The notes under the pieces are model-generated. The model saw only the letters and a list, made by a program, of their open reading frames with translations. It ran no database searches and was not told the DNA's origin. DNA of 64,000 bases, taken from NCBI RefSeq assembly GCF_048593235.1, contig NC_133621.1:91193148-91257147 (forward strand), written 5' to 3'. This document shows positions 1-64,000 of the stretch, piece by piece. This stretch comes from Sminthopsis crassicaudata (taxonomy: Eukaryota). Each line of letters opens with the position of its first letter. Within the stretch, counting starts at the first letter, position 1. The translations under genes were made by a program, and so were the position numbers.

Positions 1-673
1 CTATAGCATATGCATCTCTTGCATATCTTCACATTAATATCAACATTTTCCCTAAATAGCTACCTCTTTAACCTTTATCGCATACCTCACATGTTTATTA
101 TTCCATGTATATATAGCATATCCATCCATACATCAATTAAAGACTGTTTCCAGATTTCTTGTAGGCTGGAAGAACAAGGACCATTCACTGATCCAACCCA
201 ACTACTGATCTACATGGAAGCTTTGACCTTTTCTATTTCTGACCTGGGCCCCTCCTTAGCAGTCCCCATAATGTCACCAGATTTACACCTGATTAGCCCT
301 AATGCATCTTAGAATGCTACAATTCAGTTGAACCACCAGTCTCAGTCTCTCCTGGTAATAGAGATGAAAGGTTTGTACAATCATATCCTGCACATGAATA
401 ATTCTTAATTCAATGGTAATTCAGAGTAGAATTTTTATCCCCCATCCAAATGGACAGTGAGACCAGGATGCCTGGAGTTGGGAATAGTTAAGGGAAAGGT
501 TCATAGTGCCAAAAAAGAGTTGATGGGGATATTGGAGATATTTAGAAACTGAGAAGAGAAATTATTTCCCCAAGGTCACATAGGAAATAAGTGGCACAAC
601 CAAATTAAGTTGGAAGGGAGAAAAATGAAGGAAAATGAGTTGTCATAAATAGAGGGGGAAAGTACAGTAATTC

Positions 674-679
674 TTTATT
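674..679 (-). terminator. Candidate polyadenylation signal (AATAAA) of the unnamed zinc-finger gene
   Basis: + strand TTTATT at 674-679 reads AATAAA on the minus strand, about 600 nt past the stop at 1273. T-rich sequence follows on the minus strand. Confidence 0.45.
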
Positions 680-1272
680 TGTACAATCTTTTGAGCACAC
701 TGAAAAATATATTCTATAAAAGTGAAGCGAAATAATTATACTGATTTGAACTTCCATCTCTCAGCCCTCCTCCCCCCTGACACCACAGAATGAAGTTTCC
801 ACCCTGGAGCTCTATACCCTGGAGTCTCAAGTCTCAGATCTCTTTGTTCCCACATTTGTTACAAATGAGGTGATAATGAAGGGAGCAGTAGTTCTGACCA
901 AAGCAACTATGCTCAGCAAGATGGGTTCTCCTAAGTCTTGGGACACCAAGTAATTCCAGGGAATAGCAGGCACTAGATAGGCCACATACACCTGCAAGAT
1001 CCAGTCCTTCCACTCTCTTGGACTTCTCACCACCATCATGGACCTACTCTCTCATCTCATCTTTTTCTATAGTTAGAGGTTGGAACGCAGAACACAACAG
1101 ATGTGACTTCAGTGAACTGTCTTTGTATGGTCTTATTACAGGTGATATTCTAGGTGGAGGAGCACTGAGCTTGGCTTAGGTGCCCCTCAGTTCCACAGCC
1201 ATAGTTGAATGCACAAGTCTGGAGAGACCCTTCTTGGGCAAAGCTCCAGCTCCAGCAAGGACAGAAGTAGCA

Positions 1273-1800
1273 TCACTGCTCCTCAGAGACCTCAGAGCAT
1301 TGGGGTGAAGTAGGGGACATTCTGGCATGGGTACGCTGATGGTTAAGGAGGAAGCGGGCCTCTCGGAAACAGCGCCTGCACTGAGCACACTGGTAAGGTT
1401 TCTTGCCACTATGGATGCGCCGATGGGTGAGCAGATTCTGTTTGAGGCTGAATCGCCGTCCACACTCAGGGCACGGGAAAGGACGCTCACCTGTGTGGAT
1501 GCGTTGGTGGACAGAGAGATTGTGCTGGATGCTGAAGGCCTTCCCACACTCAGGGCAGACATACAAAGCCCTCCCTGCTCCACTCATTCCAGTGTGAGCC
1601 TTATGGTGCCGAACTAGGCTAGACTGCTGAGGGAAGGTCTGACCACACAACAGACATCGATAGGCCTGTTCCTCTGCTGGATGGTGGATAACGAGGCCCT
1701 GATCATCACTGGGACTCTCATCATCTGCCTCAGGAGGCTCTCCTTCTAGGGGGGGCAGGTCCGACATGGGCACTTCCAACAGTTCAAGGGTTCCATTCAT
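1273..1800 (-). CDS. Unnamed C2H2 zinc-finger protein, 175 aa, 4 intact fingers; positional orthologue of mouse AI854703 / human LOC728743
   Basis: ORF contains YRCLLC..HHKAH, YVCPEC..HQRIH, FPCPEC..HRRIH and YQCAQC..HQRTH, with TGERP and SGKKP linkers. A pyrimidine tract plus ccccag acceptor puts the exon start at 1814, 14 nt before the ATG and open in frame. Orthology is from recalled gene order (next to ZNF775). Confidence 0.85.
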   Translation of the reverse strand: MNGTLELLEVPMSDLPPLEGEPPEADDESPSDDQGLVIHHPAEEQAYRCLLCGQTFPQQSSLVRHHKAHTGMSGAGRALYVCPECGKAFSIQHNLSVHQRIHTGERPFPCPECGRRFSLKQNLLTHRRIHSGKKPYQCAQCRRCFREARFLLNHQRTHARMSPTSPQCSEVSEEQ

Positions 1801-3699
1801 TAAATCACCAACCTCTGGGGAGACACAGAGAAAGGGTTTAGAAAATGGAATGGTTCCTCTCCCGACTAGTCCAGACCAGGGAAATTTCCCTGCATATTCC
1901 CTACTAACATTTTACATATGAAAACATATCAGTTAATTCTAGAACAGACTTGATATTGTCTACAACACAGTTGTCGAACTTTGTGATTTTCTAAGTCAGT
2001 GGTCTCACAGGGTTCCTTTTCCTGGTCTAGATTAAGGCCGTCATTTTGCAGGTGAGGAAAGAAAGAACCAGACAGGATGAGTATTGTAGTAATTGCTGTT
2101 GTTGTTGATCTGGGTTTGTGCCTAATGCAGGATAGCATTCATCTCTAGATTCTATTCTTAGAAAGTCTTTCAATTCAAGGACCACTCATGAATCCAGAAG
2201 AGAGATGAAGCATGTTGCCTAGCTTTTGACAGGGAGGTGATGGATGAACTTGGAATGAGTTCACATGAGACCTATATTTTTGGATGGGCAAATGCAGGAA
2301 TTTGTTTTGCTTGACTATGAATATTTCTTGTGCATAGGGTTTTTCCCTTTTTAAAAAACTAAGGATGAGAGGAGGAAAAAGTAAATTTTTATTTGGTTTG
2401 GTTGAAAAATATAAAACTATTTCAATAAATAAACTACAAAAAAAAAAAGAGTTCCTGAAGTATAGCATGGTTAACTGACTTGTCCAAAGTCATAGGGAGA
2501 GTACAATACATTTGTATTAAGTAGAGCTTAAATGCATATCCTCAAGCATCTTGCATAGTGCCCAACACTGCCTGTGGATTGATCGCCTCCAGGCTTCAAG
2601 GCCAAACTCCCTCCATTGCACTACACTATTTGTACAGTAATTCTTCATATTATATCCATAATTAAAGACTCCATTATTACCCTTGAAGATGAAGCAAGGA
2701 TGCCTTGTGTTTCTTAGTACCCTCAATGCTACCAGAAGTGAACATTCATTAGAGGAGTCAATAAATATTTATAGATTAACTCAAATTAATCTTGGGATTC
2801 CTTCATTTATCATTTTAAGTCTCAAAGGCCCTCTTCTCCCACAGGGTATGTACTCTAGTAAAAATATTAATTTTTTTTATTACCATGGGCAGTAGCAAGA
2901 GTGTGGGAATTGAAGTTAAGAAGATTCAAGACCTCAGATGCATTAACTGTACTAGAAAACTCATTTAATCTTGCATGACTCAGTTTCCTCAATTGGGAAT
3001 GGGGTTAACAATAGCATCTACCTCACAGGGCTGTTGTAAGAATTGAATGACTTAATGTATATACAGCACTATATGAATTCTAGCTATTATCACAACAGTT
3101 ATAAAAAAGTCCTTTATACTTCTTTTAGTATTTCATTTTCTTTCCTCCTTCAAGGCAGGCAGGGATTATTTATCCCCATTTTCCAAATAAGGAAACTAAG
3201 CCTTAGGAAAGTTCAATTCGGTAAATTCAATTCAGTAAACACTTATTAAGTGCCTACTGTGTGCTAGGTTCTGGTGATACAAGACAAAAATCACTCCTTC
3301 AAAGTAGAAGATCCAGCTCCGGTCCCAAGCTTTCCCCTATACTCCTGCTCTCCAGCCTTTCCTGGAAGAACAAGCATTCATTATATACCCGACACTACTG
3401 GCCACACTTGCTTCCTTTCCCAAAATTCTGTGATTTGATCTTGAAGGTCAGACTCCAGAAGTTTGGGATTAAGAGTCCTGGATTTTCATCCCCTAGAACC
3501 ACTGCTGTATACTCTTCCCTTCTCCATCTTCCCATGTGTAAAGGGGGGAGAAGGTAGGGAAGCAGAGACGACCTGGGGATATTTGGGAGCATCAAGCAAA
3601 GTCAGCGGGACAGAGACACTGGAGGCCGCCCCAGGAGGGAACCCAAATTTGGGGATTAGATAGCTCCTTTGAAAGGTCCCAAGTCCTTCCGTTGCATCA

Positions 3700-4700
3700 G
3701 TTCCTGCACCAGAGCCCGTTTAGATCTCCCTAGCCTGTCTCCTCCCACCCCAACCCCTACCGCCTAAGTAGGGTCGTCTCTCTCAGCGTTATCCGAGGAA
3801 GAGCTGGTGGTGATTCCTGACTTCTGCCCCCAGCTCCTGTGCCCGGCCCTCTGTCCCAAACTCACAAGTCTGGAATGTGTCCCAGCTCCTCCTCCTGGTT
3901 CCGACCCCACGAGAAGCTGCGCTGCATGCGGGAAATACGGTAACTTTAGGAGCCAGAGCTGGTTCCCACTGCTTCAAGGTAAATTTACAGTAAATACGGT
4001 AAACCTCCAGCTAAGCTTTCCTTTTAAATACAATAGCCCTCCCCCAGCCGCCCTTCAGGTACTGGGGTCTGCTCCGGTTTTGACTCAGAGCTCCGTAGGC
4101 CCGCTGGCCCACCCATCGCACCCCACCCTCAGCAGCAAGCCTCCAGGTTCATGCACAAAAAGGAGGCTGTAGCCGAGCTACTTGCTGCCCTCTCAAGCCC
4201 AGGCCCCATGCACTAGCGCTCTATTCAATAATTACGGTAACCCACCCGCAGCGACCTCAGGCAGCGTTAGATAAATAAGGTAATCTTCCTGCCGCAAAAG
4301 CCCACTCGGCTCTTCAGGGCTACAGGGACTCACCGCGCGACTCTCAGCAAATACGGTAACGCTTCCGCAGTGACAGCCTCAGTCCACCCACCACCTCCTC
4401 AGCGCGCCCGGTAAATACGGTAACTACCGCAGCGGTCCGCGGCTGGAGCAGGGACTTACGTGATTCTGCGGTCTGAGTGCCGAGTCCTGAGCTCTCCCCA
4501 CCACGCACGCCTCCCCAACAGCCCCAACAGCCCCAACAGCTGAGAGGTCTAACTGGCCCAAAAACCTGGCCCGCAGGAGGGAGGAGAGCTGGCGATGGGG
4601 GAGGGGTAACCAGCAACCCCAAGCGGGGGATTACTGGGAGAAACGGAAGGGTCCTCCCTGCCCCGATCTCTGCGCTCCAGAAATCATAGTATTTCGAGCT
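3700..4700 (-). promoter_or_regulatory. CpG island / promoter and non-coding first exon(s) of the unnamed zinc-finger gene
   Basis: Locally CpG-rich. Consensus minus-strand donors GCG|GTGAGT (exon end 4334) and CAC|GTAAGT (exon end 4460). No ATG in the candidate exons. Confidence 0.7.
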
Positions 4701-5854
4701 GAAGAGTCATTTAGCGCATCTTGTTTAACAGATGGAGAAACTGAGGCCATAAAAGTTAGTGACCAGGGTCACACAGAGGAGAAAACAAGTCTTCTGTCTC
4801 AAAATCCAAAACTCTTTATGGTACAAGAGATAGGACCAATAGTCCCCTGGAGGGAGAGCTGGGAACTCCCAAGGTCACAAGGGGCCAAAATAGATTGTGA
4901 AGAAACCTCAGGTTGCGATAACCTAAAATCCTTAACCCTAACAAATTCTCACCTTCAGAGAAATCCTACCATTACCTACTTGTGGGGCACTCAAACCTCT
5001 GCCCACTCAAAGCAGAAAGGATTTTTCCTTTCCATTCTTTTTCAAAATTCCCCTCCCCCACCTCCACATACATATGCATCCAGATTCCTTACCAGCTAGG
5101 TCAAATTCTCCTCTCCATTTTATAAAGCCAGCTCCCTGGTTCACCTCACATCAGGCCAGAATTGAGAGGAATTCAATGAAGGTACCAGATCTGAGCTTTT
5201 AGGATTTACTCACCAGTGACACTGGATTCCCTGCTTGGGGTGAATCCAGAAGGCCTGTCCTTCAGTCTCAGGGCTTTCACCCTTCACTATTCTCTAAAAT
5301 GATCCCTAGACTAGAGGCACAATGCTTCATAAATCTGAACTAGCTTTCCTTTCTTGCATTCAATGTCTTCTTCCCTCCAGCCTAAGGGTCGGGAAAAAAA
5401 AAAGCGATGTCTCTAGTTTCCCAAAAACTAACTTCTTCATCTAAACCTCAACCCTTCACTTATCTTAAAACTTTCTCACTCTCGTCCAATCAATTGCCAA
5501 GAATGTATCCTACAACCACCAAAATTCCAGTTCTCATTTTTTCTCTCTACCCCATAGGTCCCTCCTCTGATAAGTCAGCTTTTGCTTCCTGCCCTTGCTT
5601 CATTAATATTCCCCTCTCTCATGAATACTCAAATAATTCCTTCTCTGCAGGCTCCTTTTTCAGCCTACAAATACACTCCAAAAGGAAATTTTCCCTTGAC
5701 CCCACTATTTTTTTAGCTTCTGCTCCTATCTCTTCTCTTTGCTGTCAAACTCCTAGAAATGAATTTACATTTTTCAGCACTTTGCAGTATGGCTTATAAA
5801 TTGTCTCTTTAAGTCCACTAATGACCTTATTACTGCTAAGGATCTTTCATCTAC

Positions 5855-6376
5855 ATACCTCGTTGTTTGTCCTTCATTCTGAAAGAGAATCATGATATCA
5901 GAAAAGTGATGGCAAGATATTCGAGGAGAGCAGTGCAAAATCACCTACCTCACTTTCTGGGTCCAAAGGCAGGATGATGTAGATCAGGAGAAGGCCCTGG
6001 AGGCAACAGGAGACGTAGTCCTTTTTGAGGGAAGGTCTTCCACTGCCCTCATTTTTAACTGAAGCCACACCCATTTAATGATTTAATCTTGAAATCTTTG
6101 GAGGCAAGTACCTAGTCAAAACAAACTAACAAAAACCTCAATCTAAATAAATAAATAAATATGGGAGGGGAAGACCTTCAGGGTTTCGAGACAAAGCCGG
6201 AATGATTTCTATTTACATTCTGTTTGAGTCAATCAGGACCCAAACAATGACCTCTTGGTAGCCAATGAAAATCAGATTGGTTTTGGTTTTAGGCCTTGTG
6301 CTTAAGAAAGAAATCTGCCCAGTCAATCCCAAAATACCTTGGGAAGGTTCTGAGGTGAAAAAAAAAAAAAAAAAAC
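5855..6376 (+). mobile_element. Old marsupial interspersed retroelement with poly(A) tail (family not certain, WALLSI-like); a second partial copy lies at about 41995-42140
   Basis: Shares sequence with 41995-42140 (caaNNtcacctNcctcacttt...tctgggtccaa...gatcagga...ggccctgga) and ends in an A-run at about 6358-6375. Confidence 0.5.
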
Positions 6377-7363
6377 TGCTTTTAAGAGCATTTGTAGTAA
6401 GGGTATAATACCCTATGTGGACATAAGGAGGAAAGAGAAGGAAGGAAGGAGAAAGACAAGGAAAAGAAGGGAAGAAGGGAGAGAGTCATTCAACTCTTCT
6501 GCTCTCTACACTCGCCCTTGGAAATTTCATTCCTGTGCTTCGATTCCCTGTGCAGATGATCCTAAAATTAAATCACCAGTCCCTTTGTTTTCTGAGCTCC
6601 AGACCTGCATTGTCAATTGTTTATAAGATTTCCCTCCCAAATGTCCTTTAAGTAATTCAAACTCAAAATGTTCTTTAATGGAGACCAGTTAGTGAGGGAT
6701 ATATCCTTAGAACTTCTATAATATCTATGTGGTGATTTGATGAACCTGCTTTTGGAAATACTGGGTGGAAGAGACTTTTTACCCCATCCCCCACTCACTT
6801 CAGAGCATATAAAGGTGCTGTTTCTTTCCTGTTGATTTACCAAGTGGAGACAAAAACCCCAAATCTTTTAAGTAGCTACTGAGCAGCAACTGAGTATCTT
6901 TAAAAAGCTGATAGCCAAACTTTCTTTCTCTAGTGGTGTTAGTGAGATAAAGAAATATGGTGAGCCTCCTGGAAATCACAAGAAGTAACAATACATAACC
7001 TTGAACACATGGTACTATCTATTATTTGTCTCAGTGGTGTTCCTTCTTATCTAATCTTGGTAAAGGAGTAATGGAGACAGAAAGGACAAGGTTATGACCT
7101 TGTGAATTTTGAAAGCCACCAGAAAGTTTCCCAAAAAGGGAGTCTATAAATAGATTCAGTCCAGAGTAGATTGATCCAGAAGCCAAGGCAGTTTCCCTGG
7201 GTCCTACAAGCAAGGGAGAAATTTATCTGTTGATTTAGACCCATTTAGAAGTGAACTTTATGGGGAAGGAGTGTTTAATAACTACCACATTAAGTTGGAG
7301 CTAATTCTTCCTAGGGACCAAAGTGGTAACTTGGAGAAGTTTTGTCTTTCAGTTTCTGCTATA

Positions 7364-7517
7364 TTTTCTTTTTCTTTTTTGCTGAGGCAAATTGGGGTTA
7401 AGTGATTTGCCCAGAGTCACACAGCTGGGAAGTGTTAAGTGTCTGAGATCACATTTGAACTCAGGTCCTTCTGACTTCAGGGCTGGTGCTCTATCCACTG
7501 CGCCACCTAGCTGCCCC
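7364..7517 (-). mobile_element. WSINE1-type tRNA-derived SINE, full length
   Basis: Minus strand reads GGGGCAGCTAGGTGGCGCAGTGGATAGAGCACCAGCCCTGAAGTCAGAAGGACCTGAGTTCAAAT...TCACTTAACCCCAATTTGCCTCAGC plus an A tail. Pol III A and B boxes are visible. Confidence 0.9.
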
Positions 7518-8639
7518 TTTCCTGTTTTATTTTCATAGCAAATATCCCTTTGTAAAAATTAGTTAATGTTACCTGTTAATATTGGAGAGATGTTAACTGG
7601 TGGGGAAATGTATCAAATGGGGGCTTATAAACATTAGTATTAAATACTCCAAACACTAGTGTTCCCAGCTAAGACCCTGAGAGGAGCAGAAGCAGCTACT
7701 CTCTGAAAACCTAATCTGTCAATGTGAGGGTGGATGGGAGAATAAACCCCAGTCTATTCTATAGTTCAAAACCAAATCTATTCTCTTTCTCCCTAATCCT
7801 CCTCTTCTAATCCTCTCTAATCCTCCTCTTTCTTTACCATTCCTAGCTAGGGTGATAACATTCATCCATCCAATCTCTCATTCCCACTACTTTAGGATTA
7901 TCTTCAACTCCCTTCTCCCTTATCTCTCATATTTACTCTATCAATCTACCAGGAACTACTGTAGCCTTCCAGATACTTTCTTTCCCCCTAAACTTGATGA
8001 TATGATATTCTACTTGTCTTACTTTGCCTATATTTTTCCTATGTTTCTTTCACTGGAAATTCATCTTTCTCCTACACTTTAAAAGTAGGAATCTTCTAAG
8101 ATTCCATCCTTGGCTGCTATCTTTTCTTTCACTGTGTTTTCATCTACTCCTGTAGCTTCAGTTAACATTTAAAGATGAATCCCAAACCTTTATCTTCACC
8201 TTCAATCTTTCTCCTAATCTCTGGCCTAATATTTTCAATTCCCTATTAGATATCTCTATCTGGATGTCTATAATATAAAATTCGAGAAGTCTACATGTGA
8301 ATTATTTTTCTTCTCTCAGAAATATGACCCTTCTCTTAAATTTTTCATTTCTAACGACACGCCAAGAAGTAGCATGGTACAGAGGAAATAACATTGAATG
8401 AGGTGTTAGGGGACTTGGATTCAAATTTTGACTTTTTCACATACTATCTGTATGATTAATGGAATTCGACTTAAGTCTCTGGGATGCCTTTCAGCTCCAA
8501 ATTTGTGGGGAAAAAAAGTCGCATAAGTGTATTGCCTCAAAATCATCTCCTGCATACACTCAAAGTCCTCTTGATTCTACCTTAGTAGAATCTTTCTTGT
8601 GAGCATATTTTATATTCATTCTACAATCACCCCACTTCC

Positions 8640-9450
8640 AGTTCTCATCTTTTTCCATATATCCTATAAATCCTTCTACTTTGATAGTCTTCTCTGAAAT
8701 AGTATCCTAATTTCTTATAGTACAATAATGTTCCCATACATTCATATACAACTTTTTGCTCAGCCATTCCCCTTAGATTCTAGTTCTTTGCTTCTGCTCT
8801 CTGCCCTCTCTTCGGGATCAACAAATTTATTTTTTTGAAGTTATTCCCTTTATTATTATATGTATTTATTATATGTATTATCCTCTCAACCACTTCTCTA
8901 CCCATACCTGAATCCTTCCTGGTTGACTATGTGTTCAACCTTCCTTTGTCTATTTCAGATAAGAATAAAGTTCATCTGATATCTCTGTTTGATCATCATG
9001 ATTCATATTTGTCCTCATGTATATCAGTTATGAAAAACCCTAATTGTGGTTTCTTTTTCCTTGAACTGCTCTTTTCTAGATTCTTGCAGTATTTTTTTTT
9101 TCTCTGTTATGGAGACTCTAGATTTTATATAATATTCCCAGGATTGTTCCTTTTGGTTTTGTTTTCAGAAGAAGTGATTAATGGTTTCTCTCTATCTTTA
9201 CTCTGCTTTCTGGTTCTGATATATCGAGACAATTTTCATTTATGATTCTTGAAATATAGTGTCCATCCTTTTAAAAAAAAATTGGTTTTCATTAAGTCCA
9301 AAGATTATTAAGTTATTTCTCCTTGACCTCTATTCCAGGTCAGTAATTTTTGAAAGCTGTTATCTTACATTTTGTTTTTTCTTTCTTCAGTCTTTTGATT
9401 TTTTTTTTCCCCTTAGAACTCTAACAGCACTGTTTACAATAGTCTTTTAA
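8640..9450 (-). mobile_element. Degraded L1 fragments
   Basis: T-rich sequence with L1-like antisense motifs (cattcccc, tttttctgttatggagactctagattttat). Confidence 0.5.
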
Positions 9451-10274
9451 ATACCCTGGGGAGGACTCAGTAGACAAGAAGGATATTAGATTTGCTTGAA
9501 CCTTTTTAAGAGATCAAGTTTAAAGATGTACCCCAGGTATACAATAAGATTGTAATATAGAGCAAGAGAACAGAACCTGGTGAGTGAACATAGCACCAAA
9601 AGTAATCTAACATCAGGCAGGGTAGTTGAGCAGCTATACAACCCTTCACCTTTCTATACCTATTTATAGGCTCATTTTCTTGTTAAGTCTCTCTAAGTTT
9701 ATGTCAGTTTAGGTTATGAACTGAATATTACTAGGAATTCAAATTCTAATCAACTTGCAGAAATTAAAGTATCATAAGATTATATATTCAGGGCTTGAAG
9801 GGACATAAGTGGTCATTTACTTTCCAGCCCTTCACTTTAGAGATGAGTTAAATTGAAGTTCAAAATCAAAAAGGATATCAGGAGTTTGAACCTAGGTCCT
9901 GACTCTAAAGCCAATATTCTTTGTACTGTGCCAGCTGCCTATAATATGAAGCAGTCTTCTTCAAAAGACCTTATACCTCAGTATAAGAGGGACTCTTCAT
10001 GCTTCATAAAGACATCATCAGAGTATCGAATTGGGTGTCAATGGGAATGTCCACATCTTGGATAGGTTACTAGGACTGGGACAAAGGTCTCATTCTCAAA
10101 TCTTGTTAAGTTGACCTTGCCACTCCTGTTCAGTGCCCTACATATGTGTATCATATTTCTTGTATTCATACTGGTATCACAGCTTCCCCCCACCTTAATA
10201 CACTGGAAACTCCCTGAAGAGTAAGAACCATGTAGCTTTAGGTGAATCAGACTTTCTTGCTATACTGAATATGG

Positions 10275-10507
10275 ATATTTATGTTGTTCAATCGTTTCTC
10301 AGATGTCCAATACTTCGTGATCCCATTTGTGATTTCTTGGCAAAGAGTCTGATATGGTTTGCCATTTCCTTCTCTAGCTCATTCTGCAGGGATAAATGAC
10401 CTGTCCAGGGTCACACAGGCAGTAAACATCAAGGGCTGGATTTGAACTTGGGAAAACAAGTGTTCCTGATGCCAGGCCTAGTACTCAATCCACTGCATCA
10501 CCTAGCA
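10275..10507 (-). mobile_element. MAR1-type CORE-SINE with RTE-derived tail
   Basis: gttgttcaatcgtttc...cttggcaaag...ggtttgccatttccttctc (RTE tail) joined to the CORE motif ccagggtcacacag...ggatttgaac. Confidence 0.7.
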
Positions 10508-12179
10508 AGGCTTTAAAGCGCTGGGTAGAAGAAACTTACGGTTGACCTCACTCTAGGGGCAAGATCAATTTGGGATTCTGCTTGAGGGATATGTTTACAT
10601 CAGGATCCAGGCTGCCCATGCATTCACTGGGGAAGCCTTCATACTAGCTTTACTCTGGAGGTGCTATCTATTTGTTAGCAGTGTCAACTGACCATCTTTG
10701 GTCAGGAACCCTGAAAGCTGATGTTTATATGAAGATATTGGTCTCAGTAGCACCAAGTGGGGAGTCTCAGTGGAAAGAGTACTAGAATGGAAATCAAGCG
10801 ACTTGAAACCTAGTTTCAAAATTAACCAAGTCACTTAAATCATGTGTGCTTGTTTTCTCATCTGTGAAAAGAAAGGATAGGTGGATCAAGGCATACTAAA
10901 ATGTCAAACTCAAGATGAATTGACTGGTCTTGATCCTAGAAAACACAGGATGAAATTTCTTTTCTCTCAGTAGAGAGAGGAAGGGAAGTAAAGATGTACA
11001 ATGTTGCATATTATATCAAATTTAGATGCTGTTAATTGGGTTTTGCTTAACTTGTTCTTTATAACAAAGGAGGATGAGGAAATATGCTGGGAAATGATTA
11101 CAGTGTTTAAAAAAAAGCATAAAACTTTTTTTTTTTTTTTTAATGAAATGGTTAACTACCAAAGATGTGTAAGACAGAAAGCTTCCAAATACACCAAAAT
11201 AGTAATGGCAGCTCTCTTTGTGATAGCAAAAACCTGAAAACAAAATAGCTGTCCATCTGTTGATTACGAAACAGTTAAATTGTGATACTTAGTTGTAATG
11301 GAATAGAATCAGGAAAACAATATGCACTATGACTTCTACAATGTAAATAAAAAGAACAACAAAAAGCCCCTTAACACTATAAGTATAATGGCCAAATCTT
11401 ACTCCCAAAAGAGGTAAGAAAATTCACCTTCTTCCCTTCTTTACAGAGGTGAGGAACTCCGGGTTTGGAATATTGCATATTGTCAGAAGTGGTAATCTGT
11501 GGATTAGTTTTGCAGAACAATTTTTTTCTCTTTTATTCTTTGTTATAAGGGTTGAGCGCCTGGGAAGTGAAAGGAAGAGAAAGGAAAAGAAAAGAAAAGA
11601 TGGTATGGGGAAGGAAGGAATAGGTTCAGAAATAAAGGTGATATAAAAACAAAATATATCAATAAAAACATTTTTAATTCAAGAAACAAAGGAGTTAAAC
11701 TGTTATGAAATACCCTCCCAGCACCAACATTCCATGGTCGGTATCTTCAAGCTAAGGACCTAGCATAGTGTTCTCTGCACACTTGTCGATGCTTATAAAC
11801 TTTTGTCAAATTGTTGAATTCAAGTCAGTAAGTTATGCTATGGCTATTGTGTCCTTTGACAGTATCCTGAAAAGGAGGCCTGATACAAATTCACAGAATG
11901 AGGAAGCTATACTGGACTTTCATGATCTAGTCCTGTTTGGGTTTAAGAACTAGAGTTCAAATATCATCAATAGTCTCTCTCCAATGTAGATGAATGTGAC
12001 CTCTCAGCTCAGGAGCACAGCTGAAAAAGACCCAGGCACTTAAGTTGCTCAAGAATGATCCCCATAATGGGAAAATTATTTCCTTGCCTTCCTTCTAGCT
12101 CCTAAGGGATCATCCTTAAAATTTACACACTGAGCGGGGAACCTATACATGTATTCACATGTATAATATAAAGGATAAA

Positions 12180-12206
12180 CACACACACACACACACACAG
12201 AGAGAC

Positions 12207-12240
<34 letters not shown>
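12180..12240. repeat. Compound (CA)n/(TA)n/(CA)n microsatellite
   Basis: Read directly from the sequence. Confidence 0.95.
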
Positions 12241-15034
12241 CCATATGTCTTTATATGGGTATAGTGTGTGTATCCGTACCCAGCAGGATTAGCTTACAAC
12301 AAAGTTGTAAAGTTTCAGCATAATTGTAAGTCTTCAGTGACTTCTATTATCTGTTACTTGGAGTTCCCTTCCCTTCCTTTTCTAAGTTCATTCGTAGATG
12401 GAGAGTGTGCACAGTTTTCAGAATCTCACTTTACAGGCCCAGAAGGGGTAAATGATTTGCCTAAGGTCACACTATAATTGCAGAGTCAGGATTTGAAACC
12501 AATCCCTTAGATTATAAAATCAGTGCTCAATGTTAGGAGTTTGTGGTCCTTCCTCCAACATCAACCTTCAAGGTATTTGATTTTGAAAAGACATCTTCAA
12601 GGAAAGAGCAAAGTTTAACCCTGATGATGGAATCTCTAATATAGAACCTCAAAAATCAGTAAGAGGATTTTAGATGGGGGTGGGGGAGGGTGTCTTTTTG
12701 ATATCATTCTTCCCAGAGCATTGCTGACCTGAAATAGGTCATCTGGGGAGAGAGGGAGTTCTCCATTATTTGAAGTGTGCAAGCAGAGGCTGTCTGGCTT
12801 ATGATATATGAGATTTCTGCATTAGGAAGGAGGTTAAAGTCAATGACCTTTAAGGTAAGTCTGTGTAGCATTACTTGTGAGGGTGCTCTCCCTCCCGATC
12901 TGTGTTAAGGCACAAGACCAGTCAAAAACCTCTCTTGGGATTGGAGAGGCTGAAGCATTGATGGAGTGTCTGTTGACATTTTTCATCTCCAGTTAAGAGA
13001 TCTGGCAGGGATCAGAACCACAGTTATAGCACAAGGAGCCTTGGGCAGGAGGGGTGGGGGTGGGGGTGGGATGTTGTGGATTCTAAAGTCACTCTGATGT
13101 GAACTTTCTAGACGACCTTGGGTAATTGATTTCCTTCTTGGGGACCTCTATTCTTTCACCTGATTCAAGGAGAGAGTTGAACCAGATAATTTCTAAGCTC
13201 ATTTCCAGTTCTGATATCTCTCATCTTGTGAAAAGGAGGTCACTTCACTGACAAGGTTTTTAAAAGAACAAACAGCAGCATACCCAAGGACGTCATCTAT
13301 ATTTTTAGCCCTTTTCAGAATAGTTTATACCAAAAATAAAAGAGAGATGGGTGATTGTGGGGGGAAGGGAATATTGAGATAATATTGAAGCCTCATAATT
13401 GATGGAAAGAGGGTAGGAAAGAAAGTCCTGGATTCTAGACCTAGCTCAGCCAAGCAGCTATCCTGTGACTCAGCACCTTTGCTGAAGTCATGTAGGGAGG
13501 GCCCAAGAAAAAAAAAATTTGTTCCCTCTCTGCTCTCTACCAGCTTGTTTATGTAGGAGATCATGTGTCAAAATGTACACTGAGGGAAGCCTTCAAAGAG
13601 AACATAATTCCTGAAAGGCAAACTGAGAATAGTATGGACAAGAGGCTTAGTTACCCTCTCTTGCTTGGATAGTCTGTAGGGACTTTATGGCCAGAGCAGC
13701 CTTTTAAGTCAGGCTGCCTGGTCCTATCTTAGAGACCCAGGTCCCAGTCACCAGGAGCAGGATCTCCCCCAGCTTGGTCACTGCAAGCACCAGATGCTCT
13801 GCCTGGGGATCATACTCACAAGATAGAGTTTAACCCTGACTTGTTTCCATAAATTATCTGGCTGAGAGGGGGAAAAAGGAATCACAAATTAAACATGGGT
13901 TCCTTCGAAGCTGAATGAAAAAGCCCCAGGCACCCAGCTCATCAGGTGACAGAGATCTGAGCAAGAGTAAGGTAGAACTACCTAGCACATCCTTGTGGAA
14001 ATCTGGGGCCTGAAGTTAAAAGGGCTCCAAGAGATGAATATTGTGGAGAAAGAAATTGTTCTGGGGGAGTGAATGTGGATGGGTAACCTTTGCTAGTCCT
14101 CAAGGGATACTAGTCCAGTAGGAAGTTTTATAGGGGAACATCGGAGTTTCTCCTTCACAGAAGTCCAATTTTGATGCCTTGACTTGGAGGTAGTTCCTGG
14201 GTTTTCAAAAAGCATGTCAGTAAAGCACAAGCTCTGGCAAACACTACCAACCAGGAAAGGCTGAGAGGACAAGCCCAGTGATGGACTCTGTTTCTGAAAT
14301 CTGAATTTCAGTCCAACTAAATTCTGAGGTACTCAATGCTACACTGGCCACAAGTAATCCAATTTTTTTTCTTTTTTAGTGTCATCAACGGTGTGAGGTC
14401 ATCTGCCAAGCTGTAGATAGGGTTTTGTCTGAACACTCATCCTGAAAAGCTCTCAGAGCCCTTGACAGTGAAGAATTTAACATCTTAGGTGCCAATGAAA
14501 CATGGCACTGACATAGGGTATCTATTCACCTCGGTCCCCTAACTTGCAACATTCAATTACTGATAGAAAATGAGTCACAGCTTACTGACAGGTAACATTT
14601 CAGGAGCTAGAGGGAGACAGGAGAGTACACTGGTCAGTGGAAAGCAAGCAGAAGTCAGAGCCAGGGATCAGCCGATCAGAGCTGGAATCTTAGCAAGCAT
14701 CTAATCCAAGTCCCATGTTTTATACTCAAGAGCTGTGCTCCATTTTCTTTATCCATAAGTATAAATACCACCTGATTAATCCTAGCAGAATAGGGGATAT
14801 TGAGATCAATTTTGTGATTCCCAAAGACCTCTTAGGATATTTTGATGATTGATATTATGATATGAGAGACTCAGTGATGAAAACAAATATCTATGACTTT
14901 CTGTGTGCAGGATACCACATTCAGAGCTGGAGGCAATAGGAAGTTCAAATTGCCCACTCCAGCCCTCATGGAGTTAACTTCCAGGGTCCAGTCTAAGTGA
15001 ATCCAGTCAATCACAAGCATAAACAACACACTGT

Positions 15035-15170
15035 TTCCAGAACCAAATTAAATTGTAATCTGGAAATACTTAGCAAAATAAATATAAATATAAAACATAG
15101 ATAATGGTAATTTGTGGTTTTCTGAGTCAATACACCACCTTCAGTGTGTTTCTATTTGGGTTTGACACCA
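15035..15170 (+). mobile_element. Old hAT-type MITE fragment (same family as 56040-56562)
   Basis: Ends in tttctatttgggtttgacaccact, matching tttctacttgagtttgacaacactg at about 56540-56562. Confidence 0.55.
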
Positions 15171-18100
15171 CTACAATATGCCATAAGCATAAGTCTATTC
15201 AGCTCCTTGCTTTTGCCATTTGCTCCTTTGACAGCTGCTTCTCGTTGGCTGTCAGAGGGAAGAGGTATCTACCATCCTCCCAACCTCCTCAACAGAAGTG
15301 ATCCTACCAGCATCCTTGGATGAGAATATGAGAAAGTGGAAGATGAGGATACTCTGAGATACCCAAATTGCTACTGGTAGAAAATCATTCCAAGACATTC
15401 CTAGTCCCAATCCCCCTCACTAACAATCCCAAAACCCAAACTCAAGTCTCCTGAGCAATATTATTCAGTACTTTCTTTTCTGTCCCAGTTCATTTTTGAT
15501 ACAATTCTGTTTTTCCAATCCTCCCTCCTTAAATAGCATGAGGACTTTTATCTTTAGTGAACTCAATATTCAAAAAGGATGCACTCTTAAAAGAGCTTGC
15601 CTAATCCCATCCTGCCAAGTCTCAATGAGTCCCCCACTCTGCTCCATGTCAAAATCACTATGAATGCCAAGTGTTGTACCAGACCTTCCCACTGAATATG
15701 GATGCTTCTGTCCTCTGTTGCCAAGCAGCACTCCTGATGTTGGTTTTCATGGTGACTGGCATCACCACGGCAGCCAACAATTTATAGCACTTCTCTTATT
15801 TTTCTAAAGTACTGGACATCTTAATCCTGTTTTCCATAGATGGTAGATAAGTACAGGGGCTTGTCTTGTAAAAATTAGCTGGGGTGTGGGAAGGGGTAGG
15901 GGAGGTGGAGTGGACCCTTTGACAAATAGCTTAACATCATCTATTCTGCAAAACTTGTCTGATTAAAAAAACAAAACCAAAAAACCTCTAAAATCTCATC
16001 TCCTCCATGAAGCTTGCCTGCTTTGCTAAGAGTCAGTGCTCCTTCTTTGCTCACTACCCCTGGAGCAGACTTCCTTATCAAATATAAAAACATACAATTT
16101 GATATATTTAACCTAGTACTTGGTTGGTTGATTTGTTTGGCAGATACCTTTTCTACTGTCAACACCTATCAGAAAGAATAGTCAGTTAGTCTGGCCTGTA
16201 TTTTCTGAATGAGCCCATATGATTCAAAATAAGGAAGACACTAGTCCCATGGTATTTGGGGCTGGAGAATTGTGTCTAATTTGGAGCACATTTTAAAAAG
16301 GACATTTTTAAAATTGGGCTCTATAGAGTTTGGTGACCAGAATGGCAATGGTCCTTGAAACCATGGGATATACAAGTTCAAGAAACCAAAACACATTGAA
16401 GAGGGAACATAGTCACAACTTTGTTATCTGAAGGTTTGTCATGCAAGAAACAGAAGCAGAGCTGAGAGACATGAATTCTCTGCAACTAGAAGTCTGAGCA
16501 ACCAAGAACAGCAGAAAGGGAATTCATGTGAAGGCAATAAATAACCTCTAAGGTTCCTTCCAATTCCAACAGTCTATAATTCTGTGATTCACTGACTTCC
16601 CAAACATAACTTGGGCATTATGTCCTCATGCCTTTATTTATAGTCCACTCTGTCCAAAACCTATCCATTATTCAAATTCCAGCTCAGGTCTTGCTGCTTA
16701 CATGAACTTCTAGCCCGTATGTATCTAAAACCCCAGGCTGCTTAGCATTTAATTCTATTATTTTCTAAATCAAGAGCATCCCAGTCTTGTCTCCCAGTTA
16801 GACGAAGTAGGAGGCTACCATGACTAATAATCACACGTGGTCATTTTGTGTTTCCAGAAAACCCTTTTCTCTGGTCCTCAATGGAAATAATTACTCTATT
16901 ATTTTCCTCACAGAGAACTTGTGAAGAGAAAATGAAAGACTTTCCTATGAACATTTCCATGGCTGTCCTCTCATATGAGAACCATGCGTGAAGTTTTACT
17001 GAGAATCTGAAAAGTAGGTATGAATAGTTTTGAAGGTAAGGTTCCAAATCTCAAGGAGGAAAAAGCAATACCCTAACCCAGATCAGAGGATTCTGATCAG
17101 GGATGTGATGCTGGAGAATGAGAGGAATATGTTTTCCTTAGTCCCAGAGGTTCTCAACCTTTACTGTATGTGAAGGGTTGTTTTTTTTTTGTTTGTTTGT
17201 TTGTTTGTTTCTGATCACAACTGTATTTTAATATAACTATTTTCTTCTACAATCTATTTTAATGTAGGCATTTATAAACATTATTCCATAGGCTAAGACT
17301 TCCTCCCCTAAATATTTAAGAGTATTTCAAAGGAAAAACATTCCATGTGTACAGCTTGCTAACATGCTCATATCAAGAGATAGAAACGAAGTGTAGGAAC
17401 ACAACTGATCCATTCGGAGGATACTGTGACTAGGTGAATTTCAAGTTAAACAAGGCCTAATTATTCTTAGACATGGAACCAGAAGTACTAGAAGATTGAC
17501 TTTGTCCAGGCAGATCAAAGTAACCAATGGATCAAGAACAACCATGCCCAGCTACCATGACCATTGTGATCGACTTCACCCTTTAAGAAAACAAAAAATT
17601 GTCATTAGAAATGGGTTAATACCTGACTGACAAAACACTTGCTATATTTCAGTGAGGAAAAATTCTTCTTAATCTGTTCTGCTACCACTGCCTCAACCCG
17701 GCATGATGCTAGCTCCCTATATGGAGCACCCTAAGATGCCAATAACGAATCTTTCTCATCCTGGACTGATACCTGTGAGGTTTTAGTAAATAAAGCTACT
17801 TAATAGGACCTAGTGTCTCCAAAACTTTGGTTTTGTCCTTTGTGATGCCTACTTACCGCAGCTCTGGCCACAGTCAGGAGCAGTGAGAACTCACCATGAG
17901 GGGTCACTACATCCTAGACTGACCAGCAGCAAGTGGTCTTCACCAATTCTTGCATAGGTGCTAGCCGCCCATCTGACAAGTACCCATCACTGAAAAGAAC
18001 ATAACTAGATCCTCTCTGAAGTAGATCTGCAATATGCCAAAGTGTTTGGGATTGTGGAATTCTTGGGGCCAGAGGTCAATATGGAAGGTCACATTTTCTC

Positions 18101-19713
18101 GAGAATATACTTACCAATAATCAATCTTGATTTAAAAAGAGAAATGTGAAAATGACTAGTAAAAGATTATCATAATTAAAGGGCATCACAGTCTAGTTGG
18201 ACAGAAGACAAATTTTGGAGCTAAGAAATTAGTTTAAATCTTGCTTTTATCCATAATGGCTATTGAATGCAGGGCAAGTCATTTAATCTCTTGGTGCTCA
18301 AGCAAATCCTCAAGATACTATATATAGATGAGTTGCTAATCTATATCAGTGAAAAATTGTTCCATATTGTGAAGTTTAGTATAAAAATGAAGCTACAGAT
18401 CTCACCCATTTATGGCCAACTCCCTACCCCCCTAAAACAACAACAACTACTACAATTACATAAGATCATGCAACCTCCCTTGGGGCAAATTATACCAACA
18501 ATCTCTATCAACCTAATGCTAACCCCACCCCTACTCCACTCTCAATCCCAAATAGTAGTTAGGACCATTAAAAATTCCACTAAGACCCAACCCCAATCAC
18601 CTACTTTCTCCTAGATTGCCCCATCACTGCCTGACAGCCACTAAATCAAAGCACATCTCAACATCTTCAGCCTTTGAATTGAGATGGTTAGAAGTAAGCT
18701 GGGTTTTTTTGTCCCTTTCACCAGGAATAAGGAGGAAGAAGGATTATTGCTTCCCACTGAGTATATGTATGATATGCAGAAAAAAAGAGAATTCTCTTGG
18801 GGGGGGCTTTTTGGAAGAAAACAAATAAGCTCAGAGTCCTGGAGATTTAGCAAGTAGGGGTAAGGGAGAGAAAAGGAAATGAGCACTCAGACCATTTGAA
18901 ATATTCAATCCTTCATTATTCTGTTCTGAAACATTCTGGATAAAGAACCAAGTAAGTTATCTTCACCCCCTCCTCCCTTGGGTACCATTTTGTTTTCTAA
19001 ATGATATGTGACACTGCTATTCTTCTGGAACCTCTATAGTATCAAACCCCAATCAGGTCCCCTCCTCACTGCTCTTGGGCCAGACCTCCCAACATTCCAT
19101 GCAGGACAGGCTAGGACTGCTCCCTCTTCCCATGTGTATCATTATTAAGACTTCTGACTTCTAATATTAACGATGCATTTTAGTGTAGCTTTGGAGACTC
19201 CTTCTCTTTGGAGTACCCATTCTCTGGGCTAGTATAGACCAGGATGGTCCATATTAGCACCTGGCTAAAACCAATTTGGCCTTCACCCTAAGCTTCCCAT
19301 GCCTTTGAACGTCTACAAGTATTTGTGAATGTTCCTCCCTAGGATGCTGCCTTTATCTAGAGTCACTGTGTGTCCTCTGGGGAAAAAAAAGGGGGAGATG
19401 GGAAGAAAAACAGGGAGAAGTCAATCACTGGAGTTAATGTTACCTGGCCTGACCCAGCCCCACTGTACTCAAACCAGGTCATTTCAGGATTCATCCACAA
19501 GCTATTCAGAGGATGAGTTTCTAAGCCTTGAAGAAAACTCTGCCTCTTGAGTTAAGGCCAGGAAGAAACCTCCCCAAGAAAGTTACTGCTCTCAAGGGTC
19601 TTCTGTCCAAGCAAGTAGGTCAACTATAACCCCTGCCCATCCCCCACCCTCCCCTACACACACATGCACACAATCCCCAGATATAGAGACTTCCTGAGCC
19701 TCAGCCCCATCCA

Positions 19714-21398
19714 TTAAGGTTCTTCCTTGATGCTGTGTGCAGCAGCAAGCACCACCTGGCCCCTTGCTCTATGGACACGATGGTGTTTAAGCAAGTGCTG
19801 CTTCTGGCTGAAGCCCTTGCCACAATCAGCACATAGATAAGGCCGCTCGCCTGTGTGGTTCCGCTGGTGCCGAGTCAAGTTGGGCTTTTGGCTGAAGCAA
19901 CGCCCACAATCTGGGCAAGGGTAGGGCCGCTCCCCTGTGTGAATCCGCTGGTGGATGGTGAGCGCAGACCACCAGGTGAAGCTCTTGCCACACTCATTGC
20001 AGATGAACTGACGCTGCTCAGCAGTGCCAGATGAAGGGGCTCCTCTTCCTGCCTGGGACATGCCTACTGGGCCCCGGCCCCAGCGTGGCTCTCCGTCCAG
20101 CAAGACAAGCTCGCTCCCTTGCAGGGCCTGAGAAGCCGGCGGTGGCTGCAGAGGGAAGCCCAAGGCATACTCTGAAGCTGGCATTAAGCCCGACCTCGGT
20201 TCCACACTAGCCACAGCCACCACCATCCGGCCCCGGAGGGCTGCCCCGTGGAGCAGCTCAGCGGCAGCATGGGCCCTCTGGTGGGCTCGCAAGGCTGCCC
20301 GGCTGGGGCAGCTCTCCCCACAGCCAGGGCACAGGGAAGCCTTCTCCCCAACTCGGTGTGTGCGCTGGTGTTTGAGCAGATGCTGCTTCTGACGAAAGCC
20401 CCGGCCGCAATCAGGGCACAGGTGGGGTCGTTCACCCGTGTGGTTACGGAGGTGCCGAGTCAGATTGGGCTTCTGGCTAAAGCGCCGCCCACACTCTGGG
20501 CAAGCATATGGCTGCTCCCCTGTATGGATCCGTTGATGAATGTTCAGTGATGACCACCACGTGAAACTCTTCCCACACTCATTACAGATGAACTGGCGCT
20601 GCTCCCCAGACCCAGTAGCAGAGGCCCGAGCCTTAGCAGGTGGTCCCGGCCTCCACCCTGCACCAGCTTCCACCCAGGGACACCCTGGCAGTTCTCGTGA
20701 TGTTGATGGAGGCCGGCGGGGCTTCCGGGTCACCTTGTCTCTGAGCAGCTTCTGCAGCTCAGCACGGGCCAGCTGACGGTCACGGGCATGGGTCCTCTGG
20801 TGGATGCGCAGGGCAACTTTATGGCGGAAGCGTCGCTCACACTCAGGGCAGGAATGAATTGCAGGGCGGGAGTGTGTCTTCTGGTGTTTGAGCAGATGTT
20901 GCTTCTGGCTAAAGCGCCTCTCGCACTCAGAACAGTGGAAGGGACGTTCACCTGTGTGGTGTCTCTGGTGCCGAACTAAGTTTGGCTTCTGGCTGAAGCT
21001 CTTGCCACATTTGCCGCAGTGATAAGGTTTCTCTCCTGTGTGAGTGCGTTGGTGGATATTGAGTGAAGACCACCAACTAAACCTCTTCCCACAGTCTTGA
21101 CATGTAAAGTGTCCCTCACCTACTGGAAACTGTGGGCCAAGAGGTGCGGGGGCTGCTGTGGACCCACGGCCAGTTGACCCTCCCAACCACTGAGCACTGG
21201 GAATTCGGCCTGGGCCTTGGGCCTCCTCCCAAACTCCTGGGGCTCGAGGCTTCCCCAAAGCCTGGCGAAGTGGATGGCCCAGAGGATGCTGGAAGATATT
21301 CTCCTTGTCCTTCTCTGGCAGAATCGTGGGAGCCTCCAGGGCCTGGGGAAGCCACTCCTGCTTCTCCCATTTGATCTTTACCATGATGCTGCTGTCAC
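19714..21398 (-). CDS. ZNF775: ZNF775 main coding exon (11 C2H2 fingers)
   Basis: Translation carries ZNF775 hallmarks: [34 protein letters not shown]. Acceptor is ttttttTAGCAG|GT with exon start 21398, phase 1. Internal ATG at 21384, stop TAA at 19714. The ORF-track start at 21468 is intronic. Confidence 0.95.
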
Positions 21399-22946
21399 CT
21401 GCTAAAAAAAGGAGATGGACAGAAATGATTCTCAGTAATTGATTCTTGAATAGATAAGAGGAAGGCATGAAGTAGAAAGGAGGGGAAGAATAAAAAGCAT
21501 AAGAATGAGAAAGAAAGATAGCAGAGAAAGACTAGTGAATGAGAGGGGGGAAAGGAGAGAAAACTATGAATGTGAAGGAGAAAATGAGAAAAGAGAAAAA
21601 TGAAAGGAAGATAGAAATAAAGAGATGAGAATGAGAAGGCATGGAGGAATGAAGAAAAGGACAAAAGAGAGGAGAGCATGGAAAGGAAGAATAGAGAGAA
21701 AGGGGAAAGGAGAAAGCTGAAGACTAGAAAGTCAGAAAGAAAAGTGAAATTTGGGCCCTGCATTTGAAACCCTGTACTGCACAGGGAGAGTGGATCTCTT
21801 GCACTGACTGTTGCCTGTTCTACCTCACTGCTCGCTTTATGGGTCTGAGCAGGCCAAAGAGGGTCCTAGAAAGGACACACACACAGACCTTTAAAAAATA
21901 CAGCCCATGCTGGTGGGCCAGGAAAAGGTTTAACAATAACCATGAAAACAAAACCCCATTTCCCAGCAAATTTCCTGTTTGCTTGCTGTCATCACCAGGG
22001 GATATGGGCCAGATTCAGATAGGTTTCATTGTATAACTGTTTTCCAGATGCTATTCCCTTTGTTTTATATCATTTCATAAAGGGCCTCAAGAGGTCCTTC
22101 TTCATTCCTCTAGGTGCTTTTCTGAATTCTTTCTTGGTTTTCAGCTGTATTCTGTGTATACCCCTTTGCATCTGCATAGGTGCAATGCTGTATAGCTGAG
22201 AACTAGGTAGGTAGGGAGACAGGTTTTTGGCAGCCCCATCTCCTGCTGTCAGTGATATACTACTGAGAAGGCCTTCAGGGAACTGGTTTAACACCTTTTT
22301 AAAGAATCATTGTTTTTGGAATAAAACTGGCAATGCAGAACTGGAAATTGAGGCAGTTGGTGGGTCATACATTCCCTAACATTGGCTATGTTCCCGCAGA
22401 GATGAGGTTCACTTTTCAGAATGACAGAGAGGATTCCTATTTCATGGTAGGGTTCTATTGAAGGACATCTAAGGTTTCTTCCAACCCTGACACTCTGGGA
22501 ATTTATTTCATGATTCTGCTGTGGTAACTCCCCCATAAAGTTTTATTATTCTCGTCCTCCAAATAAGTAAAAAATGAGATACAGGGGGTCGAAGTGATTT
22601 GCTCAAAGTCTCATGGTTGTTAATGGAAATGCTATGACTAGAGTCAAACCTCTCCAGATGAATTTGCCCAGGTGCCTATATCAAATACAGGACATAGATT
22701 CTACTGAAAACCTAAAACATAATAATAGAAAATGGAAGAAGAGTTTTTAAAAATGAGTTTAAAAAAAAATTCTATCATTCCCCACCCTCTGGGTAAGGAA
22801 AGATCCAGGTAATATAGCAAGCATCTAGCTGAAAGAAGCTAAGAGGTGAATGTAGATTTAAGGAACAGGGTGACTAAGAGAAACAATGAGAGAAATGAAT
22901 TTGGGTAGGTGCCAAAGTACTAGTCTTTGCTTATTCCTTTACTTAC

Positions 22947-23061
22947 CTGAACAAGAACTCAGAGGGAAATCTCTCTCTTTAGATGGCTCTTGAGTCATTA
23001 CCACAAGTTCTGACCCCTGTCCTTTAACATATAGGTCAGAGGACTGGGAAAGTTGGATGGC
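22947..23061 (-). CDS. ZNF775: Predicted upstream exon of ZNF775 (115 nt; ATG at 22998 gives MTQEPSKERDFPLSSCS-G)
   Basis: Acceptor tttctttcctgtctcatag| and perfect donor CAG|GTAAGT. It ends in phase 1, in frame with the main exon, and is open along its whole length. Confidence 0.7.
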
Positions 23062-23299
23062 CTATGAGACAGGAAAGAAATGATGGATTTTAAAATTCAT
23101 TAACATAATAACATCTTACATGTGCATAATTTATCATTTGATCCTTTCCAAGAGACTTTCAAACCCCTGTATTCCTCTTGATCAACGTTTAATAATAGTT
23201 CATTATCTTTGTAAATACAATAGAACCCATAAACAGCAAGACAAGCATACATGACTACCAAATTTACAAATGATTCAAAGCCAGGAAGAACAGCTAATA

Positions 23300-23760
23300 A
23301 ATTGGAAAAAACTTAGGATCCAAAGAGATTTTCAGAAAGTTAAGCAAGAAAGTCAGGCTGAATCTAATAAAATGAAATTTAACTAAGACAAATGTAAAGT
23401 TTTATATTTTGGCTCAGAATGAATTCAGAAGTATAAATTGGGAAGTTTTGACACATTTGGAAAAAATTTTGGGATTTCTCAATGACTCAGTAAGAGTCAA
23501 TAGTGTGACAAAAGTCCAAAGAGGACCCTTAGCTATACCAATAGAAGTAGGTTATCCAGAACAAGTGAATGTCCTAGTTCATACACATTCTAGAATACTA
23601 TATGCAGTTCAGAATGCCATATTTTAAGAAATTGGAAGTGTCCAGGGAAAGACAGCCAAGATGTGAAAAGCCAAAATCAAATGAAGAAAATGAGGACATT
23701 TACCATAAGAAGAAGACTTTGGAGGACAAAAATAAAATGGTTTCAAATAACTGAACTATT
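23300..23760 (+). mobile_element. Ancient L3/CR1 fragment
   Basis: CR1-like motifs: aaatgaaatttaa...gacaaatgtaaagtttta, ctagaatactatatgcagttc, gtgtccaggga. Confidence 0.6.
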
Positions 23761-23820
23761 ACTGACATACAGTATTAGACACAGCAATGCTCTGGTTAGT
23801 TTTGCTGAACATGTTTTTCT

Positions 23821-24808
23821 TTTTTTTTTTTTTTTTAATTTATTTTTTATTTTTTTTATTCATTTTTCCAAATTATCCCCTCCCTCCCTCCACTCCCTCC
23901 CCCCGATGACAGGTAATCCCATACATTTTACATGTGTTACAATATAACCTAGATACAACATATGTGTGTAAATACCTTTTTCTTGTTGCATATTAATTAT
24001 TAGCTTCCGAAGGTATAAGTAACCTGGGTAGATAGACAGTAGTGCTAACAATTTACATTCGCTTCCCAGTGTTCCTTCTCTGGGTATAGCTATTTCTGTC
24101 CATCATTGATCAACTGGAAGTGAGTTGGATCTTCTTTATGTTGAAGATTTCCACTTCCATCAGAATACATCCTCATACAGTATTGTTGTTGAAGTGTATA
24201 GTGATCTCCTGGTTCTGCTCATTTCACTCAGCAACAGTTGATGTAAGTCTCTCCAAGCCTCTCTGTATTCCTCCTGCTGGCCATTTCTTACAGAGCAATA
24301 ATATTCCATAACCTTCATATACCATAATTTACCCAACCATTCTCCAACTGATGGACATTCATTCAACTTCCAGTTTCTAGCTACAACAAAAAGGGCTGCC
24401 ACAAACATTTTGGCACATTCATACACATTCTAGAATACTATATGCAGTTCAGAATGCCATAGTATTTTTAGTATTTCTCTTTAGTATTTCTTTGGGATAT
24501 AATCCCAATAACAGCAATGCTGGGTCAAAGGGTATGCACAGTTTGACAACTTTTAGGGCATAGTTCCAAATTGCTCTCCAGAATGTTTGGATTCTTTCAC
24601 AACTCCACCAACAATGCATCAGTGTCCCAGTTTTCCCACATCCCCTCCAACATTCATCATTATTTGTTCCTGTCATTTTAGCCAATCTGACAGGTGTGTA
24701 GTGGTATCTCAGAGTTGTCTTAATTTGCATTTCTCTGATCAGTAGTGATTTGGAACACTCTTTCATATGAGTGGAAATAGTTTCAATTTCATCATCTGAG
24801 AATTGTCT
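23821..24808 (-). mobile_element. Young 5'-truncated L1 (ORF2 C-terminus, 3' UTR, poly(A)) with target-site duplication
   Basis: ORF track gives KECSKSLLIREMQIKTTLRYHYTP...CWRGCGKTGTLMHCWW and KMFVAALFVVARNW (L1 ORF2p C-terminus). Poly(T) from 23821. TSD TGAACATGTTTTTC(TTT) at 23806 and 24809. Confidence 0.95.
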
Positions 24809-24999
24809 TGAACATGTTTTTCTTTTCCTTTTCTAATCTTTGCTCAATTTGCAGGGGAGATGAGGAATGATATATTTTTAAATAAATATGATATAAAAAC
24901 AAAAGGTATCAATAAAAACATCAGAGCTTCTGCTGCTTTTCTAAAGTCAACAATTATTTCAATTAATTTCTGGCTATTTGTGACTTCCTGAGTAAACAA

Positions 25000-26520
25000 T
25001 GTCACCAGCAAATAGGATTATTGTGGTCTCCTCTTTGCTTGTCTTTTTGCCTTGATTATCTTTTTAATCTTTGCTCTTTTTAGCACATCTAAAACTATAT
25101 CAAATAACAGTAGAGAAAGGGGCATTCTTGATTTACTCTTTTTATTTACTATGAAACCCAGAAATTTTCAGTTGCATACAGATTGTAGTTTTTGATAAGG
25201 ATAAGATAGGAATAGGAACTATGTGGCTATGCTTTGCATAATTTTTTTTTTTAATATAAATGAGTGTTGTTGTCAAAGTTTTTTTTTTTTTTTTTTCTTT
25301 TTCACTTGCATCTACTGGTCTAATCATATTATTCTGGATGTTTTGTTGTGTTTCCTAATGTTGAATGATTTATTGAATCTTCAGAATAAATCCAATTTGA
25401 TTTTAGTGAATGTTTGGGGGAATTTATTGTTGTAGTCTTTTCTGCCAGATTTTAATTGAAATTTTTGAATATATATTCATTAATTATATTGATCTATAGT
25501 TTTTACTTTAAGCTTGCCTAATTTATGCATTAGAGCTACATTTAGCTTATAAAATGAGTTTAAGTGTTTTCTCTCTCAATTTTTGAGACTAACATAGTAT
25601 GGATATTAATTATTCAAGAGTTTGAGGGAATTTTGCCTATAAATGCATCTTTTTTTTTGGAAGTTAATTTTGAGCTACTTCCATTTTCTTTTCTGAAGTA
25701 GGAGTAGGATCTCAATCTGATATTTTGTTAATTGGGGTATTTTGAGCCTTTTGGTGCTAATCTTTTCTTTAAAATTTTTCAGTTTTCCTGGTATAAAACT
25801 ATCAATAGTAAAATGCTGATAATTTTATTTTTTCTGCTTGTTGTGACCACCTTGTTCATATTTTTATAATGTTGATTTTTTTCTTTCTCCTAATCAGGTT
25901 AGCTAAAGTTTTATCATTTTTGTTAGTTTTTTAAAAATAACTATTGTTTACTGTGTATCAGTTCTATAATTCAGGAGTTTTTTTTTTTTTTTTTTTTTTT
26001 TTTGATTTGGTTTGGTTTTCCTGTTCTACTTCTACTTTAATTTTCAAATTTCCCTCTTTTATACTTATTTTGAATTTGTTGAGTTAAAACTTTTGCAGTT
26101 CATGAGTTCTGTTTTTCTATTTTGCTAATATATGTATATATATTCTTAGAAATTTATTTTATCTTCTATGTTGCTTTAGCCAAATCCCAGAAATTATGGT
26201 ACATAATCATTATCATTCTCTTTTATATAATTATTTTTATTTTTTCTTTTCATTATTCAAGATGCCATTATTATGTATGTCTTTGCTTAGGTTTCTATAT
26301 ATTGTTTGTGTTCCCCCCTGCATTAATCACCATTTTAATTTTGTTATCTGTAAAGGATATGTTTAGCATCTTTAATTTTTCTTATTAATTAATAATAATT
26401 ATTATTAACTTATAACTTCTCTGTGCATTAATACATGGTTATAGTTTTTGTAAAAATGTTGAGAACTATATGCATTTCTTTATTTTCCCACATGGAGGTT
26501 CTTTAAATCTTTCATTCTGC
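25000..26520 (-). mobile_element. Old degraded L1 (antisense)
   Basis: Long T-rich stretch with L1 ORF2-like antisense motifs (gagaaaggggcattcttg, ttttcatttgcatctact, ctgccagattttaattg). Confidence 0.6.
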
Positions 26521-26559
26521 AAGATAATTTTGAGCTATTCCTGAAAAGTTCCTAAATGG

Positions 26560-27110
26560 TTTACGCCTTTTGAAGAGATAGCACTATTTGGCCTATATGT
26601 AGGTATAGAGAGGGGAAAAGGATCCATACATATATCAGCTCTTTTTGTTAGAGCAAAGAACTAGAAAATAAAAGATGTGTACATCAGTTGGAGAATGGCT
26701 GAAGATGTTAATATGAATGTAATAGAATATTCCTGCATTTTTAGAAATAAAAGAAACAGTTTCATAGAAACCATGGAAAATTCATATGAATTCATACAGA
26801 GTAAAGTAAACAGAATTAGAAGAACAACTTTAAAAAAACAATACTGTCAAAAAAAAAAAACTACTTTTGACTCAAGAACTCTGAATGGAATGACCGACCA
26901 CAATTAAGGAGGCCAGATGAAGAAGCATGAAATCGTCTTCCTGACAAAGAGATTATGGAATCAAAGTACAGAATGAGACATACATTTTCAGATACATCCA
27001 ACTGGGAATTTGTTTTGACTAAACATTTTTAATAAGAGTTAATATTTCTCTTCCTTCCTTCCTTTTTCCTCTTCTATCTTTCTACAATTTAGAAAAGGGG
27101 AAGGTAGTTG
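26560..27110 (+). mobile_element. Old L1 3' end (sense)
   Basis: catcagttggagaatggctgaa...atgaatgtaatagaata...agtaaagtaaacagaattagaagaaca are L1 3'-end motifs. Confidence 0.6.
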
Positions 27111-29871
27111 AGGGGGAAGGGGAGGACAACTGGCACAAAGGTCCAAAAAAGATAAAAGGGTCATTGAAGCCACTTTTTAACACAGACACACACACACACA
27201 GGCACACAAAGGAAGGTCAGAAGGAAATACAGGCAAGGGTAGCTTTGAAAGTTACATGCTAGATTATTAAAAGGAGGGAGAAAAAGCTATATGGAATGGA
27301 AATTGTTTTAGAAACTAGACTCTTTTTCTGTTCTATTTTAAATATGAAAATGATCATTTTATTTGATGCTTAAGTTCAGAATAAAAACAAAATAAAATGT
27401 TTCTTTTCATTCCTAAGATCCTATGAATATTAAGATGGGGATATAAAGAGAGAGAAACTTATTCACCAAACCTCCCAAATCTTCAAAGACTTCAAAGTTT
27501 CAAATAACCCAAAAGAAGTTCTACTTTGTTCATCTGAAGGTTGAATTATTGGAAGAGAGACACACACAGAGGCAGAGACCAACAGACAGAAAGAGAAAAG
27601 GAGGGAAGTTAGAGTGTGTAAAGAAACAAAAAGGCCAGAGTTTGCATTCCTAGATAATAGATGCCTAAGTTGAATATTCAAAGAAATGCTACATGTTCAA
27701 GATCTACTCTTAACCCATGAAGACATTTATGAAATTTGATGTCTGGCCTCATGGACAGAATCCTTACCCATAAGAACTGATCTTTCAGAGAACTAATTTT
27801 GTTCTGATATAAATAGTGGAACTAGGAAGCAAAAGAGAAAAGGGTAAAGGAATACCATACTCAAGGTGGAGGAAACAGTAGGAAGAATAAAAAGAGATGG
27901 GGAGTTAGAAGGAATTCTAAATACCATCTACAGATGTGGAGAAAAGGAAGATTTGTATGTGCCTTGTTGAAAACAGGAAATCTGAGGAATGGCCAAAATC
28001 AAGACCTTGCTCCCTGAATCAGCCTTAACTATCCATGCACTTCCCTCCTGATAGTTTGGTGGTTCCCATTCTCTTATTCTTCTACCTTTTCCCTACACAT
28101 CTAACAGCATCCTCCATCAGGCCTACACCACCACTATCCTGATCTCCATCCATATCTTATACTCTCGGAGTTAGGTAACAAAGGAAAGAATCCCAAATGC
28201 TCCCAACACAGATCACTAGCCAGTGACTGTCCTGAACCTGTTAACAGCTGAAGTTAAATGCAACCCTGTAGGATGGATCAGGCCAAAAATCACAGAATGA
28301 GGCTACCAGAACTCTGGTTTTCCAGATAAAATGTCCTCAGATCAAGAAAGTGCGATAGCTCATAGTAATCACCCACCAGGCACCGGAATCTCTTTTTAGC
28401 ACTACCCCCCCACTCCACCCCAGCTTAAACCTCCTCTACTCCCACATCCTTCCCCACCATTCGTAGAATCTTTTTAGGAGGGCCAGGCCCACAGACCATT
28501 ATTCGTGATCTCCCTAGGCAGACTATCCCAGCACCCAAGCCAAACCCAGCTCCTCAGACTAGTCCCAACCTCCCACCCCATTCCATTCCTCCCGCCCCTT
28601 TCCCCCTTAGGAGGAGGCCTCAGCCCAGGGGCCAGCTCCAAGGCAGCTGCCATGGAAACGCCTGGAAAGATCACAAAGGGACTGTGGCAGGCACTGTACA
28701 CCAAGGAGAGGTCTGGGGGATGAAGAGGAAACAAAGGGGCTTTATGTTCAGAAGGGATGGCAAGGGCCAGGCACACGCTAGGGCAGTGAGGGCTGCTGGA
28801 GTGTGGCAGGAGGGCATGGGGTTGGGAGTGGGGCAGAGAAAGACTGCTCTCCTAGACTGGTCAGTACAGGCCCCAAAGGTATAAGGAAATGAAATGGACG
28901 AGGCAGGAAGTCTTGACTCAGTCACACCCACCTTTCTGAGTTTGTTTCTCTGATTGGACCACATCCTTCCTTAGAGCCGACCCCTTCTTTCTGTCCTGCC
29001 AAGGTGCAGGCCACCAACCAGCCACCAACCAAGCCAACAGACAGGATGGGATATTAGATTAAATGTCAGCTTTTACTCTCCAACTGTACCCTCAAATTAA
29101 AAAAAAAAAAAAAAAAAAAAAGCAAGAGCTGTTATTCCCCACGAAAAAGAGCCTCTTCATCCTATTTTCAGACCCCACACCCAAATTTCTGTTCTGCCAT
29201 CCTTCCCTGAGGAAACTACCAGAGACTGTGAACTTTTCTCTAGTTCCTCAATCCCTCCCTTCACACCTGTACTCCTTCCTCCAGGTCTTCCCTGCATCTA
29301 GCAAGCTCCCCTTTCTCAGTCAATCCAAATCCTAAGACATCTTTCCATAAGATCTAGCTCAAGTCTCACCCCCTCCAGGAGAGGATCTTGCTTCCTCCCC
29401 TTCCATGTCAGCATTTACTGGGGGAAGTATAAGAACAGGCCCACATTTCTGGTCTTAAATATCCAACTAGATCCTAAATTCCCTAAGTGCAAGGGCTCTG
29501 TATGTGGTCCTCTGAACGGAGCAAATGCAAGAGGGATTAAAGGTTACTTCTGCCCCGCCCCTTCGCCCCACCCCCCATGACGGAGAAGGAGTATATGTTC
29601 ACATGGTTATTGGGGATGGGGACCCGGGCTGACAGCCGGGTGACTAGAGGCCACACCATCATCCCTATCTTTTTTGTTAATGAATGTGTGCCTGCGTGCG
29701 TGCGTGTATGCATGTGTGTGCGTGTGCACGAGTGTGGATGTATGTGTGCTCTCATGCGCAAGCGCTTAGCCCTGGAGCTCTGACCTGTCACTCTCACCCC
29801 ACCCCCACATTCAAGGCTGCCTCAGGGGTCTCACTCGGGGGAAACTCTGGCCCCGTTAGAATCTAGTGTTT

Positions 29872-29873
<2 letters not shown>

Positions 29874-29912
<39 letters not shown>
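29874..29912. repeat. (CA)n microsatellite
   Basis: About 19-20 uninterrupted CA units. Confidence 0.95.
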
Positions 29913-29915
<3 letters not shown>

Positions 29916-30099
29916 TATAAACACAGCACCTATACACCAACAGGATCGTGGGAAGAGGGTCGGAAGTGGCCTAGCTGAAAGCGGTGTCCCACCGTCTCAC
30001 TTTACAGCTCAGGAAACTGAGGCCCAGGGAGGGGGAGTGGCTCGTCAAGGTCACGCTAAAGCCATCAGTGGCCGGGCCGGACTCGAGCCCGGACTCTGG

Positions 30100-30750
30100 A
30101 CGCTGCTAGCTCCGAATGCTAGGAGCCCGGGAAACTCTACGTCGAGGGCTCTTTGCACTTGACACCATTCCACGCAGAGGGGCAGACGCGCAAAAACAAA
30201 CAGGGCCACGGCTCACGCGGCCCCAAATGCTCACACAAGCACGCACGAGCACCAGACACACGCAGATCAGTCCACGCGCGCGTGCACGCCCCACAACGAG
30301 TCCCTGGGGAGGCCCCCGCGGTCACGTGCATACGAAGTGGCCGGGCGGGTCGGGGGACGGGCAATGCTGTTACCTGATCCGAACCGGTCAGGCCAGCGCC
30401 GGCGGGGGAGGGAGGGCGAGGCCGCCGAGGCTCGTCCGAGGGGAGAAGCTGCAGCCGTGGAATGAAGCCCCCGAGAGAAGCAGGCTCCTCCCCGCACTGC
30501 AGGAGCCGGGATTGGCTGCCTCCCGGGGCTGCCCACCCCGGCCCGGGGGCCTGACCTATGACAGAGCGGCAGGCCGGGCCACGGCCCACCCCCGCCAGCT
30601 TATTGGCTGGCTTCTAGAGAGTCGACTCCACCCAGAGCCAGCTGGGAGCGCGCCCCCCTCACTCCCACCCTTATCCCCCGACCAACTTTCCCACTGGGAA
30701 CTTTGGCTGGATCCAGTCGGCTGCAGACTATGGAGGGGGAAAGCTTAGTC
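30100..30750 (-). promoter_or_regulatory. ZNF775: CpG island / proximal ZNF775 promoter with non-coding first exon ending at 30374
   Basis: CpG-dense. Two minus-strand CCAAT boxes (about 30510 and 30603), donor CAG|GTAACA at 30374/30373, E-box GTCACGTG at about 30320. Confidence 0.7.
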
Positions 30751-33700
30751 AAGGTTGTCGGGAGCCCTTGGGTTGTTTCCAAAGATTGTGATGGGGATGG
30801 ATTTCTTCATCCCCCTTTATCCAGGCTGAGTCTCTGGGAAGGTCCCTCCGGAGAGGGCTTTTAGAAGTCGGGAATCCTGGGTCCTCACCCCTGGAAGACT
30901 TAGCCTTTAGGGGATCATCTGCAACTGATCTATCTGGTTGTATGGTGTCTTCCTCCTTAGGTGGTTAAGTTCCTTCATAGGAGGAGTTTTCTTTTGTCTC
31001 TTTGTATCCCTAACACTCTGAGTACTGTGCCTGGCACATAGTAGGTGCTCAATGTTAGGCTAACGTCTTGTTGCCTCTTCTAAATAGCTGTCTCAATAAA
31101 TGAAGATAAATGATACTGTAAGGACCAATGAGATATCCCTTATGACAATATTCCAAAGTGCTACGCAAAGTATGAATGCTTCTTATGAATGAGACCAAAT
31201 CTGTCTAAAAGCAAACGATATCTACATGATCTAAGTTCCTAAGCTTATACCCCTCCATCCCTATCGCACCCCCCAAAAAAACACTCCTAGATTAATGGTC
31301 ACTTTCACAAAAGTAGCAAAACTTCTGTAATTTAGAAAGTCTGTAAGAACAGTAAACAAAGTGAATACCTACAAATTAGAGAATAGCGAAAAGAAATTGT
31401 AGCACATGAATTTAAAGGAATATTTTGTTGCTTCTGAGAAGCAACAAATGAGCTATTCAAAGAAACATGAGAAGGCTAACATGAATTGATACAGAATATA
31501 AAGTAAGCAGATGGAAGAAAAAAATATATAACAATGTAAATTAAAAGGATTAAAATAAAACTAAAAGTTGCATAATTATGACCCAAGCTTGCCACTTCCT
31601 TTAGGTGGAGGGATGGGGGGGTCTATGGAAGTAGAATGTTGAATTTAGGGTATGAATTCCATTTGCTTTGGGTTTTTTAATCTTAATTAAAAGGGAAAGC
31701 TCATTCTGTAAAGAAGGAAGAAGCGAAAGATATATTTACAAATAAATGTGATATAAAAATAAAAGACATCAACAAAACTTTAGTGACTTTCTGGGGCCCA
31801 AATATTCACACTAATGCCAACCTAATGCTGACTGATACCACCCTTAACTCTTTGCTTGTCCTTCACAGACAGACCTGTAGTACTGGATTAATTACCCTAC
31901 AAACATCACTTTATCAGGTCACTATTCCAATTAGAAAGTTTCCCATTTCCTATAAGATAAAGTCCAAAGTCCACAAGTGGACAATTACATGTCACAGAAA
32001 GATGAACTTTCATGAAGATCTGAGTTTAAATTCCTCCGTATTAAAAAAAAGAACACTCCAAACCAAACATTTAAACTTTCTAAGCCTGATTTTCTTTTTA
32101 TATAAAATGAAAAATAATCATATATCATGTATAACCCGTACATCACAGTATTGTGGTGAGAACCAAAAGAAATAATGTACACAAATTGCTTTGTAAATTA
32201 TAGTAGTGTTATTTAAATGTCAGCTATGATTACAAATGTATATTGGTGATGGCATTCAAGGAACTCCACCAATCTGGGCCAAACTTACCTTTACAATGTT
32301 ATCTCTAAGTTTCACTCAGGATGATGAGGTTCAGGATGACACCATTCAAAACAGGAGTCATGGAAATTATGACAAATTTATAATTCCCTGTTGGAAAGTA
32401 TGATTATTGACAAGAAAAGATCACAGACAAAATCCAAATATGATTTTGTGAAATATTTTGGGAAGGGGCTATTTTTACAGCAGAAAAATGGAAGAAAAAA
32501 AACAGAAAAGAGTTGGGGAAATAAAGGATGTATTTAAGGAATTCGGGAGGAGTTCTGGAGATGGCCGCTCAAGTGGATTAAGGAATTTTCGCCTTAGGGA
32601 GAGGACAAAATGGCTTGAATTCCCATCAATATCAAATACAAACCTTCCAAGTCAGTCCAGTCTCTTCAAAGTGCTCCAGATTGCCTTCTATAATGATTTT
32701 CTCTCGGTCTCTATCTCTCTTTCCTTCTCCCCCCCTTTCTCTCTCCTTCCCTCCGGAGATTCATTTAATCCTTTGTACCTCAAAGGCTTTTTCAAAATAA
32801 TAATAAGCAGTTTTTTGGCAGAATGACAAGATCACTGGACTAGAAGTTAGGAAACCCTGAATCTAACTTTGCCATTAGAATGGACCTCAGGGTCAGCTAA
32901 TCTGACTCCTAATCACTTGCCCAAAGACTTTGGCCTGAAGAGATTAGATAAAACACTCTCTTAAAACCCTTTCCAACTCTAAAATGCTATTAATTTAACA
33001 AAGTACTCATGGGAGGGGTAAGTTTTTGCCAACTAACATATCTATTCTTCGGAGAACAAAACAAGAGGTGAAGAGAGCAATGATTCCAGAAAGAGAAGGT
33101 GGGGATGGAAACATGCTGTAAAGAGTGACTGGGAAGGTTCCAGAGACATTTCTTCACAGTTTTCTAGTGGGTGGATTATATTGTTTGGGCCACATCTATA
33201 CAAACTGCCCTGAGACTAAATCATTCTCCCGGTGGAACAGAACAGGTAGAGGGGCCAATTAGAATAACCTCCCTGTAATAATAACCTATGAAAGGATAGG
33301 AACAAGGTGATTTTAAAAGTCCTTTCCACTTGCAATATTTTATAATTACTTCTGTTTGAGCCAAAAATAGACTATGCTTTCCTACCAAATCTAGCTTTTG
33401 TATAAAACTTGAGAGAAGACTGTAATCAGTGTTATTTTCACTGTGTAGATATGTGGGGTTTTTGGATTTTTTTTTTATCCTTTGAAGATCTCGTGTAGTC
33501 TATATTTGCAGCAAATATGGTATTTGGCATCATGTATCTAAGAGAACAGTATGAAACTATCATTAGAACATGGTTTCTAAGCTTTGAACACTAGCAAGTG
33601 GGGGAATGATGTAACAAAACCATTCTTCATCTCTGTTTTGGTCATCCTCAGAACCTCAAAGTTTTGCTACTTGGATATTAGAGCCCAGAATTCTTGAGAA

Positions 33701-34159
33701 CTGAGCCATGTTTCATGGTCTTCCCTCCAGAGTCTCTTGGGATATGAAGATCATCTTTCCAGAACCTTTCTAGCATCAATGACAGCATCAGTGATGGAGT
33801 CTCTCCTTGCATTAGCATTTTCAATACTGCTATGTTCAAGGCTTCTTTCTTGTAGGAAGCCTCAGATTCTAAACAGCTTATTGATGGAGGCTGTCATCCA
33901 CAGGCCCCAAATGGAGCCTGTATTAATTAATATCACTTACTGACTTTTATCTACCTTCATGAAGGTAGCTGGTAAGCAGTTCTGATAACCTAGAGTTATT
34001 TTTTGATAGGGGATGTGACACATTAGAGTGTGAGCCCTCTTAACACACTAGTGAAACACTCAAGAAAAGAGAGATAATTTCCCCAGACTTTCTGGTACAC
34101 TGGGTCATGTTTAAGTTTTGTTTCCTCAGTCAGGTACTGCTTATCTCCAGAGTCCACAA

Positions 34160-34162
<3 letters not shown>

Positions 34163-34190
<28 letters not shown>

Positions 34191-34281
34191 GAGAAGGTGG
34201 CTATACTGGGTCTCCTCTTTATTTTTTTTTTCCTGAGGCTGGGGTTAAGTGATTTGCCCAGGGTCACACAGCTAGGAAGTG
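34163..34281 (-). mobile_element. 5'-truncated WSINE1 3' half plus extra 3' sequence, flanked by a 15-bp TSD
   Basis: TSD CAGAGTCCACAATTA at 34148-34162 and 34282-34296. Insert contains CACTTCCTAGCTGTGTGACCCTGGGCAAATCACTTAACCCCAGCCTCAGG plus an A-tract. Confidence 0.9.
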
Positions 34282-34734
34282 CAGAGTCCACAATTAGAAG
34301 CAACGGGTAGAATTTACAGAAAGGTAGATCTCAGTTTAACATAAAGGACTTCCTAACAATTAGTCCCAAAGTGTTCTACATGACCTGAGATGGTCACAGG
34401 GTTCTGTCAGTGGAGGTCTTCTAGCAGAAAATGGCTAATCACCAGGGATGATGAAAAAGGAATTACAGATCCTGTTAAGATTGGATCAAATTATTCCCAA
34501 AGTTCCTTTGAATTGAGCCCAATTATGGTGAGAAAGCACTTAGTTCAAATCCCTTTTACATACACAGAGGCCCAAAGAAGCTATCTGTTTTAAGTTTACA
34601 TAATTGGCCACAACAGAGTCAGGATTCTGCTTATTGTGCAAAAGAGTGTGATATATTCAGGCTTTTCCCCAAGAAGAGTGAAAGTCTGCTGAGGAGAGCT
34701 ACTATGCCTTTTCCCTTGTTTCTCTTTATCCAAA

Positions 34735-35590
34735 GTTACCAGTATATAAGAAAACTGGGACACTAATGCACTGTTGGTGGAGTAATAAAGTGATCCAGTC
34801 ATTCTGGAGAGCAATTTGAAACTGTATCAAAAAGGTAACCAAACTGTGCATTTTGACCCAGCAATACTAGGTCTGTATCCTAAAGAGATAGTAAAAAAGA
34901 AAAATTGTGGTATATGAATGTAATGTAATATTATTGTGCTATAAGGAATGATTTCAGAAAAACATGAAAAGGCTTACATGAATTGCTGAAATAAGCAGAA
35001 CCAGGAGAACTTTGTACACAGTATCAGCAATACTGTGAGGTGATCAACTACGAATGACTGCTCTTTTCAGCAATATAATGACCCAAGACAATTTCAAAGA
35101 ACTCATTATGTAAAATGTTATCCACATATAGAGAAAGAACTAATGGAGTCTGAAGGAAGATTAAAACATACTGTTTTTACTTTTGTGTGTATGTGGGTTT
35201 TTTGTGATTCTTATTTTCACAACATGACTAATATGGAAATATGTTTTACATGATTGCACATAACCTATATCAAGTTGCTTACTGTTGGGAATGGGGAGAA
35301 GAGGAAGGGAGAAAAGTTTGGAACTCAAATTTTAAAAAAAAATTGTTAAAAATCATCTTTTACAATTCAGTGGTCCTCAAACTTTTTAAATAGGGGGCCA
35401 GTTCACTGTTCCTCAGACTGTTGGAGGACCGGACTGTAGTAAAAACAAAAGCTCACACTCTGTCTCCGCCCCTCAGCCCATTTACCATAAGCCAGCGGGC
35501 TGTATAAATATCCTCAGCAGATCCCTTAGTTTGAGAACCCCTGTTTTACATCTTTACATCATCTTTATTGGGAAAAAAAAAATGCTATTC
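34735..35590 (+). mobile_element. L1 ORF2 end / 3' UTR, interrupted by a hAT MITE
   Basis: ggacactaatgcactgttggtggag...cattctggagagcaattt...ttgacccagcaatactaggtctgtatcctaaagag are L1 motifs. Confidence 0.8.
35368..35543 (+). mobile_element. Non-autonomous hAT (Charlie-like, OC1-like) MITE, 176 bp
   Basis: TIRs CAGTGGTCCTCAAACT / AGTTTGAGAACCCCTG match at 14 of 16 positions. The right flank TTTTACAT is echoed imperfectly on the left (TTTTACAAT). The family name is from recall. Confidence 0.8.
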
Positions 35591-36690
35591 AAAAATGCTA
35601 AATTATCAATGATCTCTTAATTCAAATCTAATAGTTACTTTTCAGTCCTTACTCTTCTTGACCTCTCTACAAGCCTTTGACAAAGTCAACTACTTTTTTC
35701 TCCTTCATATACTCTTCAGCTTGGGACAATTCTGGTTAAAGTAGCTTTTTATTGAATTGAATTCTCTTGGTTTTTATGATACTGCTCTTTCCTGGTTCTC
35801 CTCCTAGCTATAAGATTGCTCCTTCTTTGCCTCCTTTATTGAATCTTCAGATTACTTACCACTGTTGGTTCCCAAGGCTATATTCCTAGGCCCTCTTTCC
35901 TTTGAGCTGTATACAATTTAATTTGGTGAGATCTCATGGGTAAAAGTGGTTTCAACTATCATATCTATGCAGATGATTTTAAGATCTACCCATTTAGACT
36001 TAATCTCTCTACTGACCTAGAATCTCATATCTCCAACTTCTAAAACTGGATATCTCATAAACATCTTGAACTGATCATGTCCAAAACTGAACTTAATAGT
36101 CATGCCCCAAAACCTTTCATCTTTCTTAATTTCCCTGTTACTGTCAAGGACACCACTACCCTTAACTCTCTCATATTCCATAAGCAAACTGTTGCCAATT
36201 CTACCTTTGTAACACCTCTCCTGATGCTGCTTACACTCTAATGAAAGCCCTCATTACCTGTACTACTGCAACAGCATTCTGGTCTCAACACCTTGAATCT
36301 TTCCCCCCTCCTGTCCATTCTGCACTTAGCTGCCAAAATGATATTGTAAAGCACAGGTCTGACCATTTACGTCTCTTTATATTCAATAAATTTTGGTGGC
36401 TACTATATGCAGGATCAAATATAAAATCTTTTTGGCTTTTAAAGCTTTTCATAATTTAACCTATCTTTGACCCTTTTTAATCTTTTTTTCCCCCTCCATG
36501 TACTCAAGATCCAGTGACACTAGCCTTATTTTTATTCTTACTAAGAAGACATGTCTCTCCAAACTACATTTCCACTGGCTATCTCCCATGCCTGGAATTG
36601 TCTCCCTCCTGGTTTCTTTTCAAGTCTGAACCAAAATGCCACTTTCTGCAAGAAGCCTTTATCAGTCCCTGTCCACCTAAATAAACACCA
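35590..36690 (+). mobile_element. L2 fragment
   Basis: L2 motifs: ctctacaagcctttgacaaagt, catatctatgcagatgatttt, ctcatatctccaact, gctatctcccatgcctggaat. Confidence 0.7.
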
Positions 36691-37189
36691 GCTCAAGGCT
36701 CAGTACTTTAAAGTGAATATAAGTGTGAGATAATTTATTGTTCTTGTTCATCTGGAAAAGGCCTTAGAAATTAACTCAGGTCCAAAAGAAAAAAGACTAG
36801 GCAAGTAAGATTTCTTATCACTGCATAAACTCAGTAAACCATGTGTTATCTACTCAAACACTTAGTTTTATTTAAGTTTTCTGTACTTACCTGTTAATAG
36901 TGTTCACCAGTCTCACTCCACTGACTGTTTAGCCATGCCTATTCCCCAGTACTTCTAATTTGTGCTAATGGGAAGATTTTCTTGTTGGTCCTAAAAATAA
37001 GGGCAAAGGACCAGTTGGCAATCGGGATAGCCTGAACCATTGGGTAACTGAAGATTGAGCTCCCTCAGTTCTGGGCTAATTATGCCCCATGGTCTGAGGC
37101 AGGATTTGGCAAACTTTGGCTAGAGGACCACATTCCACCTGTCAAAACTACTTTTATAGATGTAAAAGTCGTTCCTAAATGAGTGTAAA

Positions 37190-37465
37190 CTGTGAGCATT
37201 TTTTTTTTGTTTGTTTTTCTTCCCAGATTATTTTTACCTTTGCAACAACAACAAAATTTAGTTCTGCACATATATATTGTACCTAGGATATACTATAAGA
37301 TATTTAATATGTATGGGGAATGCCTGCCATCTAGGGGAGGGGGTGCAGGGGAGGGGAAAAATTCAGAACAGAAGGGAGTACAAGGGATAATGTTGTTAAA
37401 AAAAAAATTTACCTATGCATATGTACTGTCAAAAAAGTTATAATTATAAAATTAATTTAAAAAAT
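37190..37465 (+). mobile_element. Young L1 3' UTR end
   Basis: ctgcacatatatattgtacctaggatatact...gccatctaggggagggggtg...gggataatgttgtt... plus an A-rich tail. It is the sense version of the 3' end seen at 23821-24050. Confidence 0.85.
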
Positions 37466-39899
37466 CATTCCTAGCTCAATATGATATAAAAACAAGTTGC
37501 AGACAGATTTGATCTACGGCATAGTTTTACAGGGTTACGGTGTAAAGCATTTCCTATAGAAAACGTTTCGTAGAAAAAGCTAAGGATTTGGACTGGACAC
37601 TTTCATTCAAATTCCTCCTCTGCTGTTAACTATCCAGCCCATGGAATCTAATGCCAATCCCTTCATTTCTTCAGGTCTCTGTTTTCTCATCTGCAAAAGA
37701 AGGAAGTTACCCTCAGTGATTTCTCTAATCCCTTTTACTTTTAAATCTTACAATTACCCTGGCAGGACTGGCTTTATAACCAAGTACTTAGTGACTATTT
37801 GTTTCTCTACCAGATGGTAACATTCCTTACTAACAAGTAGAGCAAAGACATTCTTCACATACTCAACCCAGCTGTCCCTATGATTTCTGCTATCTACAAC
37901 TCTCTTTTTTCCTACTGGGTCATAACTCTCCCTAAAACAAAAGCACCATGAAAAGAGTGTTGGCAGCTAGGTTGCACAATGGATAAAGTGCTGGGCAAGA
38001 AGTGAGTTCAAATTCAGACTTAGCCACTTTTTGTAGCTTAAGGCAATTCACTTAATTTCTATTTGCCTCAGTTTCCTCAATTACAAAATGAAGACTAATT
38101 ACAGTACCTATCTTTTATAAGTATTACCTTTTATAATGTGCCTGGCACATTGTAGGCACTATTTAAATACCTATTTTCTTCTCTTTTCTCTTTCTGGGAC
38201 TTTATGTCACTTGGCAAGTCACTTCAGCCCTATAAGGTTTCAGTTTTCTCATCTGTAAACTGGGGATAAAATGTGTCCTACCCTACATTTTGTAAAGCAA
38301 AGAACTTTGTAAACTTTAAAGTGCTATATACATTGATTTATTATATTACCTTGTCCCTCTTATCTCTTCACACTTTCTAAGATAATGTAGCCCAACAGGA
38401 ATCCCTTCCTCTTGACTCCTCTAGACACATTTATTCTGGTTTCCACTTTCCCAGACCCAACTCACTCAACATGTTCCAGATTCTCTTCTGGGGCCCCTTT
38501 CCTTCCTTTTATATGTCCAATCCATCCCTTCTGTCTTTTCTGACTGCCAAATGCTAAATTCTCAAATCCTGGGGGCAGGGAATGGGGGCAGAGGTAAATC
38601 TCAAAAGAGAGAGGCTATATTGTCTGCAGAAAGACCACAAAATTCTAGACCTAATGTTCCTTAGCTGTATGACCTTGGTTTCATTTCTTGACAATAAAAC
38701 TAACCTCCTACCTCACTCACAGTGATAACATTAAAACCAGCTAAGAATAGAAAAGCAGAAATTAAAAGCATTATACACATCCATAATTCTTATCAGCACT
38801 ATTATGATCCTGCCGTCCTGCCCTGTAAGAACTGTACTGTGAGATCTTGAAGGGAGGTTAAGTTATTTACCCTCATGGAAGAGGCCTTCCATTCCCAGAA
38901 ATCCCCGGGGAACTATTTTCAAATTGTTACTGAGTCAACTACTTTAACCTCTTCATTCCTTGCCCATTTGGAAGTCTCCCGGCATGCCAGCCCTTAGCTC
39001 CAAACGCAGATCCTGGAATTATCTATCTCTTTTTAGATTGTCTCCTGCCCTAGTTTAATAACTGACTTCCCTAGTTTAATTAGCCCTTGGGCATAAAGAA
39101 GTGTTTTTCTCCTTCTCTTCTAGGAAGGCAAGGGATGCCCACTCCCAAAGGCAGAACAAACACTGACATCCCCCTTCCTACGTTTTTACCTGAAGGTAAA
39201 GGGGCAAGTTCCTCCCCATACACACCTGCATCATAATTTGTACTCCCATCATCTCATATTCTATCTCCCGAGAACTTGCACAAACACATTTTCACTTTTA
39301 TAAAGAAGAATCATTGCTTCCTGCCCTTTTGAAAGATAACTGTGATTGATGCCAGAAGCAACTTGTAAGAAAACCTGGGCTTTGATGCTAGTGTGGGGCA
39401 AGACTAGAAGAACAAGAATTTAAATATAACCAAATGACAGAATTGCACTACATTTTTTTTTTATTTCCAAGGCAAAGAAAAGAGGCTGAAAATTTTTATT
39501 TCAAAACAATTTTATAATAAAAAATGTGCATTAATTGACATCTTTTTCTAAAGGTTCTTCAAGCTTGAGTTTCCTCCTCAGCATTAGAGCATCAGAAATT
39601 ACCTTCCGAGGGCGAGGGATGGACTCAGGGAGCGGAACGAGATGGGCATTTTTAACTGGAATTTGTTTTGAATGACTAGGAGCACTTGTTACAAAGATTT
39701 TTGTGGGAGTTTTTCTTTTTCTTTAACGGGGCAGGAGGACGTGGGAAGAAAAGATATTTTTCTTAAAAAAAAAATTGCTTTAAAAAAGTCTATTCCAGCC
39801 GCATTAAAATTAGACGGGAATCTAAGTTCCGAGGTGCTCTATGGCATATAAGTTTTTGTTTATTTGTTTTAGGCCAACACAAGAAAACAGGGAAGAAGG

Positions 39900-41250
39900 G
39901 GCGCCAGTATCTCCCCCTCGGTGGCAAAAGGGCTTGTCCGCGGCCTCCCGGGCAGTAAGAACAGAAATGAGAACTGAGTCTGCGCAGACCTTTTCCCATT
40001 CCACCAGTGCGTAAGGCCGGAGGTCTCGAACATCCCAAAGTCCCGGTGCAGTCAGTGCGCCACCGGAAAGAGCTCTGGGGAGGGAAGACCAAAACAAAAA
40101 CGCTCTTCCCCAGACGCAGTCCCGAAAGCGCAGCCTCCAGAAACCAGGGCCCGCTCTCCGCCCACTTTCTTCTCACGTTCTGCTAGTACTGCCCCCTAAG
40201 CCCGCCCCCCCCCCCCCCCCCCCCGCCTCTGCTCGGGCTGGACCTCCCCCGATCCTGCCCTGAGGGCCTGGCCATCCTCTCCGGGAGACCTTTCAGAGTC
40301 CCCTCAGGCGCTCCCGCAGAGGAGGACGTCTGCCCGGGTAGAGAAGGGGTTTAGTGCAGGAGCTGGGGGAGACCGTCCTCCCTACCACGTGGACAGGGAG
40401 GACAGGACTGGAGCTGCGCGTCCATCCCCGCCCCAGCCCCCTCCTCCACGTCCTTCCCGGATCCCCTCGGGTGTCACTGGCAGGCTGGAAATAAGATCGA
40501 GAGCGGAAGGATTCCACCGCTCAAGTGAACACGAAGCCACTCCCGGGCCGGGCTGAAGAGTGGGCGGGAAGGATCGGCGGGCGGCGCTGATTGGCAGGAG
40601 GGCGGAGCGGCCCAGGCCGCCGCGCAGCTACTGGCGCTCCCTCTCAGGTGGCCAGAACAGCCCCATGGGAGAAGACCAGAGAGCAAATCCTCTTTGTTCT
40701 CAAACGCCGATGGCCCCCGGCAAGCTAGTCTGGGGGAGGAGGGGGAGGGGCGAGGTGGGGACTCGCGGCTCGGGCTTTAACCCCCTCGATGCCCCGGGCA
40801 AAACAGTCATTTTTAAAAATGGAGGGAAGAGAGGGTGTGCTGAAAGGAAGCCGCGGGCATCTTCCGGGGGCCTTCAGCCTGGAATCCCCTCCTCTAACCC
40901 AGCGTCACCTTTAGATACCCGCTGCATCCCAGTCGTCGGGCCTTGTGCGCGGCCACCCTAGGCCAGACCGCGTGGTCCGGTACCGCTCCACGCTTAATGG
41001 CATTCTCTCAGCCAAGCGTCCCGCCTCCCGCCGCTCACCATCCCACGGGACTGGGTCCCAAGTGGCGCCCCGCCCCGCCCCCGGAACAAAACCGCGAAGC
41101 GTCGGCGGGCACGCGAGGCTCCGGAAGAAGGCCTCGGGTCCCTCGAGGTTCCCTTCTCCCATTTTTTGGTTTCTCACTCCCCACAGCCCGAGGTCAGGTT
41201 AGTGGTGGAGCCCAGTCACCACCTACTCCGTAGCACAGTTAATCTCAATT
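39900..41250. promoter_or_regulatory. CpG island between REPIN1 and ZNF775 (probable distal ZNF775 promoter or lncRNA promoter)
   Basis: CpG-dense. ATTGG at 40590-40594 flanked by GGGCGG boxes, CCACGTGG at 40385-40392, poly(C) at about 40205-40224, minus-strand donors at 41039, 40386 and 39603. Confidence 0.75.
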
Positions 41251-42789
41251 GTATTCCCACGTTATAGACTAAGACCCTGGACAGAAAGGTCTACGCTAGG
41301 AAACGAAGGCCCAGAGACATTAAGCAGTTTGTCCAAGCTCAACCAGTTTAGAGCCTCTGTGCTCCAAGGCCTCTGCGCTTCCCCATCGTATTAAGGCTGT
41401 TACTAGGCAAGAGTTCCCGAGTGACTTTTGAGAAAGCCTAAATTTACTCTTAAAGTGAATGTATGGGGAGGAAGGGGAAGCAAAAGTTCGGGGCATGGAG
41501 TGCCAGGCGTGGAGAGGGCATTTACACCTTCTCCTTTCTTGTTAGTGGTTTTTCTGTCCTTCCCGTGCCATCAGGGAGACGTTGATATTGAGGTACTGTG
41601 ATTCTGTGGTCCCCTGATTTTAGGGGGAGACTTCTATCCAAACAGTAAGTCACTAAATCCTAAATCTTGTTTTGGAGCCTGTGTCAGGAAACTCCCAGCT
41701 TCAATCTGTCTGATTCTGAATGGACCACTCCTCAAATCAACTGATGATCTGGGCAGGGATAACTAAATTCCGGAGACAGCTCCTCAGGATCACAGAATTA
41801 GCATGTCAGTGATGGAAAGCTGGATAAATGTGTCTCTCTGCTTGTTTGTTAATTTAGTTTGGAATCGAACCAGCTTTGTAATGGCGGTACAATTACAGTA
41901 ATTACAATAATTACAATAAACTTTGCTCCTTGACTAGGAAATGGGTGCAGGCCTGCAAATCCTTGAGACACCTTACCCCAAACTTCAACACTATGACCTG
42001 CAAGCGAATTGGATGGAAGTGAGGGAGGGCTGTGCAAGGTCACCTGCCTCACTTTCCCTTCCAGAATTTTCTGGGTCCAAGATCAGATATAGATCAGGAT
42101 GACTGCAGATGGCCTGGATGCAATGGGAGACTTTGGGCAATGTATTTAAAACTGCAAAACCATTTTTTTTAAAAAGACTCTGATCACGGTTTTTATATCA
42201 CAACCTTAAATGCAATTAATCTGAGATTTCATTAATTTGTTCAAAATGTATATTGACATTGTCAAAGTTTTAAAAATAAGTAATGTTGAAGGGTATGACA
42301 GAAATGCTTTCTTGATTCGCAAATTAAGTGTTAACTTTCTCCACATTCTAAAAGATGAAGAGAAACAGGGCAAAAAAGAACGTATGATTTTTGATTTGAA
42401 AAACTGTTAAGGAGGCAGTCAGACAATATCTATTCACAGGACCACAGGATTTAGATCTATAAGGGACCTTACTCGTTTAAATTAGTCTTATCATTTTATA
42501 AATGAGAAAATTGGGGCACAGATGTCTTATTATTAATTAGCAAAAAAATAATTTAAGGTGGTCTATTGATTCCTGGGGCAGAGAATGGTATAACAGAAAA
42601 GGCATTAGATCTATTGTTTATTAGAGCCTACCATTAATTAGTTTTACACAGTTCTAATATTCTAGAATCTTTATCATCCCAACCTAATACCATCCATCCC
42701 TTACCCTGTGCCCTCTAAAATTCCCATTCCTTTTATCCACTAGCTCTTACAGAAACCAGGCTTTCTTCTGATGTCATAGCCCCCTTGGC

Positions 42790-44250
42790 CACTCTTTCCA
42801 ATACTGGCTGAACCTTCAATTATTCTCCTCAGCTTCCTAACCAAGGCCGAGGAGTTGAAATATTCCTTGCTTTTCAGTGCCCTTTTTCAGGTTCTCCTCC
42901 ACCAGTCAACAACCTCCTTTCCTTTTAGGTTCATGTCATTCATGTCTACCATCCAATCAGAATGCTAGTAGCTTTTGTCTACAGACTACCAGGACAGTCT
43001 CCTTCCTTCTTCAATGAATTGGATGTGTAATTTATAATTTTCCTTTCCTCCCCAACTCCTGTTCTCATACTAGGGGGGTTTCAACAAACATATTAATCTC
43101 AAATACCCTAACCACTCAGTTTTTAAATCTACTCATCTCCCATGAGCTATTCCTCTACCCTATCTCAGCCACACACAAAGATTATATCCTTAATCTTGCT
43201 ATCACCCACAAATGTACAAACTCCTTGTTCAAAAGAATTCAAAAATCCCCTGGCAATCTTAATCTGTTGGCCTTTCACTTTTCCCTCTGTCATCTCTTAC
43301 ACAGTCCTACTCTTCACACATATTATAACTTCTAATTCCTTGATCACTCAATTCTCTCCCATATCTCTTCTGCATTAGCCACTCTTTTCCAATGAAGCAA
43401 TTCATTTCTACACTGTCCTTCTCTCTTAAATCCCTAAGCCTACTTACCACATCACTGATGACATCAAGCCAAGTCTCAAGTCTTGGATGGCCCCCATTTG
43501 TTGCCTTTGTTCCTATTCATGAGCAGCTAAACAAAGGTGGAGAAAACCACAAAATCATTCTGACTAGGTCCACTGCAAATTCATGTTAAACAGGGCCCTC
43601 ACTGCTGCTAGGCAATCTTATTCCCTAACAATTCACTATTCTATTTTCTACTTCTCACCCCGCCCCCCAATATATAAACTTGCTGCTAAAACCTGTTGAT
43701 TTCACCTTTGCATTATTTTTCAAATACGTCCTCTTTCTCTCCTCTATCACTGCCAAGACCTAGTGTAGGCCCTCAGAACCTCATCTTCATTATTGCAATA
43801 GCCTGCTGGTGGGTCAGTCTGCTTCAAGTCTCTCTACCCATTCTATTCCAGTCTAAGTCAAGTCACTAAAATGTTTTCGATCAAGGACAGATGCTATCAT
43901 ATTACATCCCCCCCCACATACACACACAAACTCTAGGGATCTCCTATTGTCTTCAGGAACAAATACAAAATGCTGTTTGGTATCAAAGTCCTTCATAACC
44001 TAGCCCACTCCTATCTTTCTAGTCTTTTTATTTCCCAGTACATTTTTCTTCAATTTTCTTAATACTAGTTTCCTGTTCCATAAGCCTTTTTATTTCTAAT
44101 ACCTTTCCTCTTTTACTTATTTCCTATTTATCCCACATATAGTTTTTCTTGATATTTGTTTCCTCTATTAAGAGTAGGGACTCCCTTTTTACTCTTTTTG
44201 TATCCCCAAGGCTTAGCACAGTGCTTGGCACATAGCTGGTGCTTACTGAG
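42790..44250 (+). mobile_element. L2 fragment including 3' end
   Basis: L2 ORF-like C-rich sequence ending in ttttgtatccccaaggcttagcacagtgcttggcacatag. Confidence 0.7.
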
Positions 44251-45317
44251 TCTCAGTGGAAGCAGTAGGAGTTGGTGCCCTTCATATCTCCCAAGCCACT
44301 CTATTAGGCCCGTCTCCTCCTCTATACACAAGCAGGGTAGTTTCCAAAATACTCTGTAGTTAGAGCTGGTATACAAAGGTTCTCTGAAACTTCTTTATCC
44401 ATCCCTGGCCTGCCTTCTTTTATGCCATCTGGCACATGATAGACACAAAAGTGTGGACTGATTCCAAATATGTTCTGCCACTGGAGGTCACTCTGGGACT
44501 GTTCTGTTTTATTTCAGACACAGAGAAACTAGAGCACAGATTAGGATAAGAACCCAGGCTCCTAGGAAAATACTAGAATTCCCTAGATTCAAATTGTTCT
44601 CACCGAGAACATGGTGTTTTCATACTGAAGCAGATTGGCCTCCACCAAATAGACCGATTCCCTACTACAATGATCAAAATTCATTCCTTCTTTCCCCAAG
44701 TTCTTCAGGACCTTATTCTTTGGTAATATGACTGTGTGCTATTCTAATTAATTCCTCCTAAGAAAGGTTTGGATGTACTGGGAAGCAGTGGGAGATCTCA
44801 GGAGAGCCTTAGGTCAATGAACCAAATAGGCAAGTTGCTTACAAATGTGGAAACAAGTAAGCAACTATTACTGAACTTGTAACTGATTGTATTATTTTCC
44901 AAAACTTTGGTGTACTTTTTGTGCCCAAGAGCTCAAAATGTTTAGACACACAGAGAACCCGATGTACAAGACAGTACACAAAACAAAGACACCCAGGAAA
45001 AAGCACTCAAGTAACCTGAGTCCAATCAGTTTACCAAGCCGAGATCCATTTCTTGTTCTCTCATATATCAATACCTCTGTAATCGAAGTATAAAGGCAAG
45101 TCTAATATTAGAGAGGTTCAAGTTCATCCTTTCATATTCTGTCCATATGGAGTTCAAAGGGAGAATTGGTAGGGTACTGTTTTTGTTCTTGATAGTGTGA
45201 GAAATTTCACAACACAACTTTTATGGAAATGTTTTGCATAATTTCACATGTGGTTTCCACTGGGTTTGGGGCTGAGGTTAAGGGAGAGAATCTGGAACTC
45301 AAAAGTTTTTAAAACAA

Positions 45318-45348
<31 letters not shown>

Positions 45349-46189
45349 GTTTAAAATGTAACTGGGGGAAAGTAGTAAACATTTTATTTATTTATTTATT
45401 TTAAAGGTAAGGAGGATAAAATGCCCACTATCTACCTCGGAAGGATGTAGAAAAAAGTATTTGATAAACCTTAAATGCTACAGGACAGAGCTATCAACAC
45501 TACTTCTAGAAGGAAACATTTCCATTTTAAGAGGAGATCTTAACTCAAAGGACTCACTTCATTAATTTATCCAACACATTTATTATGTTGTCTTTGCTGA
45601 GGGGGGAATACAGAATTAACAGACAGTCTCTGCCCTTCAGGACTTCACAATCTAATGGGGAATTGGTGGGGAAGCAAAACTAGCACTAACCCGAGTCCTA
45701 GACTAGACTCTGCCACAAACTAGCTGTGTGACCCTGGATATAGCTTCCCACTTCTCTGAACCTCAGCACCCTCATCTGCAAAATGAGGGGGTTGGACTAG
45801 TTAATTCAACTGAACAAACATTTTGTAAGCACCTCCTATGTGAACTATTCTAAGTTTTAGGAAGAGAGACAAAACACAGACCCTGCTCGTAAGGAGCATA
45901 CAATCTAACGGGAACAGACAGGTACAGAAATAACAATGATGCAACAGGAAAGTGAGATTAAATGTAAAGTCCATAAAAAAAAAATGGAAGAAAGACCACA
46001 TTCACCTAGAGGATGGAGGGTGAAGGAAGGTTGGGGAGATGAAACCTGACTTAGGTGTTCAAGGAAGGGATTTTATAATAGAGGTGAAGGGGTGGGAAGG
46101 GAAACATATTTCCAAATTCCAAAAATGGAAGACAGCATGAGGAACAGAGATGGGTGGGGACAAGATGAAAATGGGGAAGAGCAAAACCC

Positions 46190-46960
46190 AGCTTACCTCA
46201 AGTAAAGAATGTTATAAGAAATATGCTAGAAAAGAAGGATGGAAACAGATTATGGAATATCTCAAATGCTAGGATCAAGAGTTTCTACTTTCCTTATTAA
46301 TAAGAAACCACTGATGATTTTTGAGAAATGACATGATCAAAGCAGTGCATTAAAAGATTTGTTTAAGCAGCAAGGAGGGGATAATTTGGAAGCATAAAGA
46401 TGAAATAGATTATTACAATAGCTTAGACAATGAAAAGAGACCCTAAACTATAACTGGTGAGATCATACAGGTAGAATTATCAGTACTAGATTTAGGGAGA
46501 GAAGTTTCAGAAAAATGGCAAGTAGTATGCATAAGTAATTGAAAGAATGGTGGTTATAGCAAAAAGAGGATGTGAGAAAAGCAGGTTTTGTAGATTATAG
46601 GATGAGCCCAGTTTTGGATAGACTGATTTTACTGTGTTAGTAGAACACATAGATTGGAGATTCACAGTGAGCAGTTGGAACTATGAAGCTAGAGCTCTAG
46701 GGAAGAGTCAATTTCCCATGAAGATTGGAATGAGAAAGCAATGAAGAAGAAAAGGACAGGATATTAATAGGGAAGTTATCCAGTTTGACCAGAAAAGATG
46801 TGGCAGTTACCTGCATAGACGTGATAGCTGAAGCTATGGGATCAGAAAATATCTCTCCCCCCCCCAAAAAAAAGAAGAGGGTTAAGTGTTTTGAGGGACA
46901 CATGATTAAGGGGTAAGATGAAGAAACAAAAAGAGAAATGGATTAAGGATCTATCAGAAG
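46190..46960 (-). mobile_element. L2 fragment (antisense)
   Basis: Purine-rich antisense L2 motifs (gacatgatcaaagcagtg, gatgagcccagttttgga, gatagctgaagctatggga). Confidence 0.6.
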
Positions 46961-49024
46961 TAAAATAATAAAATGCAAACAGAATGGAAGCCAAAATAGA
47001 GGATATCAAGTATGATGGCCCAGGGGAACCATATTATCAAATACTAGTTATCTAAATATTCCAGTTCTAATATTATCTAAGCTCATGAATCTGAGGCATA
47101 TACACAAATAACTAAATATAAAGGAGTATTACTTGTAATATTGGGAATTAAATCTCCCATGGAAGGCAGAAGAAACATTTAAAGAGGTCCTATCCACTTA
47201 TTGGACCTCATTTACATACATGTATGTATGCATGTATGTTCATTTGTGTATATGAATTGACACCAAAGGAGAATTAGCCCAATACTGGCAACCAAGTGTG
47301 GGACAATTGATATTATCTAGAAATATCTTCCCTACTAAAGTCACTTTTTGATCACCATCTAGGACACAGGCTGATAAAGAGCAAAATCTGGGTCTAACTA
47401 AAGTCTGCAGCCCTTATAACATCTTAATCACACTGATGATGCTGATAGTGTCTAGACAAAACTGAATTTAGGGAACCCACATTTGGATTTTGACTGTCAC
47501 TATCTGTGTGACCTTAAATAGGCCTATGGGCCTCATTTTCTTATATATAAAATGCCAGGATTGGACTAAATAACATCTAAACTATTCTCTTCTGGCTCTA
47601 AATCTGTGATCCTAAAATAGTGGCAAAGTAAGCAATAAAGATGATTCTGCCTTCCCTAGTTTGACCTATAGGAAGACCCACAGCAAAAGAATAGGAAGAT
47701 AAAGCTCCCTGGAGATCTAGGTTCTTATCCCAATTCTATTTGTTTGCCAGAGTCCTGAATGGCTTCAGTTTGCCCTCCTAGAAAATTATCACAACCCCTA
47801 GGGCTGAAGTCGATGCATTTTTTAGAAATTCCCAGGCATAAGAAACTGTTAAAAGCCTAGTGCACTCTGGAACTCCTAAAGCAGGGGACCCCATTCTCCT
47901 TCACTCATCACTCTAAGTCCCATTGATGCTTACTTTCTTGTCTGAGTTACCTCTACACACATTTCCCTTGGAAAACAGCCTTCTCAGATGCCAACTTTTG
48001 CAATTCAACAAAGGAAGAGAATATGTTGTAGCCCTAACTGGAAATCTGTCTTATTCACTGGGACTTGAGGGAACCAGACTTACTTTGTATGGCTTGATTC
48101 CAGAGGACAGAACTAGAACTAATGGGTAGAATATAAGGAAATGCCTTTTCACTTAATGTAAAAAAGAAATTTCCAACAATTAGATATTCAGCAACAGAAT
48201 GAACTACCTTCAAAGGATTCTCCATTCCCATCACTGGAAGTGTTTAAACAGAGGCTGGTTTGTTAAATATATGAGATGAGATAAATTCCTCTATTAGATG
48301 CAAACTGGATGAATTCAAAGATCCATTTCAACAAGTTAAGATCTCTTCCATGCCTATCCCATTCCTCTGTGTCTGTCTGTCTCTGCAGTACAGTAATGAA
48401 AGCTAGAAGAGTTAAAAGAAACTAGGGATTTAGACAAAGTCTTGATCTGGGAGGGAAGGCAAAAAAAGATGATGTGTTAAGAATTCAAAGCTGAAACTAG
48501 TTATGGGTAGAGAAGTTACATATACATTAAAAAAAAAAAAAAAAAGTGAAGGAAAGGGATAGATTTGAGCTGGGAGGCAGAAGAGGGTAGGTGGGAAAGG
48601 AAGCGTGAAGGGGACCAAAGAAATCAAATGCTGCCAAAAACTGACATCACTAGGGCATTTCCTTCCCTGGACATGTCTAAATAAATCCAAATGCTGCCTA
48701 ACATATTGGAGATCTCTGCTTATGTCCCAGATGTTCTCATTTTCTCCAGCTGCTGATGCATCTTCTTTTCAAATACTTCTTCCCCAAGGGGCAAGAAGAG
48801 AAGAACTTCCAGGGAGGTGGAAACAGCCTGGGGTATCTGAAAACTTCTAACAGACGTGCTGGGGCAAGGATACTGAGTCCTTTCTCCTGGGTCCTGACCA
48901 GCTTCCAAGAGAAGCCTCCCATTGCTTACCCCATTACCATCACTAACATCCTCCATCATGACACCTTTGTTTACTCCTCAAAGTTTATCTCCTCTTTTGT
49001 CTTTGCTCTCCCACTCCTACTAGG

Positions 49025-50791
49025 TCAGGCCACATGCTTCCTCTGATGAGTCAGGAGCTTTTGCTCATGACTGAAGCTCTCACCACAGGTGGCACAGATG
49101 AATGGCCCTTCTCGACCATGGCTCTTGCGGTGTGTGATCAGGTTGGATTTCTGACTGAAGCGCCTCTCACAATCAGGGCAAGCATAAGGTCGCTCACCTG
49201 TATGGATGCGCCGGTGGGACACAAGATTAGATTTCTGGCTGAAGGCCTTGCCACAGTCAGGACAGGCATAGGGCCTCTCACCTGTGTGGATGCGGCGATG
49301 GGCTGCCAAGTAGGGCTTGTGCCTAAAAGACTTGCCACAGTCGGGGCAAATGAAGGGCCGCTCTGGGGCATGATCACGACGGTGGGCTGCCAGGTGACTT
49401 CCTTGTGAGAAACGGCGCCCACATTCCAGGCAGGCAAAGGGCCGCTCACCTGAGTGGATACGGATGTGGGCCACCAAATGGGTTTTCTTACTAAAGTTCT
49501 TTCCACATTCACTGCATATGAAAGGACGTTCTCCAGGATGAAGTTGCTGTTGACCACGCAAAGACTTTCGGTTCCGAAACGTGCGTCCACACTCATCATA
49601 GTTATAAGGGACAGCAGGATCCACTTCCTGGTCCTGCTGGGGATCCAAGACCTGGTCCTGCTGGGAGTCCATTTGGCCTTGCTGAACATCTGTGGACTGA
49701 TCCTGTTGGGATTCTATGGGCTGTTCCTGCTGAAGGTTCATGGCCTGAATTTGCTGATGATCTACAACCTGGTCCTGTTGAGGGTCTGTGATTTGATCTT
49801 GTTGAGTCTCCAAGAGTTGAGATGGAAGCTGGAAACTCCCTTGACTACTGGTGGCCTCCACAGAACCCTGAGGGCGCCGGTGAATCTTGCCATGAGACAA
49901 AAGGTTGGGTTTGTGCCGGAAGCGGCGCCCACATTCAGTGCATGGGTAAGGCTTCTCACCAGTATGAATTCGCCGGTGGGAAGTTAAGTAGGGCTTATTA
50001 GTGAAACGTTTTCCACACTCAGGGCACTGGTGGGGACGTTCACCAGTATGTACACGGCGGTGAGCAATCAGATTAGGCTTGTGACGGAAACATTTGCCAC
50101 ACCAGGCACACTGGAAAGGTCGGTCAGCAGCATCACCGCCTGGCTGAGCAGCAGTAAGTGCTGGGCGGCCCCGGGGCCGCGGTGCAAGGGCTTTTTCTGA
50201 TGCTTGTGCTTCAGCCACGTGTATCTGCTTGTGGGCAACTAGCTCAGCCCACTGTGCAAAACTCTGACCACAGCCACTGCAGATGAAACGGCGAGGTGGT
50301 GGAGCAGGTGGGTGGTTCTGTCGCAAGTGTGCGCGCAGCTGGGAGGCTCGGCTGAAACGTTTCTCACACTTGGGGCAGGCGACTGCCCGGGCAGATGAGG
50401 CATGAACCTGGCCATGAAGTGCGAGGGCTGCCCAGCTCCTGAAACTCTGCCCACAGACTTGGCAGAGGAAACCTGTAGCAGGTGGTATGGCTGTGGCAGC
50501 AGAGTGAGCCAGCCGGTGTAAAGCCAAGAAAGGAGCATGGTGAAATCGACGGCCACACTCAGGGCAAGGTAAGGGTGGACGGCCATGATGCCGACGAGTA
50601 TGATGTCGCAAGGCTGCCCATCCAGGGAAATGTCTCCCACAGCGGGCACAGCGGTAGGCACTACCCTGGAATAGGCTTCCATGACTAGCTGCCACATTAC
50701 CTTCTAATTTAATCCTACGCGGATCCTGATCTGACCCTTGGAGCGACTCCCGAAAGGATCCAGAGAAAAGCCGAGGCCGAGTTGGACCCAT
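49025..50791 (-). CDS. REPIN1: REPIN1 (RIP60) main coding exon, 588 aa from first ATG; 15 finger positions, finger 9 degenerate
   Basis: Diagnostic peptides: [63 protein letters not shown]. Acceptor ctttctccccAG|CAG| at 50838/50835; stop TGA at 49025. Confidence 0.97.
49616..49804 (-). repeat. REPIN1: Coding tandem repeat, about 8 x 24 nt (QQDQxxDP) inside REPIN1
   Basis: [63 protein letters not shown]. Confidence 0.9.
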
Positions 50792-51554
50792 AGCAGAGGG
50801 TCTCCTGCAACGACGATCCAGCAGAAGTCTTTGCCCTGCTGGGGAGAAAGAAAGTTATTTTTAAAAGGTACTATGTGATCTAGGGAATTCTTAAATGACC
50901 TCTCTGGAACTCCATTTCCTCATCTACAATCACCTTTCTTAAGGAGCTGTTTCACTCTAAATACCATAGCCACCCTCAGAGTTAGAAAAGTTCTGACCTA
51001 TGACATAATGGTGGTCTGACCCCAAGCAAGGTCTTTAAATCTTTCATGGTCCAGCCAGCATCACAAAGTATCACAAAGACCAAAAGTAGCTGATTTTTAT
51101 TAGGAGGATAGCTCTCTGCACAAATGTAATCACAGGTCCAGTCCCCCCAAAATATAATTTTTCTTTTTGTCTTAATCATTTCATACCTTCTCTCTTTTCA
51201 CAAAGTCAGTCCTGAACATTCCAAGTTCCAGTGCTTTCCCCCAGATTTTAAACTCAGACAACAGTGACTATCTACTCTGATCTAAGTAGCACAAAGGAAA
51301 AGCCAACACCAACCCTACTGCTTTATAAAGAAATAATCTCCTAACTCAATTAAGCACCCTTGAAAGTAGTCCTTTAAAGAAACCTGGGCCAGGAATAAGT
51401 CAGCATTCAGGGAAGTTCAGGCCTATCTTTCCCACTCTTTCCCTAATCCAAAAGAGGAACAGAACACCAACCCTCCAGGGCCACAGCAAGGTAGCAGAGC
51501 AAGAAGGTGCTCAAGACTCAGAGGACCAAGGGGACTGAGCAAAGGGACACTTAC

Positions 51555-51632
51555 CTGTAGTGTTCCGGAGCACCCTGCCCCCACCAGAAGGGAGCTGCCC
51601 CCCACTGCCACATGGCTCCTCCCCAAAAGATC
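51555..51632 (-). CDS. REPIN1: Predicted upstream exon of REPIN1 (78 nt, phase 1-1; GSFGEEPCGSGGQLPSGGGRVLRNTT)
   Basis: Acceptor ctctttcttcttatag| and perfect donor CAG|GTAAGT. It is in frame with the main exon. Its coding status is unproven. Confidence 0.65.
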
Positions 51633-52599
51633 CTATAAGAAGAAAGAGCCATATTGAATAAGGGGAAAAAGTGGCAGGGACCTCGATTCTTAACAAGGCT
51701 TTCTTTATTAGGGTTCTTCCAGCTTCCTGCCTTGTCATCCTCTCTGTGTCCCTCCCTCCTCTGCTGCTTTTCTAATTTTCCTTTTCTATCTAGAGAAGCA
51801 GAGAATTGGCCCTTTCCCATAGATGGAGCAGTTGGGTACAAGATTAAATCCATCCCCACTGTAGCCATCATTTAAAATGTGACTCCCCCCCCCCATATAT
51901 GTAACCCTCACCAAGCACAGGAGGGATCAGGAAGAAGCCCCAGACCCTACCCCTAGAATGCAGGAACAGTCGGTTCTCCTTCCAGCCTCGTTTCCGAATG
52001 AACCTACTTCTCCCTGGAGAAAGGTATCTCCGATCCTTTCCAGAATGTAGGGACGCCTGTAACAACAAAGACTTCCTCTACACCACTGCTACCACACTGA
52101 GGCGGTCAGTCCTCCCAGAAAGATTTGGAAGAAGTGTTTTTTGTGAAGCAGCTGCGAGTTTCATTCACAAGTGGGAGACGGGGAGGCACCTGAGGGACTC
52201 CATTTCTTGTGAATCCGGTTTGACATCACAGCCAAAAGCACCAAAGGCAATCTGAAGTGGAGCTAAGAGAGGAACATAAGAAGACATAGCGGACAGTGTT
52301 TTCCCTGGGCGAAGCACACCTGGAGAATTCCGTCCGCTCTGAGCACTCCCTTTGAGGAGGGAAGCTGATGAGTTTTAGCAAGTGCAATCAGGAACCCGAT
52401 TGGGATGGGTCCGAGCTGCAGGACGGGCCCCTTACAAGAACTACCTGAGGACTAAGGAGAGTTAGCCTGGAAACTTAGGGAGAGGCCGGAAATACCAACG
52501 GCCTTATGGACACAGAATTATTTACAAACAATATACCCCTTCACACGTGTACGTGCACCTGCTTATACACAAGCACACAAGTTAATCTCTGAATTATGG

Positions 52600-54200
52600 G
52601 CCGTTTTCTTTTCTCTCCCCACATGCATCTGAAGTCCGCCCCCGGAAGCGTGCCAGCTTTTGGCTTCTGCAATCAAAACAAGTCCGTCCTCCTTCCCCGC
52701 AGTACTAGCCCGCACGTCCCTTAGACTTGCTCTGCTCGCCCCCAAAGGTCAGCAGTCACACTGGGCTGAAAACTGCACCGGGCAAGTTTCAGAAAGATGT
52801 AAAAAAGAAAACACCTCCCGCGCCCGACTCTGTGCCTGACGGAGGCCTCCCAGTGCTGTGTGCGAAGGGGACTCTGCGTCAGGCTGAGGGGGTTTCCAGC
52901 CCCGGATAATGTGGGCTCCGCCGAGGCTGAGGGCCGCCCCACGCCAAGAGTCTCTTATATGTCGTTTTCCCTAGGTGGTCAGAAGGCCAAGCCTGCCACA
53001 CGCTCACGGAGCACCCCGGGGCGGGGGTGAAGAACAAAGGCCGGGCGGGACGCGGGGCACACCTCTCCCACGCGGGGCGTGCAGGTGTACGTGCGCATCC
53101 GCACATCCCGGGCCCCTCCCCCCGCATTTGCGCACAGAGATGTGTGCGCACACACTTAGGTACCCGCGCGTGCTTGGGTCTCACAAGAGTCGCAGGCGTT
53201 CTCTGCTCCCCATTCCCGTCAATACCCCAATTTCCAGCGTTCAAGACCCCACTCTCCTTCCTTCCCCCCCGCCCCCCAGCAAGCTCACAGCCGCCCCCTC
53301 CCTTCTCTTCCGGCGCATGCGCCTTCCCCGGCCCCGCACCCCAGGCATTGGTAGCCGCCATTCCCCCCCAACCACCAAATTCCACCCCGCTATCCCGCCA
53401 TCCCGCCCCCGCTCCTTCTAGAGTTCTCCCCCGAAGGGTCGTACCTCCCGGTCTGTGTGCTTGTATGCGCGTCTCCCATCCATGTACGGGGACACTGGGG
53501 CCGCTTCCCCGCCCAGCAGCAGGCCCAACCTCACCGCCGCCAGGCCCATCCCCTCCCCACCACCTCCCGGGCTCCCTCGAGCGCTCCTTCCTCCCCCTGT
53601 CCGCGCTCCGACCCTCTGTGCCTCCCTCCTTCCCTGGCAGAGCCCGGCACCATGTGACTACCGGAGCTGGCGAGGGTCAGTCCCCGTGCTCGGGCGCAGG
53701 GCGGGGAGGGGCGGAGCTGCCAAGGCCTCTGCAGGGGGCGGGTGCGGGGCGGAGGCGGCGGCGGCCTCCCGAGCTCCAGACCGCCGGCCTCGGCCGGCCC
53801 GGCCACGCTCGGACTCAGGTGGTGCCTGCGGGTGTCCTGGCGTTCAACGCGAGCTCTTTACTAGGGCCCCGCTCCAGCTTAGCACGTGGGGAAACTGAGG
53901 GCCTTCTCCAAGGTCACGCGATTGGTCACAGCGGGGGTTCCAATGCGGGTCCTCCGAAGAAGTACAGGTGCAAGCTGCTGGGGGCGGACTCCAGGGTCCT
54001 CTTAAACCGTCTTGTGGCCGGAAAAAAAAAAAAGACCCCGCCCCCGAACTCAGAGCCAGATACCCGGGCGTTTTATCCGGACGAGTCCCTATGGGGCCTT
54101 GGTTTCCCCATCATCTGGCGCCACCCTTGCCATGCCCTTCTTACGCGGTAGCCCGTGGTTAATTACTTAGTGGGCGCCTGGCACTGTGGTCAGCCCTTGT
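52600..54200 (-). promoter_or_regulatory. REPIN1: CpG island / REPIN1 promoter and first exon(s)
   Basis: CpG-dense. Perfect NRF1 palindrome GCGCATGCGC at 53313-53322, GC boxes, CACGTG at 53883-53888, donor GCG|GTGAGG with exon end 53535. Confidence 0.8.
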
Positions 54201-56039
54201 TCTCCAGTCGTGACCCCACGGGGCGGTGTGCTGGCAAAGGTTCTAGAATACTTTGGCATTTCCTTCTCCAACTCCTTTTACTAATAAGGAAGTGAATTTG
54301 ATCGATAGATACAGATCTACAGACTCTTCCAGTATGATCCGGGCTCCTCCTGATTAGAAATCGTTTCTTTTTCTTTCCCGGGTCAGAGTATAGAAAGCAC
54401 AAGTAATTCATTGAGTGATTTGGTTACTGTCAATGAACAACAAAACTATATGGACAGAGGGACTAAATCCTTCCTCATGGAACAGAAACTAGGAGTTGGG
54501 TCTGGCCACGGAATCGGGGGAACGTGAGCAAGTGATTTTTAAAAGTTCCATCAGGTCCTAGAATCTGTTTTTCAACTCCTCCAATCTGTCTTTCTGCCTG
54601 TATTCTTGCTCATCCCTGGATCCTAAAGAGGCCCATACCTTCCCTCATCTCCGAGGCAAAGGAGCATAATGCCCAGAGATGAATGAATGATGGATAGCGT
54701 CCTGGCTAAGCATACATTAAGAGAGGAGGAGGAGGCAAGATATTGGTGATTGACGGGCATTAGAAGAGAGACTTTGGAGAGACCAGGCCCCTGAGAAATC
54801 TGCCCAAGGTTATAAAGCTACATAATTGCAAAACCCAGACATAGGTGGATGTATATGCATTGCAAGGGCCTGCCTTCCTTTCAAAGACCATCTTTGCTTC
54901 CTTACTACAGATTCCTTTCCTCCTTCCTAATCTGAAAATCACACCTTTAGATTCAACTATTAAAATCAGTCTTCACAAATCACCCCAAGCCACATGTGGC
55001 TCTAGACAACCCCAACTGATTGGGCAGAAGCTCTTACCTTTTTCAGGACAGGACACTGCCAAATATCTAGATTCATCCCAGAGTTTCAGAGCTTTAGGCG
55101 GATAGGGATTCCTTCATAAAATTACCGTCATCTTATTTATCTTCTTATCTCTAGGTGATATGACCTCTAAATCCAATACAGAACCAGAAAGGATCCTTTT
55201 CTTGATCCTCATCCAAGTCTCAGCCAGTATCTCCTTACCTTTGGGAAGTGATGACCTATAACCTCTACAGAAGTGATGAGCTATATATATATAAAAAGAC
55301 TTCCCAAGGAGAAGGCAGCACCTGAATAGAAAGGATGTCAAATGATAAGATTAGCAGAAGGTAAAGGAATCCTTCCTTTCTTGGAACAGGGGACAGCACA
55401 TGCAGGGAACAATACATGAGGACAGGGGAAAGAAAAGGATCATGGCATAAAGCTAAAGTAGGCTACAGTTAGATCATATATAACTTTATACAATATACAA
55501 TATCAAGGAACTGAACTTTTTGGATTAGAAGTGTGATATGATCAGAGAAGTGCATTAGGACTATTACAAGTCTTGAGAAGTGAATAAACCAGCTGGATTC
55601 AATCCCATCTGGTATTTTCTTCGGTTGTGGACAACATCCTCCAGCTACTTGAGTAGAATCCCTTTCTGTATCTCTCATTACTATTTACCAGTGCAGAGTT
55701 TCAAGCCCCCCATTTTTTCTATCCTTAAGTATGAATACTTCATCTCTCCATTTCTTTCCTCTTTATCACCTAATATAGAGAATGGATCTTTCAATGAAAA
55801 ACCTGCTTTGATAATTTGCCTACTAGAAGGAACGTTAGCGGCTATTCAATCCAACTTCCTTATTTCATAGACGAAGAACTTAAGATCCGGGAATGAAGAG
55901 ATCTGAAAAGACACCTCTAGTCATCCTTTGTGGAGATAGTAGATCCACAGATATCACATACATATTGTACATATTTGTTAAATGAGTCTCTGGGAGAGGA
56001 AGGGATACTTGAAATAAAGATGATGCTGTAAAATAGAAC

Positions 56040-56562
56040 TGTCAACCACTCTGTCCTGCCGGAATTATGGCCCTCCCCAGTGCAGCTAGAACACATTAAA
56101 ATGTGTTTTTTTTGTTTTTTGTTTTCTGAGGCTGGGGTGAAGTGACTTGCCCAGGGTCACACAGCTAGGAAGTGTTAAGTGTCTGAGACCAGATTTGAAC
56201 TCGGGTCCTCCTGAATTCAAGGCCAGTGCTCTATCCACTGAGCCACCTAGCTGCCCCCAGAACACATTAAAATATAATGGGATGGGGAACTAGATCAAGT
56301 GGATAAGCACCTGAGGACCTGAACTTAAATCTGGCCTTAGATGATTTATGCTTACTAGCTTGTGTGACCTTGAGCAAGTTACTTAACCCCAAATGCCTTG
56401 CCCCCCTGCCTCCCAAACTTTAAAAATATAATTGAGAAATATTTAACACAACAGAGGATGGTATTATCAATATGTAGTTTTCGAAGTTAATGTGCTTGCT
56501 GCCTGTAGGGATTTTTCTATATGGTTTAATGGATCAGATTTCTACTTGAGTTTGACAACACT
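56040..56562 (+). mobile_element. Old hAT-type MITE interrupted by two SINEs
   Basis: 3' end gagtttgacaacactg. Internal homology to 15035-15170. SINE insertions at 56103-56258 and about 56284-56410. Confidence 0.55.
56103..56258 (-). mobile_element. WSINE1-type SINE with 15-bp TSD
   Basis: Full-length SINE on the minus strand. TSD AGAACACATTAAAAT at 56088-56102 and 56259-56273. Confidence 0.92.
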
Positions 56563-57934
56563 GGTTTAAGAAATAGAATAAATAAATCAATAATTTGAAA
56601 AGAATCAATAATCCAAAAAAAAAGAATCAATGAAAACTTTTTTTTTTTTTTAAAGAAATGGTATTGCCAAACCATGATGGATAGAGAACAAGCTTAGAAT
56701 CAGGAAGCCTTAGGTTCAAGTTTAGACTCTGACACAAAGGGTGAATGAGTTTGGGCAAACTACTTCACCCCTTTGTGACCCCAGGCCACTCTTAACATCA
56801 GAAATTGCAATGTGCCATATTGCAATAATAGAGAGTGCTTTCTCTAAGTCCCCTATGAAAACACAGATTTCATCCTGCAAAATGAATGGAGACAAATAGT
56901 TATAATACAAAGAGAGGGAGATAAGTATAAAGAAGAACGATTTCTTTCTACCTTAGCATATGACTTTTTAATTGGATAGACAATTACATCGTTCTCAACT
57001 ACAGCATCATGAGGGGAAGCGATTTTTTCATTTATATATATCCTGTTAAAGACATATTTAGGATAATTGTCTGGTTTAGTTGGGAAGCATTAGAGCATTT
57101 GGAGGTTTTACCCCACCCAACCCTCAATCACTTAACTTTTTATGTGCCCCATTGGCTATTTCTGGGGACTTCAAGACACAATTCTTTCACATGGCCTTAG
57201 AAATTTGGCTTTAGAACCTTCTCTCCAACATCCTTTCATTTAGCTTTCCTCTTCACCCTTGTTTTCATACTTTTTTTTTTGGATATGGCTAAAATGAAAA
57301 TGTATTTTTCTGAACTAAACATGTTTTTGTTTCCTTAGCAACAGCTTTTTACTAAAATGGCAAAGAAAGAACTATAAAATTATAACTATAACTAAAGAAT
57401 ATATTTTCACTTTCCTCCTCCAAACTTGGATCCACTCTTCTTTCCAGACACACAGAGTTCATGAGAAGAATGAGTAAAACTTAGACTTCACTGATAATTA
57501 AGCACTCACACAGGAAAAGAATATATCCAAGGTTACTCATGCCTCTGGTACTTTCTCTCTTTAAGGTGCCATTATGCAGATTGAATCTAGCCTACCTTTC
57601 AGGATTTATCCCCATCACATGTTTTGCTTTTCCCTGAACTTCACATTGCACCTCACAAGCTGTCCTACATGCCCAGAATGTATTCTGTCCCCACCTGCTT
57701 GCCTTAGAAGCAAACCTAGGCTTTCTCCAGCACTCTTCAGGTCTCACAATCTATGGCGCTTCCAGAACATCCTGTTTGCTAATTCAGTCCCAGACTCCAA
57801 ATTATACTGTATTTACTGTCACCACTAGGTTGTGCTGTTGGAGTATACAATTGCCCAGTCAATCTTTTAAAATTGAGTCTAAAAGACATCAACAATATCT
57901 GAGTCCATTCTTGCTGTCTACTCAGGCATCTAGA

Positions 57935-58365
57935 GTAGAGGTTTCTAAATCTTTTGTGAATGTCATGGGCCCCTTTGGCAGGTTGAAATCTATGGGTTAC
58001 TTCTCCAAATAATCTTAAAGTGCATAACATAAAATAAAGAATACATATTTTATTTTCATTTATTAATATATAAATTATTAAAATTTGTTTGGTAAACAGC
58101 AACACTGGAACACATGCAATATCATGGTATAACATTTCAAGATATTTGTAACAACTGTAATATGATGTGAAAAATATCAGTGACTTTTACTGGTGACAAA
58201 GTACCAGGCACTGCTAATCCTATCATGATAATCTGCCTACATTCGTAATGGGAGGAAAAGATTTCCCTTAGAAGTTAGGGAAAATTTTAAAAAATGAATT
58301 TTCCCCATACAAGTTCAGGTTGTCCAGAAATCTCCCCACAGCCGTGGATCCCAGGCCAAAAAACT
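57935..58365 (+). mobile_element. Old hAT-Charlie element (a related fragment lies at about 17144-17290)
   Basis: agaggtttctaaatcttt...atgggcccctttggcag...ggatcccagg..aaaaactct resembles a Charlie-type TIR-bounded consensus (recall). Confidence 0.55.
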
Positions 58366-58920
58366 CTTATCAGGGACATGCATGTAAATTGGTCTCTTAG
58401 CTTGTGTACCCACTACATTCTTTTACATGTCAATCAAAAGCTTCTGCCCCTTTAAAACTTATTCTCTTAGTAAACAGTTTAATTATATTAAATAAGTGGG
58501 TGGTAAAAAGCGGAAAGATTACTTAAATGTTACATAGATTACCAATTGTCATTACTTCCCATATCTAACTCTCCAGGCTCTTTTCTCCATTCCTCCCTTA
58601 TCCCCTTCCCCCAACCTTCATACAAACGAAAATACTTGGGGCAGTCTTCTTTTCTCATCAGTGGCAATTTCCTTATTCAGTAAGGATCTAGATTTTAAAA
58701 TTATAGGAAGTCACTACCAGGTCACAAACACTCCAGCTCTTGCTACAGCTTTAGACATAGGGGAAAACCATCTAATGTCAAAATCAGTGCAGAGTTTAAA
58801 GTCTGGAAATCCCCTTCTGTAATTCCATCTGCTACTTTCTTCCTAGGGGCAACTTGATGTCTCCTTTTCTTTTCACCATGGCCATTTTAGCTACTTACCC
58901 CTGCTGCCAGGGAACTTTCT

Positions 58921-59083
58921 CTCTCTCTCTCTCTCTCTCTCTTATCCTTTAGTTCACTATAATTAAATTCCTTTGTAATGTTTTCATTTTTATTTTATGC
59001 ATCATTTATCTATCTATCTATCTATTTATTTGTAACATATTTTTTTGACAGTACATATGCATGGTTAATTTTTTACAACATTA
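58921..59083 (-). mobile_element. Very short L1 3' tip plus extra A-rich sequence, flanked by a TSD
   Basis: Minus strand ATAATGTTGTAAAAAATTAACCATGCATATGTACTGTCAAAAAA matches the L1 tip at about 37388-37437. TSD TGCCAGGGAACTT(T)CTCT at 58905 and 59084. Confidence 0.75.
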
Positions 59084-59419
59084 TGCCAGGGAACTTCTCT
59101 ATCCTAGCAGCTTGGTCTTAATTGAGAATTAGAAATGTTTACATTTTCCTGCAGCTGTATGTTGGCAGAGGGACCAAAGTGGCTGCTGCTTTTTGTCCCC
59201 TACTTTACTTTCAAAAATTTTCCTGAATTCAATTGATTGACCTCTTATATCTGTTAGCTGTTATCAGTCTTGAAACTCAAAGGGCCAGTGAAATTATACT
59301 AATGAAAAAAGGAGCTGCTTTGCCTTTCTTTGTATCTGCAGAACTTAGCACAGTGTTTGGCACAAAGGAAAAGTATAATAAATGTCTATTGACTTCTGCT
59401 TGTTAATTGACTACAATTG

Positions 59420-59665
59420 TTAATTGCTCAGTTGTGTCAAACTTTTTATGATCCATTTGTTTTTGTTTTGTTTTGTTTTGGCAACACACTGGAGGGTTTG
59501 CCATTTTCTTCTCCAGTTCATTTTAAAGATGAGGAAACTGGGCAAACAAGTTTCATTGACTTGCCCAAAATAACATTAACTATTAAGTGACTGAAGTCAA
59601 ATTTGAACTCAGACCTTCCTGACTTTTAGAACCAGCTTGCTATCAACCTTGCGACCTAGTTGCTG
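59420..59665 (-). mobile_element. MAR1-type CORE-SINE
   Basis: RTE tail (cagttgtgtcaaac..., ggtttgccattttcttctccag) plus CORE (gatgaggaaactgg...gacttgccca...atttgaactcag). Confidence 0.65.
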
Positions 59666-60049
59666 ATAGACCAGTTAGGACATATGCAAACTAACCACTA
59701 ACCTGTGGTCAGAAAAGGGATTAGGAAGGTGGAAGTCATCTAGATTTGAGAGTCTCAGTTTGCCATGAACTTCTGCTATATTGCTCTTGATGGGGTTGAA
59801 AGGAAAAGAAACTTCCCCTTCTCCACTCCCCATCCTTTGCTGAATTCTTCTTGCACCATATTCTGAGGAACCAAAGAGAGAGCTCTTACAAACCACACTA
59901 TTCTCTAGCAAAAATCTGTATATAATCCTGCTCCAGGAAATCACCAATTATTTCACCAATTCCAGGCTGGGGATCCAAATCGGAGGAGCTCACTGTCCTT
60001 CTGCAAGTGACACGGATGCACCCCATTCTGACAACACTTCAGTCTAGGA

Positions 60050-60275
60050 GTATGTTGGTAGATGATATTTAATATATAGCTTCCCAAAAGTAAGCTTGAC
60101 ACATTTTAAAATTTAATCAGCATTAATCACATTTCCTCCATCATTTTCTTCAGTCTAGACAATCAAACAACACACCAAGTCCTGATTTGTTATCATTTGC
60201 CAATTTCTGAGTTCTAAGTATTCACTTTAAATTTAGCAGCTCCTTTTCATAAACCATTCATTCCAATACACCCCT
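60050..60275 (+). mobile_element. MER63-like hAT-Blackjack relic
   Basis: aaatttaatcagcattaatcacatttcctccatca...agtctagacaatcaa...cctgatttgt matches the recalled MER63 core. Confidence 0.6.
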
Positions 60276-62049
60276 GGTCTAGATGCTTTAATTTCATCAA
60301 GTTGATTGAGGGATTTACTAGGCTGAGCAGAAGCTCTCCTAATCAAGCTCTAATTACACCAGAATTATCAAGGGGACTAATATATGTCTCTTCTATAGCC
60401 TTTATTTGTTTAAATGTATCCTTATCACCAACATGGAATATAAATTCTTGAAATCAGAGATATTTACTTCCTATCTCCAGTGCAAGCACAGAGCACATAG
60501 TAAGGGTTCAGTAAATGTTTGTTGTAAAATCAAGGGATGGATGGCTTTAGAAGGAATTTTCTGATTAGATAGATATGTGTAAGATCCTGGAACTGGCAAT
60601 GGAGAGGCAAGATAAATGTGATGTGTAAAGGCAGCCCTGTCTAGAAACAAGGAGAGAGATCAAACACCTGGTCAAAGTCTGGACTAGGTAAGGCTGATGT
60701 GTGGCAGGATTTACCCTAAAGGTAGGTTCATGGGTACAGAATTCCCTTTTGGATGTCATAGCCTAGTAGAGGAACTCAGCTAGCTGCCTGGACTGCGGTC
60801 CAGCCAGCTGGCCAGCTTCCCTGAATTTGGAAATGGGGGGTGGGGTTAGGGAAAGGGAAGAAGAAAAGGGAGGCTTGGGAGAGGGACAGAGGCCTGGGCT
60901 GCTGCTTGGGAGACCATTTGGATCTTTCAGAGTTAGGGCAGAAGGGCATCCCAGGAGTTGTGGGAGTAAGGACCTAGAAGGATTGGATGATGGTAATGGG
61001 GAGGGGGGTGTCATGGAGCCAGTGGTGGGAGGAGATGGGGGCAGAGACCAGATGCAGGGGAGGAGCTGGGGAGGCGGAGGTTGGGGGTTAAGGGGAGGAG
61101 AGGCAGACGGCTACCGGGAGCTTAAGAAGAGAGGTCCAGCAGCCCCAGCAAAGAAGAAGGTGAAGTGGGAAAGAGGTGGAGGGGAGTTTAATGAGGGATG
61201 TACAGGAGGGTGAGGAAGTAGAAGGGTGGGTCAGAGGGGAGGTGAAAAGCAGACTCTAGAGTCCAGTTTTATATCCCCATTTTTCTGGATATCGGATCAA
61301 ACTTCGGAACTTTTATCAGGGATAAGGGGTCTGCCACAGTGGAACAAGTAGGGGGATAAAGAGCAAGGACAACCTGGTTCCCAGAAACTGGGAGAAAGAA
61401 AAAGAAAGCAGAAGTGATTTGGGCCCAGAAAAGAAAATAAAAAGGGGAGGCCTTTAGGGGAAGAGAAATAAGGAAGCCTTTCTGGGAAGGAGCTAAGCTA
61501 GAAAAGAAGCAATGTTTGTAGGAACCAGGAGGCTCTGCAGGGGGAAGGGGAGCTGAAATCTTGTTGAGATCCAAGATTTCTTGGATTGGACAGCCCAGTA
61601 ACAGGCCCCAACATGCTGAGGGCTAAGCCCCATTGGACAGCCCAGGAACAGGCCCTAGCATGCTGAGGGTTAAACACTCGCTCAGTCCTTCTTCGGGTGT
61701 TTACGTCCTCCCCAAAATATTCATCTTCAGTGTGTGTCTCTCCTCTTCCCTCTCTATTCTCCTTCCCACCCAGGCCTTCTCAGTGCCAGGGGATGGGGGT
61801 GGAGCTAAGACCTCGGGGGAGCTGGGAAACTCTGGGGCACTGACCTGACCCCACAGGAGGGAGGGAGGGAGGGAGGATGAGGGAAAGGAGGGTCAGAGAA
61901 GGGAAAGGGGGAGGATACTGAGTGGAATGAACTGGGAAGAGAGACAGAGTTGAGAAAAAGGGGTGGCATGTTAAAGTAGAGTGAATAGAATGGGACAGAG
62001 AGTGGGAGGGAAGATAGAATCTGTTTCCAGGGCCTTAGGAACCTGGCTC

Positions 62050-62140
62050 TGGCTATGACGTCATTTCCAATTTCTGGGAAACTTCAGAGCAGCTCTTCCC
62101 AATCAGTCCTGCTAGGAAAGGGAGCTATTAAAAAGAGAAA
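62050..62140 (+). promoter_or_regulatory. RARRES2: Candidate RARRES2 core promoter (CRE, STAT, CCAAT, TATA-like)
   Basis: TGACGTCA at 62056-62063, TTCTGGGAA at 62072-62080, CCAAT at 62099-62103, TATTAAAA at 62126-62133. Downstream donor CAG|GTGAGG after 62318 would close a non-coding exon 1. Confidence 0.6.
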
Positions 62141-63001
62141 GCTAGAAAGGAAAGAGAAAGAGAGGTTGCTAAAGAGCATCCAGGAACCCACATTATCACT
62201 TTCCAAAAGGACTCGAAAGAAGTAGCTCTTTTTGCATACCCCCCCCTCCCCTTACTCCACATTTAGGCTTTGATGAATTCAGAACTGGGAGAGATCTTTA
62301 ATCTAGGGAAGCAAACAGGTGAGGAGGGGTATCTTAGGATGGTGCTAAAAACACCAGCTGACAGCCCTGCCCCTCTCTATTTCCATACAAACTCTGTCTG
62401 GTTCCCCAGCTATGGTTCAGTTGGTCCTAGGAACTGAGTAGCAAAGGACGTTGGAGAGCAATCACCCTTCCTCATTTTATTAATTAGGAATCTAAGATCC
62501 TAGTAAAACAACTTGGCCAAGCCCACTCTAATGAGTTTGCCGAGTGAGCAATGCTGAATTTCAAATCCAAGTTCTCTGATTACAAATTCAGCAATGGGCT
62601 ACATTAATTGCTCCTCATTTCATGAAAGATGTCCTAGTTTTTAATTTTATTCTGTGTTCACTTTTCTTTTCATTAGGTAGAGTATATTTGCCCCCCTACT
62701 TTCCCACCTTCCCTGAGGATGTCCCCATCTAAGGTTATATCAATCTCTGCCTTCCATCCCCAGTCTATTACTTCTTCCCCATTGGAACCTGCTTCTTTCT
62801 GCACAACTGAAGAATGACTAAGAGCAGACCAGCAGGGACTGGCAGGGAACTATGACATTGAGTTTGGGCGACACAGGAGAAGAAACAGGGCTGGAGGGAG
62901 AATAGAGAATGTGGGATTTGGTGGGGGAATCTTGTATGGACAAAGTTTTATCTTGCAGGTGCCTGGCCTGGATCCAATTGACTGTGATGTGCAGAAAAGA
63001 A

Positions 63002-63184
63002 ATGAGGCAGTTGCTATTTCCCTTGGCCCTGTGGCTCAGTACCCTGGGGCCCACAGGAACCAGAGGAGATGAGCTCTCAGTGCCACAACAACGTGGCTTG
63101 CAGGTGGCTTTGGAGAAGTTCCACAATCATCCACCTGTGCAGTGGGCATTCAAGGAGATTGGTGTGGACAGAGCCAGTGACATG
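63002..63184 (+). CDS. RARRES2: RARRES2 (chemerin) first coding exon: signal peptide plus N-terminus; the gene continues beyond the window
   Basis: MRQLLFPLALWLSTLG...QQRGLQVALEKFHNHPPVQWAFKE matches chemerin (RGLQVALEEFHKHPPVQWAF). Acceptor tcttgcag| gives exon start 62959; donor ATG|GTGAGT is phase 0. Confidence 0.95.
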
Positions 63185-63811
63185 GTGAGTAGGGGGGATC
63201 CCTTTGATTGTAATGAGAAAATTCTTAAATTTGCTTTGGGAGGGGATACATTGTGGGATTTTATTCCACAGATGTAAATATTTCTCCAGCAGGCAAGTTT
63301 CTTATTGTTTTTGTTTTTATGTAAAGGCAGTTAATAGAATAACACAGTAAAAACAAGTCACAATAGAATATTACACTCCCCCCCCCCCATCTAAGAAACA
63401 CTATTTCACAAATACATAAAGAATTCATGGAAATAGTGAGCACACACATAGAGAAGTTATGGTCAGGTCACATGTGTGGAGGAACAACTCGTATTTATCA
63501 ATGACACCTTCTGGTAACAATACCTGATGCCCAACAAGAAAGTTTGAAAAAGATTTGGGAATTTATAAGCCTCCAGATACCAAGAAAATATTATAGGACC
63601 ACAGATGATGCAATTTAGTTCAATAGTTTCATTTCATAGATGAGAAAACCAAGGTCTATAGAGATAACCTCATGTTCAAGATCACAGAAAGTGGCAGAGC
63701 CAGGATTTGAACCCAAGATCTTCAGTTGCAAATCCAATACTTTCCATTGTGCCACACTGGGTATCATCTTCTCACAGCCATCTCACTTAAGGGAAAGCAA
63801 TGCACTATAGT

Positions 63812-64000
63812 TGGGCAGGCAGGTAGCATAGGAGAGTGAGTGCTGATATGGAATCAGGAAGACCCAAGTGCATAGCCAGCTACAGGTATTTCCTAGCTAT
63901 GTGAGCTTGGACAAGGCACTTAACCCTCTTTGCCCCTGAAAAATGAGTTGGAGAAGGAAATGGCAAACCATTTAAGTATCTTTGCTAAGAAAACCCTAAA
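63812..64000 (+). mobile_element. MAR1-type CORE-SINE (cut by window end)
   Basis: ggaatcaggaagaccc...tagctatgtgagcttggacaag...gagttggagaaggaaatggcaaacca. Confidence 0.7.

What the first reader, a model, noticed from the sequence alone, without database searches (positions are those of the whole stretch)
1150..1275. Fossil fifth zinc finger in frame behind the stop codon of the unnamed ZNF gene
Reading through the TGA at 1275-1273 gives C-YFCPCWSWSFAQEGSLQTCAFNY-GCGTEGHLSQAQCSST-stop (1152-1150). This fits the C2H2 grid Y-x-C-x2-C-x3-F-x5-L-x2-H-x3-H exactly at Y, C, F and L. The other three ligands have decayed (C>W TGG, H>C TGT, H>Y TAT). The TGA is what CpG deamination of an Arg CGA codon would give. 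From recall, eutherian orthologues end in ...GERRPYFCARCGKSFAREGSLKTHQRSH. The inference is lineage-specific truncation followed by neutral decay, while fingers 1-4 stayed intact.
Basis: partly seen in the sequence, partly recalled or inferred. Interest (0 to 1): 0.7.

Follow-up and report, generated by a model that had tools for sequence, protein, structure and literature searches.

The report
Decayed fifth zinc finger behind stop
Just behind the stop codon of a small marsupial zinc-finger gene lies the decayed remnant of a fifth finger that placental mammals and lizards still use; all nine marsupials checked share the truncation, so it is an old, ordinary domain loss.

Summary
On the minus strand, TGA 1275-1273 ends a 175-aa four-finger protein. 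The same frame stays open for 40 codons to TAG 1152-1150.

This post-stop peptide is the orthologue of the fifth C2H2 finger of eutherian AI854703/"LOC728743 homolog" proteins:
- It aligns without gaps at 15/29 residues (E 2e-8).
- It matches finger 5 far better than fingers 1-4.
- The DNA stays colinear as far as the eutherian stop.

Hamster has CGG CGA where marsupials have CAG TGA, which fits CpG deamination.

The window matches Sminthopsis crassicaudata. The truncation is not dunnart- or dasyurid-specific. Predicted proteins of nine marsupials from five orders, opossum included, end at the same residue. TGA sits there in all four marsupial DNAs I could read.

Among marsupials, fingers 1-4 are under purifying selection (omega 0.10-0.19). 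The relic is not (omega 1 or more, no codon periodicity). It diverges like the rest of the 3'UTR, carries further stops in three species, and lost different ligands in different lineages.

A contig from a different sample and study confirms the TGA. No SECIS or other Rfam match was found.

Verdict: a real relic of an ancient, marsupial-wide truncation. It is neat but ordinary. The scan holds no other note of this kind.

The parts
1273..1275 (-). TGA stop codon of the marsupial gene. It aligns with the second Arg codon (CGA in hamster) of the eutherian GERRPYFC.
   Evidence: A contig of run X10 (different sample and study) covers 749-1900 and shows no difference here. Sarcophilus, Antechinus and Dromiciops have the same TGA.
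1201..1269 (-). Relic of the fifth C2H2 finger, 23 codons (YFCPCWSWSFAQEGSLQTCAFNY). Y, C1, F and L are kept. C2 is W, H1 is C and H2 is Y.
   Evidence: No Pfam hit.
1162..1272 (-). Whole stretch colinear with the eutherian C-terminal tail, from the codon after the stop to the TGC that aligns with the eutherian TGA stop. Dasyurids carry a 9-bp in-frame deletion after ...TEG.
   Evidence: Codon alignment with Cricetulus and three marsupials.
1150..1152 (-). TAG that closes the post-stop open frame in Sminthopsis.
1276..1800 (-). Coding sequence of the 175-aa isoform, starting at ATG 1800-1798. The four intact C2H2 fingers lie at 1662-1594, 1563-1495, 1479-1411 and 1395-1327.
   Evidence: zf-C2H2, four stretches, E 4.8e-23. 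The last 180 aa are identical to the Sminthopsis crassicaudata protein P0126. Omega is 0.10-0.19 among marsupials.
674..1814 (-). Last exon. The acceptor AG is at 1816-1815. A putative AATAAA lies at 679-674. The relic lies in the 3'UTR part of this exon.
   Evidence: Contigs of runs X5 and X6 (guessed to be RNA) join 1814 to upstream exons that end at 3866 and 5214, both followed by GTGAGT. The AATAAA was read from the sequence. The poly(A) site itself is not shown.

Best explanation
Window 1272-1162 (minus strand) is a dead remnant of the C-terminal fifth C2H2 zinc finger and tail of the marsupial orthologue of mouse AI854703 / 'LOC728743 homolog'.

In an ancestor of all living marsupials, a nonsense mutation cut the protein after the linker that follows finger 4. 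The mutation was most simply CGA to TGA at a CpG. The downstream codons then became 3'UTR. They have since drifted without protein-level constraint, and each lineage lost zinc ligands in its own way. The four-finger protein stayed under purifying selection.

Shown here:
- homology of the relic to finger 5;
- the same protein end in nine marsupials, and the same TGA in the four with DNA;
- the contrast in selective constraint before and after the stop;
- correctness of the TGA.

Inferred:
- a single event on the marsupial stem;
- CpG deamination as the mutational route;
- absence of any present function of the relic.
For: 1. Gapless match of 15/29 to the eutherian tail, E 2e-8.
2. The match is specific to finger 5: 11-12/23 against 3-7/23 for fingers 1-4.
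3. Codon colinearity runs to the eutherian stop, with hamster CGG CGA against marsupial CAG TGA.
4. Nine marsupial protein models from five orders end at ...EQ or ...QQ at the same position.
5. Lizard orthologues keep a terminal finger that matches eutherian finger 5 at 13/24. The finger is therefore ancestral and marsupials lost it.
6. Between Dromiciops and the dasyurids the CDS has omega 0.10-0.12, and 0.15-0.19 within dasyurids. Between Dromiciops and the dasyurids the relic has 14-17 nonsynonymous-type against 1-3 synonymous-type codon changes, omega 1.2-4.8, Fisher p from 8e-4 to 3e-6.
7. The relic shows no third-position excess. Its nucleotide divergence (0.17-0.19) equals that of the rest of the 3'UTR (0.20).
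8. Further in-frame stops exist: TAA in Sarcophilus and Antechinus, TGA in Dromiciops. Ligand losses differ by lineage.
9. A contig from a different sample and study (X10) spans 749-1900 with no difference at the stop.
Against: - DNA behind the stop could be read in only four marsupials, three dasyurids and Dromiciops. For Monodelphis and the four others only the predicted protein end is known. A separate CGA>TGA hit in opossum is therefore not formally excluded.
- The ancestral codon is inferred from one eutherian DNA sequence.
- The 3'UTR, relic included, diverges at about half the synonymous rate of the CDS (0.19-0.23 against dS 0.38-0.42). Weak non-coding constraint cannot be ruled out.
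- The read evidence is assembled contigs, not raw reads.
Confidence: 0.9

Rival explanations
1. The TGA is read through, or decoded as selenocysteine, so the finger-like extension is still made in the dunnart.
For: The frame stays open for 40 codons in Sminthopsis. No frameshifting indel lies in the 87-nt core in any of the four marsupials.
Against: - Three of the four zinc ligands are gone.
- Sarcophilus and Antechinus have an extra TAA, and Dromiciops an extra TGA, in the same frame.
- The relic has omega of 1 or more and no codon periodicity.
- No SECIS or any other Rfam match at E up to 1 in 1-2000.
- From my own knowledge, the base after the stop is T (TGA-T), not the readthrough-prone TGA-CTAG context.
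Confidence: 0.02
2. The stop is an assembly or sequencing error, or a private allele of the sequenced animal.
For: None was found. Most laid runs gave no contig over the site, because a filter leaves out human-like records.
Against: A contig of run X10, from another sample and study, is identical at 1273-1275. The same TGA is in three other marsupial assemblies. Nine protein models share the end.
Confidence: 0.01
3. The short form is ancestral, and eutherians gained the fifth finger by losing the stop.
For: Only one eutherian DNA sequence was compared. The linker before the finger is poorly conserved.
Against: Anolis, Eublepharis and other squamate-like orthologues end in a finger that matches eutherian finger 5 at 13/24, E 6e-9. 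A complete C2H2 finger is not expected to arise from untranslated sequence. The marsupial relic still carries finger residues.
Confidence: 0.03
4. The relic is kept recognisable because it now serves as a regulatory element of the 3'UTR.
For: The divergence of the relic and the rest of the UTR between Dromiciops and the dasyurids (JC 0.19-0.23) is below the CDS dS (0.38-0.42) and a little below the DNA beyond the putative poly(A) signal (0.28-0.31).
Against: The relic is no more conserved than the remaining UTR. Within dasyurids its divergence (0.067-0.083) is close to flanking DNA (0.067-0.094). NG86 dS and all-site JC distances are not strictly comparable.
Confidence: 0.05

Closest known systems
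Fifth (C-terminal) C2H2 finger of eutherian AI854703 / 'zinc finger protein LOC728743 homolog' (for example Capra ibex P0005, Cricetulus P0003)
   Same: It holds the same position, 20 residues after finger 4. It aligns without gaps at 15/29 residues. The DNA is colinear to the eutherian stop.
   Different: In marsupials it lies behind a TGA. It lacks three of four zinc ligands in Sminthopsis, shows no protein-level constraint, and gets no Pfam hit.
Domain loss by a premature stop that leaves former coding sequence in the 3'UTR (a general, well-known route of protein truncation; from my own knowledge)
   Same: A nonsense mutation at a CpG-containing Arg codon, an upstream ORF that is retained and constrained, and decay downstream.
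   Different: Nothing differs in kind. This is an undescribed example in an uncharacterised gene. The literature search found the gene only in gene lists.
Degenerate fingers inside the arrays of live C2H2 proteins
   Same: The finger spacing is kept while ligands are mutated.
   Different: Those fingers are still translated. This one lies downstream of the stop, and in three of the four species the frame holds further stops.

Membership tests
C2H2 zinc finger (Pfam PF00096) | Two Cys and two His at C-x2-C-x12-H-x3-H spacing | tested here: not met
   In Sminthopsis only C1 remains. C2 is W, H1 is C and H2 is Y.
C2H2 zinc finger (Pfam PF00096) | Profile match above the Pfam threshold | tested here: not met
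   The 40-aa post-stop piece matches no family at E up to 10. The upstream ORF scores 80.7 bits with four stretches.
Orthologue of the eutherian AI854703 / LOC728743-homolog gene | Closest relatives carry that name, and fingers 1-4 are colinear | tested here: met
   The best non-marsupial hits are 64-78% identical, including Jaculus 'Expressed sequence AI854703' and Echinops 'LOC728743 homolog'.
Orthologue of the eutherian AI854703 / LOC728743-homolog gene | Conserved neighbourhood next to ZNF775 | tested here: inconclusive
   The eutherian chimeric models P0029 and P0002 join ZNF775-like fingers to this gene. Those fingers match window 19720-21126 on the same strand. Eutherian gene order itself was not examined.
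Non-functional relic of coding sequence | Homology to a functional coding segment elsewhere | tested here: met
Non-functional relic of coding sequence | Loss of protein-level constraint compared with the intact part of the gene | tested here: met
   Relic omega is 1 or more against 0.10-0.19 for the CDS. Fisher p is 8e-4 to 3e-6. Substitutions are equal at the three codon positions.
Non-functional relic of coding sequence | Not translated | not testable with these tools
   No ribosome profiling or proteomics is available. Indirectly, there are extra stops in three species and no SECIS.

The most novel reading that the evidence does not exclude
The relic, together with the rest of the 3'UTR, has been exapted as regulatory RNA. 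This would explain why it is still 52% identical in translation to the eutherian finger after more than a marsupial crown age, and why it diverges at about half the synonymous rate of the CDS.
Probability: 0.05. Interest if true: 0.3.

Novelty: new member of a known kind. Interest (0 to 1): 0.2.

Why it matters
It gives a clean, datable case of a zinc-finger protein losing its terminal finger. The loss predates the last common ancestor of living marsupials, and the protein then persisted under selection with four fingers. The isolated fifth finger is therefore dispensable for whatever this uncharacterised gene does in marsupials.

It is useful for annotation: the marsupial 175-aa models are correct and not truncated by error. 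It also serves as a small marker shared by all marsupials checked. It does not open a new question.

Tried and rejected
- Dating the truncation by a molecular clock failed. Hamster-marsupial dS is saturated (1.9-2.6), and that scaling gives 36-59 My. Scaling by the Dromiciops-dasyurid divergence of the relic, by hand and with a split age of about 60 My taken from my own knowledge, gives roughly 200-300 My. The two disagree, so I rely only on the phylogenetic distribution.
- The LWL85 method crashed on saturation.
- The intron alignment with Dromiciops was unusable (p about 0.58), so it could not serve as a neutral yardstick.
- DNA for Monodelphis, Macrotis, Notamacropus, Petaurus, Trichosurus and Elephantulus could not be fetched. 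The sample files were too large or the product was not on record.
- Of the four runs laid, only X10 covers the stop. The others show holes, probably because a filter leaves out human-like records.
- The Rfam scan found nothing.
- The literature search found only gene-list mentions of AI854703/LOC728743. A second paper search was rejected for a syntax reason and not repeated.
- A words search of earlier scan notes found nothing similar.

Full report
**What is there.** On the minus strand, the last exon of a small zinc-finger gene begins at 1814, with the acceptor AG at 1816-1815. It encodes a 175-aa product from ATG 1800-1798 to TGA 1275-1273, with four C2H2 fingers. Beyond the TGA the same frame stays open for 40 codons, CYFCPCWSWSFAQEGSLQTCAFNYGCGTEGHLSQAQCSST, and ends at TAG 1152-1150. 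Pfam sees four fingers upstream (zf-C2H2, 80.7 bits) and nothing in the post-stop piece at E up to 10.

**Which gene and which genome.** The last 180 residues equal the C-terminus of a Sminthopsis crassicaudata protein (P0126), so the window is fat-tailed dunnart. The best non-marsupial relatives are eutherian proteins named 'Expressed sequence AI854703' (Jaculus) and 'LOC728743 homolog' (Echinops). Squamate proteins carry the same name. Two eutherian chimeric gene models (P0029, P0002) fuse ZNF775-like fingers to this gene. Those fingers match window 19720-21126 on the same strand. This agrees with the first-stage note that ZNF775 lies there. It hints at conserved neighbourhood, although I did not examine eutherian gene order directly.

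**Is the relic real?** Yes.
- Eutherian orthologues continue after finger 4 with ...ARMPAPHPRRPGVFGERRPYFCARCGKSFAREGSLKTHQRSHGHGPEGQAAHLGRVL.
- The post-stop piece aligns to the Capra ibex tail without gaps at 15/29 residues, E 2e-8.
- Over the 23-residue finger it matches eutherian finger 5 at 11-12 positions, 7-8 of them among the 16 non-grid positions. It matches fingers 1-4 of the eutherian or the dunnart protein at only 3-7 positions. This is positional orthology, not general finger likeness.
- A tblastn alignment of the Elephantulus protein runs through the stop, down to 1219.
- At DNA level the colinearity reaches the eutherian stop, which aligns with TGC 1164-1162.

**The mutation.** Hamster has CGG CGA for the two arginines of GERRP. 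All four marsupial DNAs have CAG TGA. Both differences are CpG transitions, one on each strand. Several other differences in the relic are of the same type where hamster has a CpG (CGC to TGC, CGT to CAT or CAA). The caveat is that the ancestral codon rests on one eutherian DNA sequence.

- The 90%-identity cluster holds protein models from Sarcophilus, Antechinus, Sminthopsis, Macrotis, Notamacropus, Petaurus, Trichosurus, Dromiciops and Monodelphis. All end at the same residue...EEQ...GEQ or ...EQQ. These species cover five orders and, from my own knowledge of marsupial phylogeny, the deepest split among living marsupials.
- I could fetch DNA for Dromiciops (L001), Sarcophilus (L002) and Antechinus (L003). 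All carry TGA at the same codon, followed by a homologous relic.
- Dromiciops and the dasyurids share derived, finger-killing changes relative to hamster: K to W, the first His to Tyr, and Q to A. The finger was therefore already dead in their common ancestor.
- Squamate orthologues end in a finger that matches eutherian finger 5 at 13/24, E 6e-9. Marsupials lost the finger; eutherians did not gain it.
- A single nonsense mutation on the marsupial stem is the simplest account. Without opossum DNA, a parallel hit at this hypermutable codon is not formally excluded.

**Decay after the stop.**

| Ligand (hamster codon) | Sminthopsis | Antechinus | Sarcophilus | Dromiciops |
|---|---|---|---|---|
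| C1 (TGC) | C (TGT) | C (TGC) | N | W |
| C2 (TGC) | W | W | W | C (TGT) |
| H1 (CAC) | C (TGT) | Y (TAT) | Y (TAT) | Y (TAT) |
| H2 (CAT) | Y | D | D | C |

- The dunnart's H-to-C change at H1 therefore took two steps.
- Sarcophilus and Antechinus have an extra TAA, and Dromiciops an extra TGA, in the frame. Dasyurids carry a 9-bp in-frame deletion.
- Between Dromiciops and the dasyurids the 175-codon CDS has omega 0.10-0.12. Its differences concentrate at third positions (0.20-0.22, against 0.03-0.07 at positions 1 and 2).
- The relic has 14-17 nonsynonymous-type against 1-3 synonymous-type codon differences, with omega 1.2-4.8. Substitutions are about equal at all three positions. Fisher p against the CDS is 8e-4 to 3e-6.
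- Within dasyurids the counts are too small to reach significance, but they point the same way.
- Relic divergence equals that of the remaining 3'UTR: 0.17-0.19 against 0.20 for Dromiciops versus dasyurids, and 0.067-0.083 against 0.074-0.087 within dasyurids.
- So fingers 1-4 are maintained and the relic carries no protein-coding constraint.

**Is the TGA an error?** No. A 1306-nt contig from run X10, a different sample and study from the likely source of the assembly, covers 749-1900. It differs only at 981 and 1011. Contigs from X5 and X6 end at 1814/1815 and continue into sequences found at 3866 and 5215 of the window. This shows spliced transcripts that join upstream exons, each followed by GTGAGT, to this exon. 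With the exon that ends at 3866 the junction reads T|AG in frame. Translation must then start at ATG 1800, which yields the 175-aa form.

These are assembled contigs, not raw reads. The other runs had holes over the fingers, probably because the tool silently leaves out human-like records.

**Rivals.**
- Readthrough or selenocysteine is unlikely. The ligands are lost, three species carry further stops, omega is 1 or more, and there is no SECIS or other Rfam match in 1-2000.
- Eutherian gain is unlikely, given the reptile terminal finger.
- A regulatory role for the UTR cannot be excluded. UTR divergence is about half the CDS dS. The relic does not stand out from the rest of the UTR, however.

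**What failed.** A clock date could not be obtained, because hamster-marsupial dS is saturated and two scalings disagree several-fold. DNA of opossum and five other species could not be fetched.

**Known or new?** The gene appears in the searchable literature only in gene lists. I found no description of this truncation. The phenomenon itself is a nonsense mutation that removes a terminal domain and leaves its coding relic in the 3'UTR, which is well known. I rate it a new member of a known kind, with low interest.

Noticed in passing
proteins P0077 (mouse Q8BIN4), P0073, P0045 (Castor), P0012 (Echinops): After finger 3, the mouse and beaver models read like out-of-frame translations of fingers 4-5. 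The tenrec protein has mutated ligands in fingers 4 and 5. The C-terminal end of this gene may be eroding in several eutherian lineages too, or these models may contain errors.
   Followed up: no
window 834-1013 and 736-855 (minus); proteins P0025 (Vombatus), P0134 (Sarcophilus): Ensembl-type isoforms leave finger 2 after ...IQHNLS and continue in short ORFs that lie in the 3'UTR of the window. This implies a cryptic intron that would remove fingers 3-4 and the relic. In the dunnart, the AG that precedes the CAAATG segment in Sarcophilus and Antechinus reads AA.
   Followed up: partly
window 3866 and 5214 (minus), joined to 1814: Two alternative upstream exons are spliced to the last exon in contigs of runs X5 and X6 (guessed to be RNA). 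Both donors are GTGAGT. The 3866 junction creates an in-frame TAG, so that isoform starts translation at ATG 1800.
   Followed up: partly
window 19720-21126 and 49019-50662 (minus): There are two further multi-finger C2H2 coding stretches. The first matches the ZNF775-like part of eutherian chimeric models at 51-66% identity.
   Followed up: no
window 981 and 1011: The contig of run X10 differs from the window (G>C and C>T). These are probably polymorphisms in the 3'UTR.
   Followed up: no
protein P0013 (Logan contig, taxon unknown): This orthologue has a eutherian-like N-terminus, four fingers, a 35-residue linker and a fifth finger whose last His reads Arg (HQRSR). It may come from a monotreme or another outgroup and would help to polarise the loss.
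   Followed up: no
proteins P0009, P0006, P0011, P0016 (squamate-type orthologues): Between finger 4 and the terminal finger, reptile proteins carry about 100 extra residues with one more finger (for example FTCHECGEGFSGRSSLVSHQRAH). Mammals lack this finger.
   Followed up: no

Follow-up and report, generated by a model that had tools for sequence, protein, structure and literature searches.

Conserved clusters of ZNF410 sites give single-gene specificity at CHD4 (bioRxiv 10.1101/2020.08.31.274324; 10.1101/2024.02.24.581901), and they are thought to confer high, locus-restricted occupancy on one factor. Nearly all type-3 PSEs begin with TYACC-N-TAA (PMC3499247, Fig. S4), the 5' half of the PSE being held by the Myb repeats of SNAP190 and the 3' half being read by SNAP50 (PMC9652321). 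The site of the Myb-like protein DMTF1 (DMP1) is CCCG(G/T)ATGT (PMC3161675, citing Hirai and Sherr 1996). Homotypic clusters of an unassigned word with deep conservation are seldom met with, and they lend themselves to experiment. Here, I describe an array of this kind in a window of 64,000 nucleotides (the 64-kb window, that is the whole stretch of DNA analysed) from the dunnart Sminthopsis crassicaudata, and I take it, with somewhat better than even confidence, for a cis-regulatory homotypic cluster of candidate sites for one sequence-specific DNA-binding protein.

The array belongs to a four-finger C2H2 zinc-finger gene on the minus strand, the homologue of LOC728743/AI854703, whose orthologues go by the names 'zinc finger protein LOC728743 homolog' and 'expressed sequence AI854703' (Table 1). 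The zinc-finger ORF is identical to the C-terminus of P0121, a gene model of S. crassicaudata whose coding exons further upstream map to 6074-5949 and to ~4700-4460. In P0121, as well as in the Tasmanian devil model P0126, exon 1a is spliced to the zinc-finger exon (...AESQ/VGDLM), and the exon 1a donor is retained in three marsupials and in hamster. The goat models and a brushtail-possum model make use of exon 1b, with an exon following right after the copy c7; in the dunnart, exon 1b starts directly downstream of c7 (CAG/ at 3922-3924, ATG at 3925-3927), and the TGTGAGT at its donor, ~75 nt after c7, is invariant in all six species of the alignment described below. All copies fall within ~520 bp, from the exon 1a donor to exon 1b, and the CpG island that holds them is a moderate one, with a GC content of 0.56-0.65 and a CpG observed/expected ratio of 0.4-0.9 in 200-bp bins (~0.58 and 0.60, respectively, for the whole of 3600-4700). 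The neighbours of the gene in the window, ZNF775 and REPIN1, are likewise on the minus strand. Among marsupials, the locus of the gene was also located in opossum, sugar glider, brushtail possum and tammar. The literature on LOC728743/AI854703 consists of expression or methylation lists, in which the array element is not mentioned, and the locus is absent from the Motif-Cluster paper.

Table 1. The gene, its 5' exons and the copies of the array (positions in the 64-kb window)
Feature	Position	Strand	Basis or remark
Coding exon, four-finger protein (175 aa)	1273..1814	-	ORF 1273-1800; acceptor AG 1815-1816
CpG island with exon 1a, array and exon 1b	3600..4700	.	composition
Exon 1b donor (CTT/GTGAGT)	3860..3866	-	exon end T 3866; intron GTGAGT from 3865
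Copy c7, GTTACCGTATTT	3933..3944	-	directly upstream of exon 1b
Copy c6, TTTACCGTATTT (3992-4003), with overlapping 9-bp echo TTTACTGTA	3983..4003	-	echo contains TACAGTAA, 3986
Weak copy c5, GCTATTGTATTT, doubtful member	4026..4037	-	repeat family D1 and flank listing
Copy c4, GTTACCGTAATT, with CGCTGCGG before it	4230..4241	-	motif match
Copy c3, ATTACCTTATTT, degenerate, without CpG	4273..4284	-	mismatch search
Copy c2, GTTACCGTATTT, with GTCACTGCGG before it	4349..4360	-	motif match
Copy c1, GTTACCGTATTT, then echo ACCG	4413..4424	-	~35 nt downstream of exon 1a donor
Exon 1a donor (CAC/GTAAGT)	4454..4460	-	exon end C 4460; intron GTAAGT from 4459

The first-pass annotation had reported five copies of an 8-mer, all on one strand and seen nowhere else in the window, and an exact count bears this out: TACGGTAA occurs five times on the plus strand (3936, 3995, 4233, 4352 and 4416; span 3936-4423) against an expectation of 0.25 for the 64-kb window, none of 100 shuffles reaches five, and a scan of the rest of the window returned no further copy. 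The extended form GGTAAC-N2-4-CCGCAG, which had been annotated in three places, was recovered three times (4236, 4355 and 4419; 0.00 expected), and so were both variant copies, TACAGTAA at 3986 and TAAGGTAA at 4276. The first of these, the echo of c6, had been called CpG-decay-like, and rightly so, for the devil retains the CpG there (ACCGCA in gene sense). With up to two mismatches the 12-mer AAATACGGTAAC has one further match, at 4273, and with up to one mismatch TTACCGTATTT has six matches in the 64-kb window (0.55 expected), all of them on the minus strand and all within the island. The array totals five strong copies and one or two weak ones, in one orientation and over ~490 bp, and the density that defines a homotypic cluster (at least three copies in a few hundred bp, beyond chance) is found in dunnart, goat and tenrec.

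The gaps between neighbouring copies, from c1 to c7, are 64, 76, 43, 204, 34 and 59, and TRF (score 30) detects no regular array, its output being a 9-bp stutter of 2.1 copies at 4409-4427 and an unrelated CCCCAACAG present three times. The copies are therefore irregularly spaced and do not form a simple tandem repeat, as had been annotated, TRF finding no regular period; 9-bp stutters are seen at two of them, c1 and c6. The companion claim, that the copies sit in otherwise dissimilar sequence, has to be given up: their flanks are partly alike, ~10 nt upstream being common to them in the form of a G-rich GCTGSGG, which stands 2-6 bases upstream in six of the seven dunnart copies, and some copies also have CTGAGG downstream.

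A position table built from 21 copies in four species defines the gene-sense word as (K)TTACCGTATTT, with A-Y-Y-G after it as a weak echo. Throughout positions 2-12, which make up TTACCGTATTT, one base is present in 81-100% of the copies; position 1 is G in 12, T in six and A in three of the 21, position 13 is A in 12, C in four, G in three and T in two, a pyrimidine stands at position 14 in all of them and at position 15 in 19, and position 16 is mostly G. The site looks like TTACCGTA with a weaker echo, TTTACYG, nine bases on, and this is also what the stutters of c1 and c6 show. The core, TAC-S-GTA, comes close to a palindrome; in the c7 of tenrec its central C has flipped to G (TACGGTA), the palindromic half-sites being kept. 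Flank included, the full candidate site would read KTTACCGTATTT, then A-Y-Y-G, often with GCTGCGG-N2-4 before it.

The marsupial DNA compared came from dunnart, Tasmanian devil and Dromiciops, two of which are dasyurids. The island is alignable end to end across the three species. On the gene strand, TTACCGTA occurs exactly five times in the devil locus (L001) and exactly five times in that of Dromiciops (L002), with ~0.1 expected, and nowhere else in the 16.5 kb of each; the exact copies are spaced 66/118/234/59 in devil, 82/119/245/59 in Dromiciops and 64/119/238/59 in dunnart. Over six copies compared between dunnart and Dromiciops, 72 of 72 motif columns are identical, against 82% of the other aligned columns of the island, a result that would have a probability of ~6e-7 (0.82^72) were the motif columns no different from the others. 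The identity of the Dromiciops introns to those of dunnart is 70-75%. For a contrast of motif with flank the devil is uninformative, its identity being 86% throughout, in introns as elsewhere.

When dunnart is compared by BLAST with goat, tenrec or hamster, the coding exon alone aligns. Upstream of that exon, the goat locus (L006) holds four copies on the gene strand (17914, 17971, 18218 and 18400; 0.11 expected), and the tenrec locus (L005) holds three with at most one mismatch, also on the gene strand (0.05 expected), with two weaker ones besides; in both species the copies are 1.3-2.3 kb from the zinc-finger exon. In a six-species alignment (dunnart, devil, Dromiciops, goat, tenrec and hamster, the human locus being left out), c1, c2 and c7 are positional orthologues, since they have landmarks in common, namely GTCACTGCGG before c2, GCAGCGCAG after c7 and the TGTGAGT donor. 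Goat and dunnart are identical at 34 of the 36 columns of these three copies, against ~47% of the other aligned columns, and goat motif columns overall are 74% identical against 40-47% for others, values that are inflated for the motif in that the marsupial-eutherian alignment is partly motif-anchored, whereas the copy counts are independent of alignment.

Taken copy by copy, c1 is the same in devil and Dromiciops, ATTACCGTATTT in goat and AGCCGTATTT in tenrec, and has decayed to GTTACTGTATTA in hamster. The copy c2, before which GTCACTGCGG is common to marsupials, goat and hamster, is GCTACCGTATTT in both goat and tenrec and has decayed to GTGCATATTT in hamster, and c7, identical in the three marsupials and goat, is GTTACGGTATTT in tenrec and TTAACTGTGTTT in hamster. 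The copy c4 is identical in all three marsupials, and in the alignment it stands opposite TCTACCTTATTT of tenrec and opposite decayed sequence of goat and hamster. As to the weaker members, c3 is retained in Dromiciops, has two changes in devil and finds no eutherian counterpart in the six-species alignment, and the sequence of c5 differs among marsupials. The copy c6 has no clear eutherian counterpart and is specific to marsupials, just as a copy with GCGACGCAG before it is specific to eutherians; lineage-specific copies of this kind are the turnover usual for site clusters.

The hamster stands apart. All four of its orthologous copies have decayed, each having lost its CpG by transition (CpG to TpG or CpA) along with further changes, so that the changed letters in orthologous copies number ~13 of 48 in hamster, against three in goat; its island also has the lowest CpG observed/expected ratio of the six species, 0.50. 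In Anolis, the one lizard included, there is no array within 10 kb of the gene, and the few matrix matches, 5-6 kb downstream of the gene, all lie inside interspersed repeats. Because copies are common to marsupials, goat and tenrec, the array dates to the therian ancestor or earlier, which is to say to at least ~160 million years ago, and it has been under selection in most of the lineages sampled. Conservation in other marsupials and in eutherians, on which the first-pass annotation had made its proposal depend, is thus what the copies display.

As the flanks are common to the copies and the orientation is single, the array probably arose by local duplication of a unit of 40-80 bp before the marsupial/placental split. 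Purifying selection has acted on the core word since, while the flanks have drifted. The first-pass alternative, that the copies are decayed units of one minisatellite, hence seems right with regard to a duplication origin and wrong with regard to the present state, the core word having been kept while the flanks diverged.

In a cluster of sites for one DNA-binding protein, the place of action would be the CpG island, unmethylated, in which the LOC728743/AI854703-homologue gene begins; there the array could act either as an exon 1b promoter or, within the intron, as an element close to the promoter. Multivalent binding by one factor would then result in high occupancy and specificity at a single locus, and the CpG inside each site might render binding, or the survival of the site itself, contingent on a lasting lack of methylation in the island; constraint may have lapsed along the line to hamster, where every orthologous copy has lost its CpG. 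I infer the binding of a protein, its effect on transcription and the role of methylation from the sequence. Candidates for the reader are a Myb/SANT-type or other helix-turn-helix protein (SNAPC4-like or DMTF1-like) and a C2H2 protein. No protein is known to bind the word. In the full-text literature, searched with its 8-mers and 10-mers, it turns up only in primers, in U6-promoter vectors and in end primers of maize Ac/Ds, and in no transcription-factor motif.

The single orientation, kept over 160 My, is not required of site clusters, and it is equally expected of an element that is read in RNA. It is conceivable, though I regard it as unlikely, that the word acts as GUUACCGUAUUU in transcripts starting from exon 1a, in which the array would be a short intron between 1a and 1b: each copy would be a branch-point-like TTAC and a pyrimidine-rich TATTT, then AG, with c7 providing exon 1b with its 3' splice-site region and the remaining copies acting as decoys or as splicing-regulator sites that set the usage of 1a and 1b. 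In each of the five species with retained copies, these are indeed on the sense strand; c7 occupies nucleotides 9-20 ahead of the CAG/ of marsupials and of the GAG/ or CAG/ of goat, a Capra ibex model has an internal exon after c7 (at ~18421-18480 of L006), and the flanking donors 1a and 1b are both conserved. However, branch points and pyrimidine tracts are degenerate, and 11 letters with a CpG among them are not normally invariant for 160 My; a further point against a reading in RNA is that UUACCGUA is scarcely complementary to the branch-site recognition sequences of U2 or U12. The near-palindromic core and the C/G flip tolerated in tenrec better suit a reader of double-stranded DNA, and the loss via CpG transitions in hamster points to a process linked to DNA methylation.

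There is a rather slim chance that the array serves as a dedicated landing pad of which the rest of the genome has few other examples or none, in which case its reader could be an uncharacterised Myb/SANT-like or transposase-derived protein, or SNAPc outside snRNA genes, with about one target locus, the factor and its use having been lost in muroid rodents. Were the word rare genome-wide, the array would be a second case of 'one factor, one locus' after ZNF410/CHD4, and it would open a first functional way into a gene that, in mammals, passes for an unnamed locus or a pseudogene; were the word common, it would be an ordinary promoter module. The loss in rodents offers a natural, built-in comparison.

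With regard to the identity of the reader within the homotypic-cluster reading, the proteins of the neighbourhood come to mind, yet it is improbable that the sites are read by ZNF775, by REPIN1 or by the gene's own product, whether as cross-regulation inside the gene cluster or as autoregulation. Counting the GCTGCGG-type flank, the site measures 16-22 bp, which suits a multi-finger protein, and in several eutherian copies the purine run just on the 5' side (GGAGAG, GCAGAA) looks similar to the triplets predicted for the thrice-repeated cassette of ZNF775 (GGAGAA). Finger-code PWMs for the three proteins, on the other hand, score z ~2 on the copies, which equals the chance maximum over ~60 positions, and none of them predicts the invariant core, though so crude a code does not weigh heavily against the three. 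As for autoregulation, the DNA-contact residues of the gene's own protein are the same in hamster and goat, yet the hamster sites have decayed; in tenrec, the sites have been retained although finger 4 of the predicted protein lacks zinc ligands; and finger 5 was lost in marsupials while the word remained unchanged. The first-pass suggestion of a homotypic site for one factor, possibly ZNF775, therefore divides in two: its first half is the best-supported class of explanation, given a conservation beyond that of the surroundings, and its second half, ZNF775 as the reader, gains no support from finger-code scores at the level of local maxima.

RFX half-sites and FOX sites, which had been put forward alongside, were rejected. 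As an RFX half-site (GTNRCC) the word is a poor match, with G at position 1 in only 12 of the 21 copies, no inverted RGYAAC partner and CGTATTT left over; a FOX site, TRTTTRY, needs a purine and then a pyrimidine after TATTT, and position 13 is any of the four bases, the invariant TTACCG moreover falling outside the forkhead site. Both leave the invariant CCGTATTT without an explanation.

The chance is small, too, that the copies are half-PSEs recruiting SNAPc, be it in a promoter of the snRNA type or at a site where SNAPc lands on an mRNA gene. Here the resemblance is a literal one, TTACCGTA(A) agreeing letter for letter (8/8) with the human U6-1 and U6-7 PSEs over their 5' half, and this is the half that the Myb repeats of SNAP190 hold; in marsupials, furthermore, c4 continues as ...TTGAATAG, near the tail of the U6-8 PSE. 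With so many motifs known, however, an eight-letter identity to one of them could well arise by chance, and position 9 is T rather than A in every copy except c4. Missing as well is the A-rich 3' half in which SNAP50 would make its G-T contact, and positions 13-20 (A-Y-Y-G...) vary between orthologous copies. There are five to seven copies as opposed to a single PSE at -55, and no TATA at the right distance. The sole octamer of the window is at 24723, and no ZNF143 site was found with up to three mismatches, so that neither is in or near the island; a search of 2500-6000 for Rfam families and tRNAs returned none.

Very improbable, in turn, is a functionless relic, in which the units of an old minisatellite would be decaying slowly in an unmethylated island. 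The flanks and the orientation common to the copies do speak for descent from a duplication, and these shared features, together with the two 9-bp stutters at c1 and c6, are what the dunnart units have in common with a minisatellite. Against it, BLAST no longer recognises the flanks when marsupials are compared with eutherians, although the word was kept, 72 of 72 motif columns are identical within marsupials where 82% are elsewhere, copy number and position are constant in the three marsupials, and the other CpGs of the island are less well kept than those of the copies. The array also differs from a minisatellite in that TRF finds no regular period in it, in that its copy number is unchanged among marsupials, and in that the core word alone has been kept over 160 My.

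Least credible of all is the first-pass idea that the copies are U1-binding, donor-like sites (ACG/GTAAC) of an antisense transcript on the plus strand, a poor fit in which six contiguous base pairs to U1 (-1 to +4) per plus-strand copy are set against a +5 that is C or A and never G in any copy or species, conserved letters that run 6 nt into the would-be exon (AAATAC), up to -8, upstream of the junction where donors are free to vary, and the lack of an evident plus-strand gene, ZNF775 and REPIN1 being on the minus strand as well.

To return to the described systems from the standpoint of a homotypic cluster read by one DNA-binding protein, the array differs from an snRNA PSE in that it comes without a 3' half, a single copy at -55, a TATA or a 3' box, a distal enhancer and a small RNA gene. 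Of the letters of the DMTF1 site, seven of nine (CCGTAT and the final T) are shared with ACCGTATTT, in a letter-by-letter comparison of nonamers. The two mismatches to that nonamer recur in every copy, position 1 being A instead of C and position 8 T instead of G, and the conserved TTA 5' of the core is outside the DMTF1 site; DMTF1 is, besides, present in rodents, where the array has decayed. At ZNF410/CHD4 the factor is known and its binding has been shown, whereas the dunnart array is made up of candidate sites, and, unlike the sites at CHD4, the dunnart copies share one orientation and have a CpG in each. It is nevertheless to these clusters that the array bears the closest likeness, with several copies of one word of 11-12 bp, set within a few hundred bp at one gene and deeply conserved.

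The block between exon 1a and exon 1b of the four-finger C2H2 gene (the LOC728743/AI854703 homologue), which carries copies c1-c7 of the 11-letter word, has followed different courses among lineages. In the six-species alignment, hamster retains the block as a whole together with its two 5' donors; the CpG is gone from every one of its copies (GTTACTGTATTA, GTGCATATTT, TTATCACATTT and TTAACTGTGTTT), and the CpG observed/expected ratio of its island is 0.50. These sequences indicate that constraint on the motif is lost, specifically in the hamster lineage. The tenrec gene may itself be decaying, because zinc ligands are missing from two fingers of its protein model P0010, namely the first cysteine and both histidines of finger 4, and the first cysteine and last histidine of finger 5; the upstream motif array is retained despite these losses.

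Features at the array and at related loci

Feature	Location	Strand
E2F-like TTTCCCGC, overlapping c7, the copy next to exon 1b (dunnart and devil)	window 3925-3935	minus
Consensus donor GCG|GTGAGT, 15 nt past the second copy, c2 (dunnart sequence)	window 4328-4335	minus
Perfect threefold tandem of CCCCAACAG, within exon 1a (Tandem Repeats Finder)	window 4513-4540	
ZNF775	window 19714-21468	
Hamster orthologous block	L003 9271-9850	
Tenrec P0010	L005 10001-10600	
Internally palindromic interspersed repeat starting with TACCGTATTTCCCCAAAAATAAGAG (Anolis)	L004 16225-16330	

Other features vary among the marsupials. Devil and Dromiciops have GCGGAGAG at the position of the donor past c2, a potential additional, dunnart-specific 5' splice site. 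The exon 1a tandem is translated as CWGCWGCWG in the dunnart model P0121, and in the marsupial island alignment the devil and Dromiciops sequences lack about 8-9 bp there, seemingly one CCCCAACAG unit; the putative N-terminal extension would thereby differ in length between species. The E2F-like sequence is absent from Dromiciops (TTTCTGGC) and goat, judging by the copy flanks and the six-species alignment.

As for the neighbouring ZNF775, proposed as a possible reader of the word in the first-pass annotation, a simple recognition code predicts GGAGAA for its three-finger cassette, present three times. GGAGAG or GCAGAA lies just before several eutherian copies (tenrec, goat). The match is weak and leaves the conserved core uncovered.

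A further likeness concerns the Anolis repeat, whose first 13-17 letters are matched by marsupial copy c7 with its flank (TACCGTATTTCCC) and, nearly identically, by tenrec copy 3 (TACCTTATTTCCCCAA). The likeness may be coincidental, or it may hint that the word is a transposon-end or transposase-binding sequence; other vertebrates have a MITE family with termini like those of the Anolis repeat.
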